Positions 1 through 64,000 of a stretch of DNA of 64,000 bases are shown here, piece after piece. Position numbers and translations under genes: made by a program. Source of the stretch: Balanoglossus misakiensis (taxonomy: Eukaryota > Animalia > Hemichordata); NCBI GenBank assembly GCA_040954595.2, contig CM082588.2, positions 9,656,844 to 9,720,843 of the forward strand. Reading direction: 5' to 3'. Position 1 is the first letter of the stretch, and each line of letters begins with the position of its first letter. The notes below the pieces were generated by a model. It had not been told where the DNA came from and searched no databases. It saw nothing but the letters and a program-made list of their open reading frames with translations.

Positions 1-1826
1 TGAGATCCTGGATCAGTTGCCGTCACTCAGATCACTAGACATTCTCTCTCATTAGGGTGTAGCTACGGTGTTGCCACGGGACCTACGACGTTTTATCGTG
101 ACGTCGGTGTTGCCCCGACCGGCCAGGGAAGTATATCAGATATGATGAGTCCGGTGATGACTTGGCTTTACGGCAGTCGCTGTGCCTGTAGATAAAGGAA
201 AGGAACAGTACAACGCGCCGCCAGTGTGATTAGCATCGCTTGGAGCAAGACTAGATGACAGACATCGCCAGGGTCGTTGGCAAGACCTTGGCGGGCAGAG
301 ATGTGTGACACAGGTCCTCCTACAGGTAAGCCAGTCTTAATTCTTTTACATGCTTTTCAGAGTCAGCTTTTTGAGATGGTGAGATCTCTGTCGTGTGGTT
401 TCTCTGTGTGACCTTTAGCTCTGCATACAGCCGGGAACACACAGACCTGTACGCAGAGCTATGTGACCTTCTGAGTCATATAATAATGTCACATTTAGTA
501 CTACATTATCTCTATGGAAACACAGCTAGGGGGAGGGTGGGGGGGGGGGGGTTCTATGCTGGTTTCCCCCATCATAGACCCACCCGTGACCCCCACCACA
601 AAAATCTGTAGTGAACCAACAGCCAAACCAGTGCACTATATCACAGTCCCTCTATTACATACTGTGACTGTATAAGCTAAAAAATAAGACATTCACTTTT
701 TGAAATAAACATTTCTCTGTTAATTATCTCTGAAAGCTTGATATAGGAGAACATTTCGGTTACTTCAATGTCACCATTGTTTTCACTACTATCACGTAAC
801 AAGCAATTTAAATTACCTTCGCAAAAACAGTATGCTCTATGTTTTTTTGTTAACGCTTTGAGATGTCTGGCTCAAATCTGCGTGAATGCAAGCTGTCATA
901 ACTTTTGTACAAAGTAGTGTCTCATTTTTTTTAAAGCAACTAGCTTGATTTTTAAAATGAAAAAAACTTCTGATATACTAGGAATAGTAGGATTTATTCA
1001 CTGCTCCAGAAGTTTTCTGAATTACAATGCACTTAACGGGACATTAGCTGTAACTTTTGGCTTTAATTGATGTACATATATTTTTGTTCTGAGTATCAAT
1101 GGGAATTTCTTGTTCTACTCCAAACAGCATGCTAATATACCCATTTATACTTCACTTGTCAACATAGCCCGTGAATGTGTAATGTTATCATTCACATTTT
1201 TTTACTACTGTTACGTAAATATGCAACTAGTCTTGCTCCAAGACTGTGTGATACTGAAAAAGAAATGCGCGTCCGCGTTGCGTATAGAACAGGACGCGAC
1301 GCTAATCACACAGTCTTGCCGATTCTGTAAACGCCCTCAAGTGGTTTTACCAGATTTGGGTAAGTAGCGGAGAACATTCGAACGTCATATGTCTGTCAAT
1401 CAAATTAGCGTCGCGTCAACATGAGTTCTATACGCGTACATACCAGGTACAGAATACGCATTTTTGGGCGTTATCGCGAGCTTTGTGCGCTTCTAGATGT
1501 TCTACATGCAAATTAACGCCGCTCATGAATATTCATATCAAATATATGTGTGCAGAAACGTACAGTCGCTTTGCCTGGCGGCGCGTCCACGTACGCTGAC
1601 GCAGTTCCGAAAGTTCCATAGGCACAGCGACTGCTTAGAGTCTAATATGCAACATGTCTAAAAAATATGTTTTTATAGAATATATTTATTTATTTAGAGT
1701 AAAATGTTTTTGGTGACATTTAAATATTTAGTGGATGGTATTTTATACATCAATTGTGGGTTTCAACATATTGTTGGGAGTAGCACAAGAATCTTAAGTG
1801 GCCACATAGAATTAATTTTCAACCTT

Positions 1827-2003
1827 CAGTAAAACCTGTCAAAACCAAACCCTGTCTAATCTGGAAACCTGTCTATACTGAACACCTTTTCAGTACCTTC
1901 GACATAGAATCACATGTTAAAAGAACATTTACAAACTGGAAATGTCTGTAAACTGAACAATTTCTTCAGTGCCTTCAGTGTTCGGTTCAGACAGGTTTTA
2001 CTG
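1827..2003. mobile_element. Tc1/mariner-type MITE
   Basis: TIR CAGTAAAACCTGTC...GACAGGTTTTACTG followed by TA. Confidence 0.75.
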
Positions 2004-2010
2004 TATTTAA

Positions 2011-2467
2011 TTTCTCACACTGCTGGCCGCTGGGAGTGTGGGATAGGATATCCCCGACGAGTGTGAGAAATACGATCTCAGGTCCTTGGGAGTGTGAGAT
2101 TCTATTATTCTCACACTCTCACTGAATCAAAAGCTGTATATGACGCGAGCGCTGATTGGTTGACAAAGAGTTCTTTCTCTTCGCGCACTAAATGTTATCC
2201 AATGGCGTGATGTGTATTACAGGCACAGAACTATAACGTGCCCCCAGACGACAGTTCCAGAGTCATTTATTCAATGTTTTAACGAATTTGGCTAATTTGT
2301 GACCGTGTGAGAAAAATAATCTCACACACCAAGGACCTGGGATCGTATTTCTCACACTCGTCAGGGATATTTTGTCCCACACTCGCCTGCGGCTCGTGTG
2401 TGACAGAAAATCCCCAACTCGTGTGAGAAATACGATCCCAGGTCCTTGGGAGTGTGAGATTCTATTA
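2011..2467 (-). mobile_element. Palindromic non-autonomous repeat (Crypton-like by inference)
   Basis: About 150-bp imperfect palindrome centred on CGAGCCGCAGGCGAG with repeated TCTCACAC motifs. Other copies at 34215-34858, 44679-45076, 53851-54215 and 60888-61225. Confidence 0.6.
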
Positions 2468-3670
2468 ATCCCAAATGTCATAGCAGCTGCCCCTTTAAAA
2501 CAATTTCTTTAAAAAATGTGTTTCTAATAGATTTGGTCAGGTGGAAAAGTATGTCACATACTGTTTTCACTGAACACTGATGTGGTTGCAATTTTATTGA
2601 CACAAATAAAATCACACTATGCATCACATTAGACTTAGGGGTAAACCATTTTATATTTAGGAGAGTGCAGTTTAGTTTCTACTCTGCCTATTCTCTGATG
2701 TTTTTTCTTTACTATTTGGCAGAGGCAAAATGCAGACTTGTTATGGAAGTGTTCCTAAGTAACTATGCATAAATTATTTCTATTAATCTAAGCACATTAT
2801 GTAAAATATAAATCAACCAGGTAGACTCATGTCTCCCCCTACAGTAATGGTGACAATTCTTTTTATAGTACCCAACTTACTCAAGTAAACACACTTAATG
2901 TTAGCAAACAGTCCTATAGATATAGCCTGGTCCCCTGTCCCATTCCTGCTGCTGGTAGTGACAGCAGGGTTAGAAAGTGGGCAGAGAACAAGAGTATCTT
3001 ACAGGCCTCTTTCATGACCCCTGTGTAACCTTACATCCTGGTGATTTGTTGGTTTGACATCATTCATCATTCAATGTTGAACAGCTAACCTTTTCTAACA
3101 GGCAATGTTCACCAGTTTTGTTCAAGGATGAGAAAAAATGCATTGATTCAATAGCATGGTTGGTAAACTCGAAATTGTATACTCACACCGACAAAAAGCC
3201 AGGATGTAGAGGTCAAAAGGGGTCATAAAAGTGGCATGATATAGCACAGTTGCCAGTGGTGTAATGTTTATATGAACTGTGCAACTTCATTCATATTTCT
3301 TAGTGGCAGTAATGTTATTATAAATATAAACTGACATCTGAAATCACTTTGCGATGTCGAAATTCAGTGGGAAGAAACAAACGCCAAAAGTTACCACATT
3401 TTATACTGACACTTATTTGTTTTGTACAGTTTACCCTATGGATCCAGCTATCATAGGAATAGGTGCAATAATTGTAGCTTTGGTGGGCTGGTTGATCGCT
3501 TATGGGCTTGATCAATCATCCCATCTAGGCTACAATTATTGCAGATATCATAGGAAGGGCACATTGGGAACCCCCCCCCCCCCCCCCTCACACACACACA
3601 CACACACACACAATTTGGGCGACAACACAATATATATATGATGCAGTCTACAAGTTGCACCGAAATATCT

Positions 3671-4560
3671 TTAGGTCCCATTTGTATATACTGGTGGTAC
3701 CTCATGAGATCGGTTGCGTCTGTATGGATGTATGTCCGTTCACATCAAAAACTTGAAAACCGCTGAGCATATAACCTCGATATTTGGTGTGCAGATGCAG
3801 GCAGGGCTGTAGATGGGAGTTTGTTCAAATGAAGTTGTTGGGAAAAACGTAAATTTGGCCAAAACTCAGAAACTCAACAACCACTGGTCATATTGATTTG
3901 AAAATTGGTATGCATGTACCTTATATTAACCTCACACAGTTGTGTATGTTTTGAACTAATAGTTTGAATTTTCTATAATTTATGTATTTTTTTGTCTTTT
4001 TCCACATTTTTGGTAAAAAATCTACTTTTCTGGAATTGATGACCTGACTTCTTTGAAATTTAGTATGGGGCTTCATATAGGTGATGTGAGTTATCAAAGT
4101 TTTGTTTAAATTTGCTGCAAAATTTGCAAATTTATAATTTTGGTGCAAATTTTGCCTTTTTGATCAATTTTTTTCTGTAAAACCATTTGTCAGATTGCTT
4201 TGAAATTTGGTAGGCATAGAGATGTGTGTTTGTCAAATCAATTTGTAGAATTCAATAGTATATTTTTGGGGTGATTTTTGCCATTTTTGGTCAAAACTCT
4301 TTCTCAGAACCCTCTACCCCATTGCTTTGAAATTTGATTTGAAGGTTCCATGGTGAGTTGTCATGATGATTTACAAAACCTATGATGAAAGTGTCAATGT
4401 TTTGTGGGGGCAATGTCTTGTATTTTGGGGGTATATTTACCAATTTTGATAAAAAATTATATTTCTCAGAAAGTGTACACTGTATGGCTGATTTCTATAA
4501 ATTTTAGTTGTAAGTTAATGGGATTGGCTTCTTTAGAATTATTATGAAATCATATCATAG
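3671..4560 (+). mobile_element. Interspersed repeat, DINE-1/HINE (Helentron-associated)-like; inverted partial copy at about 6555-6810
   Basis: Starts TTAGGTCCCATT and has a short GTAT/GTCC microsatellite. 3672-3850 is the reverse complement of about 6620-6809. Right end uncertain. Confidence 0.5.
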
Positions 4561-5464
4561 GTAATTTGGAATTTCTACTGGGCTTGCGTTTGATATTTTA
4601 TTTTTTACGCGCAGTGCACGCAAAGAGCCGATTTTTTTTTCGTGAAATTGTATTTGAATTACGTGCAACAAAATAGCGATAGACAAGCAGGCTTTCAGAT
4701 AAACATACTTGAATGAGTTCTCCCTTCATGTCTAGATGGCCCAACACAAAAAATATCATTTAGAATGTAGCGAATAAAGTACATAAACATCATGAAAGAG
4801 ACTGTGTACAGTGGTCCCCCCCCCCCCCCCCCCCCGATACGTATTAAGTACAGACAAGGTATGGAATTCTTGTGTTATATCATCAAGGAAAATGACCCAG
4901 AAGCCCTACTTGCTTTGTTATATCCAATGGCTTCTGTGTGCATAAATTATAGCCCGACACGTGTCAAGTTTGTGGCCTAGGTTACCGCACGTACATCATT
5001 GTGCGTCCTGCTACAGCATACAAGCGCGCGTACGCGTACATGTGTACAGGGCGCCTGACCGGCCAACCTTGACAAGGCGCCCCAGATAGCCTCGCCCGCT
5101 GTTATCTTTCAATGGATTTTTTTTGTGCGCATGTCACGCAACTGTGACAAAATATTTGCGCGCACACATTGTAGTTTTGTGTTATTTAGTGTTATTTTAA
5201 ATGGGTGTCACACCGATTTAATCAGCCTCCATTCAAAGAGTACACAACAGTCGTGTTATGCATTAGCAAAAGATGATAAACTGATGCGGATACAATCAAT
5301 ATAGCTTAATGGTGATGATTCTAAAGCAGAAGGCTAATTGTCATTAGTATCATACATGCAGAGCCTGAATTTTCCACTTTCTATTGTTCTCACCAAATTT
5401 AGTGTAATAACCCCTAAGTACCACCCTCTAATTTTAAAGAACACTAATTATGGAAGCCCATTAA

Positions 5465-5549
5465 CCCTTTCACAACCAAGGTTCAGTCAAAACCCATTGT
5501 TTTCTATGAAAAGGTTTGACCTGTATAGAAGGAACTTGGGGTGAAAGGG
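5465..5549. mobile_element. 85-bp piggyBac-like MITE; relatives at about 7737-7821 and 62443-62520
   Basis: TTAA-CCCTTTCAC...GTGAAAGGG-TTAA. Confidence 0.75.
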
Positions 5550-5710
5550 TTAAAGGGACAAAGTCGCTCTTTTTGACTTTTGACTCACTTGCTTTTATTA
5601 GAAGTTCCTACCTTTAAATGCTTCATAAAATGTTTAATCAAATCTGTCTACAATCAGAGTAGACATTGTTTACATATACCTTTTGTTAAATGATTGCTGT
5701 TGTATTTCAG

Positions 5711-5809
5711 ATTGTTGTCAGGAGCAGGTGAGAAATATGGTATGATTTCTGAAGGTCTGAGTACTGCATTGCAGTTATTTGACGATATGAAGAGTTTACG
5801 ATATTCAAG
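5711..5809 (+). pseudogene. MED25: MED25-like vWA-domain exon ([32 protein letters not shown])
   Basis: AG/GT-bounded 99-nt exon. Translation matches the MED25 motif [25 protein letters not shown]. Confidence 0.88.
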
Positions 5810-5957
5810 GTAATTATGGTAAAATTCTGAGTTTCAAGATCATTCTCTACATATGGCCCTGACTTTTTTTGGTGGTTTATCTGTTTTTTTAAAGTTCACC
5901 ATGTCAACCAGGAAATGATTCCATACAGACAGTGGAGTACAACTGAGATGTGAAGTA

Positions 5958-6960
5958 CATTGAAACCTGCCTAGGAAGGACACCTCTGGGACCACAAAAT
6001 GTGTCCTTAATAGAGAGGTGTCCTTAAAGGGACAAATTCTCTCCCTCGCTGCCCCTTTTCCATGAATTAGGTTTGTTACAGGGCACCATTTCTGTTATTC
6101 TACATGTGGATATATAGTGAATCAATGTTTCACCACACTCAACTTCAACCCTGCTTGTAGCCACCAGAGTGATAAAAAACACACGCCAATAATCGGTCTC
6201 TATCATTTATTCATTTTATGCGAGTTTTTATGCTCATATCATTCAAGTGGGATGGAAATTGTGTATGGTTGAACGTTCATTAACTACATATACACATGTA
6301 CATTAATATAAAATGTCTCTTGTATCAAACATAATGGAAAAAATCGCGTCAAGGACACAGTGGTCCCATTGAGGGAATACACAAGAAAAAGTCTACACCG
6401 GAGTAAATGGCGATATACTGACAGACACACACACTAAATAGAACAGCTGGCCTCTTTAAAACTTAGCCAGTTATGTAATCATTCAGGAATTTCCTGTGTA
6501 TATAAACAACTCAATAAAGTAAATACACACCACTTCGCAAAGCAATCTGACCAGTAGTTCTTGAGTTACTGAGTTTTGACTAAGTTCACATTTTTCCAGC
6601 TAATTTGCATATTTTTGGCAAAGACAACTTCATTTGAACAAACTCCCATCTACAGCCCAGCCTGCATGTGCACACCAAATATCAAGGTGATACACACAGT
6701 GGTTTTCAAGTTTTTGATGTGGACGGACATCCATCCATACATACATACATACAGACGCAACCAATCCCATAAGGTCCCATGGTATATAGGCCTATACCAA
6801 TGGGACCTAAAAAGGGCAGCGAGAGAGAGACTTTGTCCCTTTAACAGAAATGTGCATGTAATATTCTATTCAAACCATTACTCTTGTCTTGAACAATCTT
6901 TCCTTAATAGAGAGGTGTCCTGATTAGAGAGATGTCTGTATTAATTGACAGGTTTCACTG
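5958..6960. mobile_element. Tc1/mariner-type MITE with nested insertions
   Basis: TA-CATTGAAACCTGCC...GACAGGTTTCACTG-TA. Confidence 0.6.
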
Positions 6961-7071
6961 TATTATCAACATTTTCAGTTTCATAATCCTTCTGGATGTC
7001 TTTGTCAGAAAATTTTGACAGCAGCCAAAACTTTCTCTGCCATACTCACAATAAGAGAAAGCTTGCACCTG

Positions 7072-7279
7072 TGTGTAAAACGGGTTATTTTCGCAAGCAA
7101 TTAATTTTTGCGAAATAGGCGAGAGCCAACAAAATGTGAAAAGAAAAAGTTGCGTAAAATGTTTTTCGGAGATAAAGATGCAATGAAATACAAGAACATG
7201 AAAATTAATCCTCGCATAACAGTTGCCTCTTTTAATATCGCAAACATTTCCTGTCACGAAAATAATCCGTTTTACAGTA
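7072..7279. mobile_element. Short MITE of the TACTGTAAA...TTTACAGTA family; relatives at about 10578-10771 and 12431-12657
   Basis: Imperfect TIR TGTAAAACGGGTTATTTTCG...CGAAAATAATCCGTTTTACAG and similar internal sequence. Confidence 0.6.
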
Positions 7280-7432
7280 ATATTGAAGGTCAGAATGCTT
7301 TTGATGAGAGAACAATACACCAGTTGCAAAGTATCTAGACTAACATAAAAATGATGGTATTTTCTGAAGAAGATATATTCTCGCAGTTGGTGTTTTGTTT
7401 CCTCATCAAAAGCATTCTGACCTTCAATATTA
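7278..7432. repeat. Foldback hairpin MITE (~155 bp); copies at 12662-12813 and 22742-22893
   Basis: Long inverted repeat TAATATTGAAGGTCAGAATGCTTTTGATGAG...CTCATCAAAAGCATTCTGACCTTCAATATTA. Confidence 0.85.
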
Positions 7433-7890
7433 TTCTGTTGAGCTATAGATGCAATCTAGTCTATATATGTTCAGAGGCGATTTTATCATCGGTAACAGAT
7501 CCTAAATACTAAAAGAGCATAAAATGACTGCGACAGATACTTTGTTAGTTGTAACAGGTGTGAAATAAGAATTTGGATAACATTGACAGTATTTTGGCTA
7601 TTGTTGGGGGGGGGGGGGGGTGGAGCAATAAGTGATTTTGAAACCCCATGTAACACCTGTCTTACCATTAATATGACTGCATTTATGGTACCATAAGGAA
7701 TGCTAACAAAATGACTGGGGAACCCTGGTTACATTACCCTGATCACCACAATGGTTCAGTCCAACAGCATTGTTTTCTATGGTAAGGTTGGACCTCTGAA
7801 GAGGGAATTGGGGTGGAAGGGTTAAAAAAAAACACTGACTGACAATACTGCCAATAACAAAATATTGTTTTATCTTCTCTTTGTATACAG

Positions 7891-8011
7891 CACACCAATA
7901 CAGAAACATTGTATATTGATCTGCAACTCTCCTCCATATCCTTTGCCAAGTCAAGATAGTATTAATTACAGTGGATTTACTGCAGAACAATTGGCTGCCA
8001 TGTTGGGTGAG
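7891..8011 (+). pseudogene. MED25: MED25-like vWA exon (TPIQKHCILICNSPPYPLPSQDSINYSGFTAEQLAAMLGE)
   Basis: AG/GT-bounded 121-nt exon, phase-compatible with the previous exon. Matches MED25 CLLICNSPPYLLP...YSG. Copies at 12854-12965 and 22934-23045 have lost the acceptor by deletion. Confidence 0.9.
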
Positions 8012-8102
8012 GTAAGTAAGCGATGTAAAACATTTCATACAACACTGCATACTAACAATAGTCATATCAACCTGACAAGGGAAGATGAAAAAAAAACACT
8101 AA

Positions 8103-8904
8103 GGCTGCATTCACAAACACCTCTGGAGGGGGGGGGGCGGGAGAATTCAATTTTTTTTACCGTTAATTTTCACATGCCCCCCCTCAACAACCCGAAATAT
8201 TTTCAAATCCCCCCCTTCCGAACTGCTAAAATTTTCAAATCCCCCCCCCCCCATTTTCTTTCATTCAGCAAAACACATCACCTATCTATCTTGTAAAAAA
8301 GAAAAACAGCGCTCCCATGAAAAGAATTTGAAACTGATGTTTCCCCTCATCAGTGGGTATTAAAACTGAACATTGTTTTTATTTTTTAAGTATCTGTATT
8401 CTATGTTGGGAGACATTGTAAACCAAGAATTGAAGGGGGTGGGTTTGGGAGGGGGTGTCCCCCTCCCACGTAAGAAAATTTTATAAAATACAGAGCTCAA
8501 AGCTGCATTTTAATGAACCTGGCAAAAGCACATTAACTTAACTACCGGTATGTTGGGGAGGACAAATTTAACCGCTGCCGCTCAAAGTTATCATGGGGTG
8601 GGGGCAAGTCCCCTGACCTGGGACACTAGATAAACCAGTCAATGTTTGAAAGGTGTTGATAAATGGAGGGGGTGGGTGTGGGAGGGGGTGTCCCCCTCCC
8701 ACATTAGAAAATTTTGTAAAATAAAGGGCGCGAAACTGCATTTTTGTGGACTCAAAATAAATATTTAGTCGTCAAAGTTTTCAAGTCCCCCCCTTTCAGT
8801 CCCTAAATTATTTCAAATCCCCCCCTTACATACCCTCAATTTTTTCAAATCCCCCCCCTCAATTCTCCTGCCCCCCCCCTCCAGAGGTGTTTGTGAATGC
8901 AGCC
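8103..8904. mobile_element. PIF/Harbinger-type MITE
   Basis: Long TIR GGCTGCATTCACAAACACCTCTGGAGGG..., TAA TSD, two internal GGGAGGGGGTGTCCCCCTCCC hairpin repeats. Absent from the paralog near 18940-18990. Confidence 0.88.
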
Positions 8905-9236
8905 TAAGCCCCATTGAACAGCTGTATTTTCTTGGAATCTGGTTTTATAATAAACTTTGATTGATTGAAATGTGTTTTACATCTAAATGCATCGTTTTGG
9001 GAACATTTTCTAGTATGTATGTGATTATTAAATTGAACTTGTATATTTGCTGGGGGCAACTAATTTTTCATTAAAGATGAGGAATGCCCAATGTTCGGAT
9101 TGTCTTCAAAAAGATGACAACAACTCAAGTCTCAAAAACTCTTTGTTTTGAATTTTGAATTGTTTTTGTTGCATCAGTAACGACTTCACATGTGGATGCC
9201 ACATTTTGATTCTTAGCAAATGTTGTATTTTGACAG

Positions 9237-9385
9237 AGAGGAGTCCATTCCTCAATCATATCATCCCGCAAACTGCCTGAACTCCAAAAACTTAGCAACA
9301 AAGCGTGAAGTACAGATGGTACCTATGAAGGATTATGCGGCTGATCCACACCACATGATACTTCTCAAAGGTTATCAACTTGCTG
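9237..9385 (+). pseudogene. MED25: MED25-like exon with frameshift and stop (RGVHSSIISSRKLPELQKL / DYAADPHHMILLKGYQL)
   Basis: Matches MED25 RGIHFSIVSPRKLPAL and DPRHMVLVRG in two different frames, with TGA at 9306. The same lesion is in copies 19317-19465 and 29397-29545. Confidence 0.88.
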
Positions 9386-9922
9386 GTAGGTATCTGTTGC
9401 TATGCAAATATTTGCAATCATACCATCCAGATTCTAAAGTTCACAGGTCAAATATATAACTTGTTTATGTGGCCATTTACAACCAATTCATCATTTTGTG
9501 GTTTGTTAAAATGTTACTCGAAATCGGTACTTCCATGAAATGGTTGTAATATATTTAATAATATTTATTACACATCACAAATTATTATGCGCTCTTGGTT
9601 GGCTAATACTAAATATGATAGTACTTCATGACCTCTGCACACGAACTGTGCCTTACAGAAGTTATTTTCGCGAGTGATGCAGTGTATTCTGTTGCAGTAC
9701 TTTCACAAGCCAAGCATTTTATTCCCCATCATGTCAATGCCTGGCCAATGAATTACACATCCTCCTGAAAATTGCTGGTAGGTGAGAAATCAGTTTCCAT
9801 GGTTGCATCCTGGATGAAACACTGGTACAGGTTCAAGACAAGTTTAGTGACATTGTGTAAATCCACAGAAGAATTTCACATCAACTGTATAATCTTCTAT
9901 TTTTCTCATGATTGTGTTTCAG

Positions 9923-11666
9923 AAAAATCTGTGTCAAGTGGTGATACATAAGAGGTTGCCATCGTGAAACCTAAAACCATAGCAACCACTTCAGTGTCTA
10001 CAACCACTACCACAACACGGCCACTGAAACCCGCATCAACAGTTACCATGTTTACAGCATCTACCTCCAGTATGACCTCAAATCCTCTCAAATCAACTGT
10101 TGGAAGTTCAACTCCAGGTAAAGTCTCCAGTGTTGCTTACGAGACATTTGTCAAATTAGGTCCGCACATAATTAGACCACCAAGTGAAGTGTGAGATATA
10201 GTAGAATATTGCCATGTTGATCTTCACTACAATATTAGTTAAAGTTATATAGCACTCTGTGATCAACGAGTTGAAAATACAGCATGAGCTGTAGTCCCCT
10301 TCATCAGCTGTACACGTAGAATGAACAGAGAAACAGAGAATCATGGGGTATTCAAAGTAGGAAATATGTGCAGGACCAGGTGCATCGATCAGAAAAATTT
10401 CCTACAGTGGATTTTCTATCTGAGGATGGTGACTTCATGACCGCGATATTGTGCCCTTGAGCGAGGCACTTTACTTCTCATTGCTCTTGGGAGACTGGCT
10501 TTGTAGAGGTGATTTGTGATTTGCACCTGTTCTAGTCTTTCTACTAGACATATTTTCTGTGTTTGCGATTGATGAATTACTGTCTAATGGGAAATTTTTG
10601 TAAACTTCGCGAGAACCAACAAATGCGAATTAAAAAGTCATATAAAAATGTTTTTCGGGGATATTGGTGCAGTTAGTGAAATATAAGAATGCGAAATTTA
10701 ATTGTAGCATAACAGCTGTCTCTATTGATATTGCGAAAATTTCTTGTCACAGAAATTTCCCGTTTTACAGTTCATAAATAAATCAACTAGATCTTTTTAC
10801 TGCAGATGCCACACCAACTAATCATCTGTCACCTGGACAACCAAGTCAAATTGGAAGTCAGTCTCCACAACAACTGTCATCCTCTCAACAGAAACTGACT
10901 CAACCAAGTCAGCCCCAGATGCAGGGCCAAGGTAAAAGGTCATCAATGCCTGTTGCCCAGCCTACCAGTTTACCAAACCAACCAGTATCCACTGTCACAG
11001 CAAACAGGACACAACAACCCAATGTGACTGTTTCAAGTATCCCCATGAGACAATTTTGTCCACCCAGGTACAGTTGTGGTGTACCTTCTACTTTATGAGA
11101 TTCAAATTAGCTGTTTCTAGTTACCCATCTTGTGAATTGAAAGCTTTTTATGACTGTTTCACATAGCCTTGTGTTACCATATTCTATACAGTAAACTATT
11201 GTTTCAAAACACTTTCAAAACTTCTGTTTTGGTTGCTAGAAACCCACTCTGTGAATGCAAAGACTCTTTTGGATAATGCCTGAGACTCAGTGATCAATTT
11301 CAATTTTTAATGAGATTAATGTTGATAAGCCCTAATGTGGGTATGTGTGTTGAAAATAGGACTTAGAGAGTTGCAAGCTCAACATCGAATCAAAAATTGA
11401 AGTCATGAATTTAAAATGGGGTTTTTAATACTGGCCTTGATAATGCTTCATATTAACTAGGTTTGTTACTCTTTTTGGACAGGCAACTTCACCACCAACG
11501 ATGACTTCCCAGCATGCACCAGCTGCTGCACTGAAAGCCGCAGAAGGTGTCATGCAAATGGCAAATGCTAGTCAGTTCAGTAAGACGCCACCAATTGCTG
11601 CTGTGAATTCTATCAACTCACAGTCACGACAGAAATGGCCAGGTACTGATTCACAGCCACAAAGAG
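9923..11666 (+). pseudogene. MED25: Three low-complexity (S/T/Q/P-rich) MED25-like exons: 9923-10117, 10806-11067, 11483-11666
   Basis: Canonical AG/GT boundaries. In-frame TAA at 9949-9951. The 262-nt exon is 1 nt off the phase required by its neighbours. Assigned to MED25 by collinearity with the vWA exons. Confidence 0.7.
10449..10490 (+). repeat. SINE central-domain fragment; copies at about 20529 and 31770
   Basis: GTGCCCTTGAGCGAGGCACTTTAC resembles the conserved central motif of tRNA-derived SINEs. Confidence 0.4.
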
Positions 11667-12970
11667 GTAGGTACAGTCAAACCTGTCTATACTGGCCAGT
11701 CAAGGGACTTCCAAAACTGACATTTATAGACAGGTGGCTTCTATAGACTGGTCAATAAATGTGCAATGTACATGTACATGAAATGAAACAAAGTTGCCAC
11801 TACATAGAGGTGGCCACAAACACATAGTTGACTGTCATATATGTTATGTTGCCATGGCAGTCATTTACCATGAGTTCGATTATACATTGCCAAAACCGGA
11901 GGAAAAAAATATTCAAGTTCCCCTTTTCATATTCTCCATCGATGGTATAATACGCCAGTGTCATGACCACACACAACTTCCACCCTGCTTGTAGCCACGA
12001 GAGTGAAAAAAACCTCACCAATATGAACAATCGGTCTCTATCATTTATTCATTTTGGGCGAGTTTTTATGCTCATATCATTCAAGCGGGATGGAAATTGT
12101 GTATGGTTGAACATTCATTCACTACATATACATATGTACATTAATATAAAATGTCTCTTGTATCAAACATAATGGAAAAAAGGGCAGCGAGAGAGAGACT
12201 TTGTCCCTTTAATAGAAATGTGCATCTATTTCAACTATTACTTTTGTCTTGAACAATCTTTCCTTAATAGAGTGGTGTACTGATTAGAGAGATGTCTTAT
12301 TGACAGGTTTCACTGTATAATATCAACATTTTCAGTTCCATAATCCTTCAGTGTTTGCCAGAGAATTTCGACAGCACTCAAAAACTTTCTCTGCCATACT
12401 CACAATAAGAGAAAGCTTGCACCTGTGTTTTACTGTTAAATTACCATACCACAAAAAACAGTTTGTTTTTGCGAGCAATAAAGTTTTCGCGAAATATGCG
12501 AGAACCAACAAACATGAAAATAAAAAGTCGCGTAAAATGTTTTTCGTAGATAAAGATGCAATGAAATACGAGAATGTGAAAATTAATCCTCGCGTAACAG
12601 TTTGGTCTTTTAATGTCGCGAAAAATTTCCTTTCATGAAAATAATCCGTTTTACAGTCTGGTAATATTGAAGGTCAGAATGCTTTTGATGAGAGAACAAT
12701 ACACCAGTTGCAAAGTATCTTGACAAACATGAAATGATTGAATTCTCCGAAGAAGATATAATCTCGCAGTTGGTGTGTTGTTTCCTCATCAAAAGCATTC
12801 TGACCTTCAATATTATTCTGTTGAGCTATACATGCAATCTAGTCTATATATGAACAGAAACATTGTATATTGATCTGCAACTCTCCTCCACATCCCTTGC
12901 CAAGTCAAGATAGTATTAATTACAGTGGATTTACTGCAAAACAATTGGCTGCCATGTTGGGTGAGGTAAG

Positions 12971-14019
12971 CAGTGTTTTCTCCAGGACGCGCGATTGCGT
13001 GATTCCCCCTCTTTTACACTTGAATCGCCCCTTGAACTTGTTACAAGGGGCGATTCAATCACCCCTTTCTTGAGCAGCCCACCCAGCCAGTACATGTGCG
13101 TCCATGCCTCCATAGCATGCACTGTCAGTCAAAACACTGGGAAAATGGCCGATATTACTGCATGCTGGCCTATACATTTTAACTTCCCACCCCCAAAACT
13201 ATGTTGTAGATGTCTTTCACATTCAATTATGTGTACTTTAGCTCCAGGGCTATAGTGTGCAATTATTGGAACAGCCAAAGAGTTCTATCTGGACACCGTC
13301 TAAATTTAGAGCACACATTCAAGTGAACTTGTTGTTATGGTGACCTTTGAAATTGGGTTGGCAGAACGTAACAATTTTATGCAAATTAAGAGAACTGCGT
13401 TCATGCCATGGCGATTATCAAGAATGTATCATTTTTCCGTGACCTCGTTTTCTTACTTAGGAAGGAAAGTCATTCAATATGTACAGTGACTGTTTACTTT
13501 GAGTAGTGTGCCTAGCCACGTACAGATGGGGAAGTGTACTGCAGAAATCTGAAGGAAAATATACCATTTCAATTTATTCCACTATTAATGGTTTCACAGT
13601 CTAATATTTTGGCAGCTAAACTGAAACTTTTAAAAGCAAACAAGATAATTTTTTCCCAGGTATGGTATTAAAGAAAGACACTATTGTTTTTGCAGTTGCA
13701 TTTATTTTATTCATTTCACTCTCCTTGCCAGGGGAGCAGTTCTTAGTCACTCTCCTACCACTTGTGTAAATAATTTCAGGAAAGTTATTTTCAGCTCTCC
13801 AGCATTTTTTAAATTACACGCCCTGAAAGTTATGCAAGCTGGAGTGTTCCTGTGCAAAACCTACTAATTTATTATTCAAAATGGTCATTACTTGATATTT
13901 ACCTAAGTAACATAAATTATGCAAATCATGATTCCCCCCTATTTTGACCAAATCCCCCCTTAATTTTAGACTAAGGGGGAACATTCCCCCCTTCTCTCAA
14001 CATCCTGGAGAAAACACTG
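12971..14019. mobile_element. Non-autonomous hAT-like MITE with apparent 6-bp TSD; duplicate at 23051-24099
   Basis: 17-bp TIR CAGTGTTTTCTCCAGGA...TCCTGGAGAAAACACTG flanked by GGTAAG/GGTCAG. Absent from the paralog at 8012-8025. Confidence 0.85.
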
Positions 14020-14353
14020 GGTCAGCGATGTAAAGGAGTAGCTCTAAGTGAGCGCTGTTTAAGGCGCGGTGGGGACAGTAGGGGTCCATGTGCCCGCCAA
14101 TCATATGCTGTCTGAAGCCCGCCGGAGGGAAAGTTTCCCGGGCTTGTCATTGCCACTTTTGCATTCGGCAGAGCAGCAGGCTGGACACGGGACGCTATTC
14201 CCTTCCGTAGTGTCAAGCGACACTGACAGCGGACTGTACGTTTATTCAAGTGGTACACTTTGACTTTCACGATCCTTGAGACAGCGGAACTGACCCATTC
14301 AGAGGTATTGTCACGATTTCTGAGATTATCGCTAACCTACCTTATCCACAGTT

Positions 14354-14887
14354 TTGAGACTTGGCTCGAACGCTCCCCCGATTGACACTGCTACTTTTGC
14401 CGCGCCGGACTGGCGAGAAAAAAGGGCAACACTGAAAACGCCTCAAACGCTACCTAGGGGTAGGCCCGTGCCTGATCCTTCGCTCGTTATATCTGGGTCT
14501 GTACCTGAATCAGTGCCCGCGCCGGACTCTGAAGTACAAAACTGGGCCGATCAACATGGGATCTTACTGCCAACTCTGAATGTGTTAGCGGCCAACGGGT
14601 TTACTACGATGCAAGTGGTCAGATTAATTCATCATGACGATTTATATTTCATGAAGATATCTCCTCTTGCCCAGTTTCGGCAATTGGACGCAGCGCTTAT
14701 CGAGCTTGCCGGAACCGTGCGCCCTCGCATACGACGGCCGGACAACAATACACAGACAACATGGTGGCCCCCAGTACATCAGACTCCCACGAAGCCAGTT
14801 CAGCGAGCGCGAAGACCGTCGACTCCGAACAGGCACAACAGGCAAGTCGAGGAGAAGTTGGACTGGACTCGCTGCTTCAGGCGTTGA
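14354..14887 (+). CDS. Ngaro ORF1 N-terminal part with SAM-like helical motif; out of frame with the rest of gag
   Basis: WADQHGILLPTLNVLAANGFTTMQVVRLIHHDDLYFMKISPLAQFRQLDAAL resembles the SAM-domain pattern. Frame is open from 14336 and has no ATG before the motif. Confidence 0.5.
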   Translation: MRLGSNAPPIDTATFAAPDWREKRATLKTPQTLPRGRPVPDPSLVISGSVPESVPAPDSEVQNWADQHGILLPTLNVLAANGFTTMQVVRLIHHDDLYFMKISPLAQFRQLDAALIELAGTVRPRIRRPDNNTQTTWWPPVHQTPTKPVQRARRPSTPNRHNRQVEEKLDWTRCFRR

Positions 14888-15630
14888 ATATCAACGCGGG
14901 ACCACTGAACAATGACCTGACCCTGCCCAGGAAGATACCTCAGCGCATGGACTTAGAACCCATGGTGTATTTAAAACCGGCGTCCATGGCAGGTTTGAAA
15001 TTTTATGACATTGTTGACTATGTACCAAGCTCCCTACAGGCTAAGGTCGACCAAAAAGTGCTGGCCTTTGGAGCGGGGGAAAACAAACTGGTGTTTGAAT
15101 TGGGTCCATCAAAACCCAAATTAGGGTCGGTGACCCCTCAGCAATGGTCTGCGGCCAACTCTCGCATTTTGTACGAACTCATTTCAAAGCACAATTACAA
15201 CCTTACTCAAGTACAAGAGTATTCAGCATACACCATTAAAGTGTGTCAACTGGCAGACCGATATGAATGGGTGTCTGTTTTGCATTATGATCGGGAGTTC
15301 CGTAAACTACAAGCGGCCTATAATTTACCATGGGGAACTGACTCCCAACATTTGTCCACTGTGTATTTGAGGGAAAAAGGGGCAGTGCAAAACAAAGCAC
15401 GGGGGTCATATCAGGTCAAAAATGGTAAGTCTACTTCTGTGGCGCCCGTTGATGTCAAGACAGGACAACCCATTTGTATCGGTTGCAATAAAGGGGATTG
15501 CAAGTTCGGGGTAAAATGTAATTACAGTCATATATGTTTGGATTGCAAAAAGGGCCATTCCAAAATCAACCACCCAAACTTGTCAGGGGGGAACCAAAGA
15601 GCGAGAACAAGCCACTTCAAGGGTAACTGA
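14761..15630 (+). CDS. gag: Ngaro gag-like protein
   Basis: WVSVLHYDREFR motif and C-terminal C-x5/6-C-x5-C-x3-H-x-C-x2-C-x3-H zinc fingers, typical of DIRS/Ngaro gag. Confidence 0.85.
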   Translation: MVAPSTSDSHEASSASAKTVDSEQAQQASRGEVGLDSLLQALNINAGPLNNDLTLPRKIPQRMDLEPMVYLKPASMAGLKFYDIVDYVPSSLQAKVDQKVLAFGAGENKLVFELGPSKPKLGSVTPQQWSAANSRILYELISKHNYNLTQVQEYSAYTIKVCQLADRYEWVSVLHYDREFRKLQAAYNLPWGTDSQHLSTVYLREKGAVQNKARGSYQVKNGKSTSVAPVDVKTGQPICIGCNKGDCKFGVKCNYSHICLDCKKGHSKINHPNLSGGNQRARTSHFKGN

Positions 15631-15661
15631 CCTGCCCACCCCTCCCCCCTTCCCTTCAGCC

Positions 15662-16942
15662 TTACGTTATGAAGCCTGGGTTACTGAAATTTGCCCCAAT
15701 GACCCAGACAAAGATTTTATTCTTGACGGGATTGAACAGGGTTTTTGCATTGTCGATCCTGGTTCTAATATCCGCCCTGCTGAGACAAATAATTACAAAT
15801 CTGCAACGGACCCCTCATTTCGTGTTGCAGTGGAGGAACAAATTTTGGTTGAGTTGAGTGAAGGTCGTTATGAGGTCACATCTGACAAACCAACTATTGT
15901 AAGCGCACTGGGGACCATTCCCAAACAAAACTCACCAGATGTTAGACTGATTCATGATTGCAGTCAACCGCCCAATTTTGCAGTCAAAGACTATGCAACT
16001 AATCCTTCGTTTTCCTTCCAAACCTTTGGGGAGGCCACCAAATTAATTAAGCCAGGGTCCTTTTTAGCTAAGGTGGATTTGAAGTCTGCATACAGGTCTG
16101 TCCGTATCCATCCATCTAATTATAGTGCTACTGGGTTGAAATGGACCTTTTCTAACATGCAAGAGGCTACTTATATGTTCGACACGAGGATCCCATTTGG
16201 AGCCAAAAAGGCCCCCATCATTTTTCACCGTCTCACCCAAGCTGTGCGTAGGATGATGCATCGCAAGGGTTATGTTTGTTTAGTGGTCTACCTTGATGAT
16301 TTCCTCATTGTTGCAGATACTTACCAGGAGTGCCAAATTGCCCTGAACACCCTTATTTCATTGCTTCGTAAGTTAGGGTTTGCTATTGCTTGGGGTAAGG
16401 TTGAGAGACCCACTCAACGGTTAGTATTTTTAGGTATTGAAATTGATACCCGCGCTTTTACTGTTGCCTTGCCGCTGCCAAAGCTTCATGAGCTTTATTC
16501 ATTGCTGCTTATTTTTCGCACAAAAACACGTGCATCCCGCCGCCAGCTGCAATTCCTTGCTGGGAAATTAAACTGGGCTTGCCAGGTCATTGTCGGAGGT
16601 AGGACTTTCCTCCGTCGCATCCTGGATTGCATTAATAATCTCCGCCAACCTTCTCATAAAGTTATCCTTGGTAGGGAATTTAAGGCCGATCTTGATTGGT
16701 GGATTCGCTTTTTACCACATTTTAATGGCACTTACAAGATTCTGAATACAGACCCTATAACTGATGTGCATACAGATGCTAGCAACACCGCTGCCGGTGC
16801 TTATTTTAGGGGGGATTGGGTGTACACCAGGTGGGCTGACTGGCCATCTACTTCACACTTCATATTAATTACAAAGAGGTGCTGGCTGTTGCAGTGGCAG
16901 CACAAAGATGGGCACCTGTGTGGGCAAATCATAGAGTTGTAA
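15662..16942 (+). CDS. Ngaro reverse transcriptase and N-terminal half of RNase H
   Basis: KVDLKSAYR, IPFG, YLDDF, FLGIEID and TDAS motifs. The frame is open upstream of the annotated GTG (LRYEAWV...DFILDGIEQGF). It frameshifts near 16855-16861. Confidence 0.93.
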   Translation, partial: LRYEAWVTEICPNDPDKDFILDGIEQGFCIVDPGSNIRPAETNNYKSATDPSFRVAVEEQILVELSEGRYEVTSDKPTIVSALGTIPKQNSPDVRLIHDCSQPPNFAVKDYATNPSFSFQTFGEATKLIKPGSFLAKVDLKSAYRSVRIHPSNYSATGLKWTFSNMQEATYMFDTRIPFGAKKAPIIFHRLTQAVRRMMHRKGYVCLVVYLDDFLIVADTYQECQIALNTLISLLRKLGFAIAWGKVERPTQRLVFLGIEIDTRAFTVALPLPKLHELYSLLLIFRTKTRASRRQLQFLAGKLNWACQVIVGGRTFLRRILDCINNLRQPSHKVILGREFKADLDWWIRFLPHFNGTYKILNTDPITDVHTDASNTAAGAYFRGDWVYTRWADWPSTSHFILITKRCWLLQWQHKDGHLCGQIIEL

Positions 16943-17379
16943 TTCACACGGACAGTATGTCTGCTATGGGTATGCTTAATAAGGGGACATGTCGCCATCC
17001 ATTCATGATGTCTGTGCTTCGTTCTCTATTTTGGCTCTCAGCTTCTTACAACTTCAGCATTCAAGCAGTTTATGTTCCTGGTAAACTCAATCACATTCCT
17101 GATGCCATTTCCAGGTTGCATCAACCAGGTCAGTTCATGAGGTTGCATACACTGCTCCACCCTTATGGAGAGCTCCACCCCACCTTCACCTTAGCTAGCT
17201 TCCCACTTCACATGCCTTATACTGCTGCTACCTTTCTTACTCGTCAGATCCAGAGATCAAACAGCTGGAGGAACATCTGGATAGGGAAGTGGCCACATAT
17301 AGAGGAAGTGCCTTTGCAGAAAATACACAGCGCACATACTCTGTCCACTGGAAGTCATACATCTCCTTTTGTGTTATGA
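16861..17379 (+). CDS. Ngaro RNase H C-terminal half (frameshifted)
   Basis: HINYKEVLAV, IHTDS and VPGKLNHIPDAISR RNase H motifs lie in the -1 frame relative to RT. Confidence 0.88.
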   Translation, partial: HINYKEVLAVAVAAQRWAPVWANHRVVIHTDSMSAMGMLNKGTCRHPFMMSVLRSLFWLSASYNFSIQAVYVPGKLNHIPDAISRLHQPGQFMRLHTLLHPYGELHPTFTLASFPLHMPYTAATFLTRQIQRSNSWRNIWIGKWPHIEEVPLQKIHSAHTLSTGSHTSPFVL

Positions 17380-18254
17380 TGGGTTACCCCCCTTTGCCAG
17401 CCAGTAGTGACCTGGTTTGTCGTTACACAGCCTACTTAGCTCGCCGTCTAAAGTTCAACTCAGTGAAGCAGTATTTAAATATTATTCGTATTTTGCACTT
17501 AGAGCATGGCTTCGCCAATCCACTCCAAGACAATTGGCTGCTGACTATGCTGTTAAAGGGCATAGCCAAAGTTAAGGGAACTACAGTTGCCAGGAAGCTG
17601 CCTCTCGCCCCCACATTGTTATTGGGCATTCACAGTCAGTTATGTTTTTCATCAGCCTTTGATTCTGTCTTTTGGGCAGCCTGCCTTGTGGGTTTCTTTG
17701 GGTTGCTGCGCAAATCCAATTTCTTAGTTCCTTCAGGCCCTAAGTTTGACCCAGACAAACATCTAACTAGGGCTTCCTTCCAGGTGCATGCATGGGGTCT
17801 CACCATCATTATTCAATGGACCAAAACGCTACAAACTCGGGATCGGGTTCTTCAAGTTCCTCTCCCATGGATTTGCAATCACCCATTATGCCCTGTTTCT
17901 GCAGTCCTTAGGGCATTTCAGCATTCTAAGGGGGCACCCCCTACAGGCCCAGCCTTTGTCATCCCTGCAGGTAATGGTAGCTTCCGCCCGCTCACTGTCC
18001 CACAGTTCACCTCAAAGCTCCGCACCCATCTTAGTCGCCTAGGGGTGCAGGTCAGTGAATATTCTTCACACAGTCTCCGTCGGGGAGGGGCATCCTGGGC
18101 AATACAGTGTGGGGTTCCCAGTGATATAATTAAGCTGATGGGGGATTGGAGGAGTGACGCATACCTTCGTTACTTGGTCCTCCCCCTCCCTTTCAAAGTT
18201 AACTCTGTTAAGCTTTGTGCCAAACAGCTTCCTTTTTCTACTTCTACATTGTAA
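17250..18254 (+). CDS. Ngaro tyrosine recombinase
   Basis: Catalytic residues R (LLRKSN), K (WTKT), HxxR (HSLRRGGA), W (GDW) and Y (AYLRY). The frame is intact. Confidence 0.95.
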   Translation, partial: PEIKQLEEHLDREVATYRGSAFAENTQRTYSVHWKSYISFCVMMGYPPLPASSDLVCRYTAYLARRLKFNSVKQYLNIIRILHLEHGFANPLQDNWLLTMLLKGIAKVKGTTVARKLPLAPTLLLGIHSQLCFSSAFDSVFWAACLVGFFGLLRKSNFLVPSGPKFDPDKHLTRASFQVHAWGLTIIIQWTKTLQTRDRVLQVPLPWICNHPLCPVSAVLRAFQHSKGAPPTGPAFVIPAGNGSFRPLTVPQFTSKLRTHLSRLGVQVSEYSSHSLRRGGASWAIQCGVPSDIIKLMGDWRSDAYLRYLVLPLPFKVNSVKLCAKQLPFSTSTL

Positions 18255-19316
18255 GCAAGTTTTCTATGACTACCACTACTATATTGGGTTTTTGGGAGAA
18301 TTTTGTAGTAAACACAGACAGACTTCAACTGTCCATTAGTATGTGTTTTTGTCAGTATTAAAGTTTCCCCCAAAGTTGTGCCCAATTTGTGTGTCCCAGT
18401 GTGGTTTGTGTGTGAGAGCCAGTGTGCCTTAAGGAGTAGCTCTAAGTGAGCGCTGATTAAGGCGCGGTGGGGACAGTAGGGGTCCGTGTGCCAGCCAAAC
18501 ATATGCTGTCTCAAGACCGCCGGAGGGAAAGTTTCCCGGGCTTGTCATTGCCACTTTTGCATTCGGCAGAGCAGCAGGCTGGACATGGGACGCTATTGAC
18601 CCACCCTCCCACCACACATTCCAGGGAATTTCTGCCTGTCTTTGTTGCTTTATATTATTTATATTTATTGTATTTATTAAAAGCATTGTTTGTATGCTTT
18701 GCATTGTTTTCATAGTTCTTTTGATAGTGTAGTTTTCAGGGGGAGAATTTTGTAGTAAACACAGACAGACTTCAACTGTTCATTAGTATGTGTTTTTGTC
18801 AGTATTAAAGTTTTCCCCAAAGTTGTGCCCAATTTGTGTGTCCCAGTGTGGTTTGTGTGTGAGAGCCAGTGTGCCTTAAACATTTCATACAACACTGCCT
18901 ACTAACAATAGTCATATCAATCTGACAAGGGAAGATGAAAAAACACATCTTTTCAAACTAGCTTACTGTGCGGACCAATTTCATTAAGCCCCATTGAACA
19001 GCTATATTTTCTTGAATTCTGGTTTTATAATTAATTTTGATTGATTGACATGTGTTTTACATCTAAATGCATCGCTTTGGGAACATTTTCTCGTATGTAT
19101 GAGATTATTAAATTGAACTTGTATATTTGCTGAGGGCAACTAAATGTTCAGTAAAGATGAGGAATGCTCAATGTTTGGATTGTCTTCAAAAAGATGACAA
19201 CAACTCAAGTCTCAAAAACTCTTTGTTTTGAATTTTGAATTGTTTTTGTTGCATCAGTAACGACTTCACATGTGGATGCCACATTTTGATTCTTAGCAAA
19301 TGTTGTATTTTGACAG

Positions 19317-21746
19317 AGAGGAGTCCATTCCTCAATCATATCACCCCGCAAACTGCCTGAACTCCAAAAACTTAGCGACAAAGCGTGAAGTACAGATGGT
19401 ACCTATGAAGGATTATGCGGCTGATCCACACCACATGATACTTCTCAAAGGTTATCAACTTGCTGGTAGGTATCTGTTGCTATGCAAATATTTGCAATCA
19501 TACCATCCTGATTCTAAAGTTCACAGGTCAAATATATAACTTGTTTATGTGGCCATTTACAACCAATTCATCATTTTGTGGTTTGTTAAAATGTTACTCG
19601 AAATCGGTACTTCCATGAAATGGTTGTAATATATTTAATAATATTTATTACACATCACAAATTATTATGCGCTCTTGGTTGGCTAATACTAAATATGATA
19701 GTACTTCATGACCTCTGCACACGAACTGTGCCTTACAGAAGTTATTTTCGCGAGTGATGCAGTGTATTCTGTTGCAGTACTTTCACAAGCCAAGCATTTT
19801 ATTCCCCATCATGTCAATGCCTGGCCAATGAATTACACATCCTCCTGAAAATTGCTGGTAGGTGAGAAATCAGTTTCCATGGTTGCATCCTGGATGAAAC
19901 ACTGGTACAGGTTCAAGACAAGTTTAGTGACATTGTGTAAATCCACAGAAGAATTTCACATCAACTGTATAATCTTCTATTTTTCTCATGATTGTGTTTC
20001 AGAAAAATCTGTGTCAAGTGGTGATACATAAGAGGTTGCCATCGTGAAACCTAAAACCATAGCAACCACTTCAGTGTCTACAACCACTACCACAACACGG
20101 CCACTGAAACCCGCATCAACAGTTACCATGTTTACAGCATCTACCTCCAGTATGACCTCAAATCCTCTCAAATCAACTGTTGGAAGTTCAACTCCAGGTA
20201 AAGTCTCCAGTGTTGCTTACGAGACATTTGTCAAATTAGGTCCGCACATAATTAGACCACCAAGTGAAGTGTGAGATATAGTAGAATATTGCCATGTTGA
20301 TCTTCACTACAATATTAGTTAAAGTTATATAGCACTCTGTGATCAACGAGTTGAAAATACAGCATGAGCTGTAGTCCCCTTCATCAGCTGTACACGTAGA
20401 ATGAACAGAGAAACAGAGAATCATGGGGTATTCAAAGTAGGAAATATGTGCAGGACCAGGTGCATCGATCAGAAAAATTTCCTACAGTGGATTTTCTATC
20501 TGAGGATGGTGACTTCATGACCGCGATATTGTGCCCTTGAGCGAGGCACTTTACTTCTCATTGCTCTTGGGAGACTGGCTTTGTAGAGGTGATTTGTGAT
20601 TTGCACCTGTTCTAGTCTTTCTACTAGACATATTTTCTGTGTTTGCGATTGATGAATTACTGTCTAATGGGAAATTTTTGTAAACTTCGCGAGAACCAAC
20701 AAATGCGAATTAAAAAGTCATATAAAAATGTTTTTCGGGGATATTGGTGCAGTTAGTGAAATATAAGAATGCGAAATTTAATTGTAGCATAACAGCTGTC
20801 TCTATTGATATTGCGAAAATTTCTTGTCACAGAAATTTCCCGTTTTACAGTTCATAAATAAATCAACTAGATCTTTTTACTGCAGATGCCACACCAACTA
20901 ATCATCTGTCACCTGGACAACCAAGTCAAATTGGAAGTCAGTCTCCACAACAACTGTCATCCTCTCAACAGAAACTGACTCAACCAAGTCAGCCCCAGAT
21001 GCAGGGCCAAGGTAAAAGGTCATCAATGCCTGTTGCCCAGCCTACCAGTTTACCAAACCAACCAGTATCCACTGTCACAGCAAACAGGACACAACAACCC
21101 AATGTGACTGTTTCAAGTATCCCCATGAGACAATTTTGTCCACCCAGGTACAGTTGTGGTGTACCTTCTACTTTATGAGATTCAAATTAGCTGTTTCTAG
21201 TTACCCATCTTGTGAATTGAAAGCTTTTTATGACTGTTTCACATAGCCTTGTGTTACCATATTCTATACAGTAAACTATTGTTTCAAAACACTTTCAAAA
21301 CTTCTGTTTTGGTTGCTAGAAACCCACTCTGTGAATGCAAAGACTCTTTTGGATAATGCCTGAGACTCAGTGATCAATTTCAATTTTTAATGAGATTAAT
21401 GTTGATAAGCCCTAATGTGGGTATGTGTGTTGAAAATAGGACTTAGAGAGTTGCAAGCTCAACATCGAATCAAAAATTGAAGTCATGAATTTAAAATGGG
21501 GTTTTTAATACTGGCCTTGATAATGCTTCATATTAACTAGGTTTGTTACTCTTTTTGGACAGGCAACTTCACCACCAACGATGACTTCCCAGCATGCACC
21601 AGCTGCTGCACTGAAAGCCGCAGAAGGTGTCATGCAAATGGCAAATGCTAGTCAGTTCAGTAAGACGCCACCAATTGCTGCTGTGAATCCTATCAACTCA
21701 CAGTCACGACAGAAATGGCCAGGTACTGATTCACAGCCACAAAGAG
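19317..21746 (+). pseudogene. MED25: Second copy of MED25-like exons (19317-19465, 20003-20197, 20886-21147, 21563-21746)
   Basis: Offset exactly 10,080 bp from the first copy, with the same stops and frameshifts. Confidence 0.8.
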
Positions 21747-24700
21747 GTAGGTACAGTCAAACCTGTCTATACTGGCCAGTCAAGGGACTTCCAAAACTGA
21801 CATTTATAGACAGGTGGCTTCTATAGACTGGTCAATAAATGTGCAATGTACATGTACATGAAATGAAACAAAGTTGCCACTACATAGAGGTGGCCACAAA
21901 CACATAGTTGACTGTCATATATGTTATGTTGCCATGGCAGTCATTTACCATGAGTTCGATTATACATTGCCAAAACCGGAGGAAAAAAATATTCAAGTTC
22001 CCCTTTTCATATTCTCCATCGATGGTATAATACGCCAGTGTCATGACCACACACAACTTCCACCCTGCTTGTAGCCACGAGAGTGAAAAAAACCTCACCA
22101 ATATGAACAATCGGTCTCTATCATTTATTCATTTTGGGCGAGTTTTTATGCTCATATCATTCAAGCGGGATGGAAATTGTGTATGGTTGAACATTCATTC
22201 ACTACATATACATATGTACATTAATATAAAATGTCTCTTGTATCAAACATAATGGAAAAAAGGGCAGCGAGAGAGAGACTTTGTCCCTTTAATAGAAATG
22301 TGCATCTATTTCAACTATTACTTTTGTCTTGAACAATCTTTCCTTAATAGAGTGGTGTACTGATTAGAGAGATGTCTTATTGACAGGTTTCACTGTATAA
22401 TATCAACATTTTCAGTTCCATAATCCTTCAGTGTTTGCCAGAGAATTTCGACAGCACTCAAAAACTTTCTCTGCCATACTCACAATAAGAGAAAGCTTGC
22501 ACCTGTGTTTTACTGTTAAATTACCATACCACAAAAAACAGTTTGTTTTTGCGAGCAATAAAGTTTTCGCGAAATATGCGAGAACCAACAAACATGAAAA
22601 TAAAAAGTCGCGTAAAATGTTTTTCGTAGATAAAGATGCAATGAAATACGAGAATGTGAAAATTAATCCTCGCGTAACAGTTTGGTCTTTTAATGTCGCG
22701 AAAAATTTCCTTTCATGAAAATAATCCGTTTTACAGTCTGGTAATATTGAAGGTCAGAATGCTTTTGATGAGAGAACAATACACCAGTTGCAAAGTATCT
22801 TGACAAACATGAAATGATTGAATTCTCCGAAGAAGATATAATCTCGCAGTTGGTGTGTTGTTTCCTCATCAAAAGCATTCTGACCTTCAATATTATTCTG
22901 TTGAGCTATACATGCAATCTAGTCTATATATGAACAGAAACATTGTATATTGATCTGCAACTCTCCTCCACATCCCTTGCCAAGTCAAGATAGTATTAAT
23001 TACAGTGGATTTACTGCAAAACAATTGGCTGCCATGTTGGGTGAGGTAAGCAGTGTTTTCTCCAGGACGCGCGATTGCGTGATTCCCCCTCTTTTACACT
23101 TGAATCGCCCCTTGAACTTGTTACAAGGGGCGATTCAATCACCCCTTTCTTGAGCAGCCCACCCAGCCAGTACATGTGCGTCCATGCCTCCATAGCATGC
23201 ACTGTCAGTCAAAACACTGGGAAAATGGCCGATATTACTGCATGCTGGCCTATACATTTTAACTTCCCACCCCCAAAACTATGTTGTAGATGTCTTTCAC
23301 ATTCAATTATGTGTACTTTAGCTCCAGGGCTATAGTGTGCAATTATTGGAACAGCCAAAGAGTTCTATCTGGACACCGTCTAAATTTAGAGCACACATTC
23401 AAGTGAACTTGTTGTTATGGTGACCTTTGAAATTGGGTTGGCAGAACGTAACAATTTTATGCAAATTAAGAGAACTGCGTTCATGCCATGGCGATTATCA
23501 AGAATGTATCATTTTTCCGTGACCTCGTTTTCTTACTTAGGAAGGAAAGTCATTCAATATGTACAGTGACTGTTTACTTTGAGTAGTGTGCCTAGCCACG
23601 TACAGATGGGGAAGTGTACTGCAGAAATCTGAAGGAAAATATACCATTTCAATTTATTCCACTATTAATGGTTTCACAGTCTAATATTTTGGCAGCTAAA
23701 CTGAAACTTTTAAAAGCAAACAAGATAATTTTTTCCCAGGTATGGTATTAAAGAAAGACACTATTGTTTTTGCAGTTGCATTTATTTTATTCATTTCACT
23801 CTCCTTGCCAGGGGAGCAGTTCTTAGTCACTCTCCTACCACTTGTGTAAATAATTTCAGGAAAGTTATTTTCAGCTCTCCAGCATTTTTTAAATTACACG
23901 CCCTGAAAGTTATGCAAGCTGGAGTGTTCCTCTGCAAAACCTACTAATTTATTATTCAAAATGGTCATTACTTGATATTTACCTAAGTAACATAAATTAT
24001 GCAAATCATGATTCCCCCCTATTTTGACCAAATCCCCCCTTAATTTTAGACTAAGGGGGAACATTCCCCCCTTCTCTCAACATCCTGGAGAAAACACTGG
24101 GTCAGCGATGTAAAGGAGTAGCTCTAAGTGAGCGCTGTTTAAGGCGCGGTGGGGACAGTAGGGGTCCATGTGCCCGCCAATCATATGCTGTCTGAAGCCC
24201 GCCGGAGGGAAAGTTTCCCGGGCTTGTCATTGCCACTTTTGCATTCGGCAGAGCAGCAGGCTGGACACGGGACGCTATTCCCTTCCGTAGTGTCAAGCGA
24301 CACTGACAGCGGACTGTACGTTTATTCAAGTGGTACACTTTGACTTTCACGATCCTTGAGACAGCGGAACTGACCCATTCAGAGGTATTGTCACGATTTC
24401 TGAGATTATCGCTAACCTACCTTATCCACAGTTTTGAGACTTGGCTCGAACGCTCCCCCGATTGACACTGCTACTTTTGCCGCGCCGGACTGGCGAGAAA
24501 AAAGGGCAACACTGAAAACGCCTCAAACGCTACCTAGGGGTAGGCCCGTGCCTGATCCTTCGCTCGTTATATCTGGGTCTGTACCTGAATCAGTGCCCGC
24601 GCCGGACTCTGAAGTACAAAACTGGGCCGATCAACATGGGATCTTACTGCCAACTCTGAATGTGTTAGCGGCCAACGGGTTTACTACGATGCAAGTGGTC

Positions 24701-24840
24701 AGATTAATTCATCATGACGATTTATATTTCATGAAGATATCTCCTCTTGCCCAGTTTCGGCAATTGGACGCAGCGCTTATCGAGCTTGCCGGAACCGTGC
24801 GCCCTCGCATACGACGGCCGGACAACAATACACAGACAAC

Positions 24841-25710
24841 ATGGTGGCCCCCAGTACATCAGACTCCCACGAAGCCAGTTCAGCGAGCGCGAAGACCGTC
24901 GACTCCGAACAGGCACAACAGGCAAGTCGAGGAGAAGTTGGACTGGACTCGCTGCTTCAGGCGTTGAATATCAACGCGGGACCACTGAACAATGACCTGA
25001 CCCTGCCCAGGAAGATACCTCAGCGCATGGACTTAGAACCCATGGTGTATTTAAAACCGGCGTCCATGGCAGGTTTGAAATTTTATGACATTGTTGACTA
25101 TGTACCAAGCTCCCTACAGGCTAAGGTCGACCAAAAAGTGCTGGCCTTTGGAGCGGGGGAAAACAAACTGGTGTTTGAATTGGGTCCATCAAAACCCAAA
25201 TTAGGGTCGGTGACCCCTCAGCAATGGTCTGCGGCCAACTCTCGCATTTTGTACGAACTCATTTCAAAGCACAATTACAACCTTACTCAAGTACAAGAGT
25301 ATTCAGCATACACCATTAAAGTGTGTCAACTGGCAGACCGATATGAATGGGTGTCTGTTTTGCATTATGATCGGGAGTTCCGTAAACTACAAGCGGCCTA
25401 TAATTTACCATGGGGAACTGACTCCCAACATTTGTCCACTGTGTATTTGAGGGAAAAAGGGGCAGTGCAAAACAAAGCACGGGGGTCATATCAGGTCAAA
25501 AATGGTAAGTCTACTTCTGTGGCGCCCGTTGATGTCAAGACAGGACAACCCATTTGTATCGGTTGCAATAAAGGGGATTGCAAGTTCGGGGTAAAATGTA
25601 ATTACAGTCATATATGTTTGGATTGCAAAAAGGGCCATTCCAAAATCAACCACCCAAACTTGTCAGGGGGGAACCAAAGAGCGAGAACAAGCCACTTCAA
25701 GGGTAACTGA
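24841..25710 (+). CDS. gag: Ngaro gag-like protein, copy 2
   Basis: Identical translation to 14761-15630. Confidence 0.85.
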   Translation: MVAPSTSDSHEASSASAKTVDSEQAQQASRGEVGLDSLLQALNINAGPLNNDLTLPRKIPQRMDLEPMVYLKPASMAGLKFYDIVDYVPSSLQAKVDQKVLAFGAGENKLVFELGPSKPKLGSVTPQQWSAANSRILYELISKHNYNLTQVQEYSAYTIKVCQLADRYEWVSVLHYDREFRKLQAAYNLPWGTDSQHLSTVYLREKGAVQNKARGSYQVKNGKSTSVAPVDVKTGQPICIGCNKGDCKFGVKCNYSHICLDCKKGHSKINHPNLSGGNQRARTSHFKGN

Positions 25711-25741
25711 CCTGCCCACCCCTCCCCCCTTCCCTTCAGCC

Positions 25742-27022
25742 TTACGTTATGAAGCCTGGGTTACTGAAATTTGCCCCAATGACCCAGACAAAGATTTTAT
25801 TCTTGACGGGATTGAACAGGGTTTTTGCATTGTCGATCCTGGTTCTAATATCCGCCCTGCTGAGACAAATAATTACAAATCTGCAACGGACCCCTCATTT
25901 CGTGTTGCAGTGGAGGAACAAATTTTGGTTGAGTTGAGTGAAGGTCGTTATGAGGTCACATCTGACAAACCAACTATTGTAAGCGCACTGGGGACCATTC
26001 CCAAACAAAACTCACCAGATGTTAGACTGATTCATGATTGCAGTCAACCGCCCAATTTTGCAGTCAAAGACTATGCAACTAATCCTTCGTTTTCCTTCCA
26101 AACCTTTGGGGAGGCCACCAAATTAATTAAGCCAGGGTCCTTTTTAGCTAAGGTGGATTTGAAGTCTGCATACAGGTCTGTCCGTATCCATCCATCTAAT
26201 TATAGTGCTACTGGGTTGAAATGGACCTTTTCTAACATGCAAGAGGCTACTTATATGTTCGACACGAGGATCCCATTTGGAGCCAAAAAGGCCCCCATCA
26301 TTTTTCACCGTCTCACCCAAGCTGTGCGTAGGATGATGCATCGCAAGGGTTATGTTTGTTTAGTGGTCTACCTTGATGATTTCCTCATTGTTGCAGATAC
26401 TTACCAGGAGTGCCAAATTGCCCTGAACACCCTTATTTCATTGCTTCGTAAGTTAGGGTTTGCTATTGCTTGGGGTAAGGTTGAGAGACCCACTCAACGG
26501 TTAGTATTTTTAGGTATTGAAATTGATACCCGCGCTTTTACTGTTGCCTTGCCGCTGCCAAAGCTTCATGAGCTTTATTCATTGCTGCTTATTTTTCGCA
26601 CAAAAACACGTGCATCCCGCCGCCAGCTGCAATTCCTTGCTGGGAAATTAAACTGGGCTTGCCAGGTCATTGTCGGAGGTAGGACTTTCCTCCGTCGCAT
26701 CCTGGATTGCATTAATAATCTCCGCCAACCTTCTCATAAAGTTATCCTTGGTAGGGAATTTAAGGCCGATCTTGATTGGTGGATTCGCTTTTTACCACAT
26801 TTTAATGGCACTTACAAGATTCTGAATACAGACCCTATAACTGATGTGCATACAGATGCTAGCAACACCGCTGCCGGTGCTTATTTTAGGGGGGATTGGG
26901 TGTACACCAGGTGGGCTGACTGGCCATCTACTTCACACTTCATATTAATTACAAAGAGGTGCTGGCTGTTGCAGTGGCAGCACAAAGATGGGCACCTGTG
27001 TGGGCAAATCATAGAGTTGTAA
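25742..27022 (+). CDS. Ngaro reverse transcriptase and partial RNase H, copy 2
   Basis: Identical to copy 1 (YLDD) with the same frameshift. Confidence 0.93.
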   Translation, partial: LRYEAWVTEICPNDPDKDFILDGIEQGFCIVDPGSNIRPAETNNYKSATDPSFRVAVEEQILVELSEGRYEVTSDKPTIVSALGTIPKQNSPDVRLIHDCSQPPNFAVKDYATNPSFSFQTFGEATKLIKPGSFLAKVDLKSAYRSVRIHPSNYSATGLKWTFSNMQEATYMFDTRIPFGAKKAPIIFHRLTQAVRRMMHRKGYVCLVVYLDDFLIVADTYQECQIALNTLISLLRKLGFAIAWGKVERPTQRLVFLGIEIDTRAFTVALPLPKLHELYSLLLIFRTKTRASRRQLQFLAGKLNWACQVIVGGRTFLRRILDCINNLRQPSHKVILGREFKADLDWWIRFLPHFNGTYKILNTDPITDVHTDASNTAAGAYFRGDWVYTRWADWPSTSHFILITKRCWLLQWQHKDGHLCGQIIEL

Positions 27023-27459
27023 TTCACACGGACAGTATGTCTGCTATGGGTATGCTTAATAAGGGGACATGTCGCCATCCATTCATGATGTCTGTGCTTC
27101 GTTCTCTATTTTGGCTCTCAGCTTCTTACAACTTCAGCATTCAAGCAGTTTATGTTCCTGGTAAACTCAATCACATTCCTGATGCCATTTCCAGGTTGCA
27201 TCAACCAGGTCAGTTCATGAGGTTGCATACACTGCTCCACCCTTATGGAGAGCTCCACCCCACCTTCACCTTAGCTAGCTTCCCACTTCACATGCCTTAT
27301 ACTGCTGCTACCTTTCTTACTCGTCAGATCCAGAGATCAAACAGCTGGAGGAACATCTGGATAGGGAAGTGGCCACATATAGAGGAAGTGCCTTTGCAGA
27401 AAATACACAGCGCACATACTCTGTCCACTGGAAGTCATACATCTCCTTTTGTGTTATGA
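26941..27459 (+). CDS. Ngaro RNase H C-terminal half, copy 2
   Basis: Identical translation to copy 1. Confidence 0.88.
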   Translation, partial: HINYKEVLAVAVAAQRWAPVWANHRVVIHTDSMSAMGMLNKGTCRHPFMMSVLRSLFWLSASYNFSIQAVYVPGKLNHIPDAISRLHQPGQFMRLHTLLHPYGELHPTFTLASFPLHMPYTAATFLTRQIQRSNSWRNIWIGKWPHIEEVPLQKIHSAHTLSTGSHTSPFVL

Positions 27460-28334
27460 TGGGTTACCCACCTTTGCCAGCCAGTAGTGACCTGGTTTGT
27501 CGTTACACAGCCTACTTAGCTCGCCGTCTAAAGTTCAACTCAGTGAAGCAGTATTTAAATATTATTCGTATTTTGCACTTAGAGCATGGCTTCGCCAATC
27601 CACTCCAAGACAATTGGCTGCTGACTATGCTGTTAAAGGGCATAGCCAAAGTTAAGGGAACTACAGTTGCCAGGAAGCTGCCTCTCGCCCCCACATTGTT
27701 ATTGGGCATTCACAGTCAGTTATGTTTTTCATCAGCCTTTGATTCTGTCTTTTGGGCAGCCTGCCTTGTGGGTTTCTTTGGGTTGCTGCGCAAATCCAAT
27801 TTCTTAGTTCCTTCAGGCCCTAAGTTTGACCCAGACAAACATCTAACTAGGGCTTCCTTCCAGGTGCATGCATGGGGTCTCACCATCATTATTCAATGGA
27901 CCAAAACGCTACAAACTCGGGATCGGGTTCTTCAAGTTCCTCTCCCATGGATTTGCAATCACCCATTATGCCCTGTTTCTGCAGTCCTTAGGGCATTTCA
28001 GCATTCTAAGGGGGCACCCCCTACAGGCCCAGCCTTTGTCATCCCTGCAGGTAATGGTAGCTTCCGCCCGCTCACTGTCCCACAGTTCACCTCAAAGCTC
28101 CGCACCCATCTTAGTCGCCTAGGGGTGCAGGTCAGTGAATATTCTTCACACAGTCTCCGTCGGGGAGGGGCATCCTGGGCAATACAGTGTGGGGTTCCCA
28201 GTGATATAATTAAGCTGATGGGGGATTGGAGGAGTGACGCATACCTTCGTTACTTGGTCCTCCCCCTCCCTTTCAAAGTTAACTCTGTTAAGCTTTGTGC
28301 CAAACAGCTTCCTTTTTCTACTTCTACATTGTAA
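27330..28334 (+). CDS. Ngaro tyrosine recombinase, copy 2
   Basis: Identical translation to copy 1, catalytic residues intact. Confidence 0.95.
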   Translation, partial: PEIKQLEEHLDREVATYRGSAFAENTQRTYSVHWKSYISFCVMMGYPPLPASSDLVCRYTAYLARRLKFNSVKQYLNIIRILHLEHGFANPLQDNWLLTMLLKGIAKVKGTTVARKLPLAPTLLLGIHSQLCFSSAFDSVFWAACLVGFFGLLRKSNFLVPSGPKFDPDKHLTRASFQVHAWGLTIIIQWTKTLQTRDRVLQVPLPWICNHPLCPVSAVLRAFQHSKGAPPTGPAFVIPAGNGSFRPLTVPQFTSKLRTHLSRLGVQVSEYSSHSLRRGGASWAIQCGVPSDIIKLMGDWRSDAYLRYLVLPLPFKVNSVKLCAKQLPFSTSTL

Positions 28335-29396
28335 GCAAGTTTTCTATGACTACCACTACTATATTGGGTTTTTGGGAGAATTTTGTAGTAAACACAGACA
28401 GACTTCAACTGTCCATTAGTATGTGTTTTTGTCAGTATTAAAGTTTCCCCCAAAGTTGTGCCCAATTTGTGTGTCCCAGTGTGGTTTGTGTGTGAGAGCC
28501 AGTGTGCCTTAAGGAGTAGCTCTAAGTGAGCGCTGATTAAGGCGCGGTGGGGACAGTAGGGGTCCGTGTGCCAGCCAAACATATGCTGTCTCAAGACCGC
28601 CGGAGGGAAAGTTTCCCGGGCTTGTCATTGCCACTTTTGCATTCGGCAGAGCAGCAGGCTGGACATGGGACGCTATTGACCCACCCTCCCACCACACATT
28701 CCAGGGAATTTCTGCCTGTCTTTGTTGCTTTATATTATTTATATTTATTGTATTTATTAAAAGCATTGTTTGTATGCTTTGCATTGTTTTCATAGTTCTT
28801 TTGATAGTGTAGTTTTCAGGGGGAGAATTTTGTAGTAAACACAGACAGACTTCAACTGTTCATTAGTATGTGTTTTTGTCAGTATTAAAGTTTTCCCCAA
28901 AGTTGTGCCCAATTTGTGTGTCCCAGTGTGGTTTGTGTGTGAGAGCCAGTGTGCCTTAAACATTTCATACAACACTGCCTACTAACAATAGTCATATCAA
29001 TCTGACAAGGGAAGATGAAAAAACACATCTTTTCAAACTAGCTTACTGTGCGGACCAATTTCATTAAGCCCCATTGAACAGCTATATTTTCTTGAATTCT
29101 GGTTTTATAATTAATTTTGATTGATTGACATGTGTTTTACATCTAAATGCATCGCTTTGGGAACATTTTCTCGTATGTATGAGATTATTAAATTGAACTT
29201 GTATATTTGCTGAGGGCAACTAAATGTTCAGTAAAGATGAGGAATGCTCAATGTTTGGATTGTCTTCAAAAAGATGACAACAACTCAAGTCTCAAAAACT
29301 CTTTGTTTTGAATTTTGAATTGTTTTTGTTGCATCAGTAACGACTTCACATGTGGATGCCACATTTTGATTCTTAGCAAATGTTGTATTTTGACAG

Positions 29397-32300
29397 AGAG
29401 GAGTCCATTCCTCAATCATATCACCCCGCAAACTGCCTGAACTCCAAAAACTTAGCGACAAAGCGTGAAGTACAGATGGTACCTATGAAGGATTATGCGG
29501 CTGATCCACACCACATGATACTTCTCAAAGGTTATCAACTTGCTGGTAGGTATCTGTTGCTATGCAAATATTTGCAATCATACCATCCAGATTCTAAAGT
29601 TCACAGGTCAAATATATAACTTGTTTACGTGGCCATTTACAACCAATTCATCATTTTGTGGTTTGTTAAGATTTTTATTACTCTAAATTGGTACTTCCAT
29701 AAAATGGTTGTAATATTTATTACACATCACGTATTGTTATGCGCTCCTGGTTGGCTAATACTAAATATGACAGAACTTCATGACCTCTGCACACGATCTG
29801 AGGCTTAAGGAAGTTATTTTCGCGAGTGATGCAGTGTCTTCTGTTGCAGTACTTTCACAAGCCAAGCATTTTATTCCCCATCATTTCAATGCCTGGCCAA
29901 TGAATTACACATCCTCCTGAAAATTGCTGGTAGGTGAGAAATCAGTTTCCATGGTTGCATCCTGGATGAAACACTGGTACAGGTTCAAGACAAGTTTAGT
30001 GACATTGTGTAAATCCACAGAAGAATTTCACATCAACTGTATAATCTTCTATTTTTCTCATGATTGTGTTTCAGAAAAATCTGTGTCAAGTGGTGATACA
30101 TAAGAGGTTGCCATCGTGAAACCTAAAACCATAGCAACCACTTCAGTGTCTACAACCACTACCACAACACAGCCACTGAAACCCGCATCAACAGTTACCA
30201 TGTTTACAGCATCTACCTCCAGTATGACCTCAAATCCTCTCAAATCAACTGTTGGAAGTTCAACTCCAGGTAAAGTCTCCAGTGTTGCTTACGAGCCATT
30301 TGTCATAATTAGACCACCAAGTGAAGTGTGAGATATAGTAGAATATTGCCATGTTGATCTTCACTACAATATTAGTTAAAGTTATACAGTGGAACACCGA
30401 TTATCCGAACCTGTTGGGCGGGTTAGATTTTGTTCGGATAATTGATTGTTCGGATAATCGATTTTGGCACGTCCGAACAAAGGAAATTGACCACACCATT
30501 GGGGCATGCATATGTTACTATGTGTCCCACATGCACATGCATTTTCCATGCACTCACAAAAAGAAGTTAATATAAATAATAAAACACAATTCGTCTTCTT
30601 TTATATAAAAAATACATATATTAAGAGTTCAAAAGGTTAAGAAAGAAAAAAAGACGAAGTCAAAGCTGCAATGTTCTGATTCGTTCAACATCGTATGTAG
30701 CCGGTCATCGTACCAAACCATGAACGTGCGTAGGCCTTCCATGGCCACGGTAGATTTCGCTAGAGCTGGTGTCTCGTTCTCTTTATCGTCCTAATTTTTC
30801 ATGCCATGAGTTTATTTCTGAGAAACAAAGTCGATGATTTCATCATACGTTAATGTTTCGAAGCTGTCATAGTTCTCGCTAGTCTCCAAATCGTCGATGT
30901 CAGTGACATTCAAACCAAGCAAAAGAAGCTCTCCGCACGAGGTCACTTCCGCAAGTGACGTCTTGGCTGTCATTCATATCGGCGCTGCCATGGTCACCGA
31001 CCGCGACCCGACACGCCTTCACTGTGTCGCGGAATGAAGTCCATGCGTTTGAAAAGCCGTGTCTTTGATGTTGACACCTCGGACGATCTCCGCCGTCTGC
31101 TCGCACGAGTCGAAGACGGGCGATCTCATCCAACCCATGGCTTTCATTTGTATTATCAACGACAGTGCTAAGCTTATTTCGGCGATAAATCTACTTCACA
31201 CTATCAAAAAATTGACCAAAGCCGTGCCGACGCGACAAGTGACTTTTCGTGTTTTACACTTGAGTGTGAAATCCTAGTGTCGAATGTTACGATACCCGAA
31301 AGTGTGACACTCTGTTGTCGTAAAATGATTGAAATATTCAATGATAAAGACATTTTTAACACGTCCCACCGCCCTTTACAACAGAAACAAAGACCAAAGA
31401 AATCTGTCCGAAATGACAGTTTTCCTGCGGAAATATCACAGACCGCCGAGAAAACAGGTGCTTGGCATGGCTAATTAAATGTTCAGGGACCGTACCCGGG
31501 ACCGTACCAAAGCGTTCGGATAATCCGAAATTCGGATAATTGGTGTCCGGATAATCGGTGTTCCACTGTATAGCACTCTGTGATCAACGAGTTGAAAATA
31601 CAGCATGAGCTGTAGTCCCCTTCATCAGCTGTACACGTAGAATGAACAGAGAAACAGAGAATCATGGGGTATTCAAAGTAGGAAATATGTGCAGGACCAG
31701 GTGCATCGATCAGAAAAATTTCCTACAGTGGATTTTCTATCTGAGGATGGTGACTTCATGACCGCGATATTGTGCCCTTGAGCGAGGCACTTTACTTCTC
31801 ATTGCTCTTGGGAGACTGGCTTTGTAGAGGTGATTTGCACCTGTTCTAGTCTTTCTACTAGACATATTTTCTGTGTTTGCGATTGATGAATTACTGTCTA
31901 ATGGGAAATTTTTGTAAACTTCGCGAGAACCAACGAATGCGAATTAAAAAGTCATATAAAAATGTTTGTCAGGGATATTGGTGCAGTTAGTGAAATATAA
32001 GAATGCGAAATTTAATTGTAGCATAACAGCTGTCTCTATTGATATTGCGAAAATTTCTTGTCACAGAAATTTCCCGTTTTACAGTTCATAAATAAATCAA
32101 CTAGATCTTTTTACTGCAGATGCCACACCAACTAATCATCTGTTACCTGGTCGACCAAGTCAAATTGGAAGTCAGTCTCCACAACAACTGTCGTCCTCTC
32201 AACAGAAACTGATTCAACCAAGTCAGCCCCAGATGCAGGGCCAAGGTCAAAGGTCATCAATGCCTTTTGCCCAGCCTACCAGTTTACCAAACCAACCAGT

Positions 32301-33821
32301 ATCCACTGTCACAGCAAACAGGACTCAACAACCCAATGTGACTGTTTTAAGTATCCCCATGAGACAATTTTGTCCACCCAGGTACAGTTGTGGTCTACCT
32401 TCTACTTTTTGAGATTCAAATTAGCTGTTTCTAGTTACCCATCCTGTGAATTGAAAGCTTTTTATGACTGTATCGCATAGCCTTGTCTTACCACTGTCTA
32501 CACAGTAGACTATTTATTTTCAAAACACATTCAAAACTTCTGTTTTGGTTGCAAAAAAGCCACTCTGTAAATGGAAAGACTCTTTGGATAATGCCACAGA
32601 CTCATTAATCAAATTCAATTTTTAATGTGATTAATGTTGATAAGCCCTAAAACCTGATCCCTTCCAAATGTGAGTATGTGTGTTGAAAATAGGACTTTGA
32701 GAGTTGTAAGCTCAACATCGATTCAAAAATTGAAGTCATGAATTAAAAAATGTGGTTTTGAATACTGGCCTTGATAATGCTTCATATTAACTAGGTTTGT
32801 TACTCTTTTTGGACAGGCAACTTCACCACTAAAGATGACTTCCCAGCATGTGCCAGCTGCTGCACTGAAAGCCACAGAGGGTGTCATGCAAATGGCAAAT
32901 GCTAGTCAGTTCAGTAAGACGCCACAAATTGCTGCTGTGAATTCTATCAACTCACAGCCACAGCAGAGATGGCCAGGTACAGATTCAAAGCCACAACGAG
33001 GTAGGTACAGTCAAACCTGTCTACAGTGGCCAGTCAAGGGACTTTCCTAAAGTGGCTTTTATAGACAGGTGGCTTCTATAGATAGGTCAGTTAATGTGCA
33101 ATGTACATGTACATGAAATGAAACAAAGTTGCCACTATAATAGAGGTGGCCACAAACACAGATTTGACTGTCATATATGTTATGTTGCCATGGCAGTCAT
33201 TTACCATTAGTTTGAATATACTTTGCCAAAACCTGAGGAAAAAATATTCAAGTTCCCCTTTTCGTATTCCCCTATCAATGGTATAATACAACAGTGTCAT
33301 GGTAAAATTTTGTGACATTTTTGCTAACTGCTAAAGCCCAAGTAACATTGTTTTTTTCAGTATTTTTCAGCGAAGGAATTAACCCTAGTTTCTTGTTCTG
33401 CTATGGATAGCTTTATGAAATGTTCAGTCTTTAGCTTCTATACAAAACTTGTACATGAGTAATGGCCATTGTGAATATTAAATGAACTCAGACGAGAATT
33501 CATTTTTCAACAATAACAATGCTGATCAATATATAAAACGCCTTTGTTTGAAAACCAAACTCTGAATAAATTCTTAATGTTTTACAGAGTAGAATAAAGT
33601 ATTACAGCTGATATCCAAAGTTAAGGTTGAAGTTATTGACGTTTTAATACTACTGTGTTTACTTATCAGCAGGTATGCAGTCAACGATGCGAACAGGAGT
33701 GCAGTCAACACAACCAACAGTACCTAATGTGAGCGACAGCAAAAATCCACCTGTCACCACTGGCACCAATGTTGTTCCAACTCTGACACAGCCACAAGTA
33801 CATGTACAAAACCAGTCATTG
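29397..33821 (+). pseudogene. MED25: Third, more diverged copy of MED25-like exons (29397-29545, 30075-30269, 32120-32381, 32817-33000) plus a single-copy next exon 33673-33821
   Basis: Same splice sites and lesions as the other copies. The extra exon GMQSTMRTGVQSTQPTVPNV...QSL has a CAGCAG acceptor, a GTATGT donor and compatible phase. Confidence 0.75.
30387..31568 (-). mobile_element. Tc1/mariner (pogo/Tigger-like) internally deleted element
   Basis: TIR CAGTGGAACACCGATTATCCG and TA TSD. Empty site GTTATATAGCAC at about 10244 and 20324. Minus-strand remnant FETLTYDEIIDFV...AMEGLRTFMVW resembles a pogo transposase C-terminus. Confidence 0.88.
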
Positions 33822-34214
33822 GTATGTTATGTTATGAGCTGAGTTATAATACCCACCTATCCCTTTTGCCTGGCAAGTGACAGTTTATCACTTTTCAGTA
33901 TTTCAATGGAACTGTATTTGGATAATTTGTTACCTAACATGACATCAGAAGATGGCAGCTTGATGTCTTAACTGAGGACATTGGATGACCAGTAGATAAA
34001 GATTTTCTTTGATATCAATGACATCAGACGCAGTTCCGTTGGCATTCAAATTTCCAGCTGACGGGGAATTTCAGCAACGTGGTGCAAATGACGACTGTGC
34101 AGATGAATACCAAGATGCTGTTGAGGCACCATGCCTGATACATATTACCTGTCTGGTGGTTCTAAAGTATAAACACATCCGGAAAAAAATATTTTACGGG
34201 ATACCAATTGAGAC

Positions 34215-34858
34215 TAATAGAATCTCACATTCCCAAGGACCTGTGATCATATTCACATGAGTTGGGGATTTTTGTCCCACACGAGCCGCAGGCGAGTGTG
34301 GGACAAAAAATCCCAAACGAGTGTGAGAAATACGATCCCAGGTCCTTGGTGTGTGAGATTCTTTTTCTCACACGACCAGAAATTTGCAATATTAACGTTT
34401 ATTTACAATAAAAGGACTAAATCTATAAAATACCAACTGATAACTGCATGACCAGTCATATATTGATCCGCCCCTCAAAATATAGTCCCCATTTCATCAC
34501 GAGTTTACAGTACACACATGCTATAAAAATGTGCTCAACACATTTAAATATGGAGATTGTTTCCAGTGGTATAAATTCAAGCGATATCTAGAAAATACAA
34601 CCGTGTTTTTTAGTCTGTCGCCAACCACGTACACCACTGTCGTCTGCACATGACCTGATCACATTGTAGTTCAGGTTTGTGTACAACACATCACACAATT
34701 GGATAATATTTGTTCGTTCTGAGGGGTATGAATATCATTATCCAATCAGAGCTCGTGTCAGATAACAGTTGTCTGTGTGCGCATTAACACAGAGTGTGGG
34801 ATCAATTTGATCCCACACTCTCTATCCCACACTCCCAGCGGCCAGGAGTGTGAGAAAA
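34215..34858 (+). mobile_element. Palindromic repeat family copy at the MED25/EGF segment boundary
   Basis: Same ends as 2011-2467 with a different middle. Confidence 0.6.
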
Positions 34859-34985
34859 ATTATTCCCATCTTGTTATAAATCTGAGCCCAGGTGTCTTTG
34901 GTGTGAGATTCCAGTAGTCAAGAGTAGGCTTACCTTGAATAATGTAATGCTTGTAAATAATTTATAATTTCTTCTTACCCTCCAG

Positions 34986-35104
34986 ATATGAATGTCACAG
35001 TGGTGGAAATGCGTGCCAACACTATTGTCAGAATACCCATGGTAGTTATCTCTGCGCTTGCAGACCAGGATTCTATCTGCTGGAGGATGGCTATGCATGT
35101 GGCG
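34986..35104 (+). pseudogene. Calcium-binding EGF exon type E1, frameshifted by a 4-bp deletion
   Basis: Paralog of 47520-47642; 119 nt instead of 123. Confidence 0.85.
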
Positions 35105-36957
35105 GTATGTAACTGTGGATATTGATCTCTTCTGTGGCTACACTGTTTGGGGATTGTATATTGCTATGGTTACAATCAGCTAAACACACATCCTGTCAGT
35201 CCATTGCACACATTTTAAAATTTGAAATCAACCGCACACTCGTACTGAACACATGTTTGTTGAAATTGTATCTCAGAATTTTTCCATTTATAATTATGCA
35301 TAATATAAACAAATTAACAAATGTGAAATTTTATCTTTGAAAATTTGTTTGCAAGGGTGAAAAAGTAATCTGTTTTTTTAAAAATCAGACAAAGTTTTGC
35401 TGACAGGGTACACGAGTTTCAGGGGATTTTGTTAAAATGAGAATGATAGAGAGTGTTAAAATTCTTAGATTCTGAGATTGCCATGGATATTGAGGACTTT
35501 GATGTAAAAACAATTAATTGATCAAGAAATATGTGGTTAAGTATATGTGTCATCAACCTCACACTATACTATAAGACTGTCTGATATATTTATGCACAAG
35601 TACAATGTATTTTCACTACTTATATGCATAACTCAATCAAATTAACATAATTTATCGACCTATAGCTAAATAAATTACCACAGCAAAGAATAAATATACA
35701 CTTAGAAAATTCATATAGTTTTCATCTCATTTTAAAGACATTATAAATGCTTCTCCGAGGGGTACAGTAATTTTTAGGGTAAGCCTAATTCAAGATTCAC
35801 GTTTCAAGATTCACGTTTCACGTTCCACAGCCCAAGATTCATATTCTGATTCAGATTCTAGTCTTGTCTAATATGTTTATGCTGCCGTAACCAGGGGTGC
35901 GTACGATTGTTTATTGTCCTCGATCCCTGCCCAAGCAAGGTTCCCCAAATATTCTGTTCGATTATCGCGTGACGTCATTGTCGGGTATCTCTTCAAGTTC
36001 AGTTTCAACAACATTTTTCAAAGAGAGATGCACCCTATTTATTATTTTCTAACACATGAATGACCCTAGGCCTGAGATGCACCATGGCCGGCAATCTTGG
36101 TATTCACAGATACTTTTAAGCGTAATTCTGATATAATTGATAGGTTTAGGTATATTTTACAACCAATAACTTAAGCAAAGGACTAATTCCTATATTCTGA
36201 ATCAAGTGAAAGTAATCCCTTACCAAACCTGCAGCTCTGCAAAGAGCTGCTGAAAAGCTGAGGCAGCTCTGCAGAAACAGACATCCTGCAGCCTAATCCA
36301 TAGAGCTGCAGAGAGCTGAATTGGTGAATATATAATGAGCTTATGAGCTACATGGGCGGACAGCCTACAGCTCTTGGACAGACCCCTCACAGACAACCCA
36401 CAGCTCAGGGGCAGACAATCCACAGCTCATGGGCAGACATCACAGCTCATGTCATGACAGCTCATACATACATACACACACACACTTACTCACACAATGT
36501 GAAAAAACAGTCAATACAATTAATGTTCAATAAAACTAAAATTCAATATATTGCTAATTGTAAACTTTAAGTTCTTTTGTACAGTACAGTAAAAATAAAA
36601 TGAAGGATAAAATGATAGAGCTACATAGAGTATAGTTCCACTAGCCATGTACAAACACTTGTAATCTAAAGTTCGATGGAAATGTGGTCACTGTGATCAG
36701 AATATAGTCAGTGGTTTCACGGCAATAATAAAGATATCCGAGGCATGCTGCTGCACATTTCTGTACGGGAACGATATTATTATGCAACGTACATGCAATG
36801 TCCACGCCATTTTGAATGAACCATTTTCGCGGATGCACGTCCACGCATCGTCGTACTTGAATGGCGATCAAGATTTCTTGTAATGAGTACGGGCAAATCA
36901 ACAGCTATCAATGGATGCACCACAGGAGTAGGTGTTGGTTCAAAACGCCTTTGGTAC

Positions 36958-37129
36958 TGAGACATTTGATTACTTTGTGAATGGCGCCCTCTGTGTCAAG
37001 AGGTGGGAGGTGGGTAGCCTCGTTTTGGAAAAAAGACGCCATCTTGTTTTGGTGTGTGATTGTCGATGTCGAGCATGGTCTGATGTGAATAAAGAGTCCA
37101 TTGAAATACAGTTGTGTGTAGACGTTTCA
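36958..37129 (+). repeat. Gypsy 5' LTR
   Basis: TGAGAC...GTTTCA with internal AATAAA; identical to the 3' LTR by eye. Confidence 0.97.
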
Positions 37130-37130
37130 A

Positions 37131-37144
37131 TGGTGGCAGCGGTG
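37131..37144 (+). promoter_or_regulatory. Primer-binding site complementary to the tRNA-Leu 3' end
   Basis: TGGTGGCAGCGGTG, 1 nt after the 5' LTR, is the reverse complement of CACCGCTGCCACCA. Confidence 0.88.
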
Positions 37145-37150
37145 TAAACG

Positions 37151-38008
37151 ATGGCCAAAAAAGTAGAATATTTCACCGGGGAGGAGAGAGGAGAACTGGA
37201 ACCTTGGTTGGATAGATTCGATGCTATCATTGAGGCAGAAGGTAAAGAGAACAAAGCTGCAGCAATAATACGCACGTGTTTGAAAGGAGATGCAGCGACC
37301 GTAATCCAATTGCTGTCGGTAGATGACAAAAAGGACATAGATAAGATAAGGGTAGAGTTGAGAAAACATTTTGGATTGAAGAGAGATGAATTGTCAGCAC
37401 AGCGGGAATTTCATTGCCGTAAACTGGAATCCGGGGAGAGCATTGGGAAGTTCGTGCGTTCCCTAAGAAAGCTTGCAATTGAAGGATTTCCCAAATGCGT
37501 TGGTAGCGGATTAGACTCAATTATCAAAGGTCAGTTTATCGTCGGTCTTCCTAGGGAATTGGGCGACCAGTTATCTGTTGCCTTACACTACAAAGTTGCC
37601 GAAGCGGAGTTAAGTGAGGTCGTGGATTTTGCCACGAACTGGCAAAAATATCAGACAAAGGAGAACACTATTTCTGTTGACAACGTCATGCAAGTAGGGG
37701 AGGTCGATACAACCGTAAGCAGTGTGGTACGCGAGGCTGTTGAATCTGCAATTTCAAGCTTAGAGCCCACAATTTCAGCAATGGTTGATGCGCAAGTTAA
37801 TCGGGTGTACGGAAACCAGAGCAACCAACAAAGAGGTAGTGGTAGAACCAGTCGCTCATCAACAAGGCCTGCACAGACAACTGGTAAGTGTTTTGAATGT
37901 GGACGGTTCGGCCATTTTAGAAGAAACTGTCCTAATCGGTTCCAGTGTTTCAAGTGTCATCGTTACGGACATAAGGCAGCCAATTGTCCTGAATTTTACC
38001 CAAACTAG
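37151..38008 (+). CDS. gag: Gypsy Gag with two CCHC zinc knuckles
   Basis: CFECGRFGHFRRNC and CFKCHRYGHKAANC; starts just after the PBS. Confidence 0.95.
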   Translation: MAKKVEYFTGEERGELEPWLDRFDAIIEAEGKENKAAAIIRTCLKGDAATVIQLLSVDDKKDIDKIRVELRKHFGLKRDELSAQREFHCRKLESGESIGKFVRSLRKLAIEGFPKCVGSGLDSIIKGQFIVGLPRELGDQLSVALHYKVAEAELSEVVDFATNWQKYQTKENTISVDNVMQVGEVDTTVSSVVREAVESAISSLEPTISAMVDAQVNRVYGNQSNQQRGSGRTSRSSTRPAQTTGKCFECGRFGHFRRNCPNRFQCFKCHRYGHKAANCPEFYPN

Positions 38009-38042
38009 TGGGAGGTCGGGGCGCTGGCCAGCCCTTGACCTC
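37999..38042 (+). promoter_or_regulatory. Predicted -1 ribosomal frameshift signal
   Basis: C CCA AAC heptamer immediately before the gag TAG, then a GC-rich stem at 38012-38042. pol is in the -1 frame. Confidence 0.8.
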
Positions 38043-41000
38043 TGTTGAGAAGACGGCCATGGATGGTCTGTGTACTGATGATCTGGTGAGTGGCAATGTT
38101 CGGGGGACCCCGGAACTGCCTGTCCGGGGCCTTAGAGCCTGGGGATTGCCACATGACCAGAATCAGTATCATAGTCAACAAACTGTTACCGAACAACAAA
38201 TGAACAACGATGAACTCTCACCCCAAATATTAACCACAATGACTTCACGCACATGCGGCGACCAATATAAGACTACGGGTATGATAAATGGAGTTGAGAC
38301 GCCCATATTCGTAGATAGTGGTTCACAAATTACCATAGTCAGAAGTGATCTACCAGCCATAAACGGGTTGCCACTGTATCCTGTGAATATTCAGCCAGAA
38401 GCAGTTAATGGTACACCCGTATGCTTTGATGGCCAGGTGCAAGTCGATCTTACTGTTCAAAATTTTGTCATTGGTCCAACATGGGTGTATGTAATGTCTC
38501 CAAAGCTCATGCGTAATGAATTCTTGATGGGAACGGATGTTATGGAAAAACTGGGAAGCATGGAAGTTGATTTTGTAAAGAAAACTGTGACTTTCAAAGG
38601 ACTGACACAACCTAATACTTACCTCAACAAACCTGTAAATAACAAGATGAACTTGAAACCACAGTGTTGCCGTGTGACATTACTACAACGAGCTGTTATA
38701 CCACCTAGACATGAACAAATGTGTCATGTACTTGTCGCAGCTATACCGGGACAACAAGGACTCATTGAAGGTAGTGATCAGCTACTTGAGAAAAAACACG
38801 TCGCTTGTGCTGCCTCACTTAACACTTTGGATAAGGACAGAACAACCTGGGTTAGATTATGCAACCCAAATCCTATATCTGTTAAATTGTACAGGGGATC
38901 CAGTATTGCCGAGTTCACGCCTGATGTTGGCCAACCCACAGTAATTGAACAAGTATGTGTTGAGAGCGACACACCTAAGCCAGAAAGTAAACAGGACCAT
39001 GAAACTATTGATTCTTTGATAGAAAGAACAGATGTGAACCAGTCACAAAAAAATGAAGTTCATAAACTTGTTGAGAGTTTTGAGGATGTGTTTTCATGGA
39101 AAGGTGAATTTGGAAGAACTCATATTATAGAACACAAGATACATACTGGTATTGCACCACCACTTAGATCAGGTGCTAGGAGAACGGGTTACCACGAGAG
39201 GGAGAAAGTCGACAAAATGGTGACTGAGCTATTGGAAAAGGATGTTATTGAGGAGAGTTCCAGTCCTTCGGCTAGCCCAATTGTCCTTGTACCCAAGAAA
39301 GATGGGTCCTTACGATTTTGCATTGACTTTCGTCGATTGAATTCGGTAACTAAGGATGATGCATTTCCCTTACCGCGTATTGACGATGCCATAGACTGTC
39401 TTGGAGGGAGTAAATGGTTTTCCACGTTAGATATGGCTAGTGGCTACTGGCAAGTAGGTATGGATAAAGAATCTAGGGAGAAGACAGCATTTATATGTCA
39501 CAAAGGACTATATCAGTTTAAAGTCATGCCATTTGGACTTAAGGGAGCACCAGCTACATTTCAAAGACTCATGTCGTCCATTTTCAGTCCAGAGATGTGG
39601 CATGTTCTACTTATATATCTGGATGACATCTTGATTTTTTCATCAACATTCGAGCAGCACTTGCAACGACTAGAGCTGGTATTCAGAAAATTGCGTGAGG
39701 CAGGACTTAAGCTACAGCCACGAAAGTGTCATTTCTTTCAAACTGAGATTGAGTATCTTGGCCAGCTTGTAACTCGTCATGGGGTGTCACCCAGTCAAAG
39801 AATAGTCAGTGCTGTTGCAGAGTTTCCCACACCTACTTCAGTAACAGAGCTTCGCAGATTCATAGGACTTGCCTCGTATTATAGGAGGTTCATAGCAGGA
39901 TTTTCAACTGTTGCAGCCCCGTTACACAAGTTGACTTCAAAGGGTGAGGTATTCATTTGGACAACAGATTGCCAACAAGCATTCAGTGAACTGAAAACTA
40001 AGCTGTCAAGTGCTCCAGTTTTAGCATACCCTAACTTTGATGTACCATTTTCGCTGGTAACTGATGCCAGTGGGGTTGGAGTTGGTGCTGTTCTTGAGCA
40101 AACAGTGAGTGGTGTAACCCGACCAATAGCCTATGCTAGCTCAATTCTCACGAAAGCGCAACGCAATTATTCAGCGACAGAGCGTGAGTGTTATGCGGTG
40201 GTCTGGGCGATTGACAAGTTTCGGAGTTACCTCTACGGAACTAGATTCAACATAATTACGGACCACAGATCATTAACTTTCCTCAAGTCAGTGAAGGAGC
40301 CAAGGGGCAGATTGGCGCGGTGGCAGTCGGAACTGCAAGTCTATGACTATGAGATATTACACAGACCAGGCAAAGCCATACCACATGCTGATGCACTTTC
40401 ACGTGCCCCATTGATCGCAGTTACTACTGTTCAAGGGAAGTGGTCTTTTGACGAGTTGAAAGCGCTGCAAGAAACAGACCCAGTTATAAACAGAGTGCGT
40501 GACTTGGTTCGATTGAAACAACTCTGTACACCTGGTGATGGAAAACGAGTAAAGGAGTTAATGCTGCGTGCAAGAGGTCTTCATATTGACATTGGTACAG
40601 GGCTTCTGTGCTGTCGATACTATGTTGGGAGGAGAGAATGTATACAGGTAATTTTCCCAGACTCTCATGCTTCTGAGGTTCTGCCAGTGGTACATGATCA
40701 GGAGGGTCACTTGGGAATCAAACGCACATTAGCCAAACTAAAGAAGTCGTTCTATTGGCCGGAGATGAGACTTAGAGTACAGGAGTGGTGTCGCAGCTGC
40801 ATACAGTGTAATCAGAACAAGTTGCAACTGAGAGGAAAAGCCCCATTGCAACGTATGCCTGAACCAACTCGACCATTTCAATGGGTCAGCACTGATGTAT
40901 TTGGACCCATCCCAGCCACCAAGAAAGGAAATCGCTACATTGTAACCATAAATGATGGCTTTAGTAAATTTGTTGTAGCTAAAGCAATACCCAATCAAGA

Positions 41001-41688
41001 AAGTTCTACCATAGCAGAAATATTCATCAATGATTGGTGTTTGTTGTTTGGTCCACCAGAGACATTACACAGTGATCAGGGACGAAATTTCGAAAGTAAT
41101 CTCCTGTCTGAGGTGTGCAGAATGTTCAACACATCAAAAACAAGAACATCAAGTTACCACCCATCTGGAAATGGACAAACAGAACATTTCAACCTTACTT
41201 TGGCTGACATGTTAAAGAACTATGTTAACGAGTGTCAAGACAATTGGGATGACCATCTACCAAAAGTCATCCACACCTATAACACGAGTGAACATGATGC
41301 TACCGGGCATACACCGTATTTCTTACTGTACGGTCAGGAGGTTAGAACTGCATTGCAGCCAGTACCCACAGACACAGTCAACTCAAGAGGTTTGTGTACA
41401 GCCCGGGACAGGGTCAAAGATCATTTTGACAAACTCACCAAGGCCAGAAAACTGGTGTATGATAGACTGGCTAAATTGAGAGACAGACGTTGTGAGAAGT
41501 CAAAGATAAACAGCCGATTCTGTAAATACAATGTTGGTGACAAAGTTATGGTTGCTAACAATGCCAGAAGGAAGGGACGTTCACCTAAACTCAGTGCCCG
41601 ATGGAATGGTCCTTACATCGTCGTCAAGGTAATCAGCGATGTGTTGTACAGGATAAGCCAGGGGGGGGGGGGCGGAGAAGGAAAGTGA
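38008..41688 (+). CDS. pol: Gypsy Pol (protease, RT, RNase H, integrase)
   Basis: VDSGS, LDMASGYWQ, MPFG, YLDD, TDASG, HHCC, D-D-E and GPY motifs. Ends prematurely after a G12 run. Confidence 0.97.
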   Translation: MGGRGAGQPLTSVEKTAMDGLCTDDLVSGNVRGTPELPVRGLRAWGLPHDQNQYHSQQTVTEQQMNNDELSPQILTTMTSRTCGDQYKTTGMINGVETPIFVDSGSQITIVRSDLPAINGLPLYPVNIQPEAVNGTPVCFDGQVQVDLTVQNFVIGPTWVYVMSPKLMRNEFLMGTDVMEKLGSMEVDFVKKTVTFKGLTQPNTYLNKPVNNKMNLKPQCCRVTLLQRAVIPPRHEQMCHVLVAAIPGQQGLIEGSDQLLEKKHVACAASLNTLDKDRTTWVRLCNPNPISVKLYRGSSIAEFTPDVGQPTVIEQVCVESDTPKPESKQDHETIDSLIERTDVNQSQKNEVHKLVESFEDVFSWKGEFGRTHIIEHKIHTGIAPPLRSGARRTGYHEREKVDKMVTELLEKDVIEESSSPSASPIVLVPKKDGSLRFCIDFRRLNSVTKDDAFPLPRIDDAIDCLGGSKWFSTLDMASGYWQVGMDKESREKTAFICHKGLYQFKVMPFGLKGAPATFQRLMSSIFSPEMWHVLLIYLDDILIFSSTFEQHLQRLELVFRKLREAGLKLQPRKCHFFQTEIEYLGQLVTRHGVSPSQRIVSAVAEFPTPTSVTELRRFIGLASYYRRFIAGFSTVAAPLHKLTSKGEVFIWTTDCQQAFSELKTKLSSAPVLAYPNFDVPFSLVTDASGVGVGAVLEQTVSGVTRPIAYASSILTKAQRNYSATERECYAVVWAIDKFRSYLYGTRFNIITDHRSLTFLKSVKEPRGRLARWQSELQVYDYEILHRPGKAIPHADALSRAPLIAVTTVQGKWSFDELKALQETDPVINRVRDLVRLKQLCTPGDGKRVKELMLRARGLHIDIGTGLLCCRYYVGRRECIQVIFPDSHASEVLPVVHDQEGHLGIKRTLAKLKKSFYWPEMRLRVQEWCRSCIQCNQNKLQLRGKAPLQRMPEPTRPFQWVSTDVFGPIPATKKGNRYIVTINDGFSKFVVAKAIPNQESSTIAEIFINDWCLLFGPPETLHSDQGRNFESNLLSEVCRMFNTSKTRTSSYHPSGNGQTEHFNLTLADMLKNYVNECQDNWDDHLPKVIHTYNTSEHDATGHTPYFLLYGQEVRTALQPVPTDTVNSRGLCTARDRVKDHFDKLTKARKLVYDRLAKLRDRRCEKSKINSRFCKYNVGDKVMVANNARRKGRSPKLSARWNGPYIVVKVISDVLYRISQGGGGGEGK

Positions 41689-42140
41689 TACATCACGATC
41701 AACTTCGTCCATACAGAGAGAGGCCAGGACATTTATACAGTAAGACGAGTGAGCAGACAATTGATGCTGGTTCGCCTTTGCGAGATCCAGAGGTGTCAAC
41801 TAATGGTAATGACCAACCGTCAGTTGCCGATAGTAGTGATTCCGATTCCGATTCTGAGGATGGGGATCTTTTGGGAAGTTCACGTATAGGAAATATACCA
41901 ACCCAGGGGAGTGTGTTACCAACCCAGGGGAGTGTGTTACCCACCCAGGGGAGTGTGGTACCAGACCGTCAGACGGAAATGGAGCCGACTGGAAATGAAG
42001 GGATGGATGCTGCAGGGTCAGGGAGCCAGCAGACTGATGGCAACCATGGTGCAGAATCTAATTTGCGTCGTTCTACCAGAGTGCGCCGTATTCCACGTCG
42101 GTTGCAGGATTATGTACTCACGGAACAGTTATCGGACTAA
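41661..42140 (+). CDS. Frameshifted C-terminal tail of Gypsy Pol
   Basis: KVIHHDQLRPY completes the GPY/F module and LRRSTRVRRIPRRLQDY is a typical pol end. Contains three 21-bp PTQGSVL repeats (about 41898-41960). Confidence 0.85.
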   Translation, partial: GGGGRRRKVIHHDQLRPYRERPGHLYSKTSEQTIDAGSPLRDPEVSTNGNDQPSVADSSDSDSDSEDGDLLGSSRIGNIPTQGSVLPTQGSVLPTQGSVVPDRQTEMEPTGNEGMDAAGSGSQQTDGNHGAESNLRRSTRVRRIPRRLQDYVLTEQLSD

Positions 42141-42303
42141 AACTGTCTTTGTTGACTGTCGACTACTGTGTATGAAAAAATGCATTGATTGTTAAACATT
42201 ATTTATTTATTTTATTTAATTATTTGCAACAGGCATGGAACACTTGGACTCTTGAATTTATTCTTGTCACATGTGGACATGTGCAGGGAAGGGGGGGAAG
42301 TTA

Positions 42304-42475
42304 TGAGACATTTGATTACTTTGTGAATGGCGCCCTCTGTGTCAAGAGGTGGGAGGTGGGTAGCCTCGTTTTGGAAAAAAGACGCCATCTTGTTTTGGTG
42401 TGTGATTGTCGATGTCGAGCATGGTCTGATGTGAATAAAGAGTCCATTGAAATACAGTTGTGTGTAGACGTTTCA
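42304..42475 (+). repeat. Gypsy 3' LTR
   Basis: Preceded by polypurine tract AGGGAAGGGGGGGAAG (42285-42300) and followed by the GTAC TSD. Confidence 0.97.
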
Positions 42476-44051
42476 GTACTTACAATCGTCCGGATCATAT
42501 CAAAACGCGATGTGTTTGAATGCGACTGCATTTACTGACATCGAGAATGGCGGCCACATTGTGATGACCGCGTCGACCGATGCGCGCGATGAACGTACGT
42601 GACTGACCTCCCTTGTCATGATCTTGCGTGTTTTGATATCTGCACGTCATCTCTGACGCATAAAGTAGTCGGAACAGCGAAAGGTTTTCACAAATTTTGT
42701 CAAAACTGCGTCGAAATGGCTTTCCGACATTGACTTCCGTGTCTACGCTGTGGACTCACTAAGTATGACTGTTCAATGACGTTTTATGAATGGACCAATC
42801 CGGTTACGTATGGTAATGCGTCCCGGGTCAAAAGTCAAGTATTGTACTTCGGCCAGTAAAACTTGCAAGGGTTGTAGATTGCGGTGAATAAATATAAATA
42901 AATCGTGGAAAATTTGTATTAAAATCGTGATCTCTAAAAAAAGAGTGAGAACTTGATTTTGAGTGATATTGCAGTACAAAATTACAAAAAAATACTTTTT
43001 ATTCCTTGGGGAAGTGTTAATTATTCAGAAAAAAAAATATATTCTGAAATTTTCCAACTTCAGAATTTTTCCAACTTCAACAGAGGATATGATTATTTCA
43101 TCAACTAACATGTAAAAGTTATTTAAAAAGTCAACTGTGTCAATTAATGCATTATCTGGAAAGATACATTTTACGTGTCATGAATTACTATAGTTAATAT
43201 ATAGATAAAGGCCTTCATGCAATATTACATACACCAACACTTCATCTTGCAGTACGTGAGCTGCGGTGTACTTGCTTTTGCACTTGTCTGAGCTGCAGAA
43301 AGTCTTATCATATTGAAATTTACAGAAGGCATTGTTCCCTGCTGTTTTAGAGCTGTGAGTTAACTGCGTAGAGCTGCCGTTTGTCTACACAATGTTCTAA
43401 AAAAGCTGTCAAAGAGAATTTGGTCTGCTGCCAACAAATGACAGCTCAGAACAACCATTGCAGACCTGCATATGAGCTGTGGATAGCTGACACAAGTCTA
43501 AATCAGAGCTGCAGCAGCTCTCTGCAGATCTGCAGGTTTGGTAAGGGATGTAGATGGCGAAAGGACGTGAAAAGACTCGAATCTGAATCAGAATATGAAT
43601 CTTGGGCTGTGGAACGTGAAACGTGAAACTTGAAACGTGAATCTTGAATTAGGCTTACCCTAATTTTTAATGGGTATATTCTTGATAACTCATCACCATG
43701 AATGATCATTTCAAAACTTAACAAGGCATATGGCTAAAGAGGATTCAGTGTTTGTGCACCTTCTATCTGCAATGCTGGATCTATTGACAGTTTTCAAAGG
43801 GGTTTAAAGACTCGTCTTTTTATTCAGTACTTTCTATTTTATTCCATTGCTTTTTTGGTTAATAGGGACTGTCTTTCAGAACTCTTTGGTTTGTTTCGTG
43901 TTTTTAAGTGTAATTTATTATCCTTTAAGCTTTCACTTGTTTTCTAATTTTATTATTTTCTGTAGAAAATGCACTGAGATGTATGTGTATTATGTTTGTC
44001 AGGAAATAAATAATAATAAAATTAAAAATAATAAACTATCTTTGATTTCAG

Positions 44052-44168
44052 ATGTCAATGAATGTATGGAGAGAGCAGATCTTTGTGAAGGCCAGTGTGT
44101 GAATACAGCAGGCTCTTTTTATTGCACTTGTGTTGTGGGATATTGATTGGTCAATGGAGAGTGTACAG
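44052..44168 (+). pseudogene. cbEGF exon type E2 with in-frame TGA (DVNECMERADLCEGQCVNTAGSFYCTCVVGY*LVNGECT)
   Basis: Phase 1-1 AG/GT exon with the cbEGF consensus. Copies at 49223-49339 and 60259-60366 share the stop. Confidence 0.88.
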
Positions 44169-44678
44169 GTAAGACCAGCACAATATGTGGGCAACGAAAG
44201 GTCCTGTATCTGTAACTTTTGAATTTTTATTCAATATTATTCTGGTTATCACCCATCATTTCTTGTTCAGCTCGGTGAAGCTAGGTAAGCAATGTTGTTA
44301 TTGTTTAAACATTGTATTCAAGCCTGGGTCTGGACTTGGATGCAATTTGTCAATAATAACAGTGATTGGTAACTGCATGTTTACATAACTGGCTAAGTGT
44401 TAAAAAGACCAGCTGTTCTATTTGGTGTGTGTACAGTACACATGCCATTGGCAGCTTATGGCTCAGTCAGTGTTTGCCTGTTGATTTCTCTATGTGTGTG
44501 TGTCTGTCTGTCTGTATATGTACTCCGGTGTAGACTTTTTTATTGTGTTATCCCTGAATGGGACCACTGTGTCCTTAACGCGATGTTTTACACTCAGCAG
44601 CGATATTTTGTCTAACACGAGCCAAAATATCCCCAACTCGTCTGAGAAATCTTATCCCAGGTCCTAAGGTTGTAAGAC

Positions 44679-45076
44679 TAATAGAATCTCACACTCCCAA
44701 GGACTTGGGATCATATTTCTCACATGTGTTGAGGATTTTCTGTCCCAAACAAGCTGCAGGCGAATGTGGGACAAGATATCCCTGATGAGTGTGAGAAATA
44801 CGATCCCAGGTCCTTGGTGTGTGAGATTATTTTTCTCACACGGTCACAAATTAGCCAAATTCGTTAAATAAATGACTCTTGAACTGTCATCTGGTACATT
44901 GTAGATTCAGTATCGCGTCATTGGATAACATTTAGCACATGTTGTTAAAGAACTCTTTGTCATCCAATCAGCGCTCGCATCATATACAGCTCTCGATTCA
45001 GTGAGAATGTGGGATTGATTTGTTCTCACACTCTGATCCAACACTCTCAGCATGCCAGGAGTGTGAGAATCTATTA
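44679..45076 (+). mobile_element. Palindromic repeat family copy
   Basis: Termini TAATAGAATCTCACACTCC...GGAGTGTGAGAATCTATTA. Confidence 0.65.
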
Positions 45077-45387
45077 CGAGTTTGAAATCTTAGGTGAAGA
45101 GTTTATCAATTTCACTGCCAACCCTGTAGGGCATTCTGGGATATGTGTTCATGCCAAAGCACAAACAGCCATGACCTGACAGCTCAGTTTGTAGATCATT
45201 TCTACAAATCCACAAAGAGACTCAAAGTTTAGAAATGTTGTGTCGGTTAGAAATATTAGACGTATCACTGTTAATACTTTATTTCAAAGCCATGTGAATT
45301 TGTTCACATTAGGGAAATTTTTTAAAGGAAGGGAGGATTGGTATTGACTTGAATAATTACAATGGATGTTTTGTTCTCTATTTTCAG

Positions 45388-45510
45388 ATGTGAATAATGA
45401 GTGTTCAGATTCTGTTTGTGCTGGAGGGTGTCTGAATGCAGAGGGTGGATTCAGCTGTAGTTGTGGTGATGATGGTTTCTCTCTGAGTGCAGATCATGTC
45501 AATTGTTTAG
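45388..45510 (+). pseudogene. cbEGF exon type E3 (DVNNECSDSVCAGGCLNAEGGFSCSCGDDGFSLSADHVNCL)
   Basis: Open 123-nt phase 1-1 exon. Copy at 54526-54648 and a 3' remnant at about 49880-49904. Confidence 0.85.
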
Positions 45511-45931
45511 GTAAGTTTTTTTTGAGTGGGGAGGGGATAGGCCAACAATTGCTTTGCATTTCCTGCCTCAAAAGGGCGCTTACACAAGTTGTATGTGACA
45601 AAAATTACAGCGAGTCACCATGTAAAAAAATAATAAATAAAAGTTATCAGGCACTTTCCAAAGTTACATATTTAGAAAAAAATGAGTTTGTTGTCTCGTG
45701 TGTGATATTTTTGGCTGACAAAACACTAGCGTCTAATGTGGTTACTACATTGTTTGTTTATCAGTATACAGTACTGGTACATATAAACATATGATATGAC
45801 CAAGTTATATGCCAGGTGATATTTATTAAGTTTCACACAATTTTGCTCTCTTGTCGTATATTTTTTTCAAAGCCAACTGTACATGTAATTCAGATGTATT
45901 CATTCAAACACAATGTATCATATTTGTGTTT

Positions 45932-46041
45932 TCAAGCTGGTTGGTCACCATGCCAACAAGCATGTTATAACACACCAGCCGGTTACCAGTGTGGTTGCAG
46001 ACCAGGATTTAAGTTGCACAGAAATCAACAAACATGTGTTG
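45932..46041 (+). pseudogene. cbEGF exon type E4 lacking its acceptor and first codons; same lesion at 55072-55181
   Basis: Comparison with the intact copy at 50338-50460. Confidence 0.8.
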
Positions 46042-46188
46042 GTGATATCTACAATTGGGAGAAAGTAAGATGTAGGTGTTTGTGCAATGTAAGTGTCCAA
46101 TACATGTACATGTATATGTGACACTGAAATTACACATTGTACAGTCAATAATTGGTAAATGTCTATTATTCATGACACAAATCAACAT

Positions 46189-46375
46189 ACAGTCAAACCT
46201 CTGTGACTGGCCACCTCTATTAAACAGCCACCTCTATATAGTGCCCACTTTATTCTAGTCCCTGTGTAATTTATATCTACATTAATTGACTTTTCTACCA
46301 GGTATAATGGCCACCTGTCTATAAAGGCCAGTTTAGGAAAGTCCCTTTACTAGCCATAATGGACAGGTTTGACTG
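46189..46375. mobile_element. Tigger-like MITE (CAGTCAAACC...GGTTTGACTG); copies at about 50612-50797 and 55331-55516, relatives at 11674 and 33008
   Basis: Terminal inverted repeats after TA and internal GGCCACCT repeats. Confidence 0.7.
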
Positions 46376-47227
46376 CACTTGTGTTGATTTCTGTCTGTAA
46401 TACGTGTAACACAATCATAAAATTTTTCATAAAGAGGGCACACTTCCAAAATAAGGTGTCATCTCCAAGCAGACAATGTGAAAAAGGAGGCCGGTAGGTT
46501 ACAGAGTACTGCTCGAGCTCATCTACTTTGTTGTATACATGATACAAGTTGCGTGTAAAACTGACCTTACAATAAAATGTGGCTGTCGAAAGTCTGTCCC
46601 AACTATAGTGTTGATACACAAGACAAAGTTTTTACTCTTTGACCAACTGGCCTCATGTTTGCGTCTTGGAAGGGCACCCTCTTTATGAAAAAGGCATATG
46701 ATATCACTACAAGGAATAAATTAACATGATAGAACATTGCTGATTAATGTCATAGATCATGATAACATGAATGCATAGCAATGTTTTGTTACAATTTGGT
46801 ACATAAAGAAATGGACTACTGTGACAGTATTGACTCTGGGCACTTAGTATACGTAGATGATTCCCAGCCTCAAAATTCTGACTTGCTTCACCGTTGGAAG
46901 AAGTCAGTTTTCAGGTTAACATGTATATTTGTACAGAGTGTGGCATTAGTGAGTGGTTGCATCACATCAATGCATGACAAAAGGTCATCACTGTGTAAGA
47001 CTCAGAAAAAGAATTTGAATACAAATCCTATTAAACAAAATATTCTAAAATTTACATGTTATTTTAACACCTGTTTACTCCTATAAAAGTGAGTGCACGT
47101 GTTTTCGAGGTCTCTTCAATTCAGAAGCCACTGTGTAGGCCTTAGTTGGTGCATGCAGCGCGTAGACTTAGAAATTAAGTTTGGTTCAACTCAAACGCTT
47201 CAAGTCCAGTTGACCATCTCACACTTC

Positions 47228-47307
47228 TGGCACTGGTGGGATTCAAACCAACGCCATCGAAATGACTGCAGGTGCCTAAAACCCCTTGACTGTAGGACAC
47301 AAATGCC
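47228..47307 (-). pseudogene. Degenerate tRNA-Leu(UAG)-derived sequence (pseudogene or SINE head); copy at 56356-56435
   Basis: Minus strand reads TTTAGGC...CAGTCATTTCGATGGCGTTGGTTTGAATCCCACCAGTGCCA, matching the anticodon loop, variable arm and T-arm of tRNA-Leu(TAG). The D arm is decayed. Confidence 0.65.
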
Positions 47308-47519
47308 TGACAGTGATATAACTATGTTATAATGTTACATCGACAATACATAAGTTTGGGGATATGTTGTCTCAAATGATCAAATTGAGACAAATTATCC
47401 CCATCTTGTTATAATCTGAGCCCAGGTGTCTTTGGTGTGAGATTCCAGTAGTCAAGAGTAGGCTTATCTTGAATAATGTAATGCTTGTAAATTATTTCGA
47501 ATTTCTTTTTACCCTCCAG

Positions 47520-47642
47520 ATATGAATGAATGTCACAGTGGTGGAAATGCGTGCCAACACTATTGTCAGAATACCCATGGTAGTTATTGCTGCGCTTGCA
47601 GACAAGGCTTCAATGTGCTGGAGGATGGCCATGCATGTGCAG
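47520..47642 (+). pseudogene. cbEGF exon type E1, open (DMNECHSGGNACQHYCQNTHGSYCCACRQGFNVLEDGHACA); copy at 56648-56770
   Basis: 123-nt phase 1-1 exon with the cbEGF consensus. Confidence 0.85.
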
Positions 47643-48310
47643 GTATGTAACTGTGGATATTGATCTCTTCTGTGGCTACACTGTTTGGGGATTGCATATT
47701 GCTATGGTTACAATAAAACATGCATCCTGTCTGTCCATTGCACACATTTTAAAATTTGAAATCAACCGCACACTCGTACTGAACACATGTTTGTTGAAAT
47801 TGTATCTCAGAATTTTTCCATTTATAATTATGCATAATATAAACAAATTAACAAATGTGAAAACTTATCTTTGAAAATTTGTTTGCAAGGGTGAAAAATT
47901 AATCTGTTGTTTTAAAAATCAGACAAAGTTTTGCTGACAGGGTACAAGAGTTTCAGGGGATTTTGTTAAAATGAGAATGATAGAGAGTGTTAAAATTCGT
48001 AGATTCTGAGATTGCCATGGATATTGAGGACTTTGACGTAAAAACAATCAACTGATCAAGAAATATGTGGTTAAGTATATGTGTGATCAACCTCACACTA
48101 TACTATAAGACTGTCTGATATATTTATGCACAAGTACAATGTATTTTCACTACTTATATGCATAACTCAATCAAATTAACATAATTTATCGACCTATAGC
48201 TAAATAAATTACCACAGCAAGGAATAAATATTCACTTAGAAAATTCATATAGTTTTCATCTCATTTTAAAGACATTATAAATGCTTCTCCGAGGGGTACA
48301 ATAATTTTTA

Positions 48311-48831
48311 GGGTAAGTCTAATTCAAGATTCACGTTTCAAGATTCACGTTTCATGTTCCACAGCCCAAGATTCATATTCTGATTCAGATTCTAGTCTTG
48401 TCTAATATGTTTATGCTGCCGTAACCAGGGGTGTGAAGCAAGGTTCCCCAAATATTCTGTTCGATTATCGCGTGACGTCATTGTCGGGTATCTTGTCAAG
48501 TTCAGTTTCAACAACATTTTTCAAAGAGAGATGCACCCTATTTATTATTTTCTAACACATGAATGACCCTAGGCCTGAGATCGCACCATGGCCGGCAATC
48601 TTAGTATTCACAGATACTTTTAAGCGTAATTCTGATATAATTGATAGGTTTAGGTATATTTTACAACCGATAACTTAAGCAAAGGACTAATTCCTATATT
48701 CTGAATCAAGTGAAAGCAATGTAGATGGCGAAAGGATGTGACAAGACTCGAATCTGAATCAGAATATGAATCTTGGGCTGTGGAACGTGAAACGTGAAAC
48801 TTGAAACGTGAATCTTGAATTAGGCTTACCC
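48311..48831. mobile_element. Uninterrupted paralog of the Mutator-like MITE
   Basis: Same TIRs, same TAATTTTTA TSD and flanks; 521 bp. Confidence 0.88.
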
Positions 48832-49222
48832 TAATTTTTAATGGGTATATTCTTGATAACTCATCACCATGAATGATCATTTCAAAACTTAACAAGGCAT
48901 ATGGCTAAAGAGGATTCAGTGTTTGTGCACCTTCTATCTGCAATGCTGGATCTATTGACAGTTTTCAAAGGGGTTTAAAGACTCGTCTTTTTATTCAGTA
49001 CTTTCTATTTCATTCCATTGCTTTTTTGGTTAATAGGGACTGTCTTTCAGAACTCTTTGGTTTGTTTCGTGTTTTTAAGTGTAATTTATTATCCTTTAAG
49101 CTTTCACTTGTTTTCTAATTTTATTATTTTCTGTAGAAAATGCACTGAGATGTATGTGTATTATGTTTGTCAGGAAATAAATAATAATAAAATTAAAAAT
49201 AATAAACTATCTTTGATTTCAG

Positions 49223-49339
49223 ATGTCAATGAATGTATGGAGAGAGCAGATCTTTGTGAAGGCCAGTGTGTGAATACAGCAGGCTCTTTTTATTGCACTT
49301 GTGTTGTGGGATATTGATTGGTCAATGGAGAGTGTACAG
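49223..49339 (+). pseudogene. cbEGF exon type E2 copy with TGA
   Basis: Identical translation to 44052-44168. Confidence 0.85.
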
Positions 49340-50337
49340 GTAAGACCAGCACAATATGTGGGCAACGAAAGGTCCTGTATCTGTAACTTTTGAATTTTTA
49401 TTCAATATTATTCTGGGTGTCACCCATCATTTCTTGTTCAGCTCGGTGAAGCTAGGTAAGCAATGTTGTTATTGTTTAAACATTGTATTCAAGCCTGGGT
49501 CTGGACTTGGTTGCAATTTGTCAATAATAACAGTGATTGGTAACTGCATGTTTACATAACTGGCTAAGTGTTAAAGAGACCAGCTGTTCTTTTTGCTGTG
49601 TGTACAGTACACATGCCATTGGCAGCTTATGGCTCAGTCAGTGATTGCCTGTTGATTTCTCTATGTGTGTGTGTCTGTCTGTCTGTATATGTACTCCGGT
49701 GTAGACTTTTTTATTGTGTTATCCCTGAATGGGACCACTGTGTCCTTAACGCGATGTTTTACACTCAGCAGCGATATTTTGTCTAACACGAGCAAAAATA
49801 TCCCCAACTCGTCTGAGAAATCTTATCCCAGGTCCTAAGGTTGTGAGATTTATGGAATCTCACACTCCCAAGGACTTAGGAGTGCAGATCATGTCAATTG
49901 TTTAGGTAATTTTTTTTTATTGGGGAGGAGATAGGCCAAAATGGCTTGTCATTTCAAAAGGGCGCTTACACAAGTTGTAAGTGGCAAAGATTACAGCGAG
50001 TCACCTTGTAAAAAAAATAATAAATAAAAGTTATCAGGCACTTTCCAAAGTTACACATTTAAAAAACTTGAGTTTGTTGTCTCATGTGTGATATTTTTGG
50101 CTTGCAGAACACTGGCTTATTAAATGTAATGTGGTTACTACATTGTTTGTTAATCAGTTTACAGTACTGGTACAGATAAACATATGATATGACCAAGTTA
50201 TATGCCAGATGATATTTATTAAGTTTCACACAAAATTGCTCTCTTGTCGTATATTTTTCAAATGTGCACTCAAAGACAACTGTAATTCAGATGTATTCAT
50301 TCAAACACAATTTATCATATTTGTGTTTTCCCCACAG

Positions 50338-50460
50338 ATGACAATGAGTGCGATCAAGCTGGTTGGTCACCGTGCCATGTATGTTACAACACACCAGCCA
50401 GTTACCAGTGTGGTTGTAGACCAGGATTTAAGTTGCACAGAAATCAACATACATGTGTTG
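50338..50460 (+). pseudogene. cbEGF exon type E4, open ([41 protein letters not shown])
   Basis: CCCACAG acceptor, GTGAGT donor, 123 nt. Confidence 0.85.
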
Positions 50461-51849
50461 GTGAGTATCTACAATTTGGAGAGAAAGTAAGATGTATGTG
50501 TTTGTACTATGTAAGTGTCTAATACATGTACATGTATATGTGAAACTGAAATCATACATTGTACAGTCAGTCATTGGTAAATGTCTGCTATTCATGACAC
50601 AAATCAACATACAGTCAAACATGTCTGAGTGGCCACCTCTATGAAACAGCCACATATATATAGTGGCCACTTTATTCTGGTCCCTGTGTAATTTATATCT
50701 ACATTAATTGACTTTTCTACCAGGTATAATGGCCACCTGTCTATAAAGGCCAGTTTAGGAAAGTCCCTTCACTAGCCATAATGGGCAGGTTTGACTGCAC
50801 TTGTGTTAATTTCTGTCTGTTATACATGTAACAGAACACTTCATGAATCATGACATTATAGGCTTTTTCATAAAGAGGGCACACTTCCAAAATAAGGTGT
50901 CATCTCCAAGCAGACAATGTGAAAAAGGAGGCTCATCTAGTTTGTTGTATACATGATACAAGTTGCGTGTAAAACTGACCTTACAATAAAATGTGGCTGT
51001 GGAAAGTCAGTCCCAACTATAGTGTAGATACACAAGACAATTGAGTTTTTACTCTGGCCTCGTGCTCGCGTCTTGGAAGGGTAACATGACTGCATAGCAA
51101 TGTTTTATTACAATTTGATATATAGAGAAATGGACTACTGTGACAGTATTAACTCTGGGAACTATGTAAATGATTCCCAGCCTCAAAATTCTGACTGTCT
51201 ACAATTATATTTTTTAGCATTTTTGTTGTGTATATCAACTGCACTTTCAAGTACAGTCAAACCCGTTTAACACCAAAGGGACTGAAGAAATTATTCAGAT
51301 TGCAGGTGTCCAATTTAAATTTTCTCTCCTGTCACAAAAATTGCATGGGAATTCTAATTCTAAAAGGAAAACTCATTTGATAAAAGATCTCAAAGTCAAG
51401 TTTTGGATGTGGCTCCAGTTCAAGTATTGTTTGTGATTAATTTTCTGGAGTTCAAGTCTGTATACTTAAAGTAGAGTTGGTCACATGGACTTGGGTAATC
51501 TGAGTGTGGTCAGAAATCGAACTTACACACATTGATTGAGTTAAGAACATGTCTGGTGTATTACTGTAATATGACTAGATACTGCAAATGCATAAACAAT
51601 AAGCGTATGTTAAAATACACAGTTTTCATTGATATATCTGATTCACAAAATTAAATACACATGTTCATTAAAACCCACTATGATAGAGCGCCCCACTGTT
51701 CAGAATGTCAGTTTTGAAGTCCTACATCTATGACGTCATGCCTAGCTGTCAATGTTAACTGATATGTACTTGTACTACTAGTAAATGGAAGTACTTTAAA
51801 GTAAAACTCAGATGCAAGGGTTTTGTAAAATAAATATAATATTAAAACG

Positions 51850-52500
51850 TTGCCATCATTTTAGTCCTTTGGAACAGCGGTCCAATTGACTAATGTGATC
51901 ACTCTGTGTGCGGCATATGGCATATTAAGCATTTAGCATTTTTCAATCAGAAGCCGTTAATCCTGTGATTAATTCTGCTTCTTGCAACATTGATTTTAAA
52001 TCACCACACATGAATATTTTTGTCCAAAGGACTGTGGTGCCCAAGTTTTTATGATGAGATAAACAAAAGTGAAATTCACTGAAGAAGTGAGTGAGCACTT
52101 GCCCTATCATTGTTCAATGTAGGTGACCACCAAACTCAGCAAGGAGAATTCATTTGACGCCTTGAGCATACCAACAACAACCAATGTATTGAAAATACTT
52201 TCTGAAACCTTTCAGTCGATGTTGCTTGATGTATATTGTATGACTGGACTCGATCATTAGGTTTTTTTGCATTGACATTTTCAACAGCGTATCAAACTAT
52301 TTTTTATTTGAGTTCATCATCGTAGTGATGGTACGTGCCATGCTTTTGTTTCTTCGTGTGTGAAGTGACATCATTGTTGACAGTTACAATCTGATCAGGT
52401 GACATGCCACATTGGTATATTTTGTCAACATCAACAGTATTGTTTTAATGTGGTTGACAGACATCACTTGGGGTTGGATAAAGTGCTTTCTGAGCGATAT
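51850..52500 (-). pseudogene. Highly decayed pogo/Tigger-like transposase fossil; paralog at about 63070-63800
   Basis: Fragments such as LLAEFGGHL, VQSY and NTLVVV resemble pogo CENP-B HTH regions. A TA-CAGTCAAACC end lies at about 51254. Many stops. Confidence 0.35.
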
Positions 52501-53082
52501 TATAACGGCAGCTATCAAGAATGTAAAAAATATTGAAAACAGGCCATATCCTTAGCATTCCCTTTCATATTGTGTCTGCATTGCAATTGGTGATGTACAA
52601 AGTCCTTTTGACAACATGCATGGCTGGTTTGTTGTTGTTTTTTGTAAGAAACAAGTCTTTGATTTCCTGACTGCTAATTGCTGTCTTTGTACTACACTTC
52701 TAGTAATATCTCCATTTCTAGCTTTGCACCTCACATTTAATGAATAGACTTGTGGATGTTTTGACACTTCTTGACAATGAAAGTGTATGGTTGCAGTGAT
52801 CAAATGATAGACAAATCAAAGGAACAAAGAGTGACTTTTCATTCTTTTGAGAACCTTGCATTCTTATATTTAAATGCTTGCCCACTGGCCCCAGGTGTAA
52901 AATAGCAAAATTTTATCCATTTACTATATTAAAAAAATATTGTGCCAAAGAGTTGGAAGTCCAAATATCTTTACTTAATAATTTAATACTTTAATAATTA
53001 CTCACAGTTTCCCTTAAGGTTTGGCCAACCTCTGGTGAAAGGATGACTTGTGATATAGTGTTTTAAATTGGAATATAATATG

Positions 53083-53525
53083 AGGTTATTACGAAAATAC
53101 CGCAAAGTATGCACAAGGACATTAGCGCCAAGTATCTCCCGACGCGTAGCGGAGGGTGATGCGCTGCGCTAATGTCCGAGTGCATACTTTGCGGTATTTT
53201 TGTAATAACCTTATTATTATACATCTTACATTTCCGTTAGTTCTTGTGTTGCATGTTACTTGGCTTTTAAAACGCCCAAAAAGCCGATACAATCGATCGT
53301 AAACCGCTCAGCTGAAACAGTGAGCAGCCTTCTTTCTTTTTTGTTTACGTGCGTTGGAGCGGGGGTGTCTTGAAACCCTCTGCATAACAACACATACCTG
53401 TACAAAGTGAGTTGGGGTGCCTTGAAACTTGGGGCGTATTTAACACGCGTTACGTATGTACTATTCCGTACAGCTTTTTTAGTGCACGCTAAATTCTACT
53501 GTTCTCGGTGCCAGATGTATAATAA
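53083..53525. mobile_element. Second palindromic non-autonomous element (Crypton-like by inference)
   Basis: 130-bp palindrome at 53083-53212 centred on CGCGTAGCG, followed by inverted pair TTATTATACATCT...AGATGTATAATAA. Confidence 0.6.
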
Positions 53526-54525
53526 ATACATATATTTTAAATATTTCATATTTTCAATCTAAAAGTAGGAGCTGCTTCCTCAAAATATAATTGACTGTCA
53601 GAATGAAAGGCAAGCAATTCAGGCAAGTTAACTCTAACACAACAACTCTTCAATTAAATAATTGACATCAGACAACCACAAAGGCGATATTCAATTAATT
53701 TGTATGAATTCAAATGCAGTTAACAGATTTAAAATTACTGGTAGGCGTAGATTTTGTCAGCGTTTTCCTTCATGAGTTACTTTGCGATTAGTTTGTTCTG
53801 TGTAGTTGAATTGAACAGTGTTTGGTCTGTTCATAGTACTGTACAAGTGTCATATTTCTCACATGAGTTGGGGATTTTCTGTCCCAAACAAGCTGCAGGC
53901 GAATGTGGGACAAAATATCAATGACGAGTGTGAGAAATATGATCCCGGGTCCTTGGTGTATGAGATTATATTTCTCACACGGCTACAAATTAGCCAAATT
54001 CGTTAAATAAATGACTCTTGAACTGTCATCTGGCACATTGTAGATTCTGTATCGCGTCATTGGATAACATTTAGCACATGTTGTTAAAGAACTCTTTGTC
54101 ATCCAATCACCGCTCGCATCATATACAGCTTTCGATTCAGTGAGAATGTGGGATTGATTTGTTCTCACACTCTTATCCAACACTCTCAGCATGCCAGGAG
54201 TGTGAGAATCTATTACGAGTTTGAAATCTTAGGTGAAGAGTTTATCAATTTCACTGCCAACCCTGTAGGGCATTCTGGGATATGTGTTCATGCCAAAGCA
54301 CAAACAGCCATGACCTGACAGCTCAGTTTGTAGATCATTTCTACAAATCCACAAAGAGACTCAAAGTTTAGAAATGTTGTGTCGGTTAGAAATATTAGAC
54401 GTATCACTGTTAATACTTTATTTCAAAGCCATGTGAATTTGTTCACATTAGGGAAATTTTTAAAGGAAGGGAGGATTGGTATTGACTTGAATAATTACAA
54501 TGGATGTTTTGTTCTCTATTTTCAG

Positions 54526-56770
54526 ATGTGAATAATGCGTGTTCAGATTCTGTTTGTGCTGGAGGGTGTCTAAATGCAGAGGGTGGATTCAGCTGTAGTT
54601 GTGGTGATGATGGTTTCTCTCTGAGTGCAGATCATGTCAATTGTTTAGGTAAGTTTTTTTTTGAGTGGGGAGGGGATAGGCCAACAATTGCTTTGCATTT
54701 CCTGCCTCAAAAGGGCGCTTACACAAGTTGTATGTGACAAAGATTACAGCGAGTCACCATGTAAAAAAATAATAAATAAAAGTTATCAGGCACTTTCCAA
54801 AGTTACACATTTAGAAAAAAATGAGTTTGTTGTCTCGTGTGTGATATTTTTGGCTAACAAAACACTAGCTTCTAATGTGGTTACTACATTGTTTGTTTAT
54901 CAGTATACAGTACTGGTACAGATAAACATATGATATGACCAAGTTATATGCCAGATGATATTTATCAAGTTTCACACAATTTTGCTCTCTTGTCGTATAT
55001 TTTTTTTCAAAGCCAACTGTACATGTAATTCAGATGTATTCATTCAAACACAATTTATCATATTTGTGTTTTCAAGCTGGTTGGTCACCATGCCAACAAG
55101 CATGTTATAACACACCAACCAGTTACCAGTGTGGTTGCAGACCAGGATTTAAGTTGCACAGAAATCAACAAACATGTGTTGGTGAGTATCTACAATTGGG
55201 AGAAAGTAAGATGTAGGTGTTTGTGCAATGTAAGTGTCCAATACATGTACATGTATATGTGACACTGAAATTACACATTGTACAGTCAATAATTGGTAAA
55301 TGTCTATTATTCATGACACAAATCAACATACAGTCAAACCTCTGTGACTGGCCACCTCTATTAAACAGCCACCTCTATATAGTGCCCACTTTATTCTAGT
55401 CCCTGTGTAATTTATATCTACATTAATTGACTTTTCTACCAGGTATAATGGCCACCTGTCTATAAAGGCCAGTTTAGGAAAGTCCCTTCACTAGCCATAA
55501 TGGACAGGCTTGACTGCACTAATGTGTTGATTTCTGTCTGTAATACGTGTAACACAATCATAAAATTTTTCATAAAGAGGGCACACTTCCAAAATAAGGT
55601 GTCATCTCCAAGCAGACAATGTGAAAAAGGAGGCCGGTAGGTTACAGAGTACTGCTCGAGCTCATCTACTTTGTTGTATACATGATACAAGTTGCGTGTA
55701 AAACTGACCTTACAATAAAATGTGGCTGTCGAAAGTCTGTCCCAACTATAGTGTTGATACACAAGACAAAGTTTTTACTCTTTGACCAACTGGCCTCATG
55801 TTTGCGTCTTGGAAGGGCACCCTCTTTATGAAAAAGGCATATGATATCACTACAAGGAATAAATTAACATGATAGAACATTGCTGATTAATGTCATAGAT
55901 CATGATAACATGAATGCATAGCAATGTTTTGTTACAATTTGGTACATAAAGAAATGGACTACTGTGACAGTATTGACTCTGGGCACTTAGTATACGTAGA
56001 TGATTCCCAGCCTCAAAATTCTGACTTGCTTCACCGTTGGAAGAAGTCAGTTTTCAGGTTAACATGTATATTTGTACAGAGTGTGGCATTAGTGAGTGGT
56101 TGCATCACATCAATGCATGACAAAAGGTCATCACTGTGTAAGACTCAGAAAAAGAATTTGAATACAAATCCTATTAAACAAAATATTCTAAAATTTACAT
56201 GTTATTTTAACACCTGTTTACTCCTATAAAAGTGAGTGCACGTGTTTTCGAGGTCTCTTCAATCCAGAAGCCACTGTATAGGCCTTAGTTGGTGCATGTA
56301 GCTCCTAGACTTAGAAATAAAGACGCCTCAAGTCCAGTTGACCATCTCACACTTCTGGCACTGGTGGGATTCAAACCAACGCCATCGAAATGACTGCAGG
56401 TGTCTAAAACCCCTTGACTGTAGGACACAAATGCCTGACAGTGATATAACTATGTTACAATGTTACGTCGACACTACATAAGTTTGGGGATATGTTGTCT
56501 CAAATGATGAAATTGAGAAAAATTATCCCCATCTTGTTATAATCTGAGCCCAGTTGTCTTTGGTGTGAGATTCCAGTAGTTAAGAGTAGGCTTATCTTGA
56601 ATAATGTAATGCTTGTAAATAATTTATAATTTCTTCTTACCCTCCAGATATGAATAAATGTCACAGTTGTGGAAATGCGTGTCAACACTATTGTCAGAAT
56701 ACCCATGGTAGTTATTGCTGCGCTTGCAGACAAGGCTTCAATGTGCTGGAGGATGGCCATGCATGTGCAG
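54526..56770 (+). pseudogene. Repeat of cbEGF exons E3 (54526-54648), E4 (55072-55181) and E1 (56648-56770)
   Basis: Segment 53850-57000 is a close paralog of 44710-47870. Confidence 0.82.
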
Positions 56771-57395
56771 GTATGTAACTGTGGATATTGATCTCTTCTG
56801 TGGCTACACTGTTTGGGGATTGTATATTGCTATGGTTACAATAAAACATGCATCCTGTCTGTCCATTGCACACATTTTAAAATTTGAAATCAACCGCACA
56901 CTCGTACTGAACACATGTTTGTTGAAATTGTATCTCAGAAATTTTCCAATTATAATTATGCATAATATAAACAAATTAACAAATGTGAAAACTTAGCATT
57001 GAAAATTTGTTTGCAAGGGTGAAAAAGTAATCTGTATTTTAAAAATCAGACAAAGTTTTGCTGACAGGGTACACAAGTTTCAGGGGATTTTGTCAAAATG
57101 AGAATGATAGAGAGTGTTAAAATTCCTAGAAAGAGATTGCCATGGATATTGAGGACTTTGGTGTAAAAACAATCAACTGATCAATTAATATAATTATGTG
57201 GTTACGAATATGTGTCATCAACCTCACCTTCTATCCGCAATGCTGGATCTATAGACAGTTTTAAAAGGGGTTTAAAAACTCGTCTTTTTATTCTGCACAA
57301 TTTCATTCCATTGCTTTTTTTGGTTTAAAGGGAATGTCTTTCAGAACTGTTTTGGTTTCTTTGGGGTTTTTAAGTGTAATTTTTTTATCCTTTAA

Positions 57396-60131
57396 AGAGC
57401 ATATCTTAGCTCGAAACACACTTTGAGGATAAATAATAATTGGGCTTGTGTGTTAAATGCTGGTGTCCTTTTACTTATTTCATATGGATAAATAAATGTT
57501 AAATTTAAAAATGTTCAGGGCCTGAGAAAAAACTTCTGTTTGGGCCACGCCCATTTCTGTGACGTCACAAGAGGAACCCATTTACGTTTGCAAGACTGTA
57601 CATTGCAGTGGTTGAATTGCAATCATACATGTCTGTGATCTAAACAGCTTTGCTGGGTCAGCCTCTGGATCCCCCGTTCCATTCAAAATAAATGTACATA
57701 TATACCTTTTTATCTAGGGGAGATGCGATTATGAAAAAAATAACACTACTCGGCCCGGTTAGGCTACGGCTACGCATTGCAAGCAGTACACAACATGCAA
57801 TGGCAGCGGATGTGTATAGGCACCTTACACATACAATGATTGCTGCCTCGATTAAGATGGGTCCCCCGTATCTTTTTGCTCGTTTCTATGGGCCTTTATA
57901 GGACACTACACTCAATTTTGATCGAAACCGTTATGAACGTCCGACAAGGGGCTTGTAACTAGTTAAAAATACACACGATTGTGTGCACACCCCCTGTCCG
58001 AGTATGTTTACGGCAGCTACCGCCCGGCCATAGGCCGCCACGCTAATACGGTAAAGCAGCGGTCAGCGATAGCGTGCGCGTCCTGTAACCACAGTAACTG
58101 GATCGAACGCTAAAAATCCAATGTTTTGTACACAGAGATTTTGTACCGTTCACGAAAATCCGTAAGGCTTTTTTCATAGGCCACGTACGCCAGTCAAATT
58201 TGACCTGCTTGTTGAGAACGCACTTCCACACAGTGTGACGGATCGTTTTTTCGGTTTTCGTCGTGCTAAGAAGCGATACCGGTGGAAGAGTGCGTCCGAA
58301 AACACCTAAAATCGATGACTTTTTCCGCTGTGGTACGGGTATGCTGAAATCGTAGGATACAACGATAATATTCGAAAACAAAATCCGTCACGATCTTCCC
58401 TGGTTCAAGCAACTAATGAATACATATCAAGTTCGTTTTTGAGGTCACGGAATAAAAAGCCTTAGGCTTTTGAAATTTGACCTAGCTAATTTGCATATCA
58501 ATGGCGTCAGGGGGCGCGCGCTCACAATCGTGCAGATTTTCAACTAGTTACCAGCCCCTTGTTAGACTCTGAAAACGGCTTAGTCCAAATCGGGGTGTAA
58601 TGTCCTGCAAAGGCCCATAGCAACGGGCAAAAAGATCCGGGAGACCCATCTTAAACCGTGGAATATTGCCCAGAGGTTTAGGACTAGAGTGTTGGGTCTC
58701 AATCTACTTATCTTGGACAATGTCAACTTATTGACAACTGATATATCGTGGTCTTTTGGCAATTTTCGATCACTGCCTCAACAGACAAAATACGCGCGTG
58801 TTATTACAAGGGAACTCCATCAGCGCCGATGCATGTACACGCAGTCAGCAGCGATGACACATATCGCGCCGCGATGTATATGTACCATGGCAGCACTAAA
58901 ATTCTGTCTTCTGAATTACATGTAAGCTATATGCCTTTTTGGTGATGACAAACAGAAACATGTATGACTTGTCGCTGTAATCATGAAATTTCCTTCACAT
59001 GCTTCATACTGCATTATAACAAAATGAAACCATACAACCAACAGCAACAGGCGATCATGCCGGGCCGACCCACTCACGCTCACAAAGCATGAAACATTTT
59101 CATTGATACACACGAATATCCAAGTTTGGAAACGGTTTTCACTCACACGTGGCAAAATTTATTCAACACATTTTGTTTCAAAATTTGTACAGTGTGTTTT
59201 GGAGCCGATGAGTCGGACATAGTGCGACGTAAAACTTGTAAATAAAGAAATTAGAAAAGAAAGATGGCGACCATTCAGCCGAAGCCATACAAAGGTATGA
59301 CTGAAAAAAATGTGAAATAGTAACAGTAATATTTTGAACGTTCAAGTTTTCACATTGATTGCTGTCAACCTTAATTATCGAAGTTTGAGGTCCCTGGGTA
59401 CCGGGTAGCCAGACGAAAGAGTGAATAATTATAAGCAATCTCGACATGATGTCGGCCAGCGCAAAATTGTGTTTACGCCTCCTGCCAGTTCACCTTCTAC
59501 TGTGTAATCGCGGCCGCTGGAACACTGAATGAACACCAACATTGGGTATAAACGATCAGTTGTGCTCTGAATTGAATATTGATCACTGGTCGACCTCTCC
59601 TACTGACAGGCTTCTATTTTCCTGTAAGGGTGTGGATTGTCTTCTCGTGATTCAAACCTGGCCGATTATCGTTCAACGGTCATGCATTGACAGTTACGGC
59701 CGCCGCCGCCGGATGGCTTCATATCCACCGTACAATATCGATGATTGTGGCATAGACTTTCATTGGTTTTCGGGGAATTCACACGGGTGACTTCCGTCTA
59801 GGTAATGTGTTGCTGCAACCACGGCAACCACCTCTTTTTCCCATTGTGGTATTACACAGAAAAGCACGAAAACACCGTATGACACCTGTGAGCATCGCTA
59901 AAGCTGGTCTACCTGAAGGGTTCCTCTTGTGACGTCACGTCACGTGACCAAAATGCAGCAAATCTGAACTCAGATTTTCAGGACAGGGTGGATTTTGAAG
60001 TATTTTATGAGAACAAAACAAATATTATAGAAATCGATACCCGAAAAATATTGTCACTTTTGGTAAATATTAGATTTCTTTCAATCATTTTTTAACCTTC
60101 TGATAAGATTTAAAAAGGCAAGATATGCTCT
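57396..60131 (-). mobile_element. Kolobok-like DNA transposon, degenerate and non-autonomous
   Basis: TIR AGAGCATATCTT...AAGATATGCTCT with TTAA TSD. Empty site CCTTTAAGCTT at about 43922 and 49093. Subterminal inverted repeat GTGACGTCACAAGAGGAACCC. Decayed THAP-like start on the minus strand near 59844. Confidence 0.82.
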
Positions 60132-60258
60132 TTAAGCTTTCACTTGTTTTCCAATTTTATTATTTTTAGTTGAAAATGCACTAAGATGTATGTGTATTAT
60201 GTTTGTCAGGAAATAAATAATAATAAAATTAAAAATAATAAACTATCTTTGATTTCAG

Positions 60259-60366
60259 ATGTCAATAAGAGAGCAGATCTTTGTGAACGCCAGTGTGTGA
60301 ATACAGCAGGCTCTTTTTATTGCACTTGTTCTGTGGGATATTGATTGGTCAATGGAGAGTGTACAG
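60259..60366 (+). pseudogene. cbEGF exon type E2 copy with 9-nt deletion and TGA
   Basis: Paralog of 44052-44168. Confidence 0.8.
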
Positions 60367-61419
60367 GTAAGACCAGCACAATATGTGGACAACGAAAGGT
60401 CCAGTATCTGTAACTTTTGAATTTTTATTCAGTATTTTTCTGGTTATCAACCATCATTTCTTGTTCAGCTCGATGAAGCAGGGTAAGCAATGTTGTTATG
60501 TGTAAACATTGTATTCAAGCCTGGGTCTGGACTTGGATGAAATTTGTCAATAATAACAGTGATTGGTAACTGCATGTTTACATAACTGGCTAACTGTTAA
60601 AGAGACCAGCTGTTCTATTTGGTGTGTGTACAGTACACATGCCATTGGCAGCTTATGGGTCAGCCAATGTTTGCCTGTTGATCTCTTGATGTGTGTGTGT
60701 GTGTGTGTGTCTGTCTGTATATGTACTCCGGTGTAGACTTTTTTCTTGTATTATCCGTGAATGGGACCACCGTGTACTTAACGCAATTTCTTACACTCAT
60801 CAGGGATATTTTGGCTTGTCTAACACGAGCTAAAAATATCCCCAACTCGTCTGAGAAATCTTTTACCAGGTCCTAAGGTTGTAAGACTAATAGAATCTCA
60901 CACTCCCAAGGACTTGGGATCATATTTCTCACATGTGTTGAGGATTTTCTGTCCCAAACAAGCTGCAGGCGAGTGTGGGACAAAATATCCCTGACGAGTG
61001 TGAGAAATATGATCCCAGGTCCTTGGTGTGTGAGATTATATTTCTCACACGGCCACAAATTAGCCAAATTCGTTTTAAAACATTAAATAAATGACTCTTG
61101 AACTGTCATCTGGCACGTTGTAGTTTCTGTATCATAGGATAACATTTAGCTTTGTCATCCAATCTGAATCAGCGCTCATGTCATATACAGCTTTCGATTC
61201 AGTGAGAATGTGTGATTGATTTGTTGTTCATTGTTCAGGTGCACAACAGTGCACGTTAATTGATTGTCAAGGCCTCCAGCCCATAGGTAAGAGGGCATAA
61301 AGGTAATCAGAAAATTGTACGAAAATGAAATAAATAATACATGTACTCAAATAATATAAATGACAACATCAAGCAGCACTTGTGTGGAAGTACGTACTCG
61401 GGATACAAAGTGAGGAACT

Positions 61420-62375
61420 TAGCAGATTAAGTTTTTTAACACATTTTCTCTAAGTTTAAAGGCATTGTAAACATAAATACTTGAGGATTCTGATGCGCTC
61501 ATGATATTAACAAACATTTGAATGTGGGGAATTTTAGTGTAACCAATATATTGTTTTCTAAGACTGTCATATAAGGTGCAAACAAGTAAAAAGTGATACT
61601 TCTATTTGTGCACCAGAGCATAGCCTACAGTGTCTCTCTGAAACGTCCACGTTCTGATCTCTTCCCTCCTCTATTGCAAGAGGAAGGGCAGAACAGCGAA
61701 AACATGCAAAAATGTCTTTGACATTACGTGTACAGTTGACATTAACTACTTTTCAGGCTGTAACAATTATTTAAAATGTGTGTATGTACGGAGTTTGGTT
61801 TTGGACGGACAGTGTGATTTCCATTGTTGCTTCAAAATATCTGAAATTCTTGTCTCAAATGCTGAAAGGAACAAACGCTTATCGCCTCTTTCCTGAGAAA
61901 TCCAGGCGAAAATAAAATGTGTTTCACCAATGTTGCCCAAGTGTGACGGCCTAAACAGTCAAGATTACGTATGTAGCATTAAATATGCTTGCCTAGGGAG
62001 TCTTTCCTGTGGCATCTCTATAAGTTTCACCCAGTAACGAATACAACATTGTGTGAACATACACTGGCAACCGCCCACATTCTCCAATTACAGCTTCATT
62101 GGTAGTGCTCCTTGGCACACCTAGAAAAATTCTGCACCATGTTCTTTGCACTTTTTCTATGATGTCATAAAACTCAAGTCTCCGATCCATAACAAAGAAT
62201 GAGTAAGATCATGGCATCAAACACCTTGAAGTGACATTCAAATGGCATATACCCTAGTTTCCACCTGGCAACTGAGAGTAGAGACAACACCTTGCTGGCT
62301 TGATTAGCCAATGTTTGCACTGCTCTGGACCAGGTGTTGCGATTAAACAAAAGTGAACCTAGGAGTTTGAACAAT
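61420..62375 (-). mobile_element. 5'-truncated, decayed non-LTR retrotransposon (RTEX-like ORF2 3' end)
   Basis: Minus-strand fragments FKVFDAMILLILCYGSET, IEKVQRTWCRIFLGVPRSTTNEAVIGECGRLP and YHFLLVCTLYDSLRKQY, with frameshifts. Confidence 0.8.
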
Positions 62376-64000
62376 GTCCTTGTAATAGACAGGTTTTGGT
62401 TGAGACAGGTTTTACTGTATTTTGATACATGCTCTGGCTTAACCATTTCACCACCATGGTACAGTCCAAACCCGTTGTCTTCTATGGTAAGGTTGGACCT
62501 CTAAAAAGGGAACTGGGAGGTTCTTTCTGGGAATCTCTTTATTTCTTCTGTCACAAAAATTGCATGGGAGTTCTAATTCTAAAAGGAGCACTGATTTGAT
62601 AAAATATCTCAAAGTCAAGTTTTGGATGTGGCTCCAGTTCAAGTATTGTAGGTGACTAGTTTTCCGGAGTTCAAGTCTGTATACTTGCAGTAGAGTTGGT
62701 CACATGGACTTGGGTAATCTGAGTGTGGTCAGAAATTGAACTTACACACACACATTGATTGAGTTAAGAACATGTCTGGTGTATTACTGTAATATGACTA
62801 GATACTGCAAATGCATAAACAATAAGCGTATGTTAAAATACACAGTTTTCATTGATATATCTGATTCATGAAATTAAATACACATGTTCATTAAAACCCA
62901 CTATGATAGAGCGCCCCCACTGTTCAGAATGTCAGTTTTGAAGTCCTACATCTATGACGTCATGCCTAGCTGTCAATGTTAACTGATGTGTACTTGTACT
63001 ACTTGTAAATGGAAGTACTTTAAAGTAAAGCTCAGATGTAAGGGTTTTGTAAAATAAATATAATATTAAAACATTGCAATCATTTTAGTCCTTCGGAACA
63101 GCGGTCCAATTGACTAATGTGATCACTCTGTGTGCGGCATATGGCATATTAAGCATTTAGTATTTTTCAATCAGAAGCCATTAATCCTGTGATTAATTCT
63201 GTTTCTTGCAACACTGATTTTAAATCACCACACATGAATATTTTTATCCAAAGGACTGTGGTGCCCAAGTTTTTATAAGATAAACAAACAGTGAAATTCA
63301 CTGAAGAAGTGAGTGAGCACTTGCCCATTCATTGTTCAATGAAAGGTGACCACCAATTCATTGACGCCTTGAGCATAGCAACAACAACCTGTGTATTGAC
63401 GATACTGCCTGTAGCCTTTCAGTTGATGTTGCTTGATGTACATATATGACTGGAGTTGATCATTTGTGTTTTTTGTTGCATTGTTATTTTTAACAGCGTA
63501 TTAAGCAATTTTTTGTTTGAGTTCTTCATTCAGTGATGGTAGCTGACTAAAATCAGTGATGGTCGTCAGGTTGTGTATTTCAATTTTCAGGATGACTGCT
63601 TTTGTAATAAATTCACAAGTTCTGTGACCGTCACAATAGTGTTCTGAATTATTGGTTTGTTTTCCTGTAGTGTGCATTTACATGTTCCCAGATAGGAAGT
63701 TTTAATGGGTATTAGTGTCAACATCCACAAGTGACTTGAGGCCAGTGAACTTGCAGTTGTGTGTAGTTTGGATATTAGCTTGTGGTGATATTAACATGGC
63801 GAATATCAAAATAGTACAAACAAATGTTTAAAACAGGACATATCCATAGCTTTCCCTTTCATAATTGGACTGTATTGTTATTGAAGTACAAAGACTTTCC
63901 AGCAACATGACATGGCTGGATTTTTTTGTAGGAAACAAGTCCGGCTGCTATTTGCTGTCTTTGTATTACACTACTAGTAACATCTCCATTTCTAGCTTTG

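Follow-up and report, generated by a model that had tools for sequence, protein, structure and literature searches.

How does a retrotransposon translate reading frames that have no start codon of their own? This question is raised by a decayed Ngaro retrotransposon on contig CM082588.2 of Balanoglossus misakiensis, found in the 64,000 nucleotides of DNA analysed here (the window; all features below lie on its + strand). In this copy the first in-frame ATGs of the gag, reverse transcriptase/RNase H (RT/RH) and tyrosine recombinase (YR) modules fall at 14609, 16157 and 17376, just as the first-pass annotation claimed. It also rightly pointed to AGs at 14350-14351, 15658-15659 and 17246-17247, each of them phase 1 relative to the module that follows, and proposed that one leader exon is spliced onto each of the three. 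Until now, ideas on how overlapping, ATG-less frames of YR retrotransposons are translated have rested on a guess, a ribosomal frameshift into YR, which the review of Poulter and Butler (2015) proposed according to the available part of PMC13003380. We consider it likely, judging from sequence, that this element belongs to a family whose recombinase comes from a spliced RNA that joins a donor inside gag to an acceptor before YR, while unspliced RNA probably acts both as the genome and as the mRNA of Gag and Gag-RT/RH.

The left end of the element is the split direct repeat A1 (14033..14199, 167 nt), which is 96% identical to A2 (18431..18597), and repeat B1 (18294..18432, 139 nt) is 99% identical to B2 at the right end (18741..18879). 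This gives the layout A1 ... B1 A2 B2, in which A2 adjoins B1 and 143 nt separate A2 from B2. Between the repeats, frames and Pfam matches give the order gag-like ORF, RT/RH, YR. The RT/RH module (15660..17379) matches Pfam RVT_1 at 2e-17 and has 1589 homologues at E<=1e-30. The YR frame (17248..18254) is open, with its R/K/HxxR/W-Y motifs and invariant columns in place, including the catalytic R, K, HxxR and Y. It directly follows RH with no methyltransferase in between; methyltransferase, protease and DDE integrase domains were all absent from the five long frames (Pfam, E<=0.1), as fits Ngaro. A PAT-like element, as defined in the available text of PMC7192593, is ruled out by the missing methyltransferase even though split direct repeats are there, and no inverted repeat of at least 30 nt was found within the element, which separates it from DIRS1-like elements with their inverted terminal repeats, internal complementary region and methyltransferase. 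Among the viral contigs searched there was no RT relative, and three distant YR loci were matched.

The copy itself is damaged. Its gag is split over two frames that break near 14715-14760: a 5′ frame (14336..14887) without an ATG before the SAM domain, and a 3′ frame (14638..15630) that holds the conserved core, a CCCH-like zinc finger and ATGs of its own from 14761, and stops at TGA 15628-15630. The two parts are one frame in the loci L027, L032 and L036. RT/RH is likewise split, with a break near 16850. Since gag and RT/RH are each single-frame in relatives, we regard the copy as decayed and give its missing ATGs little weight. A second copy (24113..28959), in an 11.4-kb tandem duplication, differs by one base and is thus not independent evidence.

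We compared splice sites across clusters of related loci, which share ancestry so that cluster counts are not counts of independent events. Sites were scored with a hand-made matrix of approximate frequencies and ranked among the 289 AGs and 168 GTs of the element. When the element was divided into 75-nt window/phase cells for an estimate of chance, the scores of the three proposed acceptors were reached by 13% (gag), 2.6% (YR) and 0.5% (RT) of cells.

The YR acceptor (17225..17247) is the acceptor that relatives support. In the copy it is a predicted phase-1 3′ splice site with a score of 5.0, rank 4 of 289. The claim that the acceptor and its phase are conserved holds up well: a phase-1 YAG is found in 54 of 54 related clusters, in 53 of them within a fixed 75-nt window, while in the 54th it lies 161 nt from the anchor. 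Scores above 5 occur in phase 1 in 34 of the 54 clusters and in the other phases in 1 and 0, against 18 of 2961 control cells, and in 43 clusters the site ranks within the best five AGs of the locus. Phase 1 comes out best even in 14 of 17 distant elements, whose YR identity is 24-44%. Such a pattern might have come from conserved amino acids in the overlapping RH frame; this is contradicted by the varied offset of YR to RH (-1 in 26 clusters, +1 in 24 and 0 in 4) and by the five clusters in which the site is TAG.

The same offsets bear on the older proposal, that ribosomes shift from RT/RH into YR and that the acceptor-like sequence is a by-product. YR does lie at -1 in the copy as in those 26 clusters, and RT/RH is joined to YR in 9 of 19 long database proteins. 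However, YR lies at +1 in 24 clusters and at 0 in 4, slippery heptamers are found in 0 of the 26 clusters at -1 and TTT-CG in 0 of the 24 at +1, whereas the same tests do detect signals at the gag/RT junction, and the acceptor is kept with a phase-matched donor in all offset classes. We consider frameshifting into YR very improbable.

A spliced recombinase also needs a donor, and the family has a likely one inside gag. In the copy this position (14990..14998, exon end 14992) is alignment column 538, the family peak, and is in phase 1, with a weak score of 0.3 (rank 23 of 168). Scores of 3 or more are found there in phase 1 in 32 of 44 clusters and in the other phases in 0 and 0; the column range was picked after the peak was seen, and 12 of the 44 have no donor of at least 3 in it. 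The glycine codon at the donor is GGT in 22 of 29 cases against a background of 27% (p=7e-8), a codon bias that rules out Gly-Lys coding as the cause of the donor. The strongest donor of the element lies further on, also in phase 1 and 5′ of the zinc finger (15422..15430, exon end 15424, score 6.4, rank 1 of 168), at a position that is not conserved: a comparable phase-1 donor is present in 2 of 44 clusters. With the donor at the conserved position, the intron of this copy would be 14993-17247 (2255 nt); the alternative is the stronger donor at 15425. Use of the conserved donor and acceptor would yield a recombinase fused to the N-terminal part of Gag, with its SAM domain.

Might an internal promoter, or a start codon further downstream, produce YR instead, the splice-like sites being unused or merely cryptic? 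An in-frame ATG does occur in 29 of 54 clusters in the stretch from the upstream stop to 15 codons beyond the acceptor. These ATGs are at scattered positions, though, the other 25 clusters have none as far as that point, and the GGT bias seen at the donor in gag would be left unexplained. We consider an internal start very unlikely.

The Gag-YR join is also visible in several RefSeq models, which are automatic predictions. In the amphioxus gene model XP_066298120.1 the Gag part stops at the glycine where the full-length Gag P0242 runs on into the core, and XP_078682739.1, likewise from amphioxus, and three paralogues of the same length, again automatic models, diverge from KAI8490524.1 Gag at the corresponding glycine. 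The N-termini of P0267, P0307 and P0345 match Gag of the analysed loci. Joins in gene models can be artefacts, because 9 of the 19 long hits fuse RT/RH rather than Gag to YR; a non-RT N-terminal extension of such size is rare, at 1 of 120 and 10 of 150 hits. Intron-less genomic copies were not found in four genome bins; loci picked by their RT cannot show such copies.

What then of the proposed leader? Its parts exist as described, namely an ATG at 14105, a GTG at 14210 and a phase-1 GT at 14253. The candidate leader frame with this donor (14105..14258) is unsupported, the donor scoring -2.0 (rank 46 of 168 GTs), and the proposed gag acceptor (14331..14351) is weak and probably a chance match (score 1.3, rank 31 of 289). 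Among relatives, 32 of 34 gag ORFs of at least 330 aa have an ATG of their own within 40 codons, 30 of the 32 with a purine at -3, so the idea that gag begins by splicing fails on the annotation's own terms. No fixed-phase acceptor was found near the gag start of relatives; acceptors above 4 occur there in 7 of 34, four of them in phase 1, and these, with the three phase-1 AGs and the lack of an ATG before any domain in the copy, are what speaks for a short leader exon, located within or close to repeat A1, that is alternatively spliced onto gag, RT/RH and YR. Against it stand the ATGs of the relatives, the poor ranks of leader donor and gag acceptor, the conserved donor inside gag some 750 nt downstream of the leader donor, and the 80-200 or more Gag residues that precede YR in gene-model fusions. 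We think a shared leader exon most unlikely, and of the splicing claimed for three ORFs, that of the ATG-less YR is likely, that of gag falls, and the acceptor of RT lacks conservation in relatives.

The gag/RT junction appears to be handled differently in most of the family. Among 55 clusters, the window excluded, 50 carry a recoding-type motif and 5 are unexplained. A slippery heptamer accompanies a -1 offset in 23 of the 55 (A AAA AAC in 20), a single in-frame stop separates the frames in 21 (TGA-C in 9, TAG-G in 8), and the 6 at +1 all carry an in-frame TTT CGT. In distant elements at +1, the overlap contains TTT CGN in 10 of 10. RT of these relatives would be reached by a -1 slip, stop readthrough or a +1 slip. 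In a group of loci with a long gag-RT gap (L033), a spliced RT is ruled out, the RT frame being protein-conserved upstream of the AG.

The window does not follow these patterns: slippery, single-stop and TTT-CG signals are all absent from its junction, which has an offset of +1 and whose overlap lacks a TTT codon, while TTT CGN is present in 16 of 16 other +1 elements. Here the first-pass annotation had indeed found the strongest acceptor of the copy (15627..15659, score 6.2, rank 1 of 289), in phase 1, with a branch-like CTGAC and a pyrimidine tract that holds no other AG; it is not conserved, a score over 5 being reached by 1 of 65 clusters. The top donor and the top acceptor of the element, both phase 1, thus lie on either side of the gag stop, and RT may also be spliced in this lineage, from a gag donor (15425 or 14993) to the acceptor at 15659, making both enzymes Gag fusions. 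From 15425 the intron would be 235 nt and would remove the zinc finger and the stop. Weighing against this, the acceptor is missing in 64 of 65 clusters, the nearest relatives with DNA (L002 and L003) carry a single in-frame TAG, L003 shows a comparable C-rich proline linker but no phase-1 site this strong, a hemichordate model aligns across the tract in the RT frame, and the copy has two other frame breaks and base runs in its linker. L002 and L003 share with this element a group with 97% SH-aLRT in a quick RT tree that covered relatives and two hemichordate gene models, with L090 and RT hits shorter than 250 aa omitted. On this evidence we put a spliced RT at slightly less than an even chance; it would supplement, not replace, the Gag-YR explanation.

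The Gag part that would be common to both proteins includes a domain at 14525..14713, predicted by AlphaFold as five helices (pLDDT 95.3). Its best PDB matches are SAM domains, with TM up to 0.83 and none at E<=0.001, and Pfam SAM_2 matches 7 of 31 homologues at E<=0.1. The domain is thus predicted to fold like a SAM domain, and sharing it may let the recombinase assemble with Gag or influence the choice of target.

With published Ngaro elements of the order DIRS, as described in the available parts of PMC7192593, PMC3783388, PMC3266345 and bioRxiv 10.1101/2021.08.05.455354, the element shares the gag, RT/RH, YR order, the A1 ... B1 A2 B2 repeats and the lack of methyltransferase, protease and DDE integrase. 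Those texts describe overlapping or frameshifted ORFs and, in the parts available, do not mention splicing, whereas we predict a spliced Gag-YR and three kinds of gag-RT recoding. In the literature searched, no paper was found that describes ORFs of Ngaro or DIRS elements as being spliced. Drosophila gypsy and retroviral env offer a likeness (PMC4276936, in its available part): gag and pol come from full-length RNA with a frameshift, and the third ORF from a spliced RNA that skips pol. Here, in contrast, the third ORF is the integrating enzyme and not an envelope, and it would retain a folded Gag domain of ~60 aa and a linker at its N-terminus. If the RT acceptor of the window is real, the closest parallel is foamy virus Pol, an enzyme ORF expressed by splicing (PMC7828637, available part), though foamy Pol is made without Gag and the products here would be Gag fusions in a YR retrotransposon. 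In the Ngaro elements of Cafeteria, a distant host, loss of ORF1 accompanies an altered insertion preference, which would fit a recombinase that carries part of Gag; the available text (PMC8547959) does not mention splicing.

A broader picture, which we offer tentatively and hold to be the less probable outcome, is a retrovirus-like programme in animal Ngaro elements. Splicing would attach a polymer-forming SAM domain of Gag to the recombinase, where it would act as a tag for packaging or targeting. The Gag-RT junction would switch freely between a -1 slip, stop readthrough and a +1 slip, to which this lineage would add a short intron, and a single family would use four interchangeable solutions at this one place.

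For the family, the conserved donor and acceptor give exact predicted junctions and imply that the working recombinase would be a Gag fusion. If this is true, a different form of the protein should be expressed for the biochemistry of Ngaro recombinases. The gag-RT junction, for its part, supplies a large natural set of recoding sites, of three kinds within a single family. Finally, the Gag fusion, if real, would explain how the recombinase reaches the particle and why ORF1 loss in Cafeteria alters target choice.

The element examined here (window positions 14033-18879, 4.85 kb) encodes a Gag-like protein, RT/RNase H (RT/RH) and a tyrosine recombinase (YR). Together with the split direct repeats A1 (14033-14199), B1 (18294-18432), A2 (18431-18597) and B2 (18741-18879), this ORF set is a Ngaro layout, as defined in the accessible parts of PMC7192593, PMC3266345 and PMC3783388. 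The top RT matches are hemichordate gene models (60-62% identity). This copy is decayed: its gag and RT/RH are each broken across two frames and each occupies a single frame in relatives. A second copy, with a 1-base difference, lies 10,080 nt downstream within a tandem duplication of ~11.4 kb (8905-30386, 99.4% identity), the core of which is nearly free of differences and the edges rich in them; this may be a recent duplication or two assembled haplotypes. The window also hosts a Ty3/gypsy LTR element (36958-42475) with identical 172-nt repeats, a PNMA-like and CCHC gag (37148-38005) and an open pol (37993-41685) covering protease, RT, RNase H and integrase.

For comparison we fetched 90 loci with related RT, animal DNA from metagenomes and genome bins. 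Grouping them and the window at 75% RT identity gave 68 clusters, with a median pairwise identity of 44%. Every cluster whose sequence covers a tested region contributed a single locus to that test, hence sample sizes vary: the YR start was compared in 54 clusters, the RT start in 65, the gag/RT junction in 55, gag donors in 44 (57 uninterrupted gag frames) and the gag start in 34. Splice sites were scored with a hand-made matrix. Bacterial genome bins were rich in animal retrotransposon contigs (loci L081-L120 and L124-L139; 24 YR matches in bin G001), which is host contamination. Some element contigs are circularly permuted, with the YR or RT end opening the contig (L016, L025, L028, L049, L077 and L089), a pattern that collapsed repeats or circular intermediates would give.

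Upstream of the YR domain, a YAG in phase 1, accompanied by a pyrimidine tract, falls within a fixed interval in 53 of 54 clusters, and slightly farther upstream in the 54th. It scores above 5 in phase 1 in 34 of the 54 clusters (other phases, 1 and 0; control cells in the RT body, 18 of 2961), and in 43 clusters it ranks in the top five AGs of the locus. Phase 1 is also best in 14 of 17 distant elements (19 loci examined, two without a YR match). The acceptor overlaps the RH tail, and the YR frame relative to RH is -1 in 26 clusters, +1 in 24 and 0 in 4, a variation also remarked in the accessible text of PMC3783388. As this offset varies, no RH amino acid accounts for the acceptor. A frameshift into YR was proposed by Poulter and Butler (2015), as quoted in an excerpt of PMC13003380. 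No signal for such a shift is present ahead of YR: slippery heptamers were found in 0 of the 26 -1 clusters and TTT-CG in 0 of the 24 +1 clusters.

Phase-1 donors concentrate just upstream of the conserved Gag core, within ten alignment columns in 22 of 45 clusters. Over a wider column range, picked after the peak had been seen, a phase-1 donor scoring at least 3 occurs in 32 of 44 clusters (other phases, 0 and 0). The donor-site glycine is present in 29 of 44, with the codon GGT in 22, versus 27% elsewhere in gag. The window's own phase-1 GT at this column (14993) is weak, scoring 0.3. Gene models show matching joins: XP_066298120.1 (Branchiostoma lanceolatum) has a Gag N-terminus that passes into YR at this glycine, the point from which full-length Gag continues into the core, and XP_078682739.1 and three same-length paralogues exit Gag at the corresponding glycine. 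Among 150 matches from a broad search, 19 carry at least 60 residues ahead of YR, nine with RT/RH and ten without, and three of the latter extensions match Gag starts of fetched loci; all fusion models are automatic annotations, and the RT/RH-YR joins show that such models can bridge frames wrongly. On this comparative sequence evidence, the recombinase of this family is most likely produced as a Gag fusion through splicing. We came across no account of splicing for Ngaro or DIRS elements in the accessible literature, which does not extend to the founding reports or to the review of 2015.

The first-pass annotation had proposed one leader exon, spliced alternatively from a weak phase-1 donor at 14253 onto gag, RT/RH or YR. 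Its coordinates, three phase-1 AGs (14350-14351, 15658-15659 and 17246-17247) and first ATGs are all correct. By matrix rank the gag acceptor (31 of 289 element AGs) and leader donor (46 of 168 GTs) are ordinary, and the RT and YR acceptors (1 and 4) strong. Across the family the YR acceptor holds up; a conserved RT-start acceptor was not found in relatives (score above 5 in 1 of 65 clusters), and the phase-1 donors cluster within gag. Nor does gag appear to be translated through a spliced leader: among gag ORFs of at least 330 amino acids, 32 of 34 have an ATG in the first 40 codons of the frame, 30 of these with a purine at -3, and an acceptor scoring above 4 lies nearby in 7 of 34, in mixed phases. 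Judging by these reading frames, gag requires no leader in relatives, and the absent gag ATG of the window copy is most readily attributed to decay. The splice signal is real and conserved, but was misinterpreted as a three-way leader system; that full model is very improbable. Upstream of gag, the window has an open frame of 52 codons (14227-14383) that is hydrophobic and lacks an ATG, and the Gag of relatives L009, L025 and L026 opens with a signal-peptide-like stretch.

At the gag/RT junction, 23 of 55 clusters have RT at -1 and a slippery heptamer close to the end of gag, near its stop; in 20 of them this is A AAA AAC, among the most shift-prone heptamers according to the accessible part of PMC5009743. 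Gag and RT flank a single stop in the same frame in 21 clusters, RT lies at +1 with an in-frame TTT CGT in six, and five are unexplained by these classes, which are interleaved across a quick RT tree. In distant +1 elements TTT CGN occurs in the overlap in 10 of 10, versus 4 in ~2,790 other gag codons. UUU CGN is a known +1 site, of the influenza PA-X type. The window is the sole +1 case without the motif. The strongest donor of the element (15425) lies 235 nt from its strongest acceptor (15659), and each is phase 1. Both observations favour spliced RT in the window's lineage, but the nearest relatives with DNA carry a single stop at this junction, and we place splicing slightly short of an even chance. 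A third one-base break in the window copy, masking a common junction class, is about as probable. In the L033-L051 group, where RT is at -1 to gag and a conserved extension of 200 nt is present, canonical slippery heptamers are absent and the recoding site is unexplained.

Distant elements L125, L130, L137, L138 and L139 (bin G001) carry a fourth ORF downstream of YR that, by a motif judged by eye, resembles an SGNH hydrolase. In L130 a strong phase-1 acceptor precedes this ORF; in L127 and L132 a similar ORF lies upstream of gag.

The N-terminal domain of Gag (14525-14713) is predicted to form five helices (pLDDT 95.3). In structure comparisons it most resembles SAM domains (TM up to 0.83, with no match at E of 0.001 or below), and a profile search returned several SAM proteins at E 0.0004-0.005; about a quarter of relatives have other N-termini, with coiled-coil or Cys-His motifs. 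SAM domains often oligomerise, so a Gag-YR fusion could co-assemble with Gag through the shared SAM-like domain. Such co-assembly would fit the Ngaro element of Cafeteria, in which, according to the accessible part of PMC8547959, target choice is altered upon loss of ORF1.
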